A stretch of DNA of 64,000 nt from the NCBI GenBank assembly GCA_011109175.1, contig RDEW01000029.1, positions 158,158-222,157 on the forward strand. Direction: 5' to 3'. Under the pieces are notes generated by a model. That model did not search any database, was not told where the DNA came from, and saw only the letters and a program-made list of their open reading frames with translations. Position 1 is the stretch's first letter. Each line of letters begins with the position of its first letter. This DNA is from Dicyema japonicum (lineage: Eukaryota; Animalia; Dicyemida). Of the stretch, positions 1-64,000 are shown piece by piece. Both the position numbers and the translations under genes were made by a program.

Positions 1-746
1 TTTGTTTGTTTGAGGAATCGATAGGGGCTGCTTATTGCCAACTACTACACAGAGCATATCCAAGTAAGTAACTGGCACGTGATTTAGATGTCGTGCCTAT
101 CAAACGAGTGGCCTTTTCCTCGACAAAAGACTTTGAATATTCCTCAAATTACAATATTTTGAAAAATGGTCTAAAAAACCTAAAGATTGATAAAGTCATA
201 TTTACCATTATTTTTAGTCCATAGATTCCCGCCGACTAACGGATGGGTGTTACCAAGATCATTTGAGCTTCCTTCAGTGGTTCAAGCATCTGCTTGACAG
301 TCTCAATATTTACAGTGATGAGGACTACGATGCTCTGGCAGTCCGGGGAAACCAATATCTTGGATCTCCACCAAGTCTGTTCAACGTTTCAATTCAAAGA
401 CAAAAAAGTATCTTCAAAAAAGATGAATAAAACAAGTCTGATGAACTCGAAGACCAAAATGAGTAGTCAATCCTTAAAAAACTTTGAGGAACATAAACTG
501 CAGTTGAAAGTGAACGAACTGACAGAACAGGTTGGCTTCTTTTAAACTTTCCCGAAGATGAAGAAATTGTACGACGAGGGCTGTCTGGTTGAGGACGAAA
601 GGGACTTTTATTACCAAAAACTGGGATCCATCGAAAGATTAATCCACCGAGTCGTGTCGTGCAGTAAAGTCAACCCAACCTCTCTGCTTACTGAACTTTA
701 TGACATTTTGTATGAAGGTCAACTATCGGATCAGGAAGTTGACTAA
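1..746 (+). CDS. MAPRE: EB1/MAPRE-family microtubule end-binding protein (5' end outside window)
   Basis: Splicing introns 64-87, 195-217, 375-399 and 531-557 (24/23/25/27 nt) gives a continuous frame. CH-domain motifs GAAYCQLL...IKRVAF...YQDHLSFLQWFK and C-terminal ERDFYYQKLGSIE...LYDILY match the EB1 family. Confidence 0.9.
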
Positions 747-1942
747 GGCAGCTGTTACAGTTTTAGTTGATCCTTTGTCCTCTTTAAAGTTATGGTCATG
801 ATTCCCTATAATCTCACATCGACTGGTAATCAACCACAGTCATATCTAATCATAGCGATAAGGGCTGCTATCCTTTATAGACGATCTACGTTCCCCACGT
901 ATTATCTATCGAACGTTTCTAAAGTTTAACTGAGAGCTGTTAAATATGTAGTTGCATTGAAGTTTTATTTCTTTATCATCCCTCCCGTCGAGGAGAGTCG
1001 TGTTTCCGTTACTTAAACCTCCATTTATGAGGACAAACTATTAAGAAATGAATGAAAGGTTTTGTTAATGGAAGAATGAGGACAGGTCATCGGGAGTGTT
1101 CTTACTCTTCCTTTTCGGTTGCTGTGAGTCAATTTTTGGGGACCCCTAGATTTAGAAGATAAAAAATAGGAACCCTAATTTTTAACATTAAAATTTATTT
1201 ATACTACACTAATGTTTTTGCAACTAAAATTTGGAGTATCATTTTGTAAGCTATGAACTGTCAATTTTCTCACAATGTTCTGTCTCCCCTCAACCGGCAT
1301 GTTCTTAGAAGTATATTTCAATTTAGAGTTTGTTTTAAATGCAAAATCAATGTGAATTCTGTCCTGCATATTTATTAAAAGATTTGGGATCTCTGGTCTT
1401 CTGCTACAGATGGTCACACGCATGTTGTCTTCAACCCGAAGACGATCCCTATATCTGTGAGATGTAGCCTCAAATTTGGTCAAAATTTAATTTTTTTACT
1501 ACCATTCACAGGTGCCGCTGCAAAAATATCTGATTTCCTCATTCCACATAGTCTTGGATCAAATTAGAAAATTTATGGCAGGGGTAACTTACAGAAGCCA
1601 TTCTTGAAGTTTTACTTGTTTTATCATGGAACTGGAAAGTTTTTTTTGATCAACAAATCGACATTCGGAAAGATTTTGTAAATACACGAATGTGTGATTT
1701 TTGCTGCAAATTTTTCTAAAATCAGAAGATATTCTAAAGACGTTGATCTTCTTATTTCTCCGATAGAGGCTGTAACAATCAAAAACAAGACAAAGGAGAA
1801 AATTTATTGAACTTGACTACCCCCGAAATGTTTCTGCCCAGAAGGGGAAATTAGCTTAAGTAGTTGGACATTTATCAGAATTAACTATAAAGAAATTTAT
1901 CGGAGATATTATGTCAACATTGTGTACACGTCAGTGTCATAA

Positions 1943-2175
1943 GGATGGTAGTATAATGGTTCCGGGTTTGAATATCCCTGCTGTACGTTCCAGCTATAGA
2001 TTCCACAAATCTATGGTGCCTTGGACGCTGTCGTCGATGAATGCTTCACAGCGGAAGCGGGTCGTCTGAATAGGATCAGAAATCATTTCCTGGTTCTTTC
2101 CTCCCTTTCAACAATATAACTGTTTTTTACTCAAACTGAATGTGTCCTGCCTATGCGGAGCTATACATATTAAGG
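1943..2175 (+). mobile_element. SINE family A, degenerate copy
   Basis: A-box-like TAGTATAATGG and degenerate B-box GGGTTTGAATATCCC. The 3' part GTGTCCTGCCTATGCGGAGCTATA matches the reverse complement of the copies at 12809 and 40910. Confidence 0.65.
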
Positions 2176-2286
2176 TAATCGTTAAAGACTGTTTTTATTA
2201 CCCAAGAAACTTGTTTTGCTGTAGAATAACATATTCAAGAATTGTATTTCAATGACGATTTGGGAAATATTTTTTTGTAGATAAGT

Positions 2287-2590
2287 ACACCGCCGCGTGG
2301 CCCATGTGATGCTACGTGGCTAATTGGTTAAAGTTTTCTGATTGTTTTGTTTGTTCCTCCTCTTTCTTCCTATTTGAGTGGCGCCCAGTATCAGGCCGGC
2401 ACGAAAAAAGATCATTTGCTCTCCCCCACTCCACTGGAGGAAATTCCACAACTGCAAGTATGTACGTCTTACCCTTAATGCTGATTCCGAATGGACTCTG
2501 TTTCCGTGGAAGTGGAAACTGGATACACTTAATTAGTTGTTTACTTTAACTTCTTTCTCGGTGTATCCGGGGTTAATAAATTAATTTTTA
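2287..2590 (+). mobile_element. SINE-like family B, long copy
   Basis: About 300 bp, clearly similar end to end to 48217-48540. Shares the head ACGTGGCTAATTGG and core GCGCCCAGTATCAGGCCGGCAC with the other family B copies. Confidence 0.6.
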
Positions 2591-2629
2591 TTAAAAACCC
2601 AACTTTATTTAACCAACATAAATTACGTG

Positions 2630-2985
2630 TCGACACGCTTTGCCCGTCCAACATTGTCGGGAGCGCGGTAGACACACTGTATGCCGCGGAAAAAACGACG
2701 AAGGCAAAAGAAAGAAATACGAAGCGCTACGCGACCGATTCGCGTTTTATCAGATTATATAAGTAGAAAAATAAGTCGAAAGAACTGGAGGAATAAGTCG
2801 AAAATTGCTTCGCTTCCTTGGACGCTTAGCTACACTAAAAAGCCACAACGCATGTGAGACCCGGTGGCTTCTCCAGTTGATCTCTGTTGCAATCGTGAGG
2901 CAACGCAACGTCGATAATGTCGGTGGGGTCCACTTTGGATGGATGGCAGTGTTAAATAAAAAAATAAATAAATTAAATTGTAGAT
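2630..2985 (+). mobile_element. CRE-type non-LTR retrotransposon 3' end (restriction-like endonuclease tail)
   Basis: Translates DTLCPS...AAEK..KE..KRY and LRFLGRLA...ETRWLLQLISVAIVR, matching the CRE-clade C-terminus. Followed by an A-rich tail. Confidence 0.5.
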
Positions 2986-3489
2986 AAGGCATATAGCATT
3001 CTTAGATGAACGTATATTGACATCGGATCTGACAGTCGTGGGTGGGAGAGTGGACTTTTCATCAAAAGTCAAAAAGATCGTACACCATTGAAAATTATCC
3101 TAATAGACCACGGGTTAATTTTTTAATAATTAAGCTGGTACACAGTACACTTAATGTCCTGTCTTGTCCCTCTTTCTTAATGGACTCAGAAGACATCGAT
3201 ATGCGATCTCCTAAGCATCGTTGGAGGAACTCTGTCAAGCCCACCATAAGAATGAACAGGGGAATTATTGAGGACCTTGCAGATATGCATTATTCCTAAT
3301 TCGTTTGCCAGAAGTTCATTCCTATGCATCTTATCGACATAGACCGCCTGCAAATGATCTACCGATATAACCTCCGATTTGTATGTACCACAATGTCAGG
3401 CTTATTGTGATCGACATCAACAAAAATCCGAATTTTTTTTTTTAACCCAAGAACACCAATAGTTAATTTAATTGTATTAAACTAATTAG

Positions 3490-4225
3490 GTGATCCCGGC
3501 CGCCTCCATCAGGTCTCTCATCTTTTTCCGGTGGACCTTCCGAGATCCAACACAGCTTCTCTGAGGACGGGAGGGTTTTGAAAGAAAATTAAGAGGGGTG
3601 ATGTAGAGTCTTCTAGNACAGCTTCTCTGAGGACGGGAGGGTTTTGCAAGAAAATTAAGAGGGGTGATGTAGAGTCTTCTAGTAAGACCCAATCCATTGT
3701 AGCATTGTAGGAAGTTGGATTTTCGGCACAGAGCGGCGAATCCCTTCCCATTTTGTCCGATAAGGTTTTCCAGAGAGGTGGGTGTGAGACTGACTGTTCT
3801 CACGAGCTTGCCGATAGTTATAGCTGATAGGGACTGAATATCACTGATTTTCTGCTTGATCGTCCAGGATAGGTTGATTCCCTAAGACGCACAGGCGTAG
3901 CTGATAGATGGCTCAATGAATTGTTTATGTAGTAGTTTCAATGCTGGGAGAGGAGTTCTGATGCCACCAAAAATAGATTTGATCAAACCAAGCTTTCTTG
4001 AGCAGGTTCCGGAGATATATTCGACATGAGGGGAGAAGGTCAGGTGCGTGTCAAAGGCGACTCCTAAGATTTTCAATTTCTTCGTAAAAGGTATTTTAGT
4101 TTGGTTAATAAATAAATCAACGGTCATTCTTCCAAGACGTTTGTCTGAGGTAAATAGGGATGTGGAGGACTTCTCAGGAGATATATCAAGTCTGTTGGAG
4201 ATTAACCAATTTTGAATCACGTGTA
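3490..4225 (-). mobile_element. LINE (APE-type) reverse transcriptase thumb and 3' end fragment
   Basis: NWLISNRLDISPEKS...LKILGVAFDTHLTFSPHV...SISYA is a typical non-LTR RT thumb. The end GGCCGGGATCAC recurs near 6670. Confidence 0.8.
3552..3682. repeat. 65-bp duplication across a single-n join
   Basis: 3552-3616 repeated at 3618-3682 with one substitution; n at 3617. Confidence 0.85.
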
Positions 4226-4336
4226 GTTGTTTTTGAACTCTTTCTGAGGTTTTTAGGCCTTTATTGTATTAAAATTAATTTATAAAAAATTATAATCTAA
4301 AATTTGATAAAATAAATTAAATAAAAAATAAATCAA

Positions 4337-4792
4337 ATGTCAATTTATTGCAATCTGTTTAAATCCTTGGAATTTGACTTTTTATTATTGATTGCAGTTT
4401 TTAATTTCTCTTATTTTCAGTTTTTAAACGTGGTTACCCTTATTTGCTACAATTTGGGTTCAAACGGAAAATCCGTGAACTTTGTTTGTACCTCAACCAC
4501 ATTAATTCAACTCGCATACTTTTTATTATTTTACTTCAACACCTTTAAAAAATTATCTCAGCACACGCTCTTTCGACTGAATGTGTTCATATATGGGAAG
4601 ATTATCATTGGCTACATATTCACTGTTTTCGTCATTGGAGGTGACATTCATCACTCTAAGGACGTCAGAACGGAAAGTCTCGTGATTGTGTCTCTGGTTA
4701 GTCCCTGTTTTATGTTGAAGGTTTTTTGCCTTTTGATCGCCATTTCTTACGTTGCCATTACTATTATAAAATATAAATTATATTTGAAATAA
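4337..4792 (+). CDS. small multi-pass membrane protein, family unknown
   Basis: 151-aa ATG-to-TAA ORF with about 4 hydrophobic segments, flanked by very AT-rich intergenic-like DNA. No recognised motif. Confidence 0.4.
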   Translation: MSIYCNLFKSLEFDFLLLIAVFNFSYFQFLNVVTLICYNLGSNGKSVNFVCTSTTLIQLAYFLLFYFNTFKKLSQHTLFRLNVFIYGKIIIGYIFTVFVIGGDIHHSKDVRTESLVIVSLVSPCFMLKVFCLLIAISYVAITIIKYKLYLK

Positions 4793-4858
4793 ATTGTGGA
4801 TTATTTTCGTTATTTTTGAAATTGCAAGTTTCATAGCACGCAAACCTAGATAATCATT

Positions 4859-5538
4859 ATTATTCACAGTATAATCTAACTTGGCGTGCCTTGATAGACC
4901 AACTCCTGGCAACTAGTTATGGAAGAATACTTCATGGCGGATGGAAAGAGTACCTTACGGGCAGTGATGGGAACGATTTGGATCTGGACGTCCTTAGGAG
5001 CGTCGACTCAACAGGAGGAGTAGGTAAAATCGTTTCGGTGGAGCACATGCGATCCAGAAAATCACGACAGTGAGGTATCCTCTGTTTTGGGAAGTTAAAG
5101 CATTTTTAAATTTCCTATTAAATTGAGACAAAATTTATAGACCTCGCTTATTAGGGAACTTTTTTAATTTTAAATGAAAAACTTTTTTTTAAATTAANAT
5201 TATTCACAGTATAATCTAACTTGGCGTGCCTTGATAGACCAACTCCTGGCAACTAGTTATGGAAGAATACTTCATGGCGGATGGAAAGAGTACCTTACGG
5301 GCAGTGATGGGGAACGATTTGGATCTGGACGTCCTTAGGAGCGTCGCACTCAACAGGGGGAGTAGGTAAAATCGTTTCGGTGGAGCACATGCGATCCAGA
5401 AAATCACGACAGTGAGGTATCCTCTGTTTTGGGAAGTTAAAGCATTTTTAAATTTCCTATTAAATTGAGACAAAATTTATAGACCTCGCTTATTAGGGAA
5501 CTTTTTTAATTTTAAATGAAAAACTTTTTTTAAAATTA
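4859..5538. repeat. ~340-bp duplication across a single-n join
   Basis: 4859-5197 repeated from 5199 with a few indels and SNPs; n at 5198. Confidence 0.85.
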
Positions 5539-5857
5539 ATTTTTAAATAAATAAATATTTAATTAAAATTCAATTAAATAAATAAAATAAATTTTAAGAC
5601 AAGGGAAATGTGGCTACTTGAATTGAAGATTCTTTTGTTTGTTTCTTCTGTTTCTCCTCTTCCCTTTTGGCTCAGGGAACTTGAATTGTTAGAGTCACGA
5701 TAAAGCATGTGGCTCACCATCACTGGTGACGGCAGATATAATCCTAAATCAGCGCTTCCCAATTCGTTTTGAGTTCGCTCCCCCAAAAATTTTAAAAACC
5801 AACCTCGCACCCCCGATTTTAAATCTAACAGAATTCGAAATTTATTCAAAAAATTAG

Positions 5858-6340
5858 TTAAATTTTTTGAGACTTTTCCTTCCTTTTAGTTTTAATTAAT
5901 TCTTCGAAACGTTGGTTTTTGTTTGCTAGTGCAATTCTGGGATCGTTTTCAGGGTTAAGAGCGTATTTATTTGTTACATATAGTAGAGATGAAAATCCCG
6001 ATTCACATAGCCAAGATGTTGCAAATGGGACCAGAACTTGCATGATTTTTTTGAAAGGGTCGGAAATCCAACTTGCGAACCGCACCAAAAAACCTCCAGA
6101 GAATTTGAGAAGTACAACATTTTCAGTGATTTGCATGCTTGTATTTCAATCAAATTGTCTTTATCCTCATCTCTATCGCCCATCATCTCAATCCAGGCAT
6201 CAGAATCTTTAACATTTTCAATTGAAAAATATCCATCAAATGAAGGTTTTAAGCCTTCAAGAAGATTCTTGATTTCTGTTTTAATAATTTTATCAAAAGT
6301 CGAGTTTGATTCAGTAGCCATCCAGTGTTGGAAAACTGGC
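5858..6340 (-). mobile_element. hAT (Buster/Charlie-type) transposase C-terminal fragment
   Basis: Frameshifted LIEIQ...FWC...FPTLSKK..VLVPFATSWLCESGFSSLL..NKY is the hAT dimerization region. Confidence 0.8.
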
Positions 6341-7751
6341 TAAATTATTGTCTTGAATACGTCGAGTCCACAACGACAGTTTATTCCTGAAGGCACGTAG
6401 ATGGTCAAGCATTAATAATGCTCATCTTTTTCCCTTGATTTGAAGTTAGATGATTTAAATGTCAAGAAAATTTGGAGATTTGAAACAATCAAGTAGTTCA
6501 GAGTTTTTTAAATAAAAATTGTTCGATTTCAAGTCTTAGAATAAAAAATCTTGCCTCAACTCGACCTCCTAAATTGTATCCAAAGGACCATTAGTCAACA
6601 ACCATCAAAGAAGTTTCCCTTGGACAGCACTTCCTTAAAGTCCGAGCATGCTAAGATTGCCGAGAGAGGCCGGGATCACATTAATTTTTTTCATTCCGGC
6701 TATGACGGTGTCATTCTGGTTCAATAAATTTAATTAAAACAAGAACTCCATGCGTTGCGCACCCAATAGGAGTTACCCCTCATGATTGCTGCCCAATATT
6801 CGGGAAGAGCCGTCGTGTCATTATTGGCTCTCCCTTTCCTATATGAGGTGGGTGTCTTCATCGGAGAGTTTCAAGTTATGATCTCTGTGTCAGTTCTTAG
6901 TTTCCATGTTACGGCAAGTCTTTTTCAGACATTCCCCCGATTTTGAAATATATGATAGGCACGTCGTTGGGGGTAAATTAGTGTTCTCCAGCTTGGACAT
7001 CTTGGAATTGAAGAATTCGTCATGACACAATGTTGAACACCAGACGACTAAGGATTGATCCTTGCATGTGACATTCAAAAAGCTCCTGGAATCTCCGCTT
7101 TTGTTACCTCGGGTTAAGGCGGAGTAGACAGTCGTTACTGGACATGGTCGGGCGGAAACTAAAATGCTACTCTCTCAGAAAGTCCGCATCCTTGACTAGG
7201 TCGGAGATTTTTTTAAAAGGATCCATTCCATCACTCTCGGTATCAAACAGATGAGGTAAATTGGGGGATAACTCTATAGATTCAAATAATTTATAAATTA
7301 TATATGTAATCTCCCGTTCCCCCTTCTCCCACGCTACCCTGTCCCTAATCCGCTGATTTTAATTCCTATTTGTCCTCAAAGTAATGGATTCTTCAATTTT
7401 TAAAAAATAAAAAATTAGTTTATTAGTCGTATTCACGATGTGATCTAATAATCTTGACATCGTTGACTGAGACAATCAGTCCTCGACTTATCGGACAGAA
7501 GAATATGGCCGTGTCATATCCGGTCTCAGTAAAGGCTGTAAAGTGAACTACAAGGCTCATCAATAGGTCAACCCACGTTGTCCAGTTTGATTCCAACGTA
7601 CAAGTTTGTTTTGATTCTGCGAGAATAGTTCAAGAGAGCAAAAAACTTGACGGTCCCTTAATGTAAGTTTAATGAGTAACCAGTGAACTTCTTTTGAGTG
7701 ATAACCCTGTCTCCGACTCTGAATTTTTCGCTGAATAGTTCATATTCTATC

Positions 7752-8128
7752 GAAAATGAGGGGTCCCTGCGCCAAATGTTGCGACGACTCCAAAAATTGA
7801 CGCAACTTAAGCATTTACACTCAAACGGGTCGTTCATTGTACTCGTCTTTTTTGTGCAATTTATATGTTCGGTAATTGGAATAAAAGTGCTCATTAGGAC
7901 CACCAAGACGTTGCCTAATTAGCGCAAATTGTATTGGTANGAAAATGAGGGGTCCCTGCGCCAAATGTTGCGACGACTCCAAAAATTGACGCAACTTAAG
8001 CATTTACACTCAAACGGGTCGTTCATTGTACTTGTCTTTTTTGTGCAATTTATATGTTCGGTAATTGGAATAAAAGTGCTCATTAGGACCACCAAGACGT
8101 TGCCTAATTAGCGCAAATTGTATTGGTA
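7752..8128. repeat. ~188-bp duplication across a single-n join
   Basis: 7752-7939 repeated at 7941-8128 with one substitution; n at 7940. Confidence 0.85.
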
Positions 8129-8768
8129 ACCATCAACAACAGAAAATTCGCTGTTGTCTGGTATTGAGAGACGTCTAGGTTGAGCCTCAATTAGCTGCTG
8201 AAAGGGGTTTAGTGAGGAGGCCATGTCTGTGATACTCAAGAAACTGGTTTCAATAAAGAGTAGCTTCCTTATTTTCATGTCAAAGGGATATCCAAAGTCT
8301 GAAAGGAAAATTCTGACAAAGACTTGAGAAATATAAAGTCGTGTGCTTTCGGGAGACTGTGCTGGATAGTGGATTTGAAGAACGTCGTAGAGACTGTCGC
8401 CTAACCTTCTTGTTTAGTGAGTCGAAGGACTATGGTTTGCCACATGGAATGACCCGGCCTCCAAAATATCCCGATACTGGATCATTAATGACAGTATTGG
8501 GGTACTACAACTAAAATAAATGATTCTCCCCCTCTAAAAGCTAGTCTATGCACCCCACAGTGAATGGACTGAGAAGAATCCTGAAGGAATTGACGTTTTC
8601 TCTATTGTACTGTGAATGTGAACATTGTGAGGATCTGAATGCCAAAGTGGGTACCAAAGCTGTGCGGAAGAAATTTTTTATGAGAAGGAATGTTAGGAGG
8701 AGAGGAAATCTGGAAGGAGGCTTACTTGCTAATTTCTGACAGGGGAATAATTTATTCACCTGCAACAC

Positions 8769-8942
8769 TGCTTTCAAGTACTCATACAGGGCGAAATAAA
8801 AGAGGATGACGTAGCTGTTAGTTTCTCATGTTGCACGTGGTTAGCCATGATCATGTGCTTTCAAGTACTCATACAGGGCGAAATAAAAGAGGATGACGTA
8901 GCTGTTAGTTTCTCATGTTGCACGTGGTTAGCCATGATCATG
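8769..8942. repeat. 87-bp direct tandem duplication
   Basis: TGCTTTCAAGTACTCATACAGG...GCCATGATCATG occurs at 8769 and 8856, with no n between them. Confidence 0.8.
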
Positions 8943-9053
8943 ACATAGTGGATGTGAACTAATAATAGTGGTTGACTGGTAGGATAATTTGGCTGGTTAC
9001 ATAGCTCTGGAATGACATAGCTATATGCGTAGTGTGACTGGTTATCCATAAAT

Positions 9054-10220
9054 TTGCTGTCTGTGTCTGCATCCAAGTCTCAGTTCACCCTATTTACTAC
9101 GGACAGGAAATTTAAAGGTGGAATTGAGATATTCCTCGGAAACATTCCCATTCCTTATACGCGAATTCAGAAAATCCTTGGATTCGACTCTCTTATGATG
9201 TTCTCAAGTCACATGGAAGAAGTGTCTTCGAAAATGGAACGTCCTAAAAGCTATCGTAAAGAAGAGCCCCTTCCCACCTACTGCATGTATCAGCAAACGA
9301 TATCTTCATGTTATTGTGCCGATTGAATACGCCTGTTCTGCTTGGAGATTCGCTCTTCCCTCTTCGAGGGTCGAACGTATGAACTCTCTCAGGCGGAAGA
9401 TCATGCGGCATATGCACTCAGACACCATGTCCATCCCCAGTCTTTTTTCAAAAACAGCTACATGGGAAATGTCCAGGGTTTCCTACGTTTCTGCAAGGAG
9501 CTAGGAAACCCATTCAGAGGAAGGGCGGCCCATGCGGAGGAATCCTGATCGTCATTAAAAAAGTGCACTCCAATAGAATTTCTCCGCAGAAATAAAAGAA
9601 GACACCTCAAGAATTCAGTTGGTTAGTGAATTGTGTGAGTGTACTTAAAGGAAGAAACTCCTAAGAGAGGAATCCCACAAGNTATACGCGAATTCAGAAA
9701 ATCCTTGGATTCGACTCTCTTGTGACGTTCTCCAGCCACATGGGGGAAGTGTCAACCAAGGGTCTTCGAAAATGGAACTTCTTATGGGCTATCATAAAGA
9801 AAAGCCCCTTCCCACCTACAGCTTATTTTAGCAAACTATATCTTCAAGTTATTGTGCCGATTGAATATGCCTGTTCTCCCTGGAGATTCGCTCTTCCGTT
9901 TTTGAGGGTCGAGCGTATGAACTCTCTCAGGCGGTAGATCAAGCGGCATATGTACTCAGACACCATGTCTATCCCCAGTCTTCTTTAAAAAACAGCTACA
10001 TGGGAAATGTCCAGGGTTTCCTACGTATCTGCAAGGAGCTAGGAAACCCATTCAGAGAGAGGGCGGCCCATGCGGAGGAATTCAGATCGCCATTAAAAAA
10101 GTGCACTCTAATAGAATTTCTTCGCAGAAATAAAAGAAGACACCTTAAGAATTCAGTTGGTTAGTGAATTGTGTGAGTGTACTTAAAGGAAGAAACTCCT
10201 AAGAGAGAAATCCCACAAGC
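9054..10220 (+). mobile_element. LINE RT C-terminal fragment, in two diverged tandem copies
   Basis: IPYTRIQKILGFDSLMMFSSHM...IVPIEYACSAW thumb motif. 9156-9681 and 9683-10220 are homologous, separated by n at 9682. Confidence 0.75.
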
Positions 10221-12479
10221 ATCTATTATTTAATGTTCTTTCCCGTCTCCGAGTACACCAAGTACGAGATCTCTGATATACGCTGACGACGTGCTACTGT
10301 CTGATGTGTCGAGATCGAACATGATCTCAGAGAGGAGACTCAATGTGTAGAATTTTGAATGAGACAAGTTTTCTCTCGTCCAAGAGCCCCGTGGGTACAG
10401 GAGAGGTTGCTCTCTTTTCGCATCCAAAATTGGGTAATATTTACAAATCTCGAGTAACAATCACCAAGCATCCACGTGAACTAAATGGCTTCGGAAGCTA
10501 TTGTCGGAGGAAACAGCATGGCCATTCAATCTCCCTGAATTAAGTGCTCTATGAAATTTTTTAATTAAAAATTTTGTGATTAAAAAAATTATTACAATTC
10601 ACTAGCCCACGTGAGTATTTAACTAGTCATGGTGGATGAGCAAACGTGGAGTAAATATGCGTAGAAAATGATTGACAAGAGAAGGTGGAAATTTGACAAA
10701 AAGGGATAAATATCGGGGAGTAATTTTTCGCGTGTGTTTTTATAGTCATTCTTATTTGCTCTCCCGATTTTGAATCACATTGAGAAATTTATTCTTATTT
10801 CGTCAATAAAAATAACTCCCTGATTTTCTTACGGTGATGTGGTGCGTATCTTAGACGTTCCTCTATAGTAGCTAGCGACAGGAACAGGTTGGATTCTTTC
10901 GAAGCTATTTCCTAGAAAACGGACACATTCTTCCGTTTTTTATTACAAAAAAAATTTTCAAAGTTATTAAAGTATTTTCTTAAGATTGAAAGTCAGATGA
11001 AGTAATTCTTTTTTTCCGTCCACGAGTATGGTCAAACAGTTAAAAGATCCCAGCCATCTTACATCTTTGTCCTCCATTGTGATTACCGCTGCCTGGAAGC
11101 GCCTCCTCTTGTATTTTCTGTGAAAAGAACTCATGGCTCGACCAACTATCCTTTTTCTGGAGTAGTGATGAGCAAGGCTGGTTTCTGCCTTCTTCACAAA
11201 GAGGGTTCCACTGAACAAGATAGAACATTGAATCGTATTTTTCGGAGTAAAGTCCCCTAATATGATCGACGCAGTGATCCTCCATTGACAAATTCGGAAT
11301 TGGCACTATTTTCGATCCACTAATCCTAGTGGTTTTTCCTAACCAGAACTATCACCCCCATCTTATCCACCCGTGTTATGGAAGGAGATGGCATAGCCGA
11401 GCGATAATATGCGTTATCTCAAAAAAGCCGGGTAGTAGTCCCTTGAGTCTTTTGAGGTTTGGTTTTGTTGGCCATATTGGCTCCTTAGTTGTAAACATTG
11501 GAGTCAAAGGATTCATCTTCGCAAGTTTTACTAAGCGACCTACACAACGAAGACATCTCCTCTTTACAGAAATAGGAGATGTGTCCATCCAACTCCCACA
11601 ATTTAATACATTTTGGTTACCAATTTCCATTATCTTATCAAAAATATCAAAAAATCATTAACATGAGTTAAATCAGCCCTTTTCTCCAAAAATTGAATTA
11701 AAAAAGATGTAAAAAACTGCCCCAATTTAAAATTGACTGTATTTAGACAAATTACTGGGAGAAGCGATAGCAAAATGGCTAACCGTAAAGTGCAGTAATC
11801 GACAAAAACAGCATTATTGTTGGCATTTAGGGTATTCCATGTTCCGTAGCCTGTCAGGGTCCTCCTCACCTCTGAGACGTCTCCCGATTTTCTTAAAATC
11901 TTCAAGAGCGATCGCTAGGGTTGTCCTTGGTCGACCACGGAAACGCGGAAAGTACAGAACAAAGTAATCCTCCATGCCTACGTTCAGGGGTCCCCAGGTC
12001 CATACGATATATAAAGTAAACTTTCTTAAATTTGCCAATTCTCAGATTTGCCATTTTTTTAAGAAATTTTCAATTTTTATTGGAAATTTATTTTTCCAAT
12101 CCAAGTCGTTGATATACCTGCGATCAAACTTATAACCTGGGTGAAACTGAGATTTTTTACAAGCTTATTCCATCCAATGACCGGAAGAAAAGTCAATTTT
12201 CCCCTCTCATTGCTTGCCATAGAATTTGGAAAATATTACAAAAATGCTACAGGAAAATTCAGCCAATGGATTTGGGAATTATTAAAACAAGTCCACTTTA
12301 ATAGACACAAATTGGAGTGTCTTACTGGATTATTGGAAAAAAACGTGTCAGTTTATGAATCATAAAATTTGAACCATAAAGACACAGTTCTATTTATAAA
12401 TGGACTGGGAAGATGTATTCCCTGAAACAATCGAAAATTGTTTTAAAATTCTAAAAAAATTAAAATAATTCCAAAGACC

Positions 12480-12680
12480 AAGGGTAACCAAACTAACTGA
12501 CTTCTTGATCCTGACTCGTTCCAGCGTTCCAGAACTTGTTTCCAGGTAACGGCCTTGTCCCCGGGGAAAGAATAGAGGATCCTTTTGATGTCGACCAGGC
12601 ATTGGGCGTCTCCTCAGTAAGTTGAATCCAATGATGCCGTTAAAAGGAGAGAAAATAATTTTTGACATTATATCCACATA
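12480..12680 (-). mobile_element. SINE-like family B copy
   Basis: Reverse complement contains the core CATTGGATTCAACTTACTGAGGAGACGCCCAATG...GGATCC. Nearly colinear with 52190-52385. Confidence 0.65.
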
Positions 12681-12808
12681 AGAAATATTAAGACGGATAT
12701 TCATGATCCGATTGAAATCGAAGAATTTATGTAAATTATTATGAAAAAATGCAATAGAAGAAATAAAATCATTATTTGATGATAATGAGATACTCATTTA
12801 CGAAGATA

Positions 12809-13122
12809 ATAATAATAGCCTTTTCACGAGAGCCATAGTATTTATAGCTTCGCATAGGCAGGATACACAATTATTTAAGGAAAGAACAGTTAATTTTGAC
12901 TAATCGTAGAACCAAGGAAAGATCTTCATTTCTTTTTCTTGTGTGAGTGTCCTTTCTAGACAATCCAGTTCCGCAGTGAGTATCCACTGATGACGGCGTC
13001 ACTCGTCAAACCCTTTTGGCATTGTAGATGCGTGGAACCTTCCACCAGGTGAACAGAAGCGAGAATCGAACCCGTAACCTAAGCCACTTAAGCCCGACAC
13101 CTAACCACTATGCCACCCGGCC
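12809..13122 (-). mobile_element. SINE family A, full-length tRNA-headed copy
   Basis: Minus strand begins GGCCGGGTGGCATAGTGGTTAGG (A-box) ... GGGTTCGATTCTCGC (B-box) and ends in a (TAT)n tail. Flanked by a near-perfect 10-bp TSD, TACGAAGATA (12799-12808) / TACGAAAATA (13123-13132). Confidence 0.85.
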
Positions 13123-13329
13123 TACGAAAATACTAATTCCTAAAAAAATGAAATAGCGTCCAAGTTCCCCTGTCGTACGGAAAATCCCGTCAATCTGTGC
13201 GAGTTGGTCATACAGGGTGAAATAGGGAGCAGTCCTCAGGACACATGTAAGCCTCTGTACGTTGAGACTGTTTTTCAGGAGGAATTGTGCTGTATGCATG
13301 TCAAGTGAAAGGAAAGACCACGTGGAAAA

Positions 13330-14260
13330 TAATGAATCGTTGTCTCTTTGAGTAACAGTCGTTTTTCACGCATAGCTCTCCCCATTGCATTTATGGTGAT
13401 TGGGATCCGAGGAAGATAAGTTCTTCAGACACAAGCGGTCCAGAGTCTCTTTGAATAACAGTCGTTTTTCACGCATAGCTCTCCCCATTGCATTTATGGT
13501 GATTGGGGATCCGAGGAAGATAAGTTCTTCAGACACAAGCGGTCCAGAGTCTCTTTGAATAACAGTCGTTTTTCACGCATAGCTCTCCCCAATGCATTTG
13601 TGGTGATTGGGGATCCGAGGAATATAAGTTCTTGATAGGGTGTGAAAATACTTCCAGGCAGTAATTTTCCGAAACATGACAAAGCTTTTGAACACTTCTC
13701 TGAAAGTCCGCAATTGTAGATTTCGCATTTAGTGTAATTTAATTCCAGTCCAGCTTCCAACAGTGCTGGAATTATCACTTCCAAATCACGGAAAACAGTA
13801 TCCGGGGGTCCTCCGAGGACCGCATCATCCAGATACCATAGGTTGAGGGGCGAGCGCGAAAGTTTGGTGATTTTCTCTATTGCAAGACAAAACAATAGGG
13901 GTCCAAGGGGATCTCCCTGTTGCACTCCAGAATAGTATGAATTAGGCAGTCCTCGAAAAGTAAGGATGAAGATATGCTGTATGACTGACTCAAAAATTCG
14001 AAAATATTAGGGCATCTCTCAACACACGTCTCCAGGATATTGTCCATCTTTAGATTACTGAAGGCGCTGTTGATGTCCAGTTTGATCAGGACATGTCCCC
14101 AGGAATCTTCTAAATTGCAGTTTATGAATGTCCTCACTGAATGGACAGCGGCCTCGCATCCCAAGTGAATACCGACGCCTACTTGAGTGGGGTTTAAGAA
14201 TTTTGTGACGAGTGGAATAAAATGTCTGGAGGTAATCTTCTGAAGACAGACCCGACCGCA
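13330..14260 (-). mobile_element. CRE-type non-LTR retrotransposon RT fragment
   Basis: GCEAAVHSVR, KLDINSAF, QQGDPLGPLLF and WYLDD motifs. The truncated end (13342-13630) is a ~103-bp unit repeated about three times. Confidence 0.85.
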
Positions 14261-14803
14261 TTATAAATTAAAAAATTCTTATAAAAATTTTGTTTTCGTA
14301 ATAAAATCAGATTTAGTTATTTTCATCGACAAGAAGTTTCCCAATAACTATTTTAAGATTATTGATTAAATTTTGGATTTTGAAATTTCCCAAATTTGGC
14401 GCATACCATATGGAACCAAAAATGGCAAATTTTGGAGAGTTTTCTACATGTCCAAACAGCCTCCATCTTGTCTCCAGGATCTCTGTGCTCCTTGTTCTCT
14501 TATAAATAATGTCTAAGAAATAAAGTATTAACTGGGCCCATGTTACAGCTAATAGTTAGCGAAAATCCGTATATAAAAACTATAATTTGTGAGTCCATCT
14601 TTGTCCTCCACAAACTTCCCCTTGAGAGGTACGGAATGACAAGTCTCCTTCGTCAATAAAGATCGGTCCTTCCAACTAAATAATTTTTTAGACCCGCCTA
14701 ATAAAATAACCCAATTAAACACTCACAAAGCAAACAATAATAAATAACCAAACACCAACATTGAATGGAAAAAATATCAAAAGAAAACGTCCAAAGTAGA
14801 AAA

Positions 14804-17800
14804 TCATTTTTTCTTAATGACGCTTCCAGCAACTCTAGTCCGTGAACTTGCAACCCTAGTACGTGAAGAGACGGGTCTCTAAACAAATTTATAAACTTAA
14901 TACATTAGTATTCCCCACTGTACTAGTTGTAGACTTATCTCCTGAAAACTTAGTCATGTCCAATTGCTCGTTAGTCCTACGTTGACCCAACATAGAAGTA
15001 GTACTCGGGGGTGGTCTCATAGGTTTATTCTCCGTTGCATTTGAAGACTGGTGGGTAGATGAAGGAACTTGTAAGGACTTTTTTGCAACACTTTCTTCCA
15101 TGAAAAGTTTGTTGCCTCCACCAATCCTGAGAGTACTCTTATCCCTCCCAATTGATGTATTCCTGGGACTTAATGTTGGCTTCAATCTACTATAGGGAGA
15201 ATATTCTTTCTTTTTAATACTGGTCCCGGCTAATACTGATTGAAAATTACTCCGTCCATCAGTCACATAAGGACTAGTCATTACTCTTCTACTGGTCCTC
15301 ACAACTTCAGCCCCCCTCTGTGTTGGTTTTTTGCTTGATGGAGTCAATAATGCTGACTTTTCCAATTTCATAGTACCTCCAGCGTTAGCTAATGTTTCAT
15401 TCCTTCTGTCTGTCCTCGAACTCATGACAGACACCGAGTTATTTGATGCGCCGCGACTTCTTCTCCCACGCATAACAGACAATGATTCATTATTTTCTAC
15501 GTGGTCTTTCCTTCCAAGCATAACAGACACCGATTCATTATTTTCCACGTGGTCTTTCCTTCCACGCATAACAGACAACGATTCATTATTTTCTACGTGG
15601 TCTTTCCTTCCAAGCATAACAGACACCGATTCACTATTTTCTACGTGGTCTTTCCTTCCAAGCATAAGAGAGGCCGATTCATTATTTTCCACGTGGTCTT
15701 TCCTTCCACGCATAACAGACACCGATTCATTATTTTCCACGTGGTCTTTCCTTCCACGCATAACAGACACTGATTCATTATTTTCCACGTGGTCTTTCCT
15801 TCCACGCATAACAGACACTGATTCATTATTTTCCACGTGGTCTTTCCTTCCACGCATAACAGACACTGATTCATTATTTTCCACGTGATGGGTCTTCCCA
15901 CTCATAGCAGACGCCGATTCATCATTCGAAACGTGATCTGTCTTCCCACTCATAACATTAACTGAACCAATCTCTGACGTGTGGTACGGATCACCAATCA
16001 TAGTATTAAGCGAATCAATATCAGGCACGTTTTCTTTGTTCGTGGCATTTACATTCGATATGTTAGACTCAACAATAGTAGAAAAGTTAGATTTATCTCC
16101 AATATCCACGATATTCTCATCCTTCTCAGAGGTCTTATGGTTTAATTCTTCAGTTCCCTTATCCTCCGATTGTGTGACAACATACTCCACATTATCCTCC
16201 GCGGCAATATCATCTCCCGTTAAAGCTGTTTCACAGAAATTCGTGGTTTTAACAGTCTCCACGTCACCTTTATGAGTTCCTGTCTCCACATCATCCTCAC
16301 AATAACATTACAGACAACCTCAATAACAATCTCTGTTAACTCCAGTGTATCCCCTTCACTATTTTTGGGGGATAAACTCACTGGTTGAGTTATAATAAAA
16401 TCCACGGGGACTTTCGAAACTCTCTCGGTTTTAATTTCCACCGGTGATTCAGCTATACGTCTACTGGAACTCTTTCCCTTAGTTACTTTAGTCCTAACAA
16501 AACTTTCCACCATCTCCAATACAGGAAAAACAAACCTCCTCATTCGTACTTTTCTTTTCAGGGAGTGCGACAGCAGCTTTTAAGCGCTTGCTCCTAGTTT
16601 GGATGGGAGAAAAGACGAGGGTGTCGGAAAGATTATCAGAAGAGAGCTTAAATATAATGAAATAGTACATCAGCCTGGGGGGAATCCGTCTTAGAGTCCA
16701 TGGATCTTTCTGTGGACTTCTGGTCTTCACACTACAATATACCTTTGTAGCCGCCTTCTGGCGTTTATTAGGATGGACTCGGGTGGATGTCCGGGATATA
16801 TGCGAGATCTCTGATGTGATGGAAGGGGTGGGAACATTCTTGGGCTTAAATATAAAGAAATCGTACATCAGACTGAGGGCAGTCACCCTTAGAGGAGACG
16901 GGTTTTCCCGAGGATTTCTGGTCATCACTACAATATACCTCTGTGGCCGCCTTCTGTCGTTTATTAGGATGGACTCGGGTGGATGTGCGGGATATATGCG
17001 AGATCTCTGATGTGATGGAAGGTGTGGGAACATTCTCGGGCTTAAATATAATGAAATAGTACATCAGCCTGGGGGGAATCCGTCTTAGAGTCCATGGATC
17101 TTTCTGTGGACTTCTGATCTTCACACTACAATATACCTTTGTGGCAGCCTTCTGGCGTTTATTAGGATGGACTCGGGTGGATGTGCGGGATATATGCGAG
17201 ATCTCTGATGTGATGGAAGGTGTGGGAACATTCTCGGGCTTAAATATAATGAAATAGTACATCAGCCTGGGGGGAATCCGTCTTAGAGTCCATGGATCTT
17301 TCTGTGGACTTCTGATCTTCACACTACAATATACCTTTGTGGCAGCCTTCTGGCGTTTATTAGGATGGACTCGGGTGGATGTGCGGGATATATGCGAGAT
17401 CTCTGATGTGATGGAAGGTGTGGGAACATTCTCGGGCTTAAATATAAAGAAATCGTACATCAGCCTGTGGGGAATCCGTCTTAGAGTCCATGGATCTTTC
17501 CGTGGACTTCTGGTCTTCATTACAATATACCTTTGTGGCAGCCTTCTGGCGTTTATTAGAATGGACTCGGGTGGATGAACTTGATTTACTTGAAATTTCA
17601 GACGTCATGGAAGGGGTGGGAACATTCTCAATCACCTTTGGTTCGGTGCAAGGCTGTTGGGGAACTGAATTTAGACACGTGGTATTATTTGGAATTCTTG
17701 ATTCAAATTCTCGAAGCTCAGCATCGGAGTTGATATTGAGGAATCTAGCAGCAATCTCTGCCGAATAGCGTTGACTATAAATATACAAGACGTGTACTTT

Positions 17801-18520
17801 TCTATGATGGAGAGAACCTTCGTTTCAACGACTTCTACGCTTGATTTAAGGGCCTTTATCTCTTTGACTACATCGAACAAGGAAGACTTAAAATTAAAAA
17901 AAATAAAACTTCGCGATGTTTGTTTTCTTCTAAATTTAACTTCTCAGCAGAAACCCTCTCGTTTCGGGCCATAATCGAGAAATTTAGCAACTCCTTATAC
18001 TTCTCAAGCAGTTTTTGATCTTTAATTCAACAATTATTTTACATTTTATTTCATGATCAGGATACTGCGGGTAACTCATAACAAACAAGTTTAATGCGAG
18101 CCTTTATTTATTGTATTTATTATTTATTTATTGTATTTATTAATAATATTATATAACATATTAAAGATATGATCCTCAAAAAAATCCAGGACTTGATGAA
18201 AACCTCGTGCAGCACAAAAAGTTAAAAATCTGTCCTGGATGTCTAAAAACCTCTCCAGCTGACAACCTGTTCGGTCTACAATTCCTTGACAAATGTGAAA
18301 CACCGGAAAAGTCGGTTCACTGCTTTTAGCTTCCCACAAATAAAAGGAGAATCATACCTATCATCGGTGACAGTCTTCGAAGAATGAGCCCACTTAGTCG
18401 AGCCTCAAAACGATCCACGGATGGGTTCTTAATAATGTAGTCAAAAGCTTTGGTATCAACAAGTTTCTGGGATTCTGATGGAACCAGAGCTTGACACGCC
18501 TCTACTGAAATCACCATATG
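14804..18520 (-). CDS. large multi-exon, low-complexity/repeat-rich protein; upstream part weakly formin-FH2-like (5' end unresolved)
   Basis: One frame can be built from ~17880 to TGA 14804-14806 using 22-25-nt GT-AG introns (e.g. 14879-14903, a 23-nt intron just upstream of 16289, 16845-16866, 17437-17458). It joins ORFs 17671, 17438, 16846, 16494, 16220 and 14889. The FH2 resemblance (ALVPSE...FEARL; IQDRFLTFCAARGF) is only tentative. Confidence 0.65.
15419..15960 (-). repeat. 48-bp coding minisatellite, 9 core plus degenerate flanking copies (KDHVENNESVSVMRGR)
   Basis: Directly visible tandem array, in frame in ORF 14889..16289. Confidence 0.9.
16647..17630 (-). repeat. 196/198-bp tandem repeat, ~5 units, each ending in a 22-nt GT-AG element
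   Basis: GT-AG elements at 17437-58, 17239-60, 17041-62, 16845-66 and 16647-68; spacings 198, 198, 196, 198. Confidence 0.9.
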
Positions 18521-19539
18521 GATTTACAAGACTATTTGAACAAAATCTGACAATCGGCCTCGTCACTATGCCTTTTTTGTTTTCAACGATCAGAAGACAG
18601 ATCCCACGACTGGATGGATCGTTTGATAACATTATTTAGTGAGGTATGTCTCGGGTACCTAAATGATCCGTTCAGAGAGCGCCGGGATATCTTCAAGACG
18701 TACGTGACCGCATAGAGTGGTGGTTAGAGACAAATGTGTTATCTACAACCTCACGGAAGTCACATATTTTAATATTACTTCAATGGAAAGTCGACCGACT
18801 CTCCACCATTCCTATACGAAGGTTGAAGTTCGCAAAGACAATTTAGAGAATACAAGACATCATTGGCATCTCCCAAAGATGAGCCTAAAAATGACTTTCA
18901 ATCCTCAGCTACCAGAACCCTACAGAATTTTCCGAATCTGTGGCAAAACCATCCCCTTGAGGTTCTTTTTAAGAAAGTTATCACGTTCTTTATCTCCCGA
19001 GAACTTTTGGTAAAACCCTTAATCCTCCTCCGCTGAGAAAGTTCGCAAGTCATCTTTTGATTTTGGCAGGTATTCACGGGCTGAGTCTAAAGCCAATGTG
19101 TGCCCAGTGAACGTACTAACGACATGTGTGTTTAGTTGACCTGTGTCTTTGGGGGTGCGTCTCTTTTATGACCGTAGGAACTGGATCTATTAAACTCCTA
19201 ACTCAGTGATTCGGGGGTTGAATCAACTGTTTACTATGTCTCATTAACTTTCCACGTTAGTGTCTTCAAATTCGATTTCTAGCGAATGAGGAGTATCTTG
19301 GGGGTTCTTTCATTAATATTTTTCAGTGACTGTAGACGTTGTGCTTATCTCATTTATGCCATTAGCAGTGAGAAGTACTGCTTAATTGGATTTGGAATAA
19401 TTAGTTTCATCGATCATACAAATACGCGTCATTGCGTAATTAACGACCTCCCTGACGAGGCCCAGGAGGTGGACAAATTTCAACGGAACGAAGATAGACA
19501 GATAAGAGTTCGGTAGATTAGAAGATGCTTAGAGAGATC

Positions 19540-19920
19540 TTGTGATGAACAAGCTCGCAAAAATGTGTTCAAAACAAGTATTAAGATTGGTAATGTTACA
19601 CATGAGTGGAAGAAGCCGATTGTACGGATGATAGCGAAGACAGGAAAACCGAGGAAGGATCCAGCGAGCTTCCGCCGGATCAACCTGAGTCTCTCTATTT
19701 CTAAAATAGTGGAACAAATCGTCTTCCAGGGGATTCAAATACTGGAAAAACGACTATTTCAGAAAATATCAATTTGGGTTTCATCCAGGACGACCCTGTG
19801 GTGATTGCCTGTTTCATCTCAACTCCGAGCCATCCAAGGACAGAGATTCCAAATGTTTTTGAAATGTCATTTGTCTTGACATTTCATATTCCCCATTGTG
19901 GGAACCCCTCTAGTAAGGAA
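19540..19920 (+). mobile_element. LINE RT N-terminal fragment
   Basis: EWKKPIVRMIAKTGKPRKDPASFRRINLSLSISKIVEQIV followed by a degenerate FGF motif. Confidence 0.7.
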
Positions 19921-20213
19921 TACCGATAGCATCATAACAACAGCCCCGAGTAGTAATGTTTCTATTATTAAAATTTTGTGATTTTCAAATCCGTTAATAG
20001 TCATATACGCAATCACTAATCTCAGCAATCATTCATAATAAAATCATTTCCAAGAATATTATTTTCTCAAATTATAAATAAAAAAATATTTATAATAATC
20101 GATGATCAGCTGGTAAAGTTATTGTCAAGTTGATGTTAGCTTTGATACTTACGACTCGGTTTAAATAGCGTGAACTGCGTTAGCTGTAAGCGAGAAGACC
20201 ACAGCAAACCATA

Positions 20214-20991
20214 ATGAGGCTTTTACTAATTTTTATTATTTTCGAATTTATTCAGTCAGGTATTCGAGTTGGTTCATAAAGACATCTTCACAATGATAAC
20301 GTACGACAACAAAGTATATTACTTCTCAGATGAACACCTCATGCAGAGACAGTATTTTTTCAGATGTGAAAAAATTGGAACCGTACCAGTGGAAATAAAA
20401 AATCAAGCAGAAAATGATTTTATAAAGAGTCACTTTTAGCTTCAACTGTAGATGTGATAACTACAGACCATCTTATTGGAATAACACACATCAACGATAA
20501 CAATAACACTTATATATCAACCGATGCTCAAATTGTTATAAATTGCATGTTATCTCAGGAATATAGCAATTGGGAACCTTCTACCAAATATCCTGGATAT
20601 AGGGTCAAGATATCGAGCACTACAGGACTATGGTATAGCACATACGATAAGAAATTTCCTTATATTTGTCAGCGAAGTATTCTTTTAATTAACCAGATCT
20701 TTCAATAACCACGACGAGTACGACTTCTACATCCACCAAATCAATGACTTCCACTTTTATGAAGTTAATGGATAATGCCGAAGAGGCACAAAACTCTAAA
20801 ATGAGTCAAAATAGTAAATATCATTGTTATATAATTAAGGGAGTTCATATATTTTTATTTTGGTTTTTTTAGTTATTTTTGTTGGATTGATCGCGGCGGG
20901 AATTCTTGTTTGTTTCGTTTACAAGCGAAATATTTTACTGTTTTTGGAAAAAGTCCAGTTGAATATATTAAAAACTCAACTAACAAATTAA
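20214..20991 (+). CDS. type I membrane C-type-lectin-like protein, paralog 1
   Basis: Four introns (22/23/20/26 nt) give signal peptide MRLLLIFIIFEFIQS, a CTLD-like domain (YYFS, C, EIKNQAENDFI, LIGI, YSNW, W, YICQ), an S/T stalk, a TM helix and a short tail. Confidence 0.75.
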
Positions 20992-21751
20992 AAATAAATG
21001 AATTGAAATTTTTGAATTAAATTTTATCATTTGCAAATTATCTATAATCAACTATCACCTTATAGCCTCTAAAGATGATCAAGTTATTTCCATCTTGGTG
21101 ACTGAATTTGAATTTGGATCTTTCTTATATACAGCGCTGTTTTTTTTTGATCAGAACTTTGGACTTGAAATGTTTTCCAAGTCATCACTTCCTCCTTGCT
21201 CACTTTATCCATGGCCCCAAGCGCACAAATCGATAATGAACTTACAAAGGAACGAAAGTCCAATATGTAGCAGTTGTAGGACTAAATTTAATATAAAATT
21301 ACAATTTCTTTAAGTACTATTAGCAACATACATAAAATCATTAAGGTTAACTTCTGACTGATAATCCTGCAAGTTTCAATTCTGGGCTGGATGATATTTG
21401 AGATTTGGGAAATCTTTTGAGACTAAAAGTTTCTGACGATTACCTTAATATTAGATTTCTAACTATCCAATTATCTAAAAATAATCTTAGACAAATCTCT
21501 TACGTAACAGAAAGTCATTATTTTCAAATCCTCTAATAGTCATATACGCAATCACTAATCTCAGCAATCATTCATAATAAAATCATTTCCAAGAATATTA
21601 TTTTCTCAAATTATAAATAAAAAATATTTATAATAATCGATGATAAGCTGGTAAAGTTATTCTCAAGTTGATGTTAGCTCTGATACTTACGACTCGGGTT
21701 AAATAGCATGAACTGCGTTAGTTATAAGCGAGAATACTACAGCAAACCATA

Positions 21752-22534
21752 ATGAGGCTTTTACTAATTTTTATCAAATTTATTCTGTCAGGTATTTTAG
21801 TTGGGATATAAAGACGACTTCTTATCGAGAACGTACGACAACAAAGTATATTATTTTTCGATCGATCACCTCTTGTACTCCGACTATATTTCGAAATGTC
21901 ACTCAATCGGAGCCATACCGGTGGAAATACAAAACCAGGCACAAAATGATTTTATTACAAGTCAATTTAGTTCTTACTGTAGGTCAGATTACTACAAACT
22001 ATCTTATTGGAGTTTGCTACATGTGCAGTAAAAAAAACATCTATGTTCGTACGGGAGAAGAAATTGTTATAAATTACATTTTATCCCAGAAATACAGTAA
22101 TTGGGAACGTTTTAGGAAAAAGCCCGGACTAACGGCAATGATATTTCACACTACGGAATTATGGACTATCTCATATCTCAAGGATGAGCCTTATATTTGT
22201 CAGAAAAGTTCTCATTTGATTAACCAGATCTTTCAACACCCACAACGAGTACGACCTCAACAACCAAGTCTACAACTCCTAATACGACTTCTGCGCATAT
22301 TACGTTTGGGGGTAACGTAAAAGGAGCACAAAACTCTAAAACGAGGCAAAGTAGTCAATATCATTCTTTGTAGCTGAAGGGAGTTTATATACTTCGGTTG
22401 TGGCTTTTTTAATGTTTTTTGTCGGAATGATTGTGGGAGGAGTTTGCGTTTGTTTCCTTTACAGGCGAAATATTTTACTATTTCTAGAAAAATCCGCGTT
22501 GAATGATAACAAACTAATTATTCAAACGAATTAA
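21752..22534 (+). CDS. type I membrane C-type-lectin-like protein, paralog 2
   Basis: Same four intron positions (22/22/20/23 nt) give an intact frame: signal peptide, CTLD-like domain, S/T stalk, TM (VVAFLMFFVGMIVGGVCVCFLY), tail. Confidence 0.75.
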
Positions 22535-22596
22535 CATTAAATTAATCGTATTTTGGTTAAAACAGAAATTATCACAATTTTATTGTTGGAGACATA

Positions 22597-22760
22597 AATG
22601 TAGGTGATCCACCAGTCTCGGGAGATGCCTACTCTTTGGTCGGCATTTAAAAACTATTATCTCTTCCCTACTCCACTGGGGGTCCCCATTATGGCTGATA
22701 TAGCAGGACGTGGTGCTTGGAAAGGATTCTTATCGCTCTGACTAAGGGAACTGAACATAC
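22597..22760 (+). mobile_element. SINE-like family B, degenerate copy
   Basis: GATCCACCAGTCTCGGGAGATGCC...GGTCGGCATTTAAAA...TCCACTGGGG matches the family core. Confidence 0.45.
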
Positions 22761-22799
22761 TTACTTTGAGGGATCCCTCGAGGAATGACCCTGTTATAG

Positions 22800-23240
22800 G
22801 GAAAGTTAACCAATATCGTTGAGCGCACTGTTGGTGGTTAATTGGTAGAAGAAACAGCTAGCGACCTAGCTGTAGCACACTTAATGCCCTCATTTGATGG
22901 ACATAACCCAACGTACCCCTTCTTAATGGACTTGGGAGATGTTGGGAACTAAGAAGGCATTAGATGCGACATTAAGAAATAACTTTGTCCAATGTTCTTC
23001 ACTTTGGTTATCAGTCTAACAGATTAAGGATGGTAAACCGATGATGGGGGTTTTTTTGAGAATACCTATAGTGCAGTGGTTAGTGCTGTCGCTCCCCCTC
23101 TCTTCCTTACTCGAGTGCAGAGGTTCACAAAATGGGGAATGTGGACGTACAGATGCGTCCCTCAGGATAAAACCTATCTCAGGTATATCAGGGGTTATCA
23201 AAGTTGTTGACTTTGGACCATTGGGGGAACATGGATGATC
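22800..23240 (-). mobile_element. Gypsy/LTR RNase H remnant
   Basis: LITPDIPEIGFILRDAS resembles the P.F.L.TDAS motif; heavily decayed. Confidence 0.3.
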
Positions 23241-23359
23241 TGTCTAGAGGATCTGTGGGGGTGTTGCCAATAATAAACTAAAATCTCTTATTAAAGAATC
23301 TTTGAGTTGCTTATTGCGGAAATTTCATAGTTTATTATCCAAATACATCGTTAAACTCA

Positions 23360-23851
23360 ATGGCAGGGATAAGTAGACACACGGGACAGCAAATTGACAT
23401 TGTTGTCATTGAAAATTCAAAGCGTCACATTTTGATGACGTCATCGTTAATTATTGGTGAGAAGGGTTTCTTATGTTTAGTGCTGTTTATGGCGAGTATC
23501 TTATCAACAATGTTTGCATTGTCCAGGCTATCTCCGAATGTGGAGATGCACTGCGATAGATTTTGGATTGAATCAAAGAAGGCGCAATTTTCGGAAGAAG
23601 CTAAATTTGTGGAATACAAATATAGTGGATGGAGGAGGTATAAAGGTAGCTCAGAAAATTCTAACAATATTTACATTGGTGGACCGAGCAATGAAGTCGG
23701 GAGATATGGAGACGGTGTATACATCGTCCACATTGATAGAAATTCAAAAAACAACAAGTGTCTGTTATACAGTTTGAATCAGACTTACTATGAGTTCGAT
23801 AATAACGCTGTTTTGACGTGCATTGAGAAATCACCATTAATAACCAATTAA
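23360..23851 (+). CDS. putative type II membrane or secreted protein with divergent CTL-like ectodomain
   Basis: 163-aa ORF with hydrophobic segment FLCLVLFMASILSTMFAL, then C..FW, EEAKFV, IYIGG, C and terminal TCIEK. Lies next to the CTL paralogs. Confidence 0.35.
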   Translation: MAGISRHTGQQIDIVVIENSKRHILMTSSLIIGEKGFLCLVLFMASILSTMFALSRLSPNVEMHCDRFWIESKKAQFSEEAKFVEYKYSGWRRYKGSSENSNNIYIGGPSNEVGRYGDGVYIVHIDRNSKNNKCLLYSLNQTYYEFDNNAVLTCIEKSPLITN

Positions 23852-25109
23852 TTTAAATTATATTTTTATCAATAAATATTGTTTTTTCTGTATTTTAATT
23901 AATTTATCGTCTTTGCATTTTCTTGCAGATCGTCAGGGGAATTTGTCCTAACAAGAATCGAGTATTCTTGTGCAGCATGGATTACCCCTCTCAGAACAGA
24001 GGGAAGTGCTACAAAACCGATGTCTCCTAATATTATTGAGGTCGTCGAGAAAGACACCCACATTGTTACTACGAAGAACACTAAACGTCCCCCCAATCAT
24101 GGAAAACCTTACGGAACGTCACAGACTTGTTCAAAATGTCAAAGTCTACTGAAATTCCCATAGGCCGGAAGTCAGACTATATATGGAAGACTCCAAAAGA
24201 TAGGAGAAGAAACCCTCCCCTATGTGAGAAATCTGTGTGTAACTCCCAGCCCTTAGAAGATACAATTAGGGGGGGTCAAACAGTACCTGCCAACGATGTA
24301 ATGGGAGCGTATTTTGATTGCAGTCGATAATACGAGGACGACTGGGATGCACACTACCAATCCAAGAAGACCTAAGGATTTCAAAAATGAAGGTAGATGA
24401 AGCGGAGGACATAGATGCTCTGAGCAAAATTGAATTCTCGAGGGGAGTGTGGAGGCGTCTCACTGAAAAATTGTCCGTGTTGAGGATCATGATCACCCAA
24501 GCTATCATCAGGTGATGTCTGCATCTCTCTTGACTTTCCTTAAAATTTAACCCACTTGGCTGGGTGCGAATGACGGGGGACTTTCTACTAGCGAAGAAAC
24601 GACCGTCAGATCTGATTAGTGAGACCTTACAATTCTCTTGGAAGAAAGTGGTGGACCTTTGACTCCTTTAGAAATTGAGTTCACTGATTAAATAGTTAAC
24701 CCAACTTTGCTGACATGAAGAAAGCCAGCGAACATTAGGAAGTGGCCGTCTCTCCCAGAGATTCTCCACTTAACGTTAGCTTATTAGATGACTTTAATAC
24801 TTTTTGGAAGTTCTTTTTGGTGGACTAAGTAAAATCTGACGATTAAAGCTGGAAGAACGCACTATATTGGCTGAAGGATATACCTCGTAGTGTGGGGGTA
24901 TAAACTCTATGGAGAAAAGTAACTCATCTTTCTCACCATTCAAGGCCAAACATTTTTCCTCTTCTTGATTTCTTTGGGTCTCGAACAGAGGGATGTTAGT
25001 CTTTCTGGTAGTCAGACTTTTGGGGTTAGAGAATTGCGGAAGAGAAATCCACAAGTGGGGGGTTGTCAAAATTAAGCTCTAATTTTGGTTGCAAGTCTAA
25101 TATTCTTTG

Positions 25110-25240
25110 CAACGTGGTGCCATGTGGCTACTTGCTTCGAGATTTCTCCTCCTTCCTTCTGGTGGCGTCATTGGATTCACCTTACCCGGGAGGCGCCCAA
25201 TTCCAGTCCGACATTTAACATATTTGTCTCCAACCACCGT
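25110..25240 (+). mobile_element. SINE-like family B copy
   Basis: CGTGGTGCCATGTGGCTACTTG head plus GTCATTGGATTCACC...GGCGCCCAATTCCAGTCCGACATT core. Confidence 0.55.
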
Positions 25241-25538
25241 GTAGAATTTACCAGCAAATCTTGAGGGATTGTGCTCAAAGTGAAAATAGAAGGGGAAGAT
25301 AGTAGCCCTGAAAGCTCATGACCAACATGGGGGGGGAACTACCCAATATAATTAAGTGATGAGACAACGCAGAGGGTCCGTAAACTCTTGTTGTTTCCTA
25401 CCAGCTTTGGTGGAACTCGGAACTAAATTGGGTGAGGGTACAACGGAGAAGGTCTCAGGGTACGATTGATTCGGCGATTCCTTCCACCTACCTACCTCCT
25501 CACGGAGATTAAACAGGATTAAAGATTTATTTAAAATA

Positions 25539-26033
25539 CTAACTAACATTAAAGGATCCCAAAGAAGTCATCAGGGTTTCTTCTTCTGCCGAAAGATTTT
25601 TTGTCCTCAGGACTAAAATACCAACAAGCGAGAACTTTTTAAATTTCGAATCGAAGGGGTTTAGTGGCTCCATAATTGTGCCTGGAAGGAGCACATTTGA
25701 GGGATCCTTGACTGATGAGCGGGGGTCATTGTAATCGGGGACAATATCCGCAATTCCTGATGGTACTTGTAGAGGTATTGAGCCAGGGGGATCCCCGATT
25801 ATTTTGAGGGATGGTGGGAGGCCGTAGTTTGGCGGGTTTCGATCAGAAAAGAAAGGAAGCTGGTAGTAATCAGGGATGATGTCCGGGTGTGCAGTAGTGT
25901 TGGGTATAATTGGGGGACTCTGGGCTATAAATGGTTTATTTATTTTTCCGGGTATATTTTCTTGTTTCTTTCCTGTTTCGCTGGTATTTAATGGATCGTC
26001 GACCACTCCCTTGTTTGAAGGCCAATCACACAT
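25539..26033 (-). CDS. proline-rich open frame, probably an exon of an unresolved gene
   Basis: 164 open codons, P/D/I-rich. No family recognised and the exon structure was not resolved. Confidence 0.3.
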   Translation of the reverse strand: MCDWPSNKGVVDDPLNTSETGKKQENIPGKINKPFIAQSPPIIPNTTAHPDIIPDYYQLPFFSDRNPPNYGLPPSLKIIGDPPGSIPLQVPSGIADIVPDYNDPRSSVKDPSNVLLPGTIMEPLNPFDSKFKKFSLVGILVLRTKNLSAEEETLMTSLGSFNVS

Positions 26034-27929
26034 AATAATAATAAAAATAAATAATAATAATTTTAATATAATAATTAAATTTATAACTCAAAGCGCGGTT
26101 CACTCCTTCATAACTGCGGTTATCCTGGTCCGCCTTCGAGTTCTGCTTCATGACAGCTACATATGACGGATCTATGGGTACTTCTATTTTTTTGTCTGCC
26201 AATAGGGATAAATAAGCTACGATTTACCTCCCTTCCACGTTCTAGGGTAATCTGAAGGAATAGGTTCCAATCTCACCACCTTTTTTCGCGTTTATTTCTT
26301 AGTTTCACTTCAGTTATGTAGTGATCATGTATTTTACTCGAATTGAAAAGGGGGCTCCAGTGAAGAGTAGGGACTCTTCTTTGGCTCTCAGACCAGAGAT
26401 CAATACTATCCGTCCCTGTGAGTCAGAATTTGGGGGTTAGAAAACTCCCAAGGATGAACTTTATCAATAGAACTGTTTAAAAATGGCACACATTCAACTT
26501 TTTTATTAAGAACACGTGCTAAGTTGTTGAACACAGATACGGTGTTAAATATCATTCACAGGTGTGCTGAACGCTATAAACTATTTCTAACCCTGATAGT
26601 ATTCTACAATTCAATGTACTTCTGTCCGCCTCAACGGCGACGACTACTCTTTCAATTCTTCCAATTTTGTAGACTGAGAAAAATTCGAACCCGAAGCATA
26701 CGTTCACTGCTCGATTTATTGGTTGGGGGATAATTGCCCCCAACAAATCCCTCATATGAGCTACAAATGTTATACGGAAGATCAAACCTGCATACGCTTT
26801 AGGCGGGACCACAACTTGCAGTGGTTTCTTTTATTTGATATTAACTGAATTATGTTCTGTGTCTAATCCCCACTACAACCATTTATTTTTGAACTGAAAT
26901 AAAAATTTCAAAAGACCACGGTAACACCAAACTACTCACGTGATTCCGACATACTCAGCAGAGACCCTTCTTGGTCCAATGCTCCCTTTTGAGCCCACAA
27001 AAGCACGTATCAGGCGTAGAACCAGATACTCATAATTTTATCCTTCAGTTCTTACGAATTAGAGATTCCAAAAGCGCTGGAGATGAGTCCTTTCCAGAAT
27101 TCATCGCTCCATAACTTTAAATGCCCTCTTCTAGTCAGCATTTGTTCCGGAATTGCATTGACCTCGCGAGGCCCATGCGTGAGAAATGCATCAGGCAACT
27201 GATAACTGACTCTTTCCATTCCCGCTTCTTCACTAATAAAGGCATATCCAATGTCAAGATACTCCTTAATGCAATGAAGGGAGGGATAACTGTAAAGGAT
27301 GGGTATTCCGCAAAATTTCCGAAAAGCTCATTGAGTGAAATTTCTATATATGGATTATTTTTTGAGGCTTTGAATGTCCAAATCAAGGAGGTACGCTCTA
27401 TACCACAGGATGCAAGGATCCTACTCTAAAGACCCCGTTCAAATTAGTCAAAGTTGATGTGCTTAATAGATTGGATGCTGCGATAGCATTATACTGCCTT
27501 GCATCCCCCTGCTGATCTTAACGATATAACGGACATAGTTTATGCAGGGCAGTAGGCATACGATGACCTAACATGGTAGATCTCAAGCCTGTGGAAAGAC
27601 AGTACGAGAAAGAAAAAATTCTGAGAAAGAAAAAATTAAACATAACCTTTCCTTTTTCAGTATTTTTGGAGACCAAAACCAAAAAAAGAAGATTATGGAT
27701 TTCTTGACACCTTATGGCAGGGGTGGCCAACCGGTCGATCGCGGCTGGTTTTTTGGTCAATCTTAATCGACTGATTTTTAACGCTGATATACAAATTGCT
27801 TATTATTTTTTTGGATTTAAAATATTTTCAATATTAAAGTTAGTATTTTTCACGTGGCTCGTTATGAGTTGTATTTGCACGCATCTTCATGTTTTTTTTT
27901 CGTTTGATTTTTTCGAATCAAACGATGCG

Positions 27930-29735
27930 ATTGATATGCCGCATACGGATATTGTGGGAAGTTTTGGTTTGGGGAAAAGAAATGATGCTGGGGATCGACT
28001 AGTCCAATTCTGTCAAGAAAATAAATTTCAGATAACTAACACATGGTTCAAACAGCACAAACGACGAATATACTGCAAAAAAATGGAAGATGACTATAAG
28101 AGAGGGCACACTAGGAATGCGTATTTACAACTAAAAAGATTACGTACTTCCTTTATGAAAATGATGGGCAAAATCAAGGACAAGGATGGTGTAGAATTGC
28201 TAAGCCAACAGAACATTCAAAATCGTTGGAGAGAATATACGGAACGACTATATTCAGAAACTGTATGCCCACCCATATATGTTGATGAAGCAACGTTGGG
28301 TGAAGGGGATAAAATCCTTGAGGAGGAATGCGTGTGGGCTACACGGCATTTAACGGGGAACAAGGCACTGGGGATTGACAACAGCGAATTGTTGAAGGCT
28401 ATACCGGTGACAGCTATCACCAGTCTATGTCAAAAAATTTGGGAAACTGGTATTTGGCCACGTGAGTGGAAAAGATCTATATTTATTCCAATACCGAAAA
28501 AAGGGGATAGCAAGGACTGTTCAAACTATCGAACAATAGCCTTAATTCCCCACATCAGCAAAATACTCTTAAAGACAATACAACATCGTCTAATGCCGAA
28601 ATGATTCTACCAGATGTCCAAGCAGGATTCAGGAAGGGACGAGGCACACGTGACCATATAGCAAATGTCCGGTGGATTATTGAGAAATCCCATGAATCCC
28701 AAAAGAATGTATACATGTGCTTCATTGACTATCGGAAAGCTTTTGATTCCGTTATACATGACAAGCTGTGATATTGCTTATCAAATCTCTTTATAGGACC
28801 AAGAAGCTATTATTAGAACAGTTTATGGAGATGCCGATCGATTCAAAATTGGTAAAGGAGTAAGACAAGGATGCTTATTATCTCCCATCCTATTCAATAT
28901 TTATGCCGAAATGATCATGACTAAATTGGATACTGTATCAAATAATGGGATTAAAGTTGGAGGCAGGAACATCAATATTTTGCGCTATGCTGACGATACT
29001 GGCTGAAACAGAGGATGGCCTCATGGAGTTGATTCTAAGATTCAGAGACCGAGAGCGCCGTCTTTGGTTTATTGCTAAATGTCAAGAAGACCAAAATTAT
29101 GACTCTGCTAATAATGGAATAATGGAACTAAAAATTGGGAATGAGAAAATAGAGAGTTGCGAGAATGTTGTCTTTATAGGATGTCTAATTAATCGGAATG
29201 GTGACGGAGGCTTGGAAATCAAGAGGCGAATTGCCATGGGACGCCTTCCAGAGAATGAATAGAATTTGGAAAAACAAAGATATTTCCTTAAGGACCAAAT
29301 GCAGACTGGTTAATGCAATCGTGTTCCCGGTTTTTCTATACGGCTCAGAATCATGGATACTGAAAAAGGTGGATAGACGAAAAATTGATACTTTTGAACT
29401 TTGGTGCTGGAGGAGTTTACTAAGAATTCCTTGGACTTCCAAAATAACAAACATCGATGTACTCAAACGGGTAGAGACGGACATTTCGCTAGAAGGAGAA
29501 ATCGTAAAACACAGATTGGCGTTTTTTGGAGATGTTGTCCGCTCTGATTCCCTGGAAAGAACCACTATGGTGAGCAATATTACTGGGAAGAGAAGACCTG
29601 GTCAACCGAAAACTCGGTGGCTATTCACGGTAGAAGACGGGAATGCCTATATCAAGGCTTCTCCAAAATGCGACGGATCAAAGAGAGTGGAGAAAATTGG
29701 CTCATGAGATCTCCAAGGGTCGGACACGACTTAAT
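27930..29735 (+). mobile_element. RTE-clade (BovB-like) non-LTR retrotransposon, internally deleted and frameshifted
   Basis: GKRNDAGDRLVQFCQEN; WKRSIFIPIPKKGDSKDCSNYRTIALI; QAGFRKGRGTRDHIAN; FIDYRKAFD; GVRQGCLLSPILFNIY; LRYADD; IVFPVFLYGSESW. Confidence 0.92.
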
Positions 29736-29739
29736 TTGG

Positions 29740-30560
29740 ATAACATAACAATCAACAAAAATTGTATTCCTTCCATATGGAAGCTATCAAACATACGACC
29801 AATTCTGAAACCCGGGCGAGCAAAGGGAACACCAGCCTCATCCAGATCAATATCTCTCCTATGTGTTACATCAAAAGTTTTGGAAGAGCTGATTCTAAAC
29901 TAATCAAACCATACCTTTCGGATGCACATCTTCAACACGGATTCAGAAAAGGGCACTCTACAGAAACGCATCTTACATGCCTTACAAATTTCATCAAGGA
30001 TGGCCTAAAAAGCAAACCTCATCAGAAGTCATTGATATGCTCCATCGATGTAGAAAAAGCTTTCGGCACAGTCCCAAGAAAGCTTTTGATAAGGAAGATC
30101 TTTACGTCAAAAATCCCAACAACCTGAAAATCTGAATTGCTAATTTCCTAAATGGAAGAAGAGTAAATGCTGGAAAAACTAGGTCAGTGACCAGAACAAC
30201 AAACTTCAACATACCAAATCATTTCAATAACAAGCAGAAAACCTATTGTCCCATTACAGCAAAAATATGGATACATCAAATCGTTTCCTCAAACTGAATC
30301 CCCCATTCGTCACTAAGTATTTCTCCACTCGTCACCAAGCCTTAATAATCAATACGAAGAGCTTTCCTCAAATGCCCGGACGGAATCTGCACATAACCTT
30401 TAAAAGGGCCAAATGAACTGCGACCGGATATTTACCAAGCGCCCTTGAATTCGGGATTTGTGCCTATGCTCTGGAAACAATCCACAATAATCCCGATTCT
30501 CCAACCCAAAAAAGATGGAGGTAGACATACGTCCCAAGACCGTTTACAGACTGTGGAGAT
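29740..30560 (+). mobile_element. LINE RT fragments (two pieces)
   Basis: IPSIWKLSNIRPILKPG...QHGFRKGHSTE...IDVEKAFGTV, then a second GPDGI...WKQSTIIPI start. Confidence 0.75.
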
Positions 30561-31282
30561 AGAGAAAAAAAAATGACATCCTTGCACGTGAGATGGGGCA
30601 GATACTTGGTTGAAAGGTCCCCGTTATTCCAATAGTAATGAAGTGGGAAGGAATTGCGACAAAGTATCACAAGGGGTATATAAGACAGCTAGGGTATCTA
30701 GACAGTAGATGAGAAGCTCCAGGCATACCTACAGACCACTGTTATAAAACGAACCCTAGAATGTCTTACATTGGTGTACATGAAACAGAGCCCGGAAATG
30801 CCACATGTGCATAATCTCAATTACACAGAAGCTCTCGGAGCTGATTCAGAAACCGGAATCAAACCTTCCTTGGGAGAAAGGCGAACAGGCAGGCGAGGAA
30901 GTTTATTAATGATCTAAACAGTTAGTTATAGGGCTTCCTGACGTTAACGTCACTTCCCTGACAAATAGCGTCACTTTCTAATCATTAGGATAAGGGTAAA
31001 TATATTTTTTGGATAAAATAACATCTTAAAACTCATAATAAGGTCGGATTTCCAGTATTTTAAAGACCAAGACGAGGAAGAGCTCTTAGACACCACTGTT
31101 TTTTGGAGCCCACTGGTCTCTCCTGAAAGATTGTAAACGCTCGGACTCAAATCAAAACCGCCTGTCTGGTTGTTCGGAGATGCGAGGAAAATAGCATTTT
31201 TATAAATACTTTCCAAGTAGACATCATAAGAGGGAATAGCCACGCAGTCAGGACATCCGCTATTTGACCTTTGCTCATTTTT

Positions 31283-31425
31283 CGGATTGTCTATAAAGGA
31301 CATACACACAACAAAAAGAAAAAGGAGTGCATTCCTTGGTTCTAACTACGATTAGTTATAATAACTGTTCTTTACTTAAATAAAGTGTGTGTTTTGCCTG
31401 AACAGAGCTATGGCTAATATGGCTT
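31283..31425 (+). mobile_element. SINE family A, 3' fragment
   Basis: TTCCTTGGTTCTA...GATTAG...TAACTGTTCTTTACTTAAATAAAGTGTG..TGCCT matches the family 3' half. Confidence 0.65.
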
Positions 31426-31899
31426 TGCGACTAAGTGCAGTTTTTTTATTTATTGTATGCCGACCAGCCCTTTTTGCCTTTTCACAAGAATTTCCGTGAA
31501 TACTAAAATAATTGAGCGGACTTAAAGAATGTCGATCTCTAAAATTTTTTATAGTGACTGAATGATACAAAAGATTCATTCTTAAGATACCAAACAACAA
31601 ACGTGTTAGGGCCGATGATCTTAATTTCTAACAGTTTCCGAATTCTTCTCTAATGATCCATTGGAGAGTTCACTGTTTGTCTGAAAATGTATCCACAAAT
31701 GTCTCCAAAGGGACTCGATCGGAGTCTCCTTCTTCAGTGCTGATTTGGATTCCTCCGAGTGAATTATCTTGTTTCCAAATGGATTTTCTGTTTTTTTCAG
31801 TAATGCTAACGAACATGGGGATTTCTTTTTGTTGATTTTTCTGAAAGGAGGCCGGCGAGGAATGGACTCTTCGACAAAGAATGATCATACCCTATTCTG

Positions 31900-33099
31900 C
31901 TTAAATCAAAGACGAAATTACCAATGGAAAAAAAACCTGCATATACAATCTTACAAATTGACAATATTCCGATCAGTTACAGACAACATTTGGCTAATAT
32001 ACAGCTGGAAAACTTCACCTCCCTTGATATAGTGGTTGTCTACGTCAACAAAGTCATACCAACGATCTCGAGAGTTATGGAAAGAATTGTATTCAACAGA
32101 CTTTCTGAAAATATAAAACGTAATTATTTAGTAAAGGAGCATCAGTGGGGTTTTCGAAAATATCGGTCTTGTGGAGATTGTTTGTACAGTGCTAACGCGT
32201 CAATTATGAAGGCTTTGTAAACTAAAGGGTGTTTGACTGCAGTCTGCCTTTATATATCCAAAGCTTTCGACAGTGTGTGGCATCTTGGTCTTCTCATCTG
32301 TCTTGCGAAATGTGGTGTTGAAAAAGAATTTTAATTTTGGATACAAAGTTTGCTCTCAGATAGACGGACAATTGTTAATCTTTTAAACTATGAATTTCGT
32401 GAAATTTGGTTGAAAAGAGGTGTACCTCAGGGTTCAGTGCTCAGTCCTTTATTATTTAACATTGTAATGAGTGAACTGCCTTCCCCAGAAAACCCAAGTA
32501 CAGAAATCTTGATAAACGCTGATGACGTCATAATTTATGATGTTTCTTTGAACCCTTTGGTATCTGAAAAACGATTAAAGACGTAAATGGACCAGATCGA
32601 AGAGTGGTGTAATGAAAACTTCCTTTCGGTGGCACATAAAAAGTCTGGTATGCTGAGGATAACTGGAAGGAGGATGGCTAACCTAAAGAGTTCTTTACAA
32701 GAGATACCTCGGAAGAAGATTACGAAATACCTTGGCCTCCTAATTGACGAGGGAGGTAATTCTATGGAACATGGTAAAATAAGAAAGAAAAAAGCTACGA
32801 ACGCTCTTTATTTCGTTAGAAAATTAAAGCTCGAGCCGGAGACCTTTGTTTATGTCTTCAACACTGCGATACTACCTGCAATGATATACGGTTTAGAAGG
32901 ATGGTACGATTCGAAAAAGAGAGACTCTATCCTCAAGAAATTAGAGAAAACGAGAAATTTTGCTTACGGGATAAGTCCTCGTATGCCAATTCTCCTATGG
33001 TTGGAAGGAAAAATGTACAAAGTTTGTGGAACTATCGAAAATCTTATTCAAGGTTTCAAAAATCTCACTAAAGTATCTGGCACATATTTTCAGAGATGA
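31900..33099 (+). mobile_element. LINE RT, decayed
   Basis: HQWGFRKYRS, ISKAFDSVWH, GVPQGSVLSPLLFNI, NADD and TKYLGLLID motifs, with stops. Confidence 0.85.
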
Positions 33100-33634
33100 C
33101 CCTGTATTTACGGATTTTTTGGGAAGACTGTCGGGGTAGAAGTCGGTTGGCATGCCCTACCGTTTCATATTACTTCCCCCATCACTTAATTAACAGTTCT
33201 TTTTCTTTATAATAACTGCCTCGCTTGTTTTACTGTCCGAGGGCAGTAATATAATTGTTTGTTAAGTTCCTAATGGGTCGTATTAACCGTCTCAACCGGT
33301 AACCGTTACTTTCGGTCATCGGTTAAACGGCTTTAACGGTTAAATCGATTTTGCGGATCGTTCTCACCCTAGAGTCGTTGTCAACCGGTCACAAACATTA
33401 TAATAATTTTTTTTATTATTTTAGTTATTTTTTAATAAAAATAATGATTAATTATTTAACTACAATTGTTTCTAAAAAATAGATTCTAATTTCATTATTT
33501 GACCCATATATGTTAATTCTTTGTGCTTTCCTCATTTCTGGTAATTTTGTTTTAGCTTCTTTTAGTTTCCGGTAGATGCCCTTTAACATTCCAAAATATT
33601 GGGACAGAGTTTGAATTTGATTCTTTATGCTATG

Positions 33635-34099
33635 NNNNNNNNNNNNNNNNNNNNNNNNNNNNNNNNNNNNNNNNNNNNNNNNNNNNNNNNNNNNNNNNNN
33701 NNNNNNNNNNNNNNNNNNNNNNNNNNNNNNNNNNNNNNNNNNNNNNNNNNNNNNNNNNNNNNNNNNNNNNNNNNNNNNNNNNNNNNNNNNNNNNNNNNNN
33801 NNNNNNNNNNNNNNNNNNNNNNNNNNNNNNNNNNNNNNNNNNNNNNNNNNNNNNNNNNNNNNNNNNNNNNNNNNNNNNNNNNNNNNNNNNNNNNNNNNNN
33901 NNNNNNNNNNNNNNNNNNNNNNNNNNNNNNNNNNNNNNNNNNNNNNNNNNNNNNNNNNNNNNNNNNNNNNNNNNNNNNNNNNNNNNNNNNNNNNNNNNNN
34001 NNNNNNNNNNNNNNNNNNNNNNNNNNNNNNNNNNNNNNNNNNNNNNNNNNNNNNNNNNNNNNNNNNNNNNNNNNNNNNNNNNNNNNNNNNNNNNNNNNN
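33635..34099. other. assembly gap (465 N)
   Basis: Run of n. Confidence 1.
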
Positions 34100-35059
34100 A
34101 TAGTGCCCCAAAAACCGAGGGTGGACCACCCCTGGGGTCCGCCCCAAACAGGGGTCGTACTGTAGTTTAAATTAATTGTACTGTCTTCATCTCCTTAAGG
34201 TGGAGAGCCTGTTGATGGAGTATATAATGAGGCTCGCACTATTGAAAAAGATTTGGTTACAGCAACCAATTACCTGGTGGAATTAGCAAATCTGTTCGAT
34301 GACGTGCCAGGCAACCCGGGTGAGGAGGAAACGGATGGGTTTCAGGCCAAAGACTTCTCTTCTAAGAGATGAAAGGTCTAGAAGCTAGTAGTAATTCTGA
34401 TTCAATTGTGTTTTCCGTAAAAATAAAACTCGGTCTTGCTTTAAGATTGTCATAGTAACAAACTTTCGATTATACTATTAAAGTTCCCACGTGCTCTAAA
34501 AGACTATCATCCGGTCGTTCACACAATGATACATTATTGAATTCGATTAGTGGTGAGATTCTGGTGGTAGGAGGATGATTCGGTAGTCATTATGTTACTC
34601 ATCTAGTCCACACTTGAGTCTCGTCTCTTGAAAGCATCCAATAGTGGCACTGTAAGTATAAGATTATTCATTTGAAGATATCCTTCAAGCCTCTGACATT
34701 AAATGACAGAACGGTAACTCCTCGATAACCTCATCTGTGATCAAGACTTGGTGCAATTGAGTCACGTCACTAACTCACCAAAAACAGTTATAATTTCCCT
34801 CTTCACATTTTACAATTCAAATTAATGTTGTCCTTAAAAATTAGTATTATCAATTAAATGATCAATATTACAGTACTTTATACTAACCAACTCGACATTG
34901 TAAATCAACCGAATCTTAAAGTTTTCCATCAGTTTTGTGCAACAAAATAGGGTGTGACGCAATAATCCTATTTTAAGCTGTCCTTTAATAGTACATGTCA
35001 TTGGATTTTAAGCGATCCATTATTCCTTTATTTATGGACAATTGGCATATTTATAGGAA

Positions 35060-35790
35060 ATGAGCGATATTGAGAGTCGGAGAATGTTCGTGGCGGAATT
35101 GGGAGGGAAGATCAAGGAGATTGAGGAAATCCAAAGGAAGATCGAATCTCTGGAGGCTGAGAGCTTCAACATTAAGCAAAACTTGTCGACAGGGAAGAAA
35201 ATAGACCCGGATGTCATCAAATTCGGTATTTTGTCGTCTCATTCAGCAAAAATTCAAAATCTGAAAAAGTTGAAGATGGCTGAGTGCAAGAACAAGGCTG
35301 CCAAGTTGCAATACGAATTGATGAAGGTCCACGTGCATATTATTTCTAGAGGAATGCTGAGGATCAAAAAATGCAGATTTTGATACGGAACTACGAAAAT
35401 CAGCAGAAGGTGTTGGAGAAAATATTAAACAAACTCAACGATGTCCCCAAAATAAAGGAGACTGTGAAGGAGCAGAGCAAGTTGGCTTCAAGAATGGGGG
35501 ACTACATTCAAAAAGAATTTAAGGCCAAATCAAACCAAGGTGACTCAACGAGGACTAATATAAAGACGTGGGGATAGCGAAGAGAGGAGGGCAATCAAGC
35601 GATTATTGAAGGAGAACAGAAAACTAAAGACAGAGGCTGGATATGAAGGTTTGATTTAAATTCCCACGTGTCAGATGAAAGAAGATGAAGTACCAGTGGA
35701 GGAGAATAAGGACCATATAATAGAGAGACTGAAGAATGCAGAGAATAGAGTGGCGTATTTGGAAAATAAGGTTACCCCCGTAATATAAGA
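35060..35790 (+). CDS. coiled-coil protein of unknown family, with micro-introns
   Basis: K/E-rich heptad ORFs 35060 and 35371 join through a 23-nt intron (GTCCACG...TTCTAG). The 3' exons were not cleanly resolved. Confidence 0.55.
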
Positions 35791-36099
35791 GAAAGATGAG
35801 GTACTACAACAACATTGATGAGAATTTTAATTTATTTGATTTTACTAATTTAAATGATGTATTGGTTTATTTATATTTTAGAAATATTGCCCCTACTGCT
35901 GATTATTAACATTATTTTAAAATTTATTTAATTTCCTAAATAAATAAAATAAATTTCTTGGCTTCTAAAGGCAATGACGTGAGAAATGAATTGGTCTGGT
36001 TATATATATGGATGTGGGGTCAGGTCGTTCACTTCATGTGGTGGCGTTTTGTGGAAAGACACCAAAAAGAAACATTTTCTCTTCCCCATCAAGTCGACT

Positions 36100-38080
36100 A
36101 GTATGTCTGGACCTCAACTCGAAATGTGAGGGTTGCTTGCTCTTTTGGATAGTCTTGCTTTCTGGAGACATTGAAGAAAGCCCAGGACCAAAACCCCTGT
36201 TATTATGCTAATGGTATAAAAACAGAGATCCTGGGCTACGGAGTCTTTTGCCGAAACACATGGACATTTGCCGTATTGAGGATTCAGTAGCCCCATTATT
36301 TTCTGGATATACCATCATTAAAAACCGACTTGGAGGTGGACTACTTACCATCATTAAGTGGATCATCTAAAACAGTGTTTCTTAACCTTTTTTGACCGGG
36401 GACCACTTTAGTCTTTTGAAATTTTCTGAGTACCACATGTAGCAAACAATTTAATAAAAAATTAAAAAATCATAAAATTTAGAGTTAGTGTGATTTTTAA
36501 TCCTGCTTTTCAGAAACTAGTTGTTCAATTTTTGGTACAATGTTGGTAAGTGCCATTCTCATATCGTCTTCCACCTTAAGTCGGTTGCGAACTTACTGTT
36601 CAGAATAACAAGACATTGGCATTTCACGTAAATAAGTGGTTGGAAAGGGAATTATCACTTCCAGTGCATTTTTACATACGATTGGATATTCATTAATAAC
36701 AGAAATCCATAATCGTAAGCGAATTAAATGTCAACTTGCAAAACTGCGAATTTCGCAATTCAATCAACTGTTCTTGGAAATCAATTTCTTGGCCGTCGAT
36801 AGATGTTATATCGGTAGATTCATCCTAATTCTGCATGGGCTGCCGTTTTTCATAACAAGTTGTTCCAAAACATTACAATACATGTCTCATTCGATTTGTA
36901 GTCGTGTCATTAGATAAAAGTACATTTTTAAATTTTTGTACGGCATCTTTATCGAGCATATTCTTGCCATTGTCAATGCGGCAGGTTTTATTAGATTTTC
37001 TCCAGAAGAGTGAGATACTTTGTTTTTGGCAATAATTAAGGATATCTAAAATAAATGCTTCAATTATTAATACCTCAAGTGAAGCTAGCAGACATGAGTT
37101 ATCTATTGGTCTAAATCCGAAATTACTAAGTTTTCCAGATTTATCATATTTAGTTCTCTTTGCTATAAAACTTTCGACAGTGTCAACATTTTGTGGGTGA
37201 GTTTTTTCCTTATGTCTTTTTAATTGTGACGGCTTCAAAGAGTTGTTTCATATTATGACGTCGCATATCATACACTGCGCTTTATTGACGTTGTCAGATC
37301 CAGTATATTGGGTAAATCCATATTGGACATAAGAATCAACCCACTTGCGATCAACCATTACAATCAAATAACAAAAAAACACGTGGAATAAAATTAAATA
37401 TTCTAATGCGAATAAATAATAAAAATTAAATAATTTTTTTAGTCATAAAAATTAATTGACCTAAAAATATTTCTGGGGACCACGTTAAGAAACGCTGATC
37501 TTAACCGTGTAATCCTCCGAGCAGAAATGCTGTTTGTCTCTCGACCAGTGCTATAGAACTACGTCCGACTACGAAACAAGTTCCCTTATAAAGATGAGCC
37601 AACCCCTTACCTTATCTGACCTGAAGAATAAAAATTGTCCTCAAACTCGAACGCTATTCCTAGCAAATGGAAGGACTCACATATCATACCGACTACTGAC
37701 TTTCTCGAAACATGTGGAGGAATAATCCACAGAGTCATCTCGCAAAATCAACACACTGAAAGCTGGGTCAGGCCATTCCTTCTGCTAAAGCAAAGAAGCC
37801 CTAACAAACAATTCATTGAATCACAATTAACTATGCAAGTCCTTGTTGGTCAACCTCCCTCACTTCTATCGACAAACTAAAGTCCAAAACACTATTCTCA
37901 GAACAATTACTGGATGTCTCTGAGCAATCCCTATTGAGCATCTTTACTGGGAATCAAAAATTTGGAGACCATCGGAAATGAGATTTCTGCAGTTCTTCTC
38001 CCAAGCCTAGCCGAGACAATCTCTGTCACTCTCTATGCACCCCCAGACAAAGATAAATTATTATGACAACCAGTGACCTA
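36100..38080 (+). mobile_element. decayed LINE with N-terminal 2A-like motif, APE remnant and RT remnant, split by a hAT insertion
   Basis: LLSGDIEESPGP (36155-36190), NANGIK and GYTIIKNRLGGGLLTIIK precede the insert; AIPSKWKDSHIIP follows it. Confidence 0.6.
36373..37497 (-). mobile_element. non-autonomous hAT (Buster-type) element
   Basis: TIRs CAGTGTTTCTTAAC / GTTAAGAAACGCTG; 8-bp TSD ATCTAAAA / ATCTTAAC (6/8 match); internal MKPSQLKRHKEKTH transposase N-terminus. Confidence 0.85.
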
Positions 38081-38407
38081 ACTTCTGACTAAATCCTCTG
38101 ATGAAGATTACATTATAATATATTCCGCCGAATAATAATATCGCTGTAGACGCGACAAAATAGAAGAGAGCGGACCTACTTCTCCACCTCTCTTCGAAGC
38201 AATAAGTAAGGAAGATGGATCTGGTAGGCACAATCAGATTTTTTGGGTCTTTTCCTTGGATTAATTAGTTATGAGTAGGGCGAACTAAGTTAAAAAAGTT
38301 AAAAATTTAATAATAGTAAATAAAATAATCATTAAAATGATTTTAATATATTTTATTAAAATGTATATTAAACAATATTACAGGTTAAAAAGTAAAATTT
38401 AAAATTA

Positions 38408-40165
38408 CAGTAAACTCTCTTAAATTGCCATTTTTTAAAGAAATATATAATTTTTAGTAGAAAATTTGCAATTCCGAAATTTGCCATAATTTTTTAAAGT
38501 TTAAAAAAAATTACTGAAAATTAAAACAATAAAACTTTATTCAAGTAGCATGCCTCGTGTGATCTAGAGTCGAATACAAGACTCACTATCGAACAGAAGG
38601 TGCAAATATTGCATTATAAGGACGACAATAACTTATTATGCCAAAGAATTGCCGATAAATTTTCCTTTTTGTTTAAAGTGAACATTTGCTGATGGACAGT
38701 TAACGCTATCTTAAAGAGTCGTGAGCCAATTTTGGAACAATTTAAAACAAAAAATTAATCAACAAAAACAGTCAAAAAGTTAAAGTTCCCCACGTTTATG
38801 AGTGGATGGATTCGATGGAAGCAAAAGTATTCTTAGTGTTTTTAAATTTTAAGGTGCATTGTTGAGCGATGCACTAATCTCCAGTAAAGCAGAATTCTTC
38901 GTTAAGCAACTTTCTCACGACTATTTCAAAAACTCATGGATTTTTATCCAAATTTAAGAAAAGGCATAGATTTCGGATGAGGAAAAATTACATGGGCAAA
39001 TGTGCACTGAGAAAAGTGTCGATATTGAAGGGTTTCTCAAAGAATTTCAAGAAGTTTCAAAGTCATATACCTAGGATCAGATTTATAACCTGGATGAAAC
39101 TGGGATTTTTTACAAGTTCATTCCATCCAGAAGTATCTGCAAGACCCCATTCGGAAAATACAAAAACTTTAAGGATAGAGTATCTGTGATGTTATGCACA
39201 AATATGTCTGGAAATCATAAATTAAAGCCTTCATTGATTGGAAAATCAAAAAATATGATTATCAGTGTTCTGTTTCGATTACAGTTCCAAAAAAGCATGG
39301 ATGACCGAATTTATTTTTATTAACTGGATGATAAATTTGACAACCTTTTGAGAACAGAGAAGAAATCAATTTTGCTCCTTATAGACAATTCTCATTGCTT
39401 CGAATTTGGAAAATATAAAAATAATGTTTTTTTCCTAAAAATGCTATTTAATAATTCAGCCAATGGATTTGGGAATTATAAAAACAAGTCCACTTTAATA
39501 GACACAAATTCGAGTGTCTTACTGGATTATTGGAAAAAGAAAACGTGTCAGTTTATGAATCATAAAATTTAAACCTTAAAGACACAGTTCTATTTTATAA
39601 ATGGCCTGGGAATCCCCTAAAATTGTTTTCAAATTCTAAAAAAATCGGGTACTAGCACACCTTTAGTAAACGTGAACTAAAAAAATATACTAATACGGAT
39701 ATTCACGATCCGATTGAAATCGAAGACTTTATGTCTATAAATTATTAAAATGCAATAGGTGAAAAAAATAACGTCATTAATTGATGATAATGAGATAATC
39801 ATCCATGAAGAGACTACTGAATTGAAACAACTAAACAAAAATGAAATAGCAATTAAGTTAAGCGAAATTGAAAAGGATTTTCTTGAGAACGTGGAAAACG
39901 AAGAGGATGTCGTCCTTATTACATCTCTTAGAAGATTTAATGCAAATATTAGAAATATAAAAAAGCAAATGAAAATTGAATTATATTTCGATAAAATTGA
40001 ATACTTCATTTTTTAAAATTATTTTTTTTCGTAATAGTATCAAATTTAGTTATTTTCATAGATGAGAAGTTACCCAATAACTATTTTAAAATTAAATTTG
40101 CCGATTCCCAAATTTGCCGCAAAAACTGCTGGAACCAAAAATGGCAAATTTGGGAGAGTTTAGTA
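38408..40165 (+). mobile_element. pogo/Tigger DDE transposon, near full length and decayed
   Basis: TA-CAGTAAACTCTC...GAGAGTTTAGTA-TA termini; DETGIF, KDRVSVMLCTNMSG, KKAWMT and ILLLIDN motifs. Confidence 0.85.
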
Positions 40166-40249
40166 TAATTTTTGATTTAATTTATTAATTTTTTAAATTA
40201 ACTATTAATAATATATTTTGCCACTAAAATTTTTGGTTGACATGCCCAA

Positions 40250-41800
40250 GATAGCAAAACCGTACCAAATTAAAGCTAAGGCCATTATAAAGGATTATCC
40301 TAAAGAATTTATGATTCTTGAGGATGGTGCGCTAAATTGTCGACTCTGTGTAATATAAAATGCGAGAAAAGGCATTTTGTGAATTCCAATCGAGCCTCAC
40401 AAAAACATCAAAATTAATTGAGTTTTGCGAAACAACAATTATTTTTTGTACATTTTCTGACTGAATCGCACCAAACACACATTGACCAATATTCCAAAAT
40501 TGATGATTGGGCTCTACAAGTAACCAGAGCATTCATAAAATCTGATATTCCACTAAACAAACTATCTATGCCGTGGCTTAGAGAATTGTTCTACGAAGGC
40601 TCTGTACTAGTTCCCTCACCATCAAAAGCTAGAAGGTGTGTGGATCAAATCATAATGGATCAAAAATTTTTTGCTATTACGGATGAAACAAAAATCCGGG
40701 GCCAAAGATACGTTGCTGTGATAATTGGATCGTTAAATTTTCCTGAAACAACATATTGATATCGTTTAAGGCGGTAGAATCTGCTCCTAACTAGAACATC
40801 ATTACTCAGATAGGAAATAATTTGGTTCAGAGGGAAAATTTCCTTTTGTTAATTTCGGATGCTGCAAATTATATGAAATCAGGCAAAATTTTATGTTTTA
40901 GCTAGCAAATAATAAAGCCTTTTCACGAGAGCCATAGTATTTTATAGCTCCGCATAGGCAGGACACACACTTTATTTAAGTAAAGAACAGTTAATTTTAA
41001 CTAATCGTAGAACCAAGGAATGATCTTCACTTCTTTTTTTTTCTTTTTCTTGTGTGAGTGTCCTTTCTAGACAAATCCAGTTCCGCAGTGAGTATTCACT
41101 GATGACGGCGTCACTCGTCAAACCAAGCTAGCAAAATACCTGAAAATCTTTACCCCAAGTTATTCCACGTCACATGTGCGTTCATCTATTACACAATTTT
41201 TGTGGGAAAATAAGAGACTTATCCGGAAATTGAATTGATGATAGCTACTGTAAGCAGCAATTAACAAGAACAATAGAAGAAAACTAATATTCAAAGACAG
41301 AATTCCACCTCATGTGCATTTGACAGGATGGGGGACCTGGATTAAGGCCGTACTATTCAGAAAATCTGATCGGAGTTCAAAATATTTTCGAATCATTCGC
41401 GGATGATAGTTCGAACAGCTAAAGAAAGTCTCAGAAACCACATGTTAGTTAGCAGTCTATGTGACCTTATCCGAAGCTATTCGAACATTCCAGGTTCGCG
41501 AATAATGTCGCTATTGCAGATATTGTTACCAAAGAACACGCTCCACGATTGAACAAGCATATGTGGTTTAGACTCGTTGGAATTTGGAAATGACAACAAA
41601 CTTATTAAAGAATACATAAATAAAAGGCTTCAAAAATGATATTTCAAACATAATTAAAATGAATAATTCACACATATCTCCTGCCGAGTATTCATTACTC
41701 CTGAATTGTCAGCCAACTCGTGCTCGGTTGAACGATGTTTCTCTGAGATAAGAGTTTTCTAAGATCCAACCGAAATTTTCTAACAGAAAATTTAGAAAAT
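40250..41800 (+). mobile_element. hAT-like (DUF659/CGGBP-type) transposase remnant interrupted by a SINE
   Basis: AFIKSDIPLNKL, ITDETK..QRYVAVIIG, LISDAANYMK, and a frameshifted HVTC...HLLH motif after the SINE. Confidence 0.65.
40910..41125 (-). mobile_element. SINE family A, 5'-truncated copy with perfect TSD
   Basis: Highly similar to 12809-13010; AGCTAGCAAA duplicated at 40900-40909 and 41126-41135. Confidence 0.85.
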
Positions 41801-42119
41801 TATGTAATTTGTATGTGTAGCAAAAAATTTTAGTGTTTTTTTGTTTAGTTATAAAGTTAATTTTTTAGGTTAAATTTTTTATTTTTTAGGTTCAAAAAAT
41901 CTCCCTAGTTATGAGTCACAGTGCTAAAAACAATAGAGGTGTACCATGAAGTCACACTTTATCAGTCGGAAAATAATTATAATCACTTCGGTGGAGATCG
42001 ATTATGAGGTAAGTATTACGGGATCTGATTGGGATAGTTGTCTCAAATTGTCCATTTTTCAGGTTTTTTGCTTTTTATGTCTACCGGCAAAAAACGAGTG
42101 ATGCTGTAATTAGTGAACT

Positions 42120-42285
42120 TCACTGCGGAACCAGACTGTCTATAGAGGACATACACCCTAGAAAAAGAAAACAAAAAAGTGAAGAGTATTCCTTGATCCT
42201 CGATTAGCGATTATAACTGTTCTTTGCTTAAAATAAAGTGTTGTTCTGCCTGTGAGAAGCAATAACTGATATGGCTCCTCGGAAA
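42120..42285 (+). mobile_element. SINE family A, 3' fragment
   Basis: CACTGCGGAACC...GATTAG...TAACTGTTCTTTGCTTAAAATAAAGTG..TGCCT. Confidence 0.65.
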
Positions 42286-43949
42286 GTGAGAACATTATTA
42301 TTAGGCAAAGAAATTACTGAACACGAAATTATCCATAATACCAGTCTTAGTTAGAAGGCTAGGGGATCGCTATATTGCTGACTTAATAGACCAAGGAGAT
42401 ACTCAGAAATGAATGATGGATATATTTCTGATATTAAAGTTTAGATATTGGTTTTTGTGGACTCTCGAATTATGTTAAGCTTTTGAAATTCCTAAATGGG
42501 AGGTTTAAGCAGAAAATAGAACATGTCCGATGTAGGTCAAGAGGACAAGTCGAAAGGTAAATCATAAGTTATAATTTTGTAGATTTAATCGACGAATTAA
42601 ACTTGGATGTCTTCTGCCTCCTTGTCTAGAGGTTATTTTGGAAATTATTGTACGTTAATAAAAGACATTGTCTTTGCTTACAATAAAAGTTTAGAAAATT
42701 AACTAATTAAGAGATTTTTAATCCAAATTGTTGGTAATCCCTCTTTTTCTCTCAGAAGATGAGTGTGCCATCAACTCCCTGTTACTCCCCATCTCCCCAT
42801 CAGATTCAGTCGAAATATTTCTGTTAAAGTCCAGTGGGCTGTCCTCACGGCATGCCAGTTCCACAAGTTGGAAGTAGCAGAGGCGTACTCTTAATCGTAA
42901 ACCTTCATCCCATGCTTATGTTCAATGAGCATACTTTCGAGCGTTCCCTTCAGGACAACCGATTGGATGTAGGTCCTCGTTGATTCCTCAATTTATTCAT
43001 ATGATTCTTGAAACACAATTCTTCTTTTGATATATTATGAATAATGTGAATTTTATTGAAGAACAGCAAGAATTAGTCAAGTAGAAATGATCTTGATTTT
43101 AGATTATTATTTTAGTGAATTACAGTTTAGCTATCGATAATGTAACTTAGCCGAAATTTTATAAATCCGAGACTGGTGCACATACCAAAGGTCGTGGGGA
43201 AGTGAAATTGGGGAACAAGTCCAAATATGAAACTGCTAGACAAAATGTGGGCTAGTAGTTTTCTAGTATATAAATTTAGAGTTTATGTGGAGAAAACATA
43301 TGATCACTCATTCACAGAGATCGTAGAAACATAGAAACCATTGCTTTGATTAGTCTTTCTCATGAAACGTTCACTTACAATAATTTTTTTCAGAAAAATT
43401 GCAATAAAATTTAAAAATAGTGATAGAACATAATAAATTAAAATATTATATTTTCCACTAAAAATAAGATTTTTTTTGCAAACGAGCTAAAAATTTGGAA
43501 ATCTGATGGTAAGTTGACAGTCCGGCCCCTTCTTCAAATAGACCAATCAGAATCTTTTCATTCATTGAACATCTCGGTAGACCTGGTTCGTCTACAATGT
43601 GGACACCAATTATGTAAACTGGATAATGTAAAAGTTGTCCTCTGCTCCTTTTGCAACTCTTCGAGTTGGCAGCAAATCATCTGAATTAGTACAATGTTTG
43701 TCTACAATGACAAGACTGACCAATCTATGCTAGCGATCGACATTTGTTGCGTCCTACTTAATAGCCGCTGGTCTCGTACAAGTTAGTGAGGCCTGGGATA
43801 CTTAACTAACTAGCTCAGGGAAATCAATGAGGGTCCGTGGCCTCTGTTTCCTGTTTTTAAAAATGAACTAGGAAATGCATTGGGAAATGCATTGATCGGT
43901 CATAAAGAAAGATACCTCAATCAAGTTAATCTGTGGGCATTCACGGAGA

Positions 43950-44260
43950 CTTTTCCTTTCGACATTTGGGCCATTTGTAGATTGTGCAGGGAGAGTTCGG
44001 TGATTATTGGAAATTGGGATCACAAAATAAGTTTTTTTTTAACATCTTTCTTGGTGGTCTTAGGGTTCTCTAATAATAGTAGCGTCCAATTTAGTTGAGT
44101 AATCGACATCTCCTAGTAATGTCTTTAATGTACCCTCAATCAGTCCATTCGTCATGGAAGAAACTAAAAGAGGGGATATTATGGAGTGCAGGACAGGCGA
44201 AATCCAATGTATTGTCACAGAAAGAGCTCTTCCAGTGTCACACAAGTACATCCAGAACCG
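43950..44260 (-). mobile_element. Gypsy integrase remnant
   Basis: CDTGRAL...MTNGLIEGTLKTLL resembles the SDNG...SNGLVER..TLK core; decayed. Confidence 0.3.
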
Positions 44261-45754
44261 ACATAAAGGTGAAGACGGCCATTCCTTGCAATTGAGAGAA
44301 CCCCTTCAATAGAACGGGGGAGAGCAAATAATCATTTTTTGACTCTTCAGTGAGTTCCAATCCACAGTAAATTTGCCATACAAAGACGGGTCACAATCTT
44401 TCATACGGAAAAACGTCTTTTCTCCTCCACGGTCTCTCTTACTGATCTCAGTAATTCCTCTATGTTTTCATAGGGAGAGAAACATTATAATCGATCTCCT
44501 CTTTTCCAGCATCAAGCCGCTTTTTTCCTTGGAGGGAAAAACCGCCCTTCGATCTATATATGAGTGTAGTAGAGAGATTCAGGGAAGAGAAAAGTACCGA
44601 ATCCTGAGAAGTAATCATCTCCTTCCTGAAAGTTCTGGTTTCTTAAAAGCTTTCTTTCTAAGCTCAGATGTTTTTTATTCGGTTTTTAAAAGCTATTTTG
44701 ATATCACTAGCAACAAATACGTGCTATAACCGTTCACGTGCTTACCTAAAGGTTGAAGAGTTTGGATGAGATTCGAACGCAATGTTATTTTACGTTTATT
44801 CTGAACTCTGTCATTCGTTATGCGAGGAGATGGGGGTGAAGGAACTTATCATCGTTATTTTTCTCAGTGGCTTGTCCGCGGTGGTAGTCACAATTTAACC
44901 GTAAGACTGGCTATCCCCCAATATGCAATTTGTCAAATCTAATTTCACCCCTTTTACTACAGATGGGAGATTCATGAGTGAACATGAGTCATTCCTTAGT
45001 GCTGTCAGTATTCCATTATTGAGATTCCAGATCTTCTGCATCACTTTCAACTAGTTAATGCTATTTACTCGTCAGAGGAAGTCAGGACCAAGGAGTTTTG
45101 GAGGTGGAATGTTCTGAAAGGTACTGCAAAAGATCCTCTTCTTCTGAGGTGCTTACTATAATTCGAATCAAATCTCATGTGCGTGGTTCCGTAGTGAATA
45201 CTGCTGAAGATTCGAAAAGGGGGAAGTATTAGGGGTTGGTTCGCTTTCCTGCCGATCTCCGTTAAAACGTCTGGTGTTATTGGCCTCGGGCGGCTTGCAT
45301 GACGGCGGAAGAGTGAGCCTAAGATGACGTGATGGCTCTTCAGAAAATTGGGCTCGAGATCATAAGGGGTCACACCAATCGCGTCCTCAATGCCTGCTGG
45401 CCATAATGGGTACATTGTCATTAGTCGTTCGTTTTGTCATTACTCAAGGTTATTAATGTACTGAAGTGGCCTGTAGAAAGATAAAATTATGATAAAGGTC
45501 ATTCAAGCAGAGTAATTAAGATCACGTCATCTAATCCCATACAACACACCACCAAGAAATGTCAAGACATAAGGATTGCTTAGAGACAAACTAACTTGCA
45601 AGAGAATAAAGCCATCCTAAAGCTAAATCAGTAACCCAAAAGTAAAATAACTAATAAATTTACCAAAACCCTCAAATAAAGTGAATAAATTACAATTAAA
45701 ATCAATACATTTATACAAAAGTCCAAATGAGCAATAACTCGTATTCAAAACTTA

Positions 45755-47801
<2,047 letters not shown>

Positions 47802-48216
47802 ATAAATGAGAGCATAACACAGTCTAATTATTGAGTGATTTAAATAATAATAATTTATAATTTTAAAATATTAAATTATAATATTAAATATTATTTTATT
47901 TTAAATCTTGTGCTTTTGAATCGTATTAAATTAATTTTTAATTCTTATTCATTTCTTCGTTTAAGCTGACAAAAATACTGGTTCTCTTTCAACAATTTGC
48001 TATCTAACTGTTCTTCACTAAAGTGTGCATCCATCCAAGTAATATGGCTTATTATTATTCGTTAATGCAAAACTGTCAAATTTAATGACGCAATAAAGTA
48101 ATTTTAGTGATATTTAATTTTAGTAATATTAAATTTAATAATTATTCAAATATTTATATATATTATTTTTCTTATTCAATGTCTACATTTAATGACTGAT
48201 TTTTTAATTTTACTGG

Positions 48217-48540
48217 ACACCGCCGCGTGGCTCATGTGGTGCTTCGTGGCTAATTGGTTGAAGTTTCTGTTTGATCGTCTGTTTCTACTCTCTTTTTCTA
48301 TTAGAGTGGCGTTATGTGATCCATTTGTCTAGGTGGGCCAGTACCAGGCCGGCACGAAAAAGGATCATTTGCTCTGCCCCAATCCACTGGAGGGGTTTCC
48401 ACAACTGCAACTATGGACGTCTTACCCTTAATGTTGATTCCGGATGGACTCTGTTTCCTGTAGAAGTGGAAACTGGATACACTTAATTGTTGTTTACTTT
48501 AACTTATTTATCGGTGTATCCGGGGTTAATAAATTAATTT
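48217..48540 (+). mobile_element. SINE-like family B, long copy
   Basis: Colinear with 2287-2590. Confidence 0.6.
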
Positions 48541-49328
48541 AATGACTTTTCTTGTTTAAAGCATTCAGTCTCAAGAGAGTCTCCAACGAAAAGGATATTT
48601 GAATCGGATATCCACCCTAACCTGAAAGGATTGGTCTCTAACTTTCTGAACGGAAGGCGTGGGCAGGTAATTTCTATGAAGCCATGAACAAATACATTAA
48701 AAATCGCCCTAGATACGAGATAACCACACGTCCTTTCAGGAGAGTTATCCAGGAGGATCTCCCAGTTCTGTTGCAAGTAATAAACGCCTAATTGAGACTG
48801 TTCTCAGAATAGATAAAATCAGACACTTTTGTCGTCCACAATTGATAAGAGTTTCAAGGAATCTACAATTGGGTTTATGACGGATACGCAACCAAAAATA
48901 TATTCACTTTTCGGCGAACTATGAGTTAATAAGTGAGGTTCTACTTCACAAATTTATTTTGATTACAAGAGATTGTGACCATTTGAGATGGAATCAAGCT
49001 ATCCAAGTACACAAAAGAAATTTTATTTTGAGATCTTTAGGTGATGTTAGAGAAGACACCGGGGAGCTTGTTAACGCATGGATGGGGTCAAACTTTATGA
49101 GAGTAATCAGTGAGCTAGTTTGATAGGAAATAACTGAATAATGAGAAAATAGAAGTGACTAACACAAAAGTTTCCCACTAACAATTTTCTAGGTTTGTTC
49201 TTCATGCAGTGCAAGATGATCCGTTCGACGTACTCGGAGAATGGAAGTCGAGTTGAATGATTTTTATTTCTAATTCATTACTTTACACTGCATTTTACAA
49301 AAAGCCGAGTTAACTATCGCTCCCCCAA

Positions 49329-49535
49329 GCAGGGCACACTTTATTTAAGCAAAGAATAGTTATTGTAACTAATCGAGAACCAAGACATGCTCTCCTCTTC
49401 TTTTTTGTGTGAGTTTTTTTATAGAGGATCCGGTTCCGTGGTGAGATGTTCAATGATGACGGCGTGACTCGTCAAGCAAACCATCGCAGATGCATGGAAC
49501 CTTCATCCGGAATGTACAGCAGCGAGATTCTAACT
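49329..49535 (-). mobile_element. SINE family A, degenerate copy
   Basis: GCAGGGCACACTTTATTTAAG...TGATGACGGCGTGACTCGTCAAG...GGAACCTTCA matches 12860-13050. Confidence 0.7.
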
Positions 49536-49759
49536 TAGAATTTTTTTCTTTTCGCGAAAAAAACAGAAAGCCGCTTATTCTGTCTTAAGTAAAGTCCACC
49601 GTTCCAGTTTTCTTTTTTAGTTGATTTCCTGTGCGAGCGAGAAGGAGACGATTCTGGGCAGCGGTGTGTACAATGAAGGACCAGAGACTAAAGATGGCAG
49701 TGTTCATTGTGGGAACTAGGATCACCTAAACTGTTTGTCTATACCCTGTGACCATGAGA

Positions 49760-50260
49760 ATGAATAATATAACCTTGTTTTGAAGTAGACCCGAACTTTT
49801 GGTACCCTTACTTGAGCTTAGGGATATTCCTATAAATAAGACATTTTCTTAGTGAGTAACGAATTTGTTTTATTTCAAGCAAATTGTCGCTGCCTTGAAA
49901 TATATGGTTTCGGGAAACAAACTTAGAATTCTAATAATTACGTCCACGGGGACATCAAATCAGACATATCCTTGATTCTAAGGACAACGTAGTTAAATTA
50001 GCCGATTTTGGATTTTCAATCAGAAATTCCCAGACATTCAGCCGAATCCCTTCATACGGTGCTCCCGGAATGGGAGTACTTCTATACTACATTATCAGTG
50101 AAGACTTTCTTTTGAAAGGGAATAAAAGGGACTGCAATAATAGAAGTTGCTTTAGAAAGATTGATATTCAGCTAGAAATAAGCGATTCATGAAAGTGTCT
50201 CATAGAATCGCTGCTTGATGGCGATCCCCGAAAAAGTTGACGAACTCTGATTTTGAATGA
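49760..50260 (+). pseudogene. Ser/Thr protein kinase pseudogene (CAMK/MARK-like)
   Basis: FYFKQIVAALKYM, YVHGDIKS, VKLADFGFS, PSYGAP and GVLLYYII in shifting frames, with a deletion between subdomains VIII and IX. Confidence 0.7.
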
Positions 50261-50899
50261 CTTGACTGGGGAGACATGGAAGGACATGATCAGAAAAGAC
50301 ACTTTTCCCTATTCTTTAACGTAAACAGTATGAATACACGAGGATCTGTATTAGTGATTTATCCCCTGAGAGTATATACCCAAGCATCCATGTCTTATAG
50401 AATTTACTCACAATTCCCTCCCAAGTCAACACAATAGGAATAATCATAACTTTGCGCTGTACATTTGAGACAACTCTCCTGAGGTCGATTTGTGGAGTTA
50501 TTCCACATCAACTATTTTCATCATCTTCTAACAAGTGATTCCAGCCTCTAGTAATCTCATTTGTCCTTTTATCAAAACAAAAATGTCCGGCTTGTTGTGC
50601 TGTTGTTTAACATCAGTCAATAGTGTCGACTCGAATCTCCACATTACTGGACAGAGTCTTCAGTTTTTTTGAATATTTAATTCCATCGACACAAATTTAA
50701 ATGAAGGCATCTAACCAACTCATTATGACGTCGTAGTAATCACTATTTAGCATTCTACTGCATCTTGTTGCCAGATGGCTGACTATGCAGATTTTCAATG
50801 GTTGCAGTTCGGTTCCTTATCTTCAAAACAGGAGAGATGTTATTTCCTTTTGAAAACCACTTCGAAGATGACGTCAACACTTGAATCTTTAGGCATTTG

Positions 50900-51950
50900 A
50901 ATATTACTGAACGATCAACTTTGAACTTGTTTTATTTCACGAACACGTAATTCAGAGAATCATCCAACTTATATTTTTGAGTTAGGAATCCCGCGATCGT
51001 CTTTAGACTGACGGCCCATAACCGCTTTCCTCAGAAACAAGATTTTCTCTCGAGTCATGGAGGAATTAAAATAGCACACATTCACTCTTGAACACAACTG
51101 ATGTTAGTACTCTCCAAAATTTATCTCTTGATAGGTGTACTCTTTCCTTGTTTGCGGGTCTCATATGATGTCTTCTAACACTCCAAGAAATCGACATGCC
51201 AACGTTCCATCCAAAATGTGGGTTCCTTTGATAAGCAAGTATTCCAGATTAGTACCCCATGTTTTTTTTCATTTAAAAATACTTCAATGTCTTCTATCAT
51301 CCTAATGCTGTCTCTTGAGAAAATATTCACAAATCATACAAAAAGCAAAGGCTTCGTGGCATAAATTATCCTTGAGGGGGATGACTGACTAATATACACT
51401 GTTGGGTATTTTCTACTCAACAACCTCCTTAGAGGATCATCCATAATCACAAAAAGCTGTGAAGGAAACTCCTGCCAAATCGTGTTTATTACATTCTATT
51501 TGACTTGGCTGCCGAGTCGCTTTCTTCACAATCCAAGTTGAATATCAACAATTTCTATCCCCGATGAATGCATTGATTGATAAGGGTCTATTCCTTAGCA
51601 TCCTGGCACATCCTTCTCGTTCCAAGTTGATTGTCCGGAATAAGTATGTTTCAACGAAATCACATTTTCCTGTTTACACGTTTCGTTGTCAATTTATATA
51701 CGTTGAACATACAAGTGATGGTCATAAATCTTTGGAGTTCTGCAGTATTCTTTTTTGTATGTGATCCCAGTTAATATCATTGGGGGATATGCTCTATTAA
51801 TTATTTTCACAATTTCCTTACACAAATACTCATGCAATGAATCGAACTATTTTTATGAAAAAATTATATATTCCATGACTAGCTTTCCAGGCAATTGATT
51901 AATGATCACCAAAACAAATTTCTCATCAAAAACTGGTGGGAACACTAATA
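50900..51950 (-). mobile_element. R4/Dong-like (RLE-type) non-LTR RT remnant
   Basis: ITCMFNVYKLTT, IPDNQLGTRRMCQDAKE, LFVIMDDPLRRLL and RFLGV motifs, with stops. Confidence 0.55.
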
Positions 51951-52189
51951 TCAAATCAATCCTCCGAGATGGTTTTTGTCCTCCTCTTTACCCTTACTCA
52001 GTGTATCACTGTGGTTTCAACAACTGAAATCCTCCCCAGCAGACTATCCTTGCATCGATTGGCCTGACCAAGGCATTCGAAGGGTTCTTGCGTCTTGAAT
52101 ACCTCCAAGTCTTCGGAATTGGCTAACGAATTTCCTCTCTGGCAGACTTATTAGGGTTGAAACCGCCTTGTTTATCAACCAAAGTAACT

Positions 52190-52385
52190 AACTCTTTAAT
52201 CCTGACTCGTTCCAGCGTTCAGAACTTGTCTACAAGTAACGATTGTCCCCTGAATAAGAATAGTCGGATCCTCTTGATGCCGGCCAGGTATTGGGCGTCT
52301 CCTCAGTGAGGTGGATCCAATGACACGTCGGAGGGAAGAAAAATAATTTTTGACCAACTAGCCACATAGCAGCACGTGGGCAGGA
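52190..52385 (-). mobile_element. SINE-like family B copy
   Basis: Minus strand reads CCCACGTGCTGCTATGTGGCTAGTTGG...GTCATTGGATCCACCTCACTGAGGAGACGCCCAATACCTGGCCGGCATCAAGAGGATCC. Confidence 0.7.
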
Positions 52386-52462
52386 ATTCCGTTGTTGAAC
52401 AAATTTCAAATATATTTATTATAGTTTAATTAATTTTGCATTAATTAAATTTGAATTTAAAA

Positions 52463-52902
52463 ATGGACATTGGTGCTAAGGTTGTTTTTATGTAATTAAA
52501 CCTTTAGGTCGGAGAAATATTTGCTTATGCCGGGGAATCCTTTACCAAATTTGCCAGCTTTACGGCAACGTTAGAGTCTTCCACAGGCAAATCTCCCTTG
52601 AGGTACTTTGAATAACTCATTCTTCAGTGGAAAATGGACAGATTCCGAAATGCTACAGCTAAAACAGTCAGTCGAACGATTTCGTGACAGTCTGTTAAAT
52701 ATTCTCACAAAAGTGAAGAAGAGATCTTTGTACTTAGTCTCTTATTTAGCTCTATAGGAATATGGACTTGATGCCCATTAAGAGAAGCTCTTCTGAAATA
52801 GTGGAAGGGCCAAAGGATGTGGATATCAACGAATATTCCCTTTTTAACGATATCCCCGAAAGTGATGTCACTGAGGAAATAGTGGAAGAGGCTGTAGAAT
52901 AA
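52463..52902 (+). CDS. BAP18: BAP18 (C17orf49/BACC1) chromatin-complex subunit homolog
   Basis: Introns 52481-507, 52603-627 and 52730-757 give MDIGAKVGEIFAYAGESFTKF...GKWTDSEMLQLKQSVERF, matching recalled BAP18 KVGEIFSAAGAAFTKL...KWTETEIEML. Absent from the ORF track. Confidence 0.8.
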
Positions 52903-53279
52903 TTTACTAATAATTTCTGTAATTGATTTTTTTGTTAGAGGCTATAGGTTTGTCTTTCTGTTAGCAATAATTTATTTAAGCTATTCCACGAGGTTTTTTG
53001 CTTTTTCATTTATTTGATCAGTCCCCCATGCAATTGCTAATCATTCCTCCGGGGGTGAAGCTATGACTTCACTTGGCCCGATCGTGTGATGTTATGGCGA
53101 GGTCGTCACTATAAGTAAGAATATCATTTTCGGTGTAGGGAGATCGACCATGAATAGATTGAATAATAAAGGAGACGAAGGGGATCCTTAGAGTACCGTC
53201 TTGTTGTTGCTGTAGGCTCTCAGTAAGCGCACGGTAAATTTGCCAGTCTGCACGTTTGTAGTCAAAGTGCTCTGGAAAC

Positions 53280-54500
53280 CTCCTTCCAGTTAAGGATTCT
53301 CATTTGATCTTCAAGGAATGGCATTGTGGTCACTTCTTGAGTCTTAAGTGAATGACCAGGTCGATAAGCCGGGAAAACAAAGCGTGATGTCTGGAAAAGT
53401 TAGTTGGTCTGACTCCCTGAAGGGGTTCTCGCATGTTTTAACGCATATTCATGACTGTGAACGGACCATGTCTGCGATGTAGTAGTACTTTCCTTCTTGT
53501 ATCGGATGGCTAGCAATAGAGGGTGCTTGGCGTTGATATCCCCACCAGTGATCATATCGTTTAAGGAACCCAAAGTGGATAAATCGGCATAGCGTAGTGC
53601 TTCGGACAAGAATCAAGTGGAGGCACGTAGATTTTTACAAAGGTAATTTTTCTATTTGCTATCATAACCCAGGGAACACTGGAAAGTAAAAGGTTATCGT
53701 CTAAATTAAGTGATCCCGGTGTCAGTGCATCCTCTGTTCTGACTTTATCTAGAATTTTTGTGTTTAAAAGAGAGAAGGTTTGTTTCAAATTTAAAGCATA
53801 CTCCCGGTAGGCAAGAATCTCCTCAAGGGGGCTCTTCCAGGCGTTTGCTGGAAGGTAATCTTTCTGCACTGTTCTCCATAGGGACGATGTCTTTGTGTTT
53901 CTGTTGATGGCTACCAAGGCCGTCTCCCATTTTCTTAAATTTATCCGAAGAAGATTTGCTTTGTCCACGTTGATCGAGGGAAAACAGTATAAGAAGTCTT
54001 CAATAAAAGATGTGAAATCGGGCCAGACCGCACGTAAAAATTTGAACAGGTTCTAGTCATCTTACGTTTTCCCAGGACTCTTAAGAGTATTGGATTGTAA
54101 TCCGTGTGCAAATCATAAATGACGTCCCATGTGATTGTCGGATAAATAGACGGGGAGCAAGAGAGATCTAGTGAGGTTGGGGAGTCATCACTTCTGGATG
54201 GGGTACTTGTTTGTTTGTTCAGGATTAATAAGTCGTCAATGTTGTCTGATATTATGGATCCTCTTTAATCCATTTGTTGTTTTTATACTAAAGGGGATCC
54301 GAGTTCATGTAACGACAAATTAAGACTTCTTCCATTCTGGTAAAGTAGCTGAGTTCAGGACAGTAGCCACGATAGCAGGAGGATACATGAGGGATGTAAA
54401 TGTTGACTATTCTCATTCGGATAGAGGGGAGGTTATCTTAGCTGTGATCTGTTCGAATTGATCTTTTGGTTGTAAAAAACAATGACATCCTTGATAAGTC
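53280..54500 (-). mobile_element. LINE APE endonuclease region remnant
   Basis: MITGGDINAKHP motif (GDFNA) and a following LINE linker-like frame; decayed. Confidence 0.5.
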
Positions 54501-55619
54501 CACTACATTGACCTGATTCCTGACGATGGTAAGGAGGCATCCACCTTTTCCAATTTTCTGGTCTCTATGGAACACGGAATTCCTGGGAAGGATGGAGTCA
54601 AGTTTATGTGTTAGTCTCTTTAATTAAGCCGATATCCACAGAGTCGGATTGAATGAACGTCGTAGTTCGATGATCTTTTTCAAATCCATTTATGTTGACT
54701 TGGGCAATAATTATGTCACATGGTCCACCAACGCACGGGCAACTGTTTACATATTTTATTAAATTAACTATTTCTAAGTCTTAACATTACACATTCCATA
54801 TTCCCCCTGGAATATTGTATCTATTAAAAGATGAGATCGTTGTCGGAATGTATCGGGTCTGGGTTTCGTTTTACCGTGGTCTGGGTTGTTAAGTAAAATA
54901 TATAAAAAACCAAAAAACTATGTCAATGACTGTTAGGACACCCCGTCTAGAAATAACATGCAATAAATGCCTCACACTAAGTTTACGAGGAGTATGGGAG
55001 CAAAGTATAGGAATTTGTTCCCAACCCGTTAGGGGGCAATGCGTACATACGACGATTTTCGTTTAATCTTTCATTGGGCCAAGAAGAAAAATCATGGTGA
55101 AAATTTACAAACTTCACATTTTCGAATGACTCTTCTGATAATGTCAATTCTTAGTCAAATATCGTTGTCAACATTCATATTCGATTTGGTTGACTCCTCC
55201 ACGTGAACACTCGTGTAGGGATTATGCCATGATCTCCATTTAGTTTTAGTATCAGGGATATAACTAATTTCACATCTATACATCTGAGATACAACCTTTT
55301 GATAATAACAGATGCACAATACCTTTCATTAATTTTTGTAAAATTATGAATCTTCTTAGGTAGCTTATATTTTCCTTGCCTCGTAAGATGTTCAGGGAAT
55401 TTATTTTGTAAGGCATGTTTCAGAATTTCATACTCCGAACCATCTTTCACGAAACATTTGTAAGAAGCCACTACAAAAAATATTTTGGAAATCAAGCAAT
55501 AAATTTAGGGTTGCCACCATAAAAATTTTTCCTTGTTTTACTTTTCCTCTCATAAGTGGATTTTTTTAGAAAATAATTCAAAGAATTCGGGTTCCTGGCT
55601 CAATGTTTTCCCGGTAAAG

Positions 55620-56230
55620 GCAGTGGTACTCTGTTTGACGGGAATACAATCCGCGTTGGAGTTGCTCTTCGGCTAGACCTATTGTCTGCTTGGAATACAG
55701 ATGGCGATGTGGTGGGATGGTTAACAAGAAAAAACTGCACCCACTGTCATGCAGACGGATCCGGTAGATTCCCTCTTCACACTATGTTAAACTCGACAGT
55801 CTTGGGAGCTATCAAAGACGCCTAGTTTACTCGCCTTCTGGAACCCGTCGGTCTTGACAGAGGTGATAGCAAGAAACCGAATGGCGTACGACAATACCAT
55901 GGAGTTGAGGGATGTGGGATTCAACTTTCACAGACACTTTCTCTAATGGGAATTTGCTCAATTCATCGTTGCGCGCGTGTTCCGCAGCGATCACTGCCGA
56001 AGATTTGAAAAGAAGAAAGTATTACGGATTGTGGACTGGTTCGTTTTCCGGCCGATCTTTGTTGAGACGTCTGGCGTTATTGGCCCGACAACTTCTGAGT
56101 TTATCAGGTTAATCAGACGGCTTGTATGGAAGCGGATGCCACAATGGCTTTTCCAGAACATTTGACTCTCAATTATGAGAAGCAACTCCCATTGCATGCT
56201 CAATGCCTGCAGTACAAAATGAGGACCTGT
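55620..56230 (+). mobile_element. CRE-type retrotransposon endonuclease/C-terminal fragment
   Basis: EPVGLDRGDSKKPNG..IPW...WDSTFTDT, FRPIFVETSGVIGP and QWLFQNI match the CRE-type PD-(D/E)XK region. Confidence 0.75.
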
Positions 56231-56429
56231 CATAACAACCTTACCTTATGCGTAATAATTGTTTTATTTTATTCAAAATTAAAGATCCAACCATTCACTT
56301 TAAATTTCGACAGAGTTGATCACAAAATCTCTAAAATAAAATATCCATTTTAAAATTATTCTACCGACAATATAATGCTTATTTTAAATAGTTTAAATAA
56401 AATAATAATTCTTTTCTTTTTGGTGCTGT

Positions 56430-58080
56430 ATGGCCGATCGTAAAGAAAAGTACAAAAACGAGGGAAAGACGCAGGTAAGCATAAAGTACTAATTTTAATA
56501 AAGGAACTACGACGCCGTAGAAATGAGGCTGTTATTGAGCTTAGGAAGTCCAAACAGGAATCAAAATACTCAAAAAAGCGAAATCTTCACGAAGGGAACA
56601 AGCATGTCTCCCATATCGACGTACCTCTTTAATTAACCTTAGATGCCAATGTTCAAAGCCATTCTGGAGAGGGTTCACCATTGTTCCCTTCAAGAACTTG
56701 ATGTCTGCGTCGAGGAGATTCGCCTCAAACTTTCCATAGTCAACCCACCGGTGGACATGGTTATCAAACACGACGTTATCCCAATCCTAGTCAGATGTCT
56801 GTCCTTCCACGATCGCCCCAATCTTCAATTTAGTGCCACGTGGGCCATAACTAACATCGCCTCTAGCGACTATGAACACACCAAGGCCGTTGTGGATTGT
56901 AATGCCGTCCCCCACCTAATAAATCTCTTGTCTTCTCCCCACCAGAACATCGCCACACAGGCAGTTTGGGCCCTAGGAAACATCACCGGAGACTGTGCTT
57001 ACATGAGGGACCTGTGCGTTAACCTGGGGTACGTGAACGCCCTTCTTCCGTTGATCAACGAGAATACCCCAGTTTGCTTATGCCCATATTCCAGGTTGAG
57101 GCTCTGCGCACGTGTTCATGGGCTCTTTCCAATTTGTGTCGTTACAGAGATCCCCCGCCAATGAGAAATGTCGTAATGAGGCTGCTTCCATATATGATGG
57201 GGATCCTCCTGTCAAATGATACTCTCGCGGTGGTGGACGGACTCTGGGCAGCAACCTATATCACGGACTCCGACGAGGATTATGTACCGATTATTGTCGA
57301 TAGAGGTCCCCATTTTGTGTTATAGCTTAGAATTTATGCCGATTTTCAAAGAGCTTTTGGTCTCCAACGTGCCGGACTACTATGCCCCGTTAATACGCGT
57401 TTTCGGAAACATCGCCTCGAACAAGGACCACATATACACTCAGGTTGATTCTTTAGGCTACTTGCAGCTCATTCTTGACAACAATATCCTCGAGATGCTG
57501 ATTCCTCAAATTAACTCTCCCTCTCTGACACAGAGAAAGGAGACGATTTGGTTTTTGTCGAACCTGGCGGCGGGTACTCATTCCCAAATTCAAACTTTGA
57601 TTGACTCCCAGTGTATCCCGATAATTCTTGAAAAATTTGTCAATGTAATCGATTTTTAAGCAGAATAGGACAAAGTGTTAGTGAAAAATGAAGTCACGTG
57701 GGTATTCCGTAACATTCTGGCTGGAGGGTCTATCCCCCAAATCCAATACATCCTCGAATTAGACAATTTTGTGGAGTATTTGTGTGGAACCCTGGACATT
57801 CGTGACTTTACACTGCAGATGGACCTTCTCAAGTGCATTCACGCCATGCTGACTGCAGCAGGAAAGACTGGAGACTTTGAGGTAGTCGCTGGACAGGTGG
57901 AGATCTGCTCGGGACTGACAAAGATTGAGGAACTCCAACTTTCAGAATCTAATAAAGTGGCCATTGCAGCTTCTAACGTAATCAAGAAGCATTTTCTGGT
58001 GATTGTAACCTTTATTGCAGACATTTGGTTCCCCTAATGATGCTGATGTGTCTGCGGTGAATGACTATGTTGAAAATTGA
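56430..58080 (+). CDS. KPNA: importin subunit alpha (karyopherin alpha)
   Basis: IBB domain (ELRRRRNEAVIELRK..KKRN) and ARM repeats (WAITNIAS, QAVWALGNITGD, WALSNLCR, GNIAS, ETIWFLSNLAAG); about 9 short introns, those measured 22-29 nt. Confidence 0.93.
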
Positions 58081-58849
58081 CTTATTTTGGGTTTTCTACA
58101 TCCTTATCTTTTTTATCTTTTTTTGATAAATTACAAGTTTTAGTATTTTGACTATCATCCAGTTATCCCACGCTTGGGAATTTCGTCTGTGAAGGGAGAC
58201 GGTCATTTCAAATTCTTACATTAAAAATTCCTTTGTTTTTAATGACAGATCAGTTTGGAGGACACTACATATGAACTTCACGGTGAAAGAGTAGTCAATA
58301 CTTAACTAGATGGGGCCTTTTGTTAGATTAATATCAATCATGAAGTACTCACTTTGTTGTCTCCGTGATGGTTTACTACATTGAGTAGTCAGGAATATTA
58401 ACATTTCTGCCTTTCAGTGCAGTTTTCATTGTTGACAAAATATGAATTATTAATATTTCCTTAGCTACAGTGTACAACCTCCCCACGTTGGAATCTCTCC
58501 TTCGCTTGGTGACCAATCCCGCTTGTCCACCAACCTTGACCTCAAATTATCATTCTTACTCGATCTTGGGGTCTTTGTTCTTTCAAGAGGGTGTCAAAAC
58601 CATAGTTAGTTCTTAGAGTCATTAGAGGTGATACGATAGCTTTTCCGGTTCCTTCGGTAACGATTATCCACCCCCTCCAAAGGTTTCGAAGGAGAGTGGA
58701 ATAAAACAGACTAGCCTGAGTATTCAATTTCTTCAATTATCAGCACCTGGACAATCGATACAAACTGACGAACAAAAAGCAAGGTGTCGAGGCACGTGAC
58801 GTCTCATAACAGAAATGAAAAAAATTCAAAGACTACGGTATAACCAAAC

Positions 58850-59080
58850 TAATTCCTTTATCATGACGCGTTCCAGCAGAACCCTCACGCAAGCACAGCG
58901 ATCCAGAGGACTTGTCCGGGATACTGAGGTCGATTCCTAACTCGTCGCCGGGGGAAATTGGAATGAATAGATGGATCCTTTTGAATGCCGGCAGGATTGG
59001 GCGTCTCCTGAGTAAGGTGGATCCAATGACGCTGTCAGAGGGGAGGAAGAGAAATGACCACACGGCCAACTGTCCACTTA
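58850..59080 (-). mobile_element. SINE-like family B copy
   Basis: Minus strand GTCATTGGATCCACCTTACTCAGGAGACGCCCAATCCTGCCGGCATTCAAAAGGATCC. Confidence 0.65.
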
Positions 59081-59679
59081 GTTAGTTTAGTGACCCCGGC
59101 CTCACTAACTTGAAGGAGGTCAGCAGCTAAAATTTTCAACAATTCTTTTTATGCGTGAAGCACTTTCGCGAAAACACTATTTTGGGGATTGTACCTTTCT
59201 TCCAGTTACAAATTGTTCGAATAATGATTCATTCAAATTTTGTTATTTTTAAGACACTCGATAAATTTCCATATATTAGGGTGGTGCGATCCAACTTGTG
59301 TTTGAAATGATCTATGCCAACCTTTAAAAAATATTAATATAGAATATTCCTACCTGCGAAGGTGCTTCACGCATAAAAAAATTGTTGAAAATTTTAGATT
59401 TGACAATATAAATGAATATCAATATTTTTTTTAAATATCTTGAATAAAATGATTTAATTGTTATTAGACAAACATGACGATTTAGACGAACTGTTTTAGA
59501 CGAATTAGCCGTGAACCCGACTGTAAGGCACAAGACTTTCACGAAAATAAATGACCCTTCTTTATTTTCAATAAAACCGAAGAGAACCCACATCCAGACG
59601 TCAGTGAGGGATTGAAGAAGATGACTTCTCATGTGGACCTATATCTGGAAATTGTCCCATATACGCCCAATCCTACTCG

Positions 59680-59760
59680 TCACCTCAAAAAAGGTGGATC
59701 CAATGACGTCATCTGAGGAAAGGAAAATAATTCTTGACCAACTAGCCACATAGGATCATT
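59680..59760 (-). mobile_element. SINE-like family B, 5' fragment
   Basis: GGTGGATCCAATGAC...TTGACCAACTAGCCACATAG, as at 52310-52370. Confidence 0.55.
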
Positions 59761-59844
59761 AAATAACTTAAATTAACTTATGAAATTTAATTCAAAAAAA
59801 ATCGTGCCAAATTTTTCCGAAAATACGTCTTTCCAATAATAGGC

Positions 59845-60027
59845 CCATTGGCTTATTTTAGGGTTCCTGCTTTGCGAGAGAGACTTTCTATGTGGCATAA
59901 CTTTCTCGTTCTTCCATCGGGGGACAAATTTTTAANCCATTGGCTTATTTTAGGGTTCCTGCTTTGCGAGAGAGACTTTCTATGTGGCATAACTTTCTTC
60001 GTTCTTCCATCGGGGGACAAATTTTTA
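59845..60027. repeat. ~91-bp duplication across a single-n join
   Basis: 59845-59935 repeated from 59937; n at 59936. Confidence 0.85.
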
Positions 60028-61149
60028 TTGTCGCAATTAACGGATTTCGTCCCTTGGGGACCACGGAGATCTAGGTATATTAAACTATTTGAAGGACTGG
60101 ACTTACGGAATCACCAGAAAATCCAACTTTCTCGCTTTTCACCTTATGAGCTACTGGAGGAGTATTCGTGAGGAGACACAAATCAAAATGAGTCCTTATC
60201 AGCTATATCCCCAATTATTGCTTTTGCTTTGAGACACGTGTATTGGATGATAACTTACTCTTTCTTCTCAACGATCGGAAAATTACTCGATTTTCCCAAG
60301 ATCTGGTCTTCCAAGCTTCCTGGAACTATGGGTTCTCGCCATTTTACAACGAATCTTGAAATCCCCTTATCCATTCTACAAAACCACCCGAGATATGACC
60401 GCATCAGCTTTAGTCTTGAATATCCGAACTTGCCAGAGTTTACTTTCCTTCGAGATCAAAGAAACCGTCGAAAGAATTATGTCGCCTCCTGGAAAATTCA
60501 TATTTTACTAGATGATGGAATTTAGACACACGTGGCCATCAGGTGATCCTTGCATCTCTCGTATATTTCTCACCAACCATCTTTACACAGTGTTCTTTTC
60601 GTGATCTTACACATTTCTTGTAGGCCGCGCTAATGGCAGGGGTACGTCCAATAACTCCCTCGTTCTCACCACTAGGGTCTACCATGGAGAACGAAACATG
60701 GATACCTAAACATTCGATCCACCATGTTAACGACTAAGAAATGTATCCAGTTCTAATGGTCCTTGGGAGTCAGCCCTTCCGAGAACGCAAGCTAGTCAAA
60801 ACCGAAGTTGTGAGAATCACTCCAGTGATTGAAGTGAGGGAGACAAATACTCATTTTTGCTGCCATCATTGGATTGATGCCCCCTAGACGATCAGTTTTG
60901 ATGTCGTTTGTCTCCATTTCTTACAGAAAATTAGATATCTTATCTCCCAAACAGAATTTTAAAAATTCCCAGACAATGTTCCCACCAGCCTTTAAGATAG
61001 ATTTGGTCGAAGCGTATGCTTTTAATCATAAGTGGATCATTGATTCAAATTCACTTGTAACCACGGATATGCCGGGAAGAGGTTAAGAGTTGCAACTAAT
61101 AAGGGTATATTTAAATAATTGGGAAAAGTACCACATCCAAACGTCCATT

Positions 61150-61320
61150 GTAGGAAATCCTCCAGTCATCCTTTTTGAATGCCGGACAACATTGGACGTT
61201 CCTGAGACAGGTGGATCAACCGACGCACAGAACGGAGTCCATCGACCAGGCGGCTAACGCCGAGGGAATCGAACCCACAACTAATCACTACTCGATTGAC
61301 AGACCAATATGCTATTTTGG
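61150..61320 (-). mobile_element. SINE family B core with a tRNA-like head
   Basis: Minus strand: A-box TAGCATATTGG, B-box GGGTTCGATTCCC, then GATCCACC..CTCAGGAACGTCCAAT..CCGGCATTCAAAAAGGAT. Confidence 0.6.
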
Positions 61321-61399
61321 TACCGATTTATTTATTTATTTAATAATTATAAAATAAAATATTTATAATTTAAATTGTAATTCTTACTCTTGTGTCTTA

Positions 61400-62917
<1,518 letters not shown>

Positions 62918-63379
62918 TTTAGGTCTTTTAACTTTTATTTGTGGCTCCTTTTTGTAGTTTGGATTTATTTACATCTAATGTGACTGATTGGGATTCTCTT
63001 TTGAAGAGGTGTTTTATTATGGAATAGTGTTGAGAAGGTTATCCTTGAGAGTCTTCGTATTGGGGTTGGTTAGGGGGTCGTCGTTTGAGGAATATTTTTT
63101 AGTTGGAATCATTTGGTTAATAGTTGAGTCGCTCGGTTGTTGGTTGCTTTGTTAGGGTAGGTTGACACAATTTGGTAGTCTGGATGTGATTATTTAAAGG
63201 GGTGGTTATTATTTATCTAATTGTATGTGAGGAGGACCAACTAGAGTAGTGGTTAGCTATGGCTTTGATCTCTACGCTGTTGCCTACCAATTAAATTAGT
63301 CCGAATTTTTTAATAAATTACTTTCGGAATGCGGATTGTCAAGTTACGGTTCATTGAAGCCTGTTTGTATGGAAACTAA

Positions 63380-63653
63380 GATTTTGTTGACTCATCAAAT
63401 GAAATCGGATTACTGGGGGGTCACTGTAATTGAATTAATAAAAAATCGACGTGGCGTTGCCTCTTTTAGTCTCAGCTGCTTCGACCGCGGAAAACCTAAA
63501 AATCAAGAAATATTCTTTCCTCGGGGATCGCTATCGATTTACTCCTGTTGCGACCGAATCATCGGGAGCCGTTGGTCCAATGACGGCTGAATTCTTGCAA
63601 GAACTCGGAGGATTGCTTGCCGGAAAGAAAAGGGATCAACGAGAAGGGTTATG
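63380..63653 (+). mobile_element. CRE-type retrotransposon C-terminal fragment
   Basis: AASTAENLKIKKYSFLGDRYRFTPVATESSGAVGP..FLQELG, ending at the n join. Confidence 0.7.
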
Positions 63654-63654
63654 N

Positions 63655-64000
63655 ATTGATGCGGATTTAATGAATGAATTTAATGAAATCATATGGTGGC
63701 TTATGAAGGTAGTTTTGACTAATTAATAGAATGAAAATATTACAGTTTATGCTGAAAAGACTGAATTTAGTGATAAATCTATAACTGATAAATTAAGAGT
63801 ATATTCATCAGACAAACAAGTGGATTTAATAGTAACTCTTGGTGGAGACGGAACATTAATGCATGCCTCTTCACTGTTTCCACTTGCAATGCCATTAACA
63901 ATTCCGTTTAATTTGGGGACAATGGGGTTTCTGACTCCTCATTCATTCAAAGAATATAGAAATATAATAGAGAATGTGTTTAAAGGTATAAATATTATTA
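63655..64000 (+). CDS. NADK: NAD kinase, internal part (runs off the window)
   Basis: After a 21-nt intron (63709-729): VDLIVTLGGDGTLMHASSLF...FNLGTMGFLT, the NADK signature. Confidence 0.88.

Follow-up and report, generated by a model that had tools for sequence, protein, structure and literature searches.

In the dicyemid Dicyema japonicum, a parasite of octopus, a coding tandem repeat of five units appears to carry two micro-introns in every unit, and a 2-nt insertion that would otherwise shift the reading frame falls inside one of them. Judged from the sequence, there is a slightly better than even chance that each unit consists of exon A, micro-intron 1, exon B and micro-intron 2, and that all five encode the same 51-residue repeat. 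The unit, read on the minus strand, would then be a tandemly duplicated four-part block in which the five 22-nt stretches that end the units (the 22-mers) are all spliced and micro-intron 1 is removed from the three 198-bp units at the very least, such that each unit would add the same Ser/Thr/Lys-rich repeat to an orphan protein of 923 residues. The repeat lies in a window of 64,000 nt, the whole stretch of DNA that was analysed, and all coordinates refer to that window (Table 1).

Layout of the repeat and relationships of its units

The tandem repeat was delimited by TRF at 16646-17629, with a period of 198 bp, 5.0 copies, 90% matches and no indel score, and resolves into minus-strand units of 196, 198, 198, 196 and 198 bp in reading order that end at 17437, 17239, 17041, 16845 and 16647. 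Each ends in a 22-nt stretch running from GT to AG, exactly as an earlier note on this DNA had described. Exon A (102 nt) and exon B (51 nt) are constant in length across the five units, and the sole indel within the repeat units is confined to micro-intron 1. Exon and intron are present in every unit, in the same phase and with constant exon lengths, as looked for in tandem exon-intron duplication. The GC content alternates along the unit, from 0.52 in exon A to 0.33 in micro-intron 1, 0.55 in exon B and 0.14 in micro-intron 2.

The earlier note had proposed that the repeat is coding and carries a micro-intron of its own, and the 22 nt of the latter are a normal size for introns of the genome (PMC13644364). 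Coding capacity is supported by exon A, where pN/pS is 0.09-0.29 (~0.29 for unit 1 against the other units) at a synonymous divergence (pS) of 0.32-0.40. Units 1 and 4 differ at 2 of 21 positions in micro-intron 1, at 16 of 51 positions in exon B, with neither an indel nor a stop among the changes, and at none of 22 positions in the 22-mer. The copies are mosaics, exon A being diverged in unit 1 and exon B in unit 4, a structure that points away from one single event and towards gene conversion or unequal crossing-over. The 96-nt parts that follow exon A in units 2, 3 and 5 differ pairwise at 0-1 positions and are copies of one event.

Table 1. Features of the gene model and of the five repeat units, in window coordinates
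Feature	Position	Strand	Remarks
Whole gene model	14889..17972	-	ATG 17972, stop 14889-14891; from ORF pieces and junction enumeration
Micro-intron g1	17887..17909	-	23 nt; required to join exon 1 to exon 2; PWM 9.4
Micro-intron g2	17775..17797	-	23 nt, phase 2; resembles the 22-mer of the repeat; PWM 4.4
Exon A, unit 1	17531..17632	-	102 nt, 34 aa; runs on from unique upstream exon 17774-17633
Micro-intron 1, unit 1	17510..17530	-	21 nt, without insertion; in frame, stop-free; PWM -2.8
Exon B, unit 1	17459..17509	-	51 nt, 17 aa, KST... frame; +0.40 bit/residue; GC 0.55
Micro-intron 2, unit 1	17437..17458	-	22-mer, 196-type; PWM 9.9
Exon A, unit 2	17335..17436	-	
Micro-intron 1, unit 2	17312..17334	-	23 nt; TG insertion at ~17320-17323; PWM -0.7
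Exon B, unit 2	17261..17311	-	
Micro-intron 2, unit 2	17239..17260	-	22-mer, 198-type variant; PWM 8.8
Exon A, unit 3	17137..17238	-	identical to unit 2
Micro-intron 1, unit 3	17114..17136	-	23 nt, with insertion
Exon B, unit 3	17063..17113	-	
Micro-intron 2, unit 3	17041..17062	-	22-mer, variant
Exon A, unit 4	16939..17040	-	
Micro-intron 1, unit 4	16918..16938	-	21 nt, without insertion; in frame, stop-free; PWM -4.4
Exon B, unit 4	16867..16917	-	no indel, no stop
Micro-intron 2, unit 4	16845..16866	-	22-mer, identical to unit 1
Exon A, unit 5	16743..16844	-	
Micro-intron 1, unit 5	16720..16742	-	23 nt, with insertion; PWM -2.3
Exon B, unit 5	16669..16719	-	
Micro-intron 2, unit 5	16647..16668	-	22-mer, variant
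Micro-intron g3	16514..16535	-	22 nt; required for the frame change past the repeat; PWM -1.6
Micro-intron g4	16296..16318	-	23 nt; joins to the 1.4-kb last exon; PWM -1.1
Last exon	14889..16295	-	intact, 468 codons

Probable splicing of the 22-mer and the proposed read-through peptide

Introns of 22-28 nt are the norm in the D. japonicum genome. Twenty-one reference introns, verified in HSP70, tubulin and actin genes, measure 22-30 nt, those of the CCT gene are mostly 22-26 nt (from arithmetic on the hit table only), and the commonest intron size is 23 nt. Of the intron sequence in this species, GTa and AG alone are conserved (PMC13644364). Longer introns of 78, ~114 and 188 nt are found at three of about 17 junctions in conserved genes, and GC averages 0.185 in the reference introns, with values of 0.29 and 0.01 for two long introns. 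Candidate introns were PWM-scored against the 21 reference introns and 213 exonic GT..AG look-alikes from conserved genes. Ab initio intron statistics, based on open frames bridged by GT..AG over 164 kb, gave a signal not above that of control dinucleotide pairs, because spurious open frames are too numerous in this repeat-rich genome.

Because introns of this size are normal in the genome, the 22-mers are credible as introns. They fall within its micro-intron length window, with an inner GC of 0.11-0.17, and occur in two versions that differ by two substitutions, one in units 1 and 4 and the other in units 2, 3 and 5. Both versions outscore 19-20 of the 21 reference introns, and 0-1 of the 213 exonic look-alikes score equally high. 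In the reading frame of the 196-bp units a TAA lies inside the 22-mer, and in the 198-bp units all 96 nt are read through without a stop, two observations of the earlier note that proved accurate.

From these observations the earlier note had proposed that the 196-bp units lose their 22-mer by splicing and the 198-bp units keep theirs, yielding two peptide repeats and possibly a splicing-controlled frame switch. The resulting 982-aa frame is open, and only 6.8% of dinucleotide shuffles have an equally open read-through frame, making it only mildly unusual. The 2-nt insertion and the variant 22-mer do occur together in all five units. This association has however a single degree of freedom, since units 2, 3 and 5 have inherited one event, a possibility that the earlier note had allowed for. 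The variant keeps GT, AG and length and loses only 1.1 bits, and thus its splice signals are not weakened; at 8.8 bits, against 9.9 for the 196-type, it still outscores 19 of the 21 reference introns, and the sequence gives no reason for its retention. The 32-residue read-through peptide scores -0.58 to -0.62 bit/residue against the protein's own composition, below the lowest window of the protein (-0.10), and 7 of its 32 residues are aromatic, in a protein that has no Trp. Its composition is non-coding and typical of out-of-frame translation (mean -0.38). The insertion, moreover, lies inside a second GT..AG stretch, and a uniform solution with two micro-introns in every unit is available without special pleading, which would make a frame switch unnecessary. 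Retention of the variant 22-mer, and with it a second peptide, is very improbable.

Exon B, by comparison, scores +0.40 bit/residue (+6.8 bits) in the KST frame, like the remainder of the protein, and the two changes by which exon B of unit 1 departs from the 198-bp units are both synonymous when read in this frame. A pN/pS of 0.8 for exon B of unit 1 against unit 4 gives no clear sign of purifying selection; the test has little power, as pN/pS is 0.67 even in the 48-nt repeat of this gene, which is coding beyond doubt.

For the 198-bp units the earlier note had also offered the alternative of a single 96-nt intron. Applied to every unit, as one intron of 94 or 96 nt that links exon A straight to the exon A of the following unit, this does keep the frame open. 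The protein would have 838 aa and 34-residue repeats, the 51-nt middle would be intronic and the insertion neutral. Introns as long as this would not be out of place, given those present in conserved genes of the genome, and the conserved ends and diverged middle of the segment in units 1 and 4, with the middle changing at a rate like that of synonymous sites in exon A, are as expected for such an intron. The middle 51 nt have, however, a GC content of 0.55 against the reference intron average of 0.185, they show neither indel nor stop in either diverged copy, and their composition is protein-like. The last 22 nt, in addition, form a complete, top-scoring micro-intron with a GTA start of its own, which would be expected to be recognised by a spliceosome adapted to introns of 22-28 nt. 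A single long intron per unit is accordingly judged improbable as the main form, and its product could also be a minor, exon-B-skipping isoform beside the two-micro-intron transcript.

A further self-consistent reading was also considered, in which an intron of 16 or 18 nt has the first GAAG as its acceptor and no 22-mer is spliced. In units 1 and 4 the second frame is indeed open, but the length of such an intron is far below that of every reference intron, unit 4 lacks such an acceptor, and the best-scoring intron would have to be ignored; it was rejected.

The first GT..AG stretch and the 2-nt insertion

The insertion, TG, lies ~12 nt past a conserved GTATATTGTA that follows exon A, at about 17320-17323, 17122-17125 and 16728-16731 in units 2, 3 and 5, and is enclosed by a second GT..AG stretch that begins directly after exon A and is 21 or 23 nt long depending on the unit. 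Removal of this stretch together with the 22-mer gives every one of the five units 153 coding nt and a common frame, with the gene open for 923 aa. We infer from this arrangement that micro-intron 1 is removed, in which case the insertion, lying in intron sequence, would leave the protein unchanged.

Micro-intron 1 is a weak candidate. Its PWM scores, from -0.7 to -4.4, are in a range shared by true introns and decoys (12 of the 213 look-alikes score equally), and are similar to those of g3 and g4 in the same gene. The repeat contains 63 GT..AG stretches with lengths of 20-30 nt; of these, leaving the 22-mers aside, the 23-nt form ranks highest as an independent candidate. The inner GC of micro-intron 1 (0.29-0.37) belongs to an upper tail in which only 1-2 of the 21 reference introns are found, and the 21-nt form is shorter than all 21 (minimum 22 nt). 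Nor is the fit of the insertion to micro-intron 1 a strong coincidence, since at 22-45% of sites a random 2-nt insertion would hit one or another GT..AG stretch able to restore the frame. Retention of the 23-nt form would shift the frame and lead to a premature stop. In the 196-bp units the 21-nt form may be spliced or may stay in the message, and neither outcome would disturb the frame. Retention of the stretch in unit 1, which is in frame and stop-free, would do no harm.

If only the 22-mers were spliced and the stretch after exon A were ordinary exon, the insertion would break the frame, and the locus could be a recent frameshift, either a pseudogene or a truncated allele, in which the unit bearing the insertion later multiplied under neutrality; a misassembly of the two nucleotides would be a variant of the same explanation. 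Removal of the 22-mers alone does stop the frame at codon 254, and the GC content of micro-intron 1 is closer to that of an exonic decoy than to that of an intron. In the lineage with the insertion the 22-mer has also acquired two substitutions, yet it is identical in the much older units 1 and 4, a pattern compatible with relaxed constraint. All other exons are nevertheless intact, including the last, and the insertion is older than the divergence of at least 1% among the copies that bear it. Past the break, four synonymous changes and one non-synonymous change separate exon A of unit 5 from that of unit 2, although these may predate the insertion. The GT..AG stretch that encloses the insertion, finally, is one whose excision brings every unit back into frame. 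A decayed or truncated gene is thus considered unlikely.

A variant of the two-micro-intron reading assigns the insertion a more active role. The 21-nt stretch would be too short for a length-measuring spliceosome and would be read as seven in-frame residues in the older units; the TG insertion would shift the frame and at the same time lengthen the stretch to 23 nt, with the result that it is now spliced and the frame is restored. Two splice states would then exist at the first GT..AG stretch, not at the 22-mer. Such a self-curing frameshift has a rather low probability.

An orphan gene and its candidate tandemly amplified micro-introns

The predicted protein, 923 aa long with both micro-introns of every unit removed, has no internal stop in the joined model and is rich in Ser, Thr, Glu and Lys, with Phe and Tyr together below 2%. 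Four further introns of 22-23 nt (g1-g4) are required to join the reading-frame pieces of the gene, although for g3 an alternative of 25 nt exists at 16510-16486 on the minus strand. The last exon contains a second coding tandem repeat, at 15466-15926, with a period of 48 nt. Exon-by-exon protein searches found no relatives of the gene, and no D. japonicum protein from the locus was recovered either by a word search with a 128-aa piece and the last exon (472 aa as searched) or by HMMER against 1.84 billion representatives and the ESM Atlas; these searches gave either no match or repeat-on-repeat matches alone, to query residues 117-330. The collections searched yielded neither a protein nor a contig derived from transcripts of the gene, and a genome search for paralogues or second alleles of the repeat returned the locus alone. 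By these searches, the gene as modelled is an orphan.

Spliceosomal micro-introns are known from dicyemids (Ogino 2010, as cited in PMC6543705; Lu 2019, PMC6736024; Zverkov 2019, PMC6543705; PMC13644364). The candidates described here share with them the GT..AG boundaries, a length of 22-23 nt, a conservation limited to GTa and AG and, for the 22-mer, an AT-rich interior, but differ in that they form part of a tandemly amplified unit, and in that micro-intron 1 is unusually GC-rich (~0.33 inner GC) and only 21 nt long in two units. The locus follows in an ordinary way from the micro-introns already known in dicyemids. Introns are also known to be gained when an exon-intron block is duplicated in tandem, and the repeat resembles this process in that an exon-intron-exon-intron block is present in five copies, with two putative introns becoming ten in the same phase; it differs in that the units are only 196 or 198 bp, the introns ~22 nt and the copies mosaic. 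In Paramecium, Jaillon is said to have reported in 2008 that selection acts against tiny introns that are stop-free and a multiple of three in length, with premature stops serving to catch retained introns. The in-frame TAA of the 196-type 22-mer and the premature stop predicted on retention of the 23-nt micro-intron 1 are in keeping with this pattern. Unlike it, the 21-nt micro-intron 1 is stop-free and a multiple of three, so that its retention would go unnoticed.

If the two-micro-intron reading is true, a coding tandem repeat has raised the number of introns within it from two to ten, with a 2-nt indel hidden in one of them; if the self-curing variant is true, the locus provides a natural test of a splicing length threshold between 21 and 23 nt. 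The five near-identical units, in which one candidate intron has 21 or 23 nt and a 22-nt intron comes in two variants, constitute a natural minigene series. Such a series bears on the strictness of length measurement by the spliceosome of dicyemids and on the amount of sequence that it requires, a question raised by recent work on animal introns of less than 30 nt (PMC13644364).

Anatomy of the repeat and its gene

The repeat, which TRF resolves into 5.0 copies of a 198-bp period, is coded on the minus strand, and the first 102 nt of each unit (exon A) form a single open frame without indel in all five copies. After exon A every unit carries a stretch that starts with GTATATTGTA and ends in a 22-nt GT..AG (the 22-mer), 94 nt long in units 1 and 4 (the 196-bp type) and 96 nt in units 2, 3 and 5 (the 198-bp type). 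The earlier note's description of the five 22-mers, of the two versions of their sequence and of the TAA in frame in the 196-bp type is confirmed throughout. The key point overlooked there is a second GT..AG stretch directly adjoining exon A. It measures 21 nt in the 196-bp units; in the 198-bp units it measures 23 nt and contains the 2-nt TG insertion. Removal of both the 21/23-nt stretch and the 22-mer leaves 102 + 51 = 153 coding nt per unit, with the 51-nt exon B in one common frame in all five units, where its 17-residue peptide is the same in units 1, 2, 3 and 5. The match of 22-mer variant and insertion, previously counted as 5 of 5, is indeed seen, but the units are not independent: with just 0-1 differences among the 96-nt parts of units 2, 3 and 5, the match is one of inheritance.

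Outside the repeat, the gene's reading-frame pieces can be joined only via frame changes at four junctions, at each of which a 22- or 23-nt GT..AG is available. The last exon, of 1.4 kb, holds a second coding tandem repeat whose constraint is weak (pooled pN/pS 0.67). The gene product is an orphan protein, with no relatives in exon-wise Pfam scans, word searches, a full HMMER search against 1.84 billion representatives or the ESM Atlas, where the only matches were spurious, repeat-on-repeat, at last-exon residues 117-330. Ser, Thr, Glu, Lys and Asn are abundant in this protein and Trp is absent; it is probably disordered.

Features of the gene, its repeats and its downstream neighbour (window positions)
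Feature	Position	Strand	Description
Gene	ATG 17972 to stop 14889	-	joined reading-frame pieces
198-bp repeat	16646-17629	-	TRF
g1, candidate junction intron	17909-17887	-	frame change, GT..AG
g2, candidate junction intron	17797-17775	-	frame change, GT..AG
g3, candidate junction intron	16535-16514	-	frame change, GT..AG
g4, candidate junction intron	16318-16296	-	frame change, GT..AG
24-nt GT..AG, exon A of unit 1	17580-17603	-	in-frame
22-mer, unit 1	17437-17458	-	
22-mer, unit 4	16845-16866	-	
Open +1 frame, unit 1	17437-17530	-	exon B + 22-mer
Open +1 frame, unit 4	16845-16938	-	exon B + 22-mer
Second coding tandem repeat	15466-15926	-	last exon, 48-nt period (16 aa), about 10-12 units
Downstream neighbour	13494-14164	-	decayed open-frame pieces, reverse-transcriptase motifs, LINE-like

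The two GT..AG stretches as candidate introns

Dicyemid introns are known as the shortest of any bilaterian, with a mean of 26 nt in D. acuticephalum (PMC2222250) and a median of 27 nt in Dicyema sp. (PMC6543705), and the conserved part of D. japonicum introns is GTa and AG only (PMC13644364). In HSP70, tubulin and actin genes of this genome, with junctions set by protein conservation, 21 micro-introns of 22-30 nt were verified (22 nt, n=3; 23, n=1; 24, 25 and 27, n=4 each; 26 and 28, n=2 each; 30, n=1), and a 22-nt intron is thus of normal size here and no oddity. In CCT genes, by arithmetic on the hit table, intron sizes are mostly 22, 23, 25 and 26. All 3n micro-introns (24 and 27 nt) of tubulin and actin contain in-frame stops, their detection being blind to stop-free ones. 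At 3 of about 17 junctions the conserved genes have long introns instead (78, about 114 and 188 nt), making the length distribution bimodal rather than uniformly tiny; inside the 78-nt intron G and C are almost absent.

Candidates were scored with a naive-Bayes position model trained on the 21 verified introns and contrasted with 213 GT..AG look-alikes of 21-28 nt inside conserved exons (density 27.8 per kb). Verified introns score from -3.5 to 10.6 bits when left out one at a time, and the decoys average -7.2, with only 0-1 of 213 at 8.8 or above. At 9.9 bits (196-bp type) and 8.8 bits (198-bp type), both versions of the 22-mer rank as first-class candidate introns, and they show every testable hallmark of a dicyemid micro-intron. 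The two substitutions in the 198-bp type cost 1.1 bits, and its sequence appears to offer no basis for retention. The 22-mer is identical at 22 of 22 positions in units 1 and 4, the adjacent 51 nt having 16 differences; either constraint extends to nearly all of its bases, or conversion over a very short tract (30 nt or less) made the copies uniform. In the lineage with the insertion, by comparison, two changes arose in the 22-mer over a much shorter time.

By itself the 21/23-nt stretch is unconvincing as an intron. It scores -0.7 in units 2 and 3, -2.3 in unit 5, -2.8 in unit 1 and -4.4 in unit 4, and 12 of the 213 decoys reach -0.7; its GC lies in the upper tail of verified introns, and the 21-nt form is below the shortest of them (22 nt). 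Among the 63 GT..AG stretches of 20-30 nt in the repeat it is the top independent candidate after the 22-mers, and g3 and g4 score in a comparable range (-1.6 and -1.1). A 2-nt insertion placed at random in the ancestral exon would hit some frame-restoring GT..AG at 22-45% of positions, so the place of the insertion argues only weakly. The in-frame 24-nt stretch in exon A of unit 1 scores -0.8, on a par with the 23-nt candidate; weak micro-introns are thus hard to separate from exon in this genome.

Splicing models and coding evidence

Exons were joined under five models and stops counted, the splicing states of the gene being those we infer from its sequence. The frame is open when both short stretches of every unit are removed (model M, 923 aa), when the 21-nt stretch is instead retained in units 1 and 4 (H, 937 aa), with a single 94/96-nt intron per unit (L, 838 aa) and under the frame switch of the earlier note (R, 982 aa); the choice among these is beyond frame arithmetic alone. 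Removal of the 22-mers alone (P) meets a stop at codon 254. Model P takes the frameshift as recent, and the insertion may be young; the intact state of all other exons speaks against an old break. We consider model P unlikely. Models M and H together are favoured, with slightly better than even confidence, and what the three rivals leave over falls to other readings or to assembly error.

The reference for peptide scores, in bit per residue, was the amino-acid composition encoded by the non-repeat exons of the gene; the protein's own windows average +0.27 (minimum -0.10), and out-of-frame open stretches -0.38. Exon A scores +0.13 to +0.30 and exon B, in the common frame, +0.40 (unit 4: +0.16), and the seven residues read through from the 21-nt stretch score -0.32 and -0.48. 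GC content agrees with this, at 0.52 in exon A, about 0.33 in the 21/23-nt stretch, 0.55 in exon B and 0.11-0.17 in the 22-mer, with verified introns averaging 0.185. Model R, in which the 22-mer is spliced in the 196-bp units and retained in the 198-bp units, finds neither weakened splice signals in the copies to be retained, where GT, AG and length are unaltered, nor a fitting peptide, the 32 read-through residues scoring -0.58 to -0.62, and is highly improbable.

Purifying selection acts on exon A (pN/pS 0.09-0.29). The pN/pS of exon B is 0.8 between units 1 and 4, both old, a test without power because the undoubtedly coding 48-nt repeat gives 0.67; neither diverged copy has an indel or a stop, and at both positions where unit 1 departs from the 198-bp units the change is synonymous in the common frame. 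In units 1 and 4 the +1 frame is also open across exon B and the 22-mer, and persists despite 16 differences in 51; by shuffling, one such frame arises by chance in roughly 7-25% of cases. An exon B pN/pS of 0.8, powerless as the test is, would suit an intron. In favour of the single intron of model L, the 94/96-nt stretch is conserved at its ends with a middle diverging at the synonymous rate, and long introns are not rare here. Its middle is, however, GC-rich and protein-like in composition, and its last 22 nt amount to a complete micro-intron that begins with a GTA of its own. Model L is quite unlikely, yet its product may well be present as a minor isoform that skips exon B.

Probable multiplication and possible birth of introns

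Under model M, the 21/23-nt stretch and the 22-mer would both be spliced, every unit would contribute its 153 coding nt, and tandem duplication of an exon-intron block would have multiplied the introns. Taken whole, the repeat unit would then be an instance of this kind of intron multiplication, and nothing in the data requires a new mechanism. More speculatively, a 21-nt stretch that was too short to splice and was read through may have become a spliceable one of 23 nt with the TG insertion; if so, a frameshift would have been cured through the birth of an intron.
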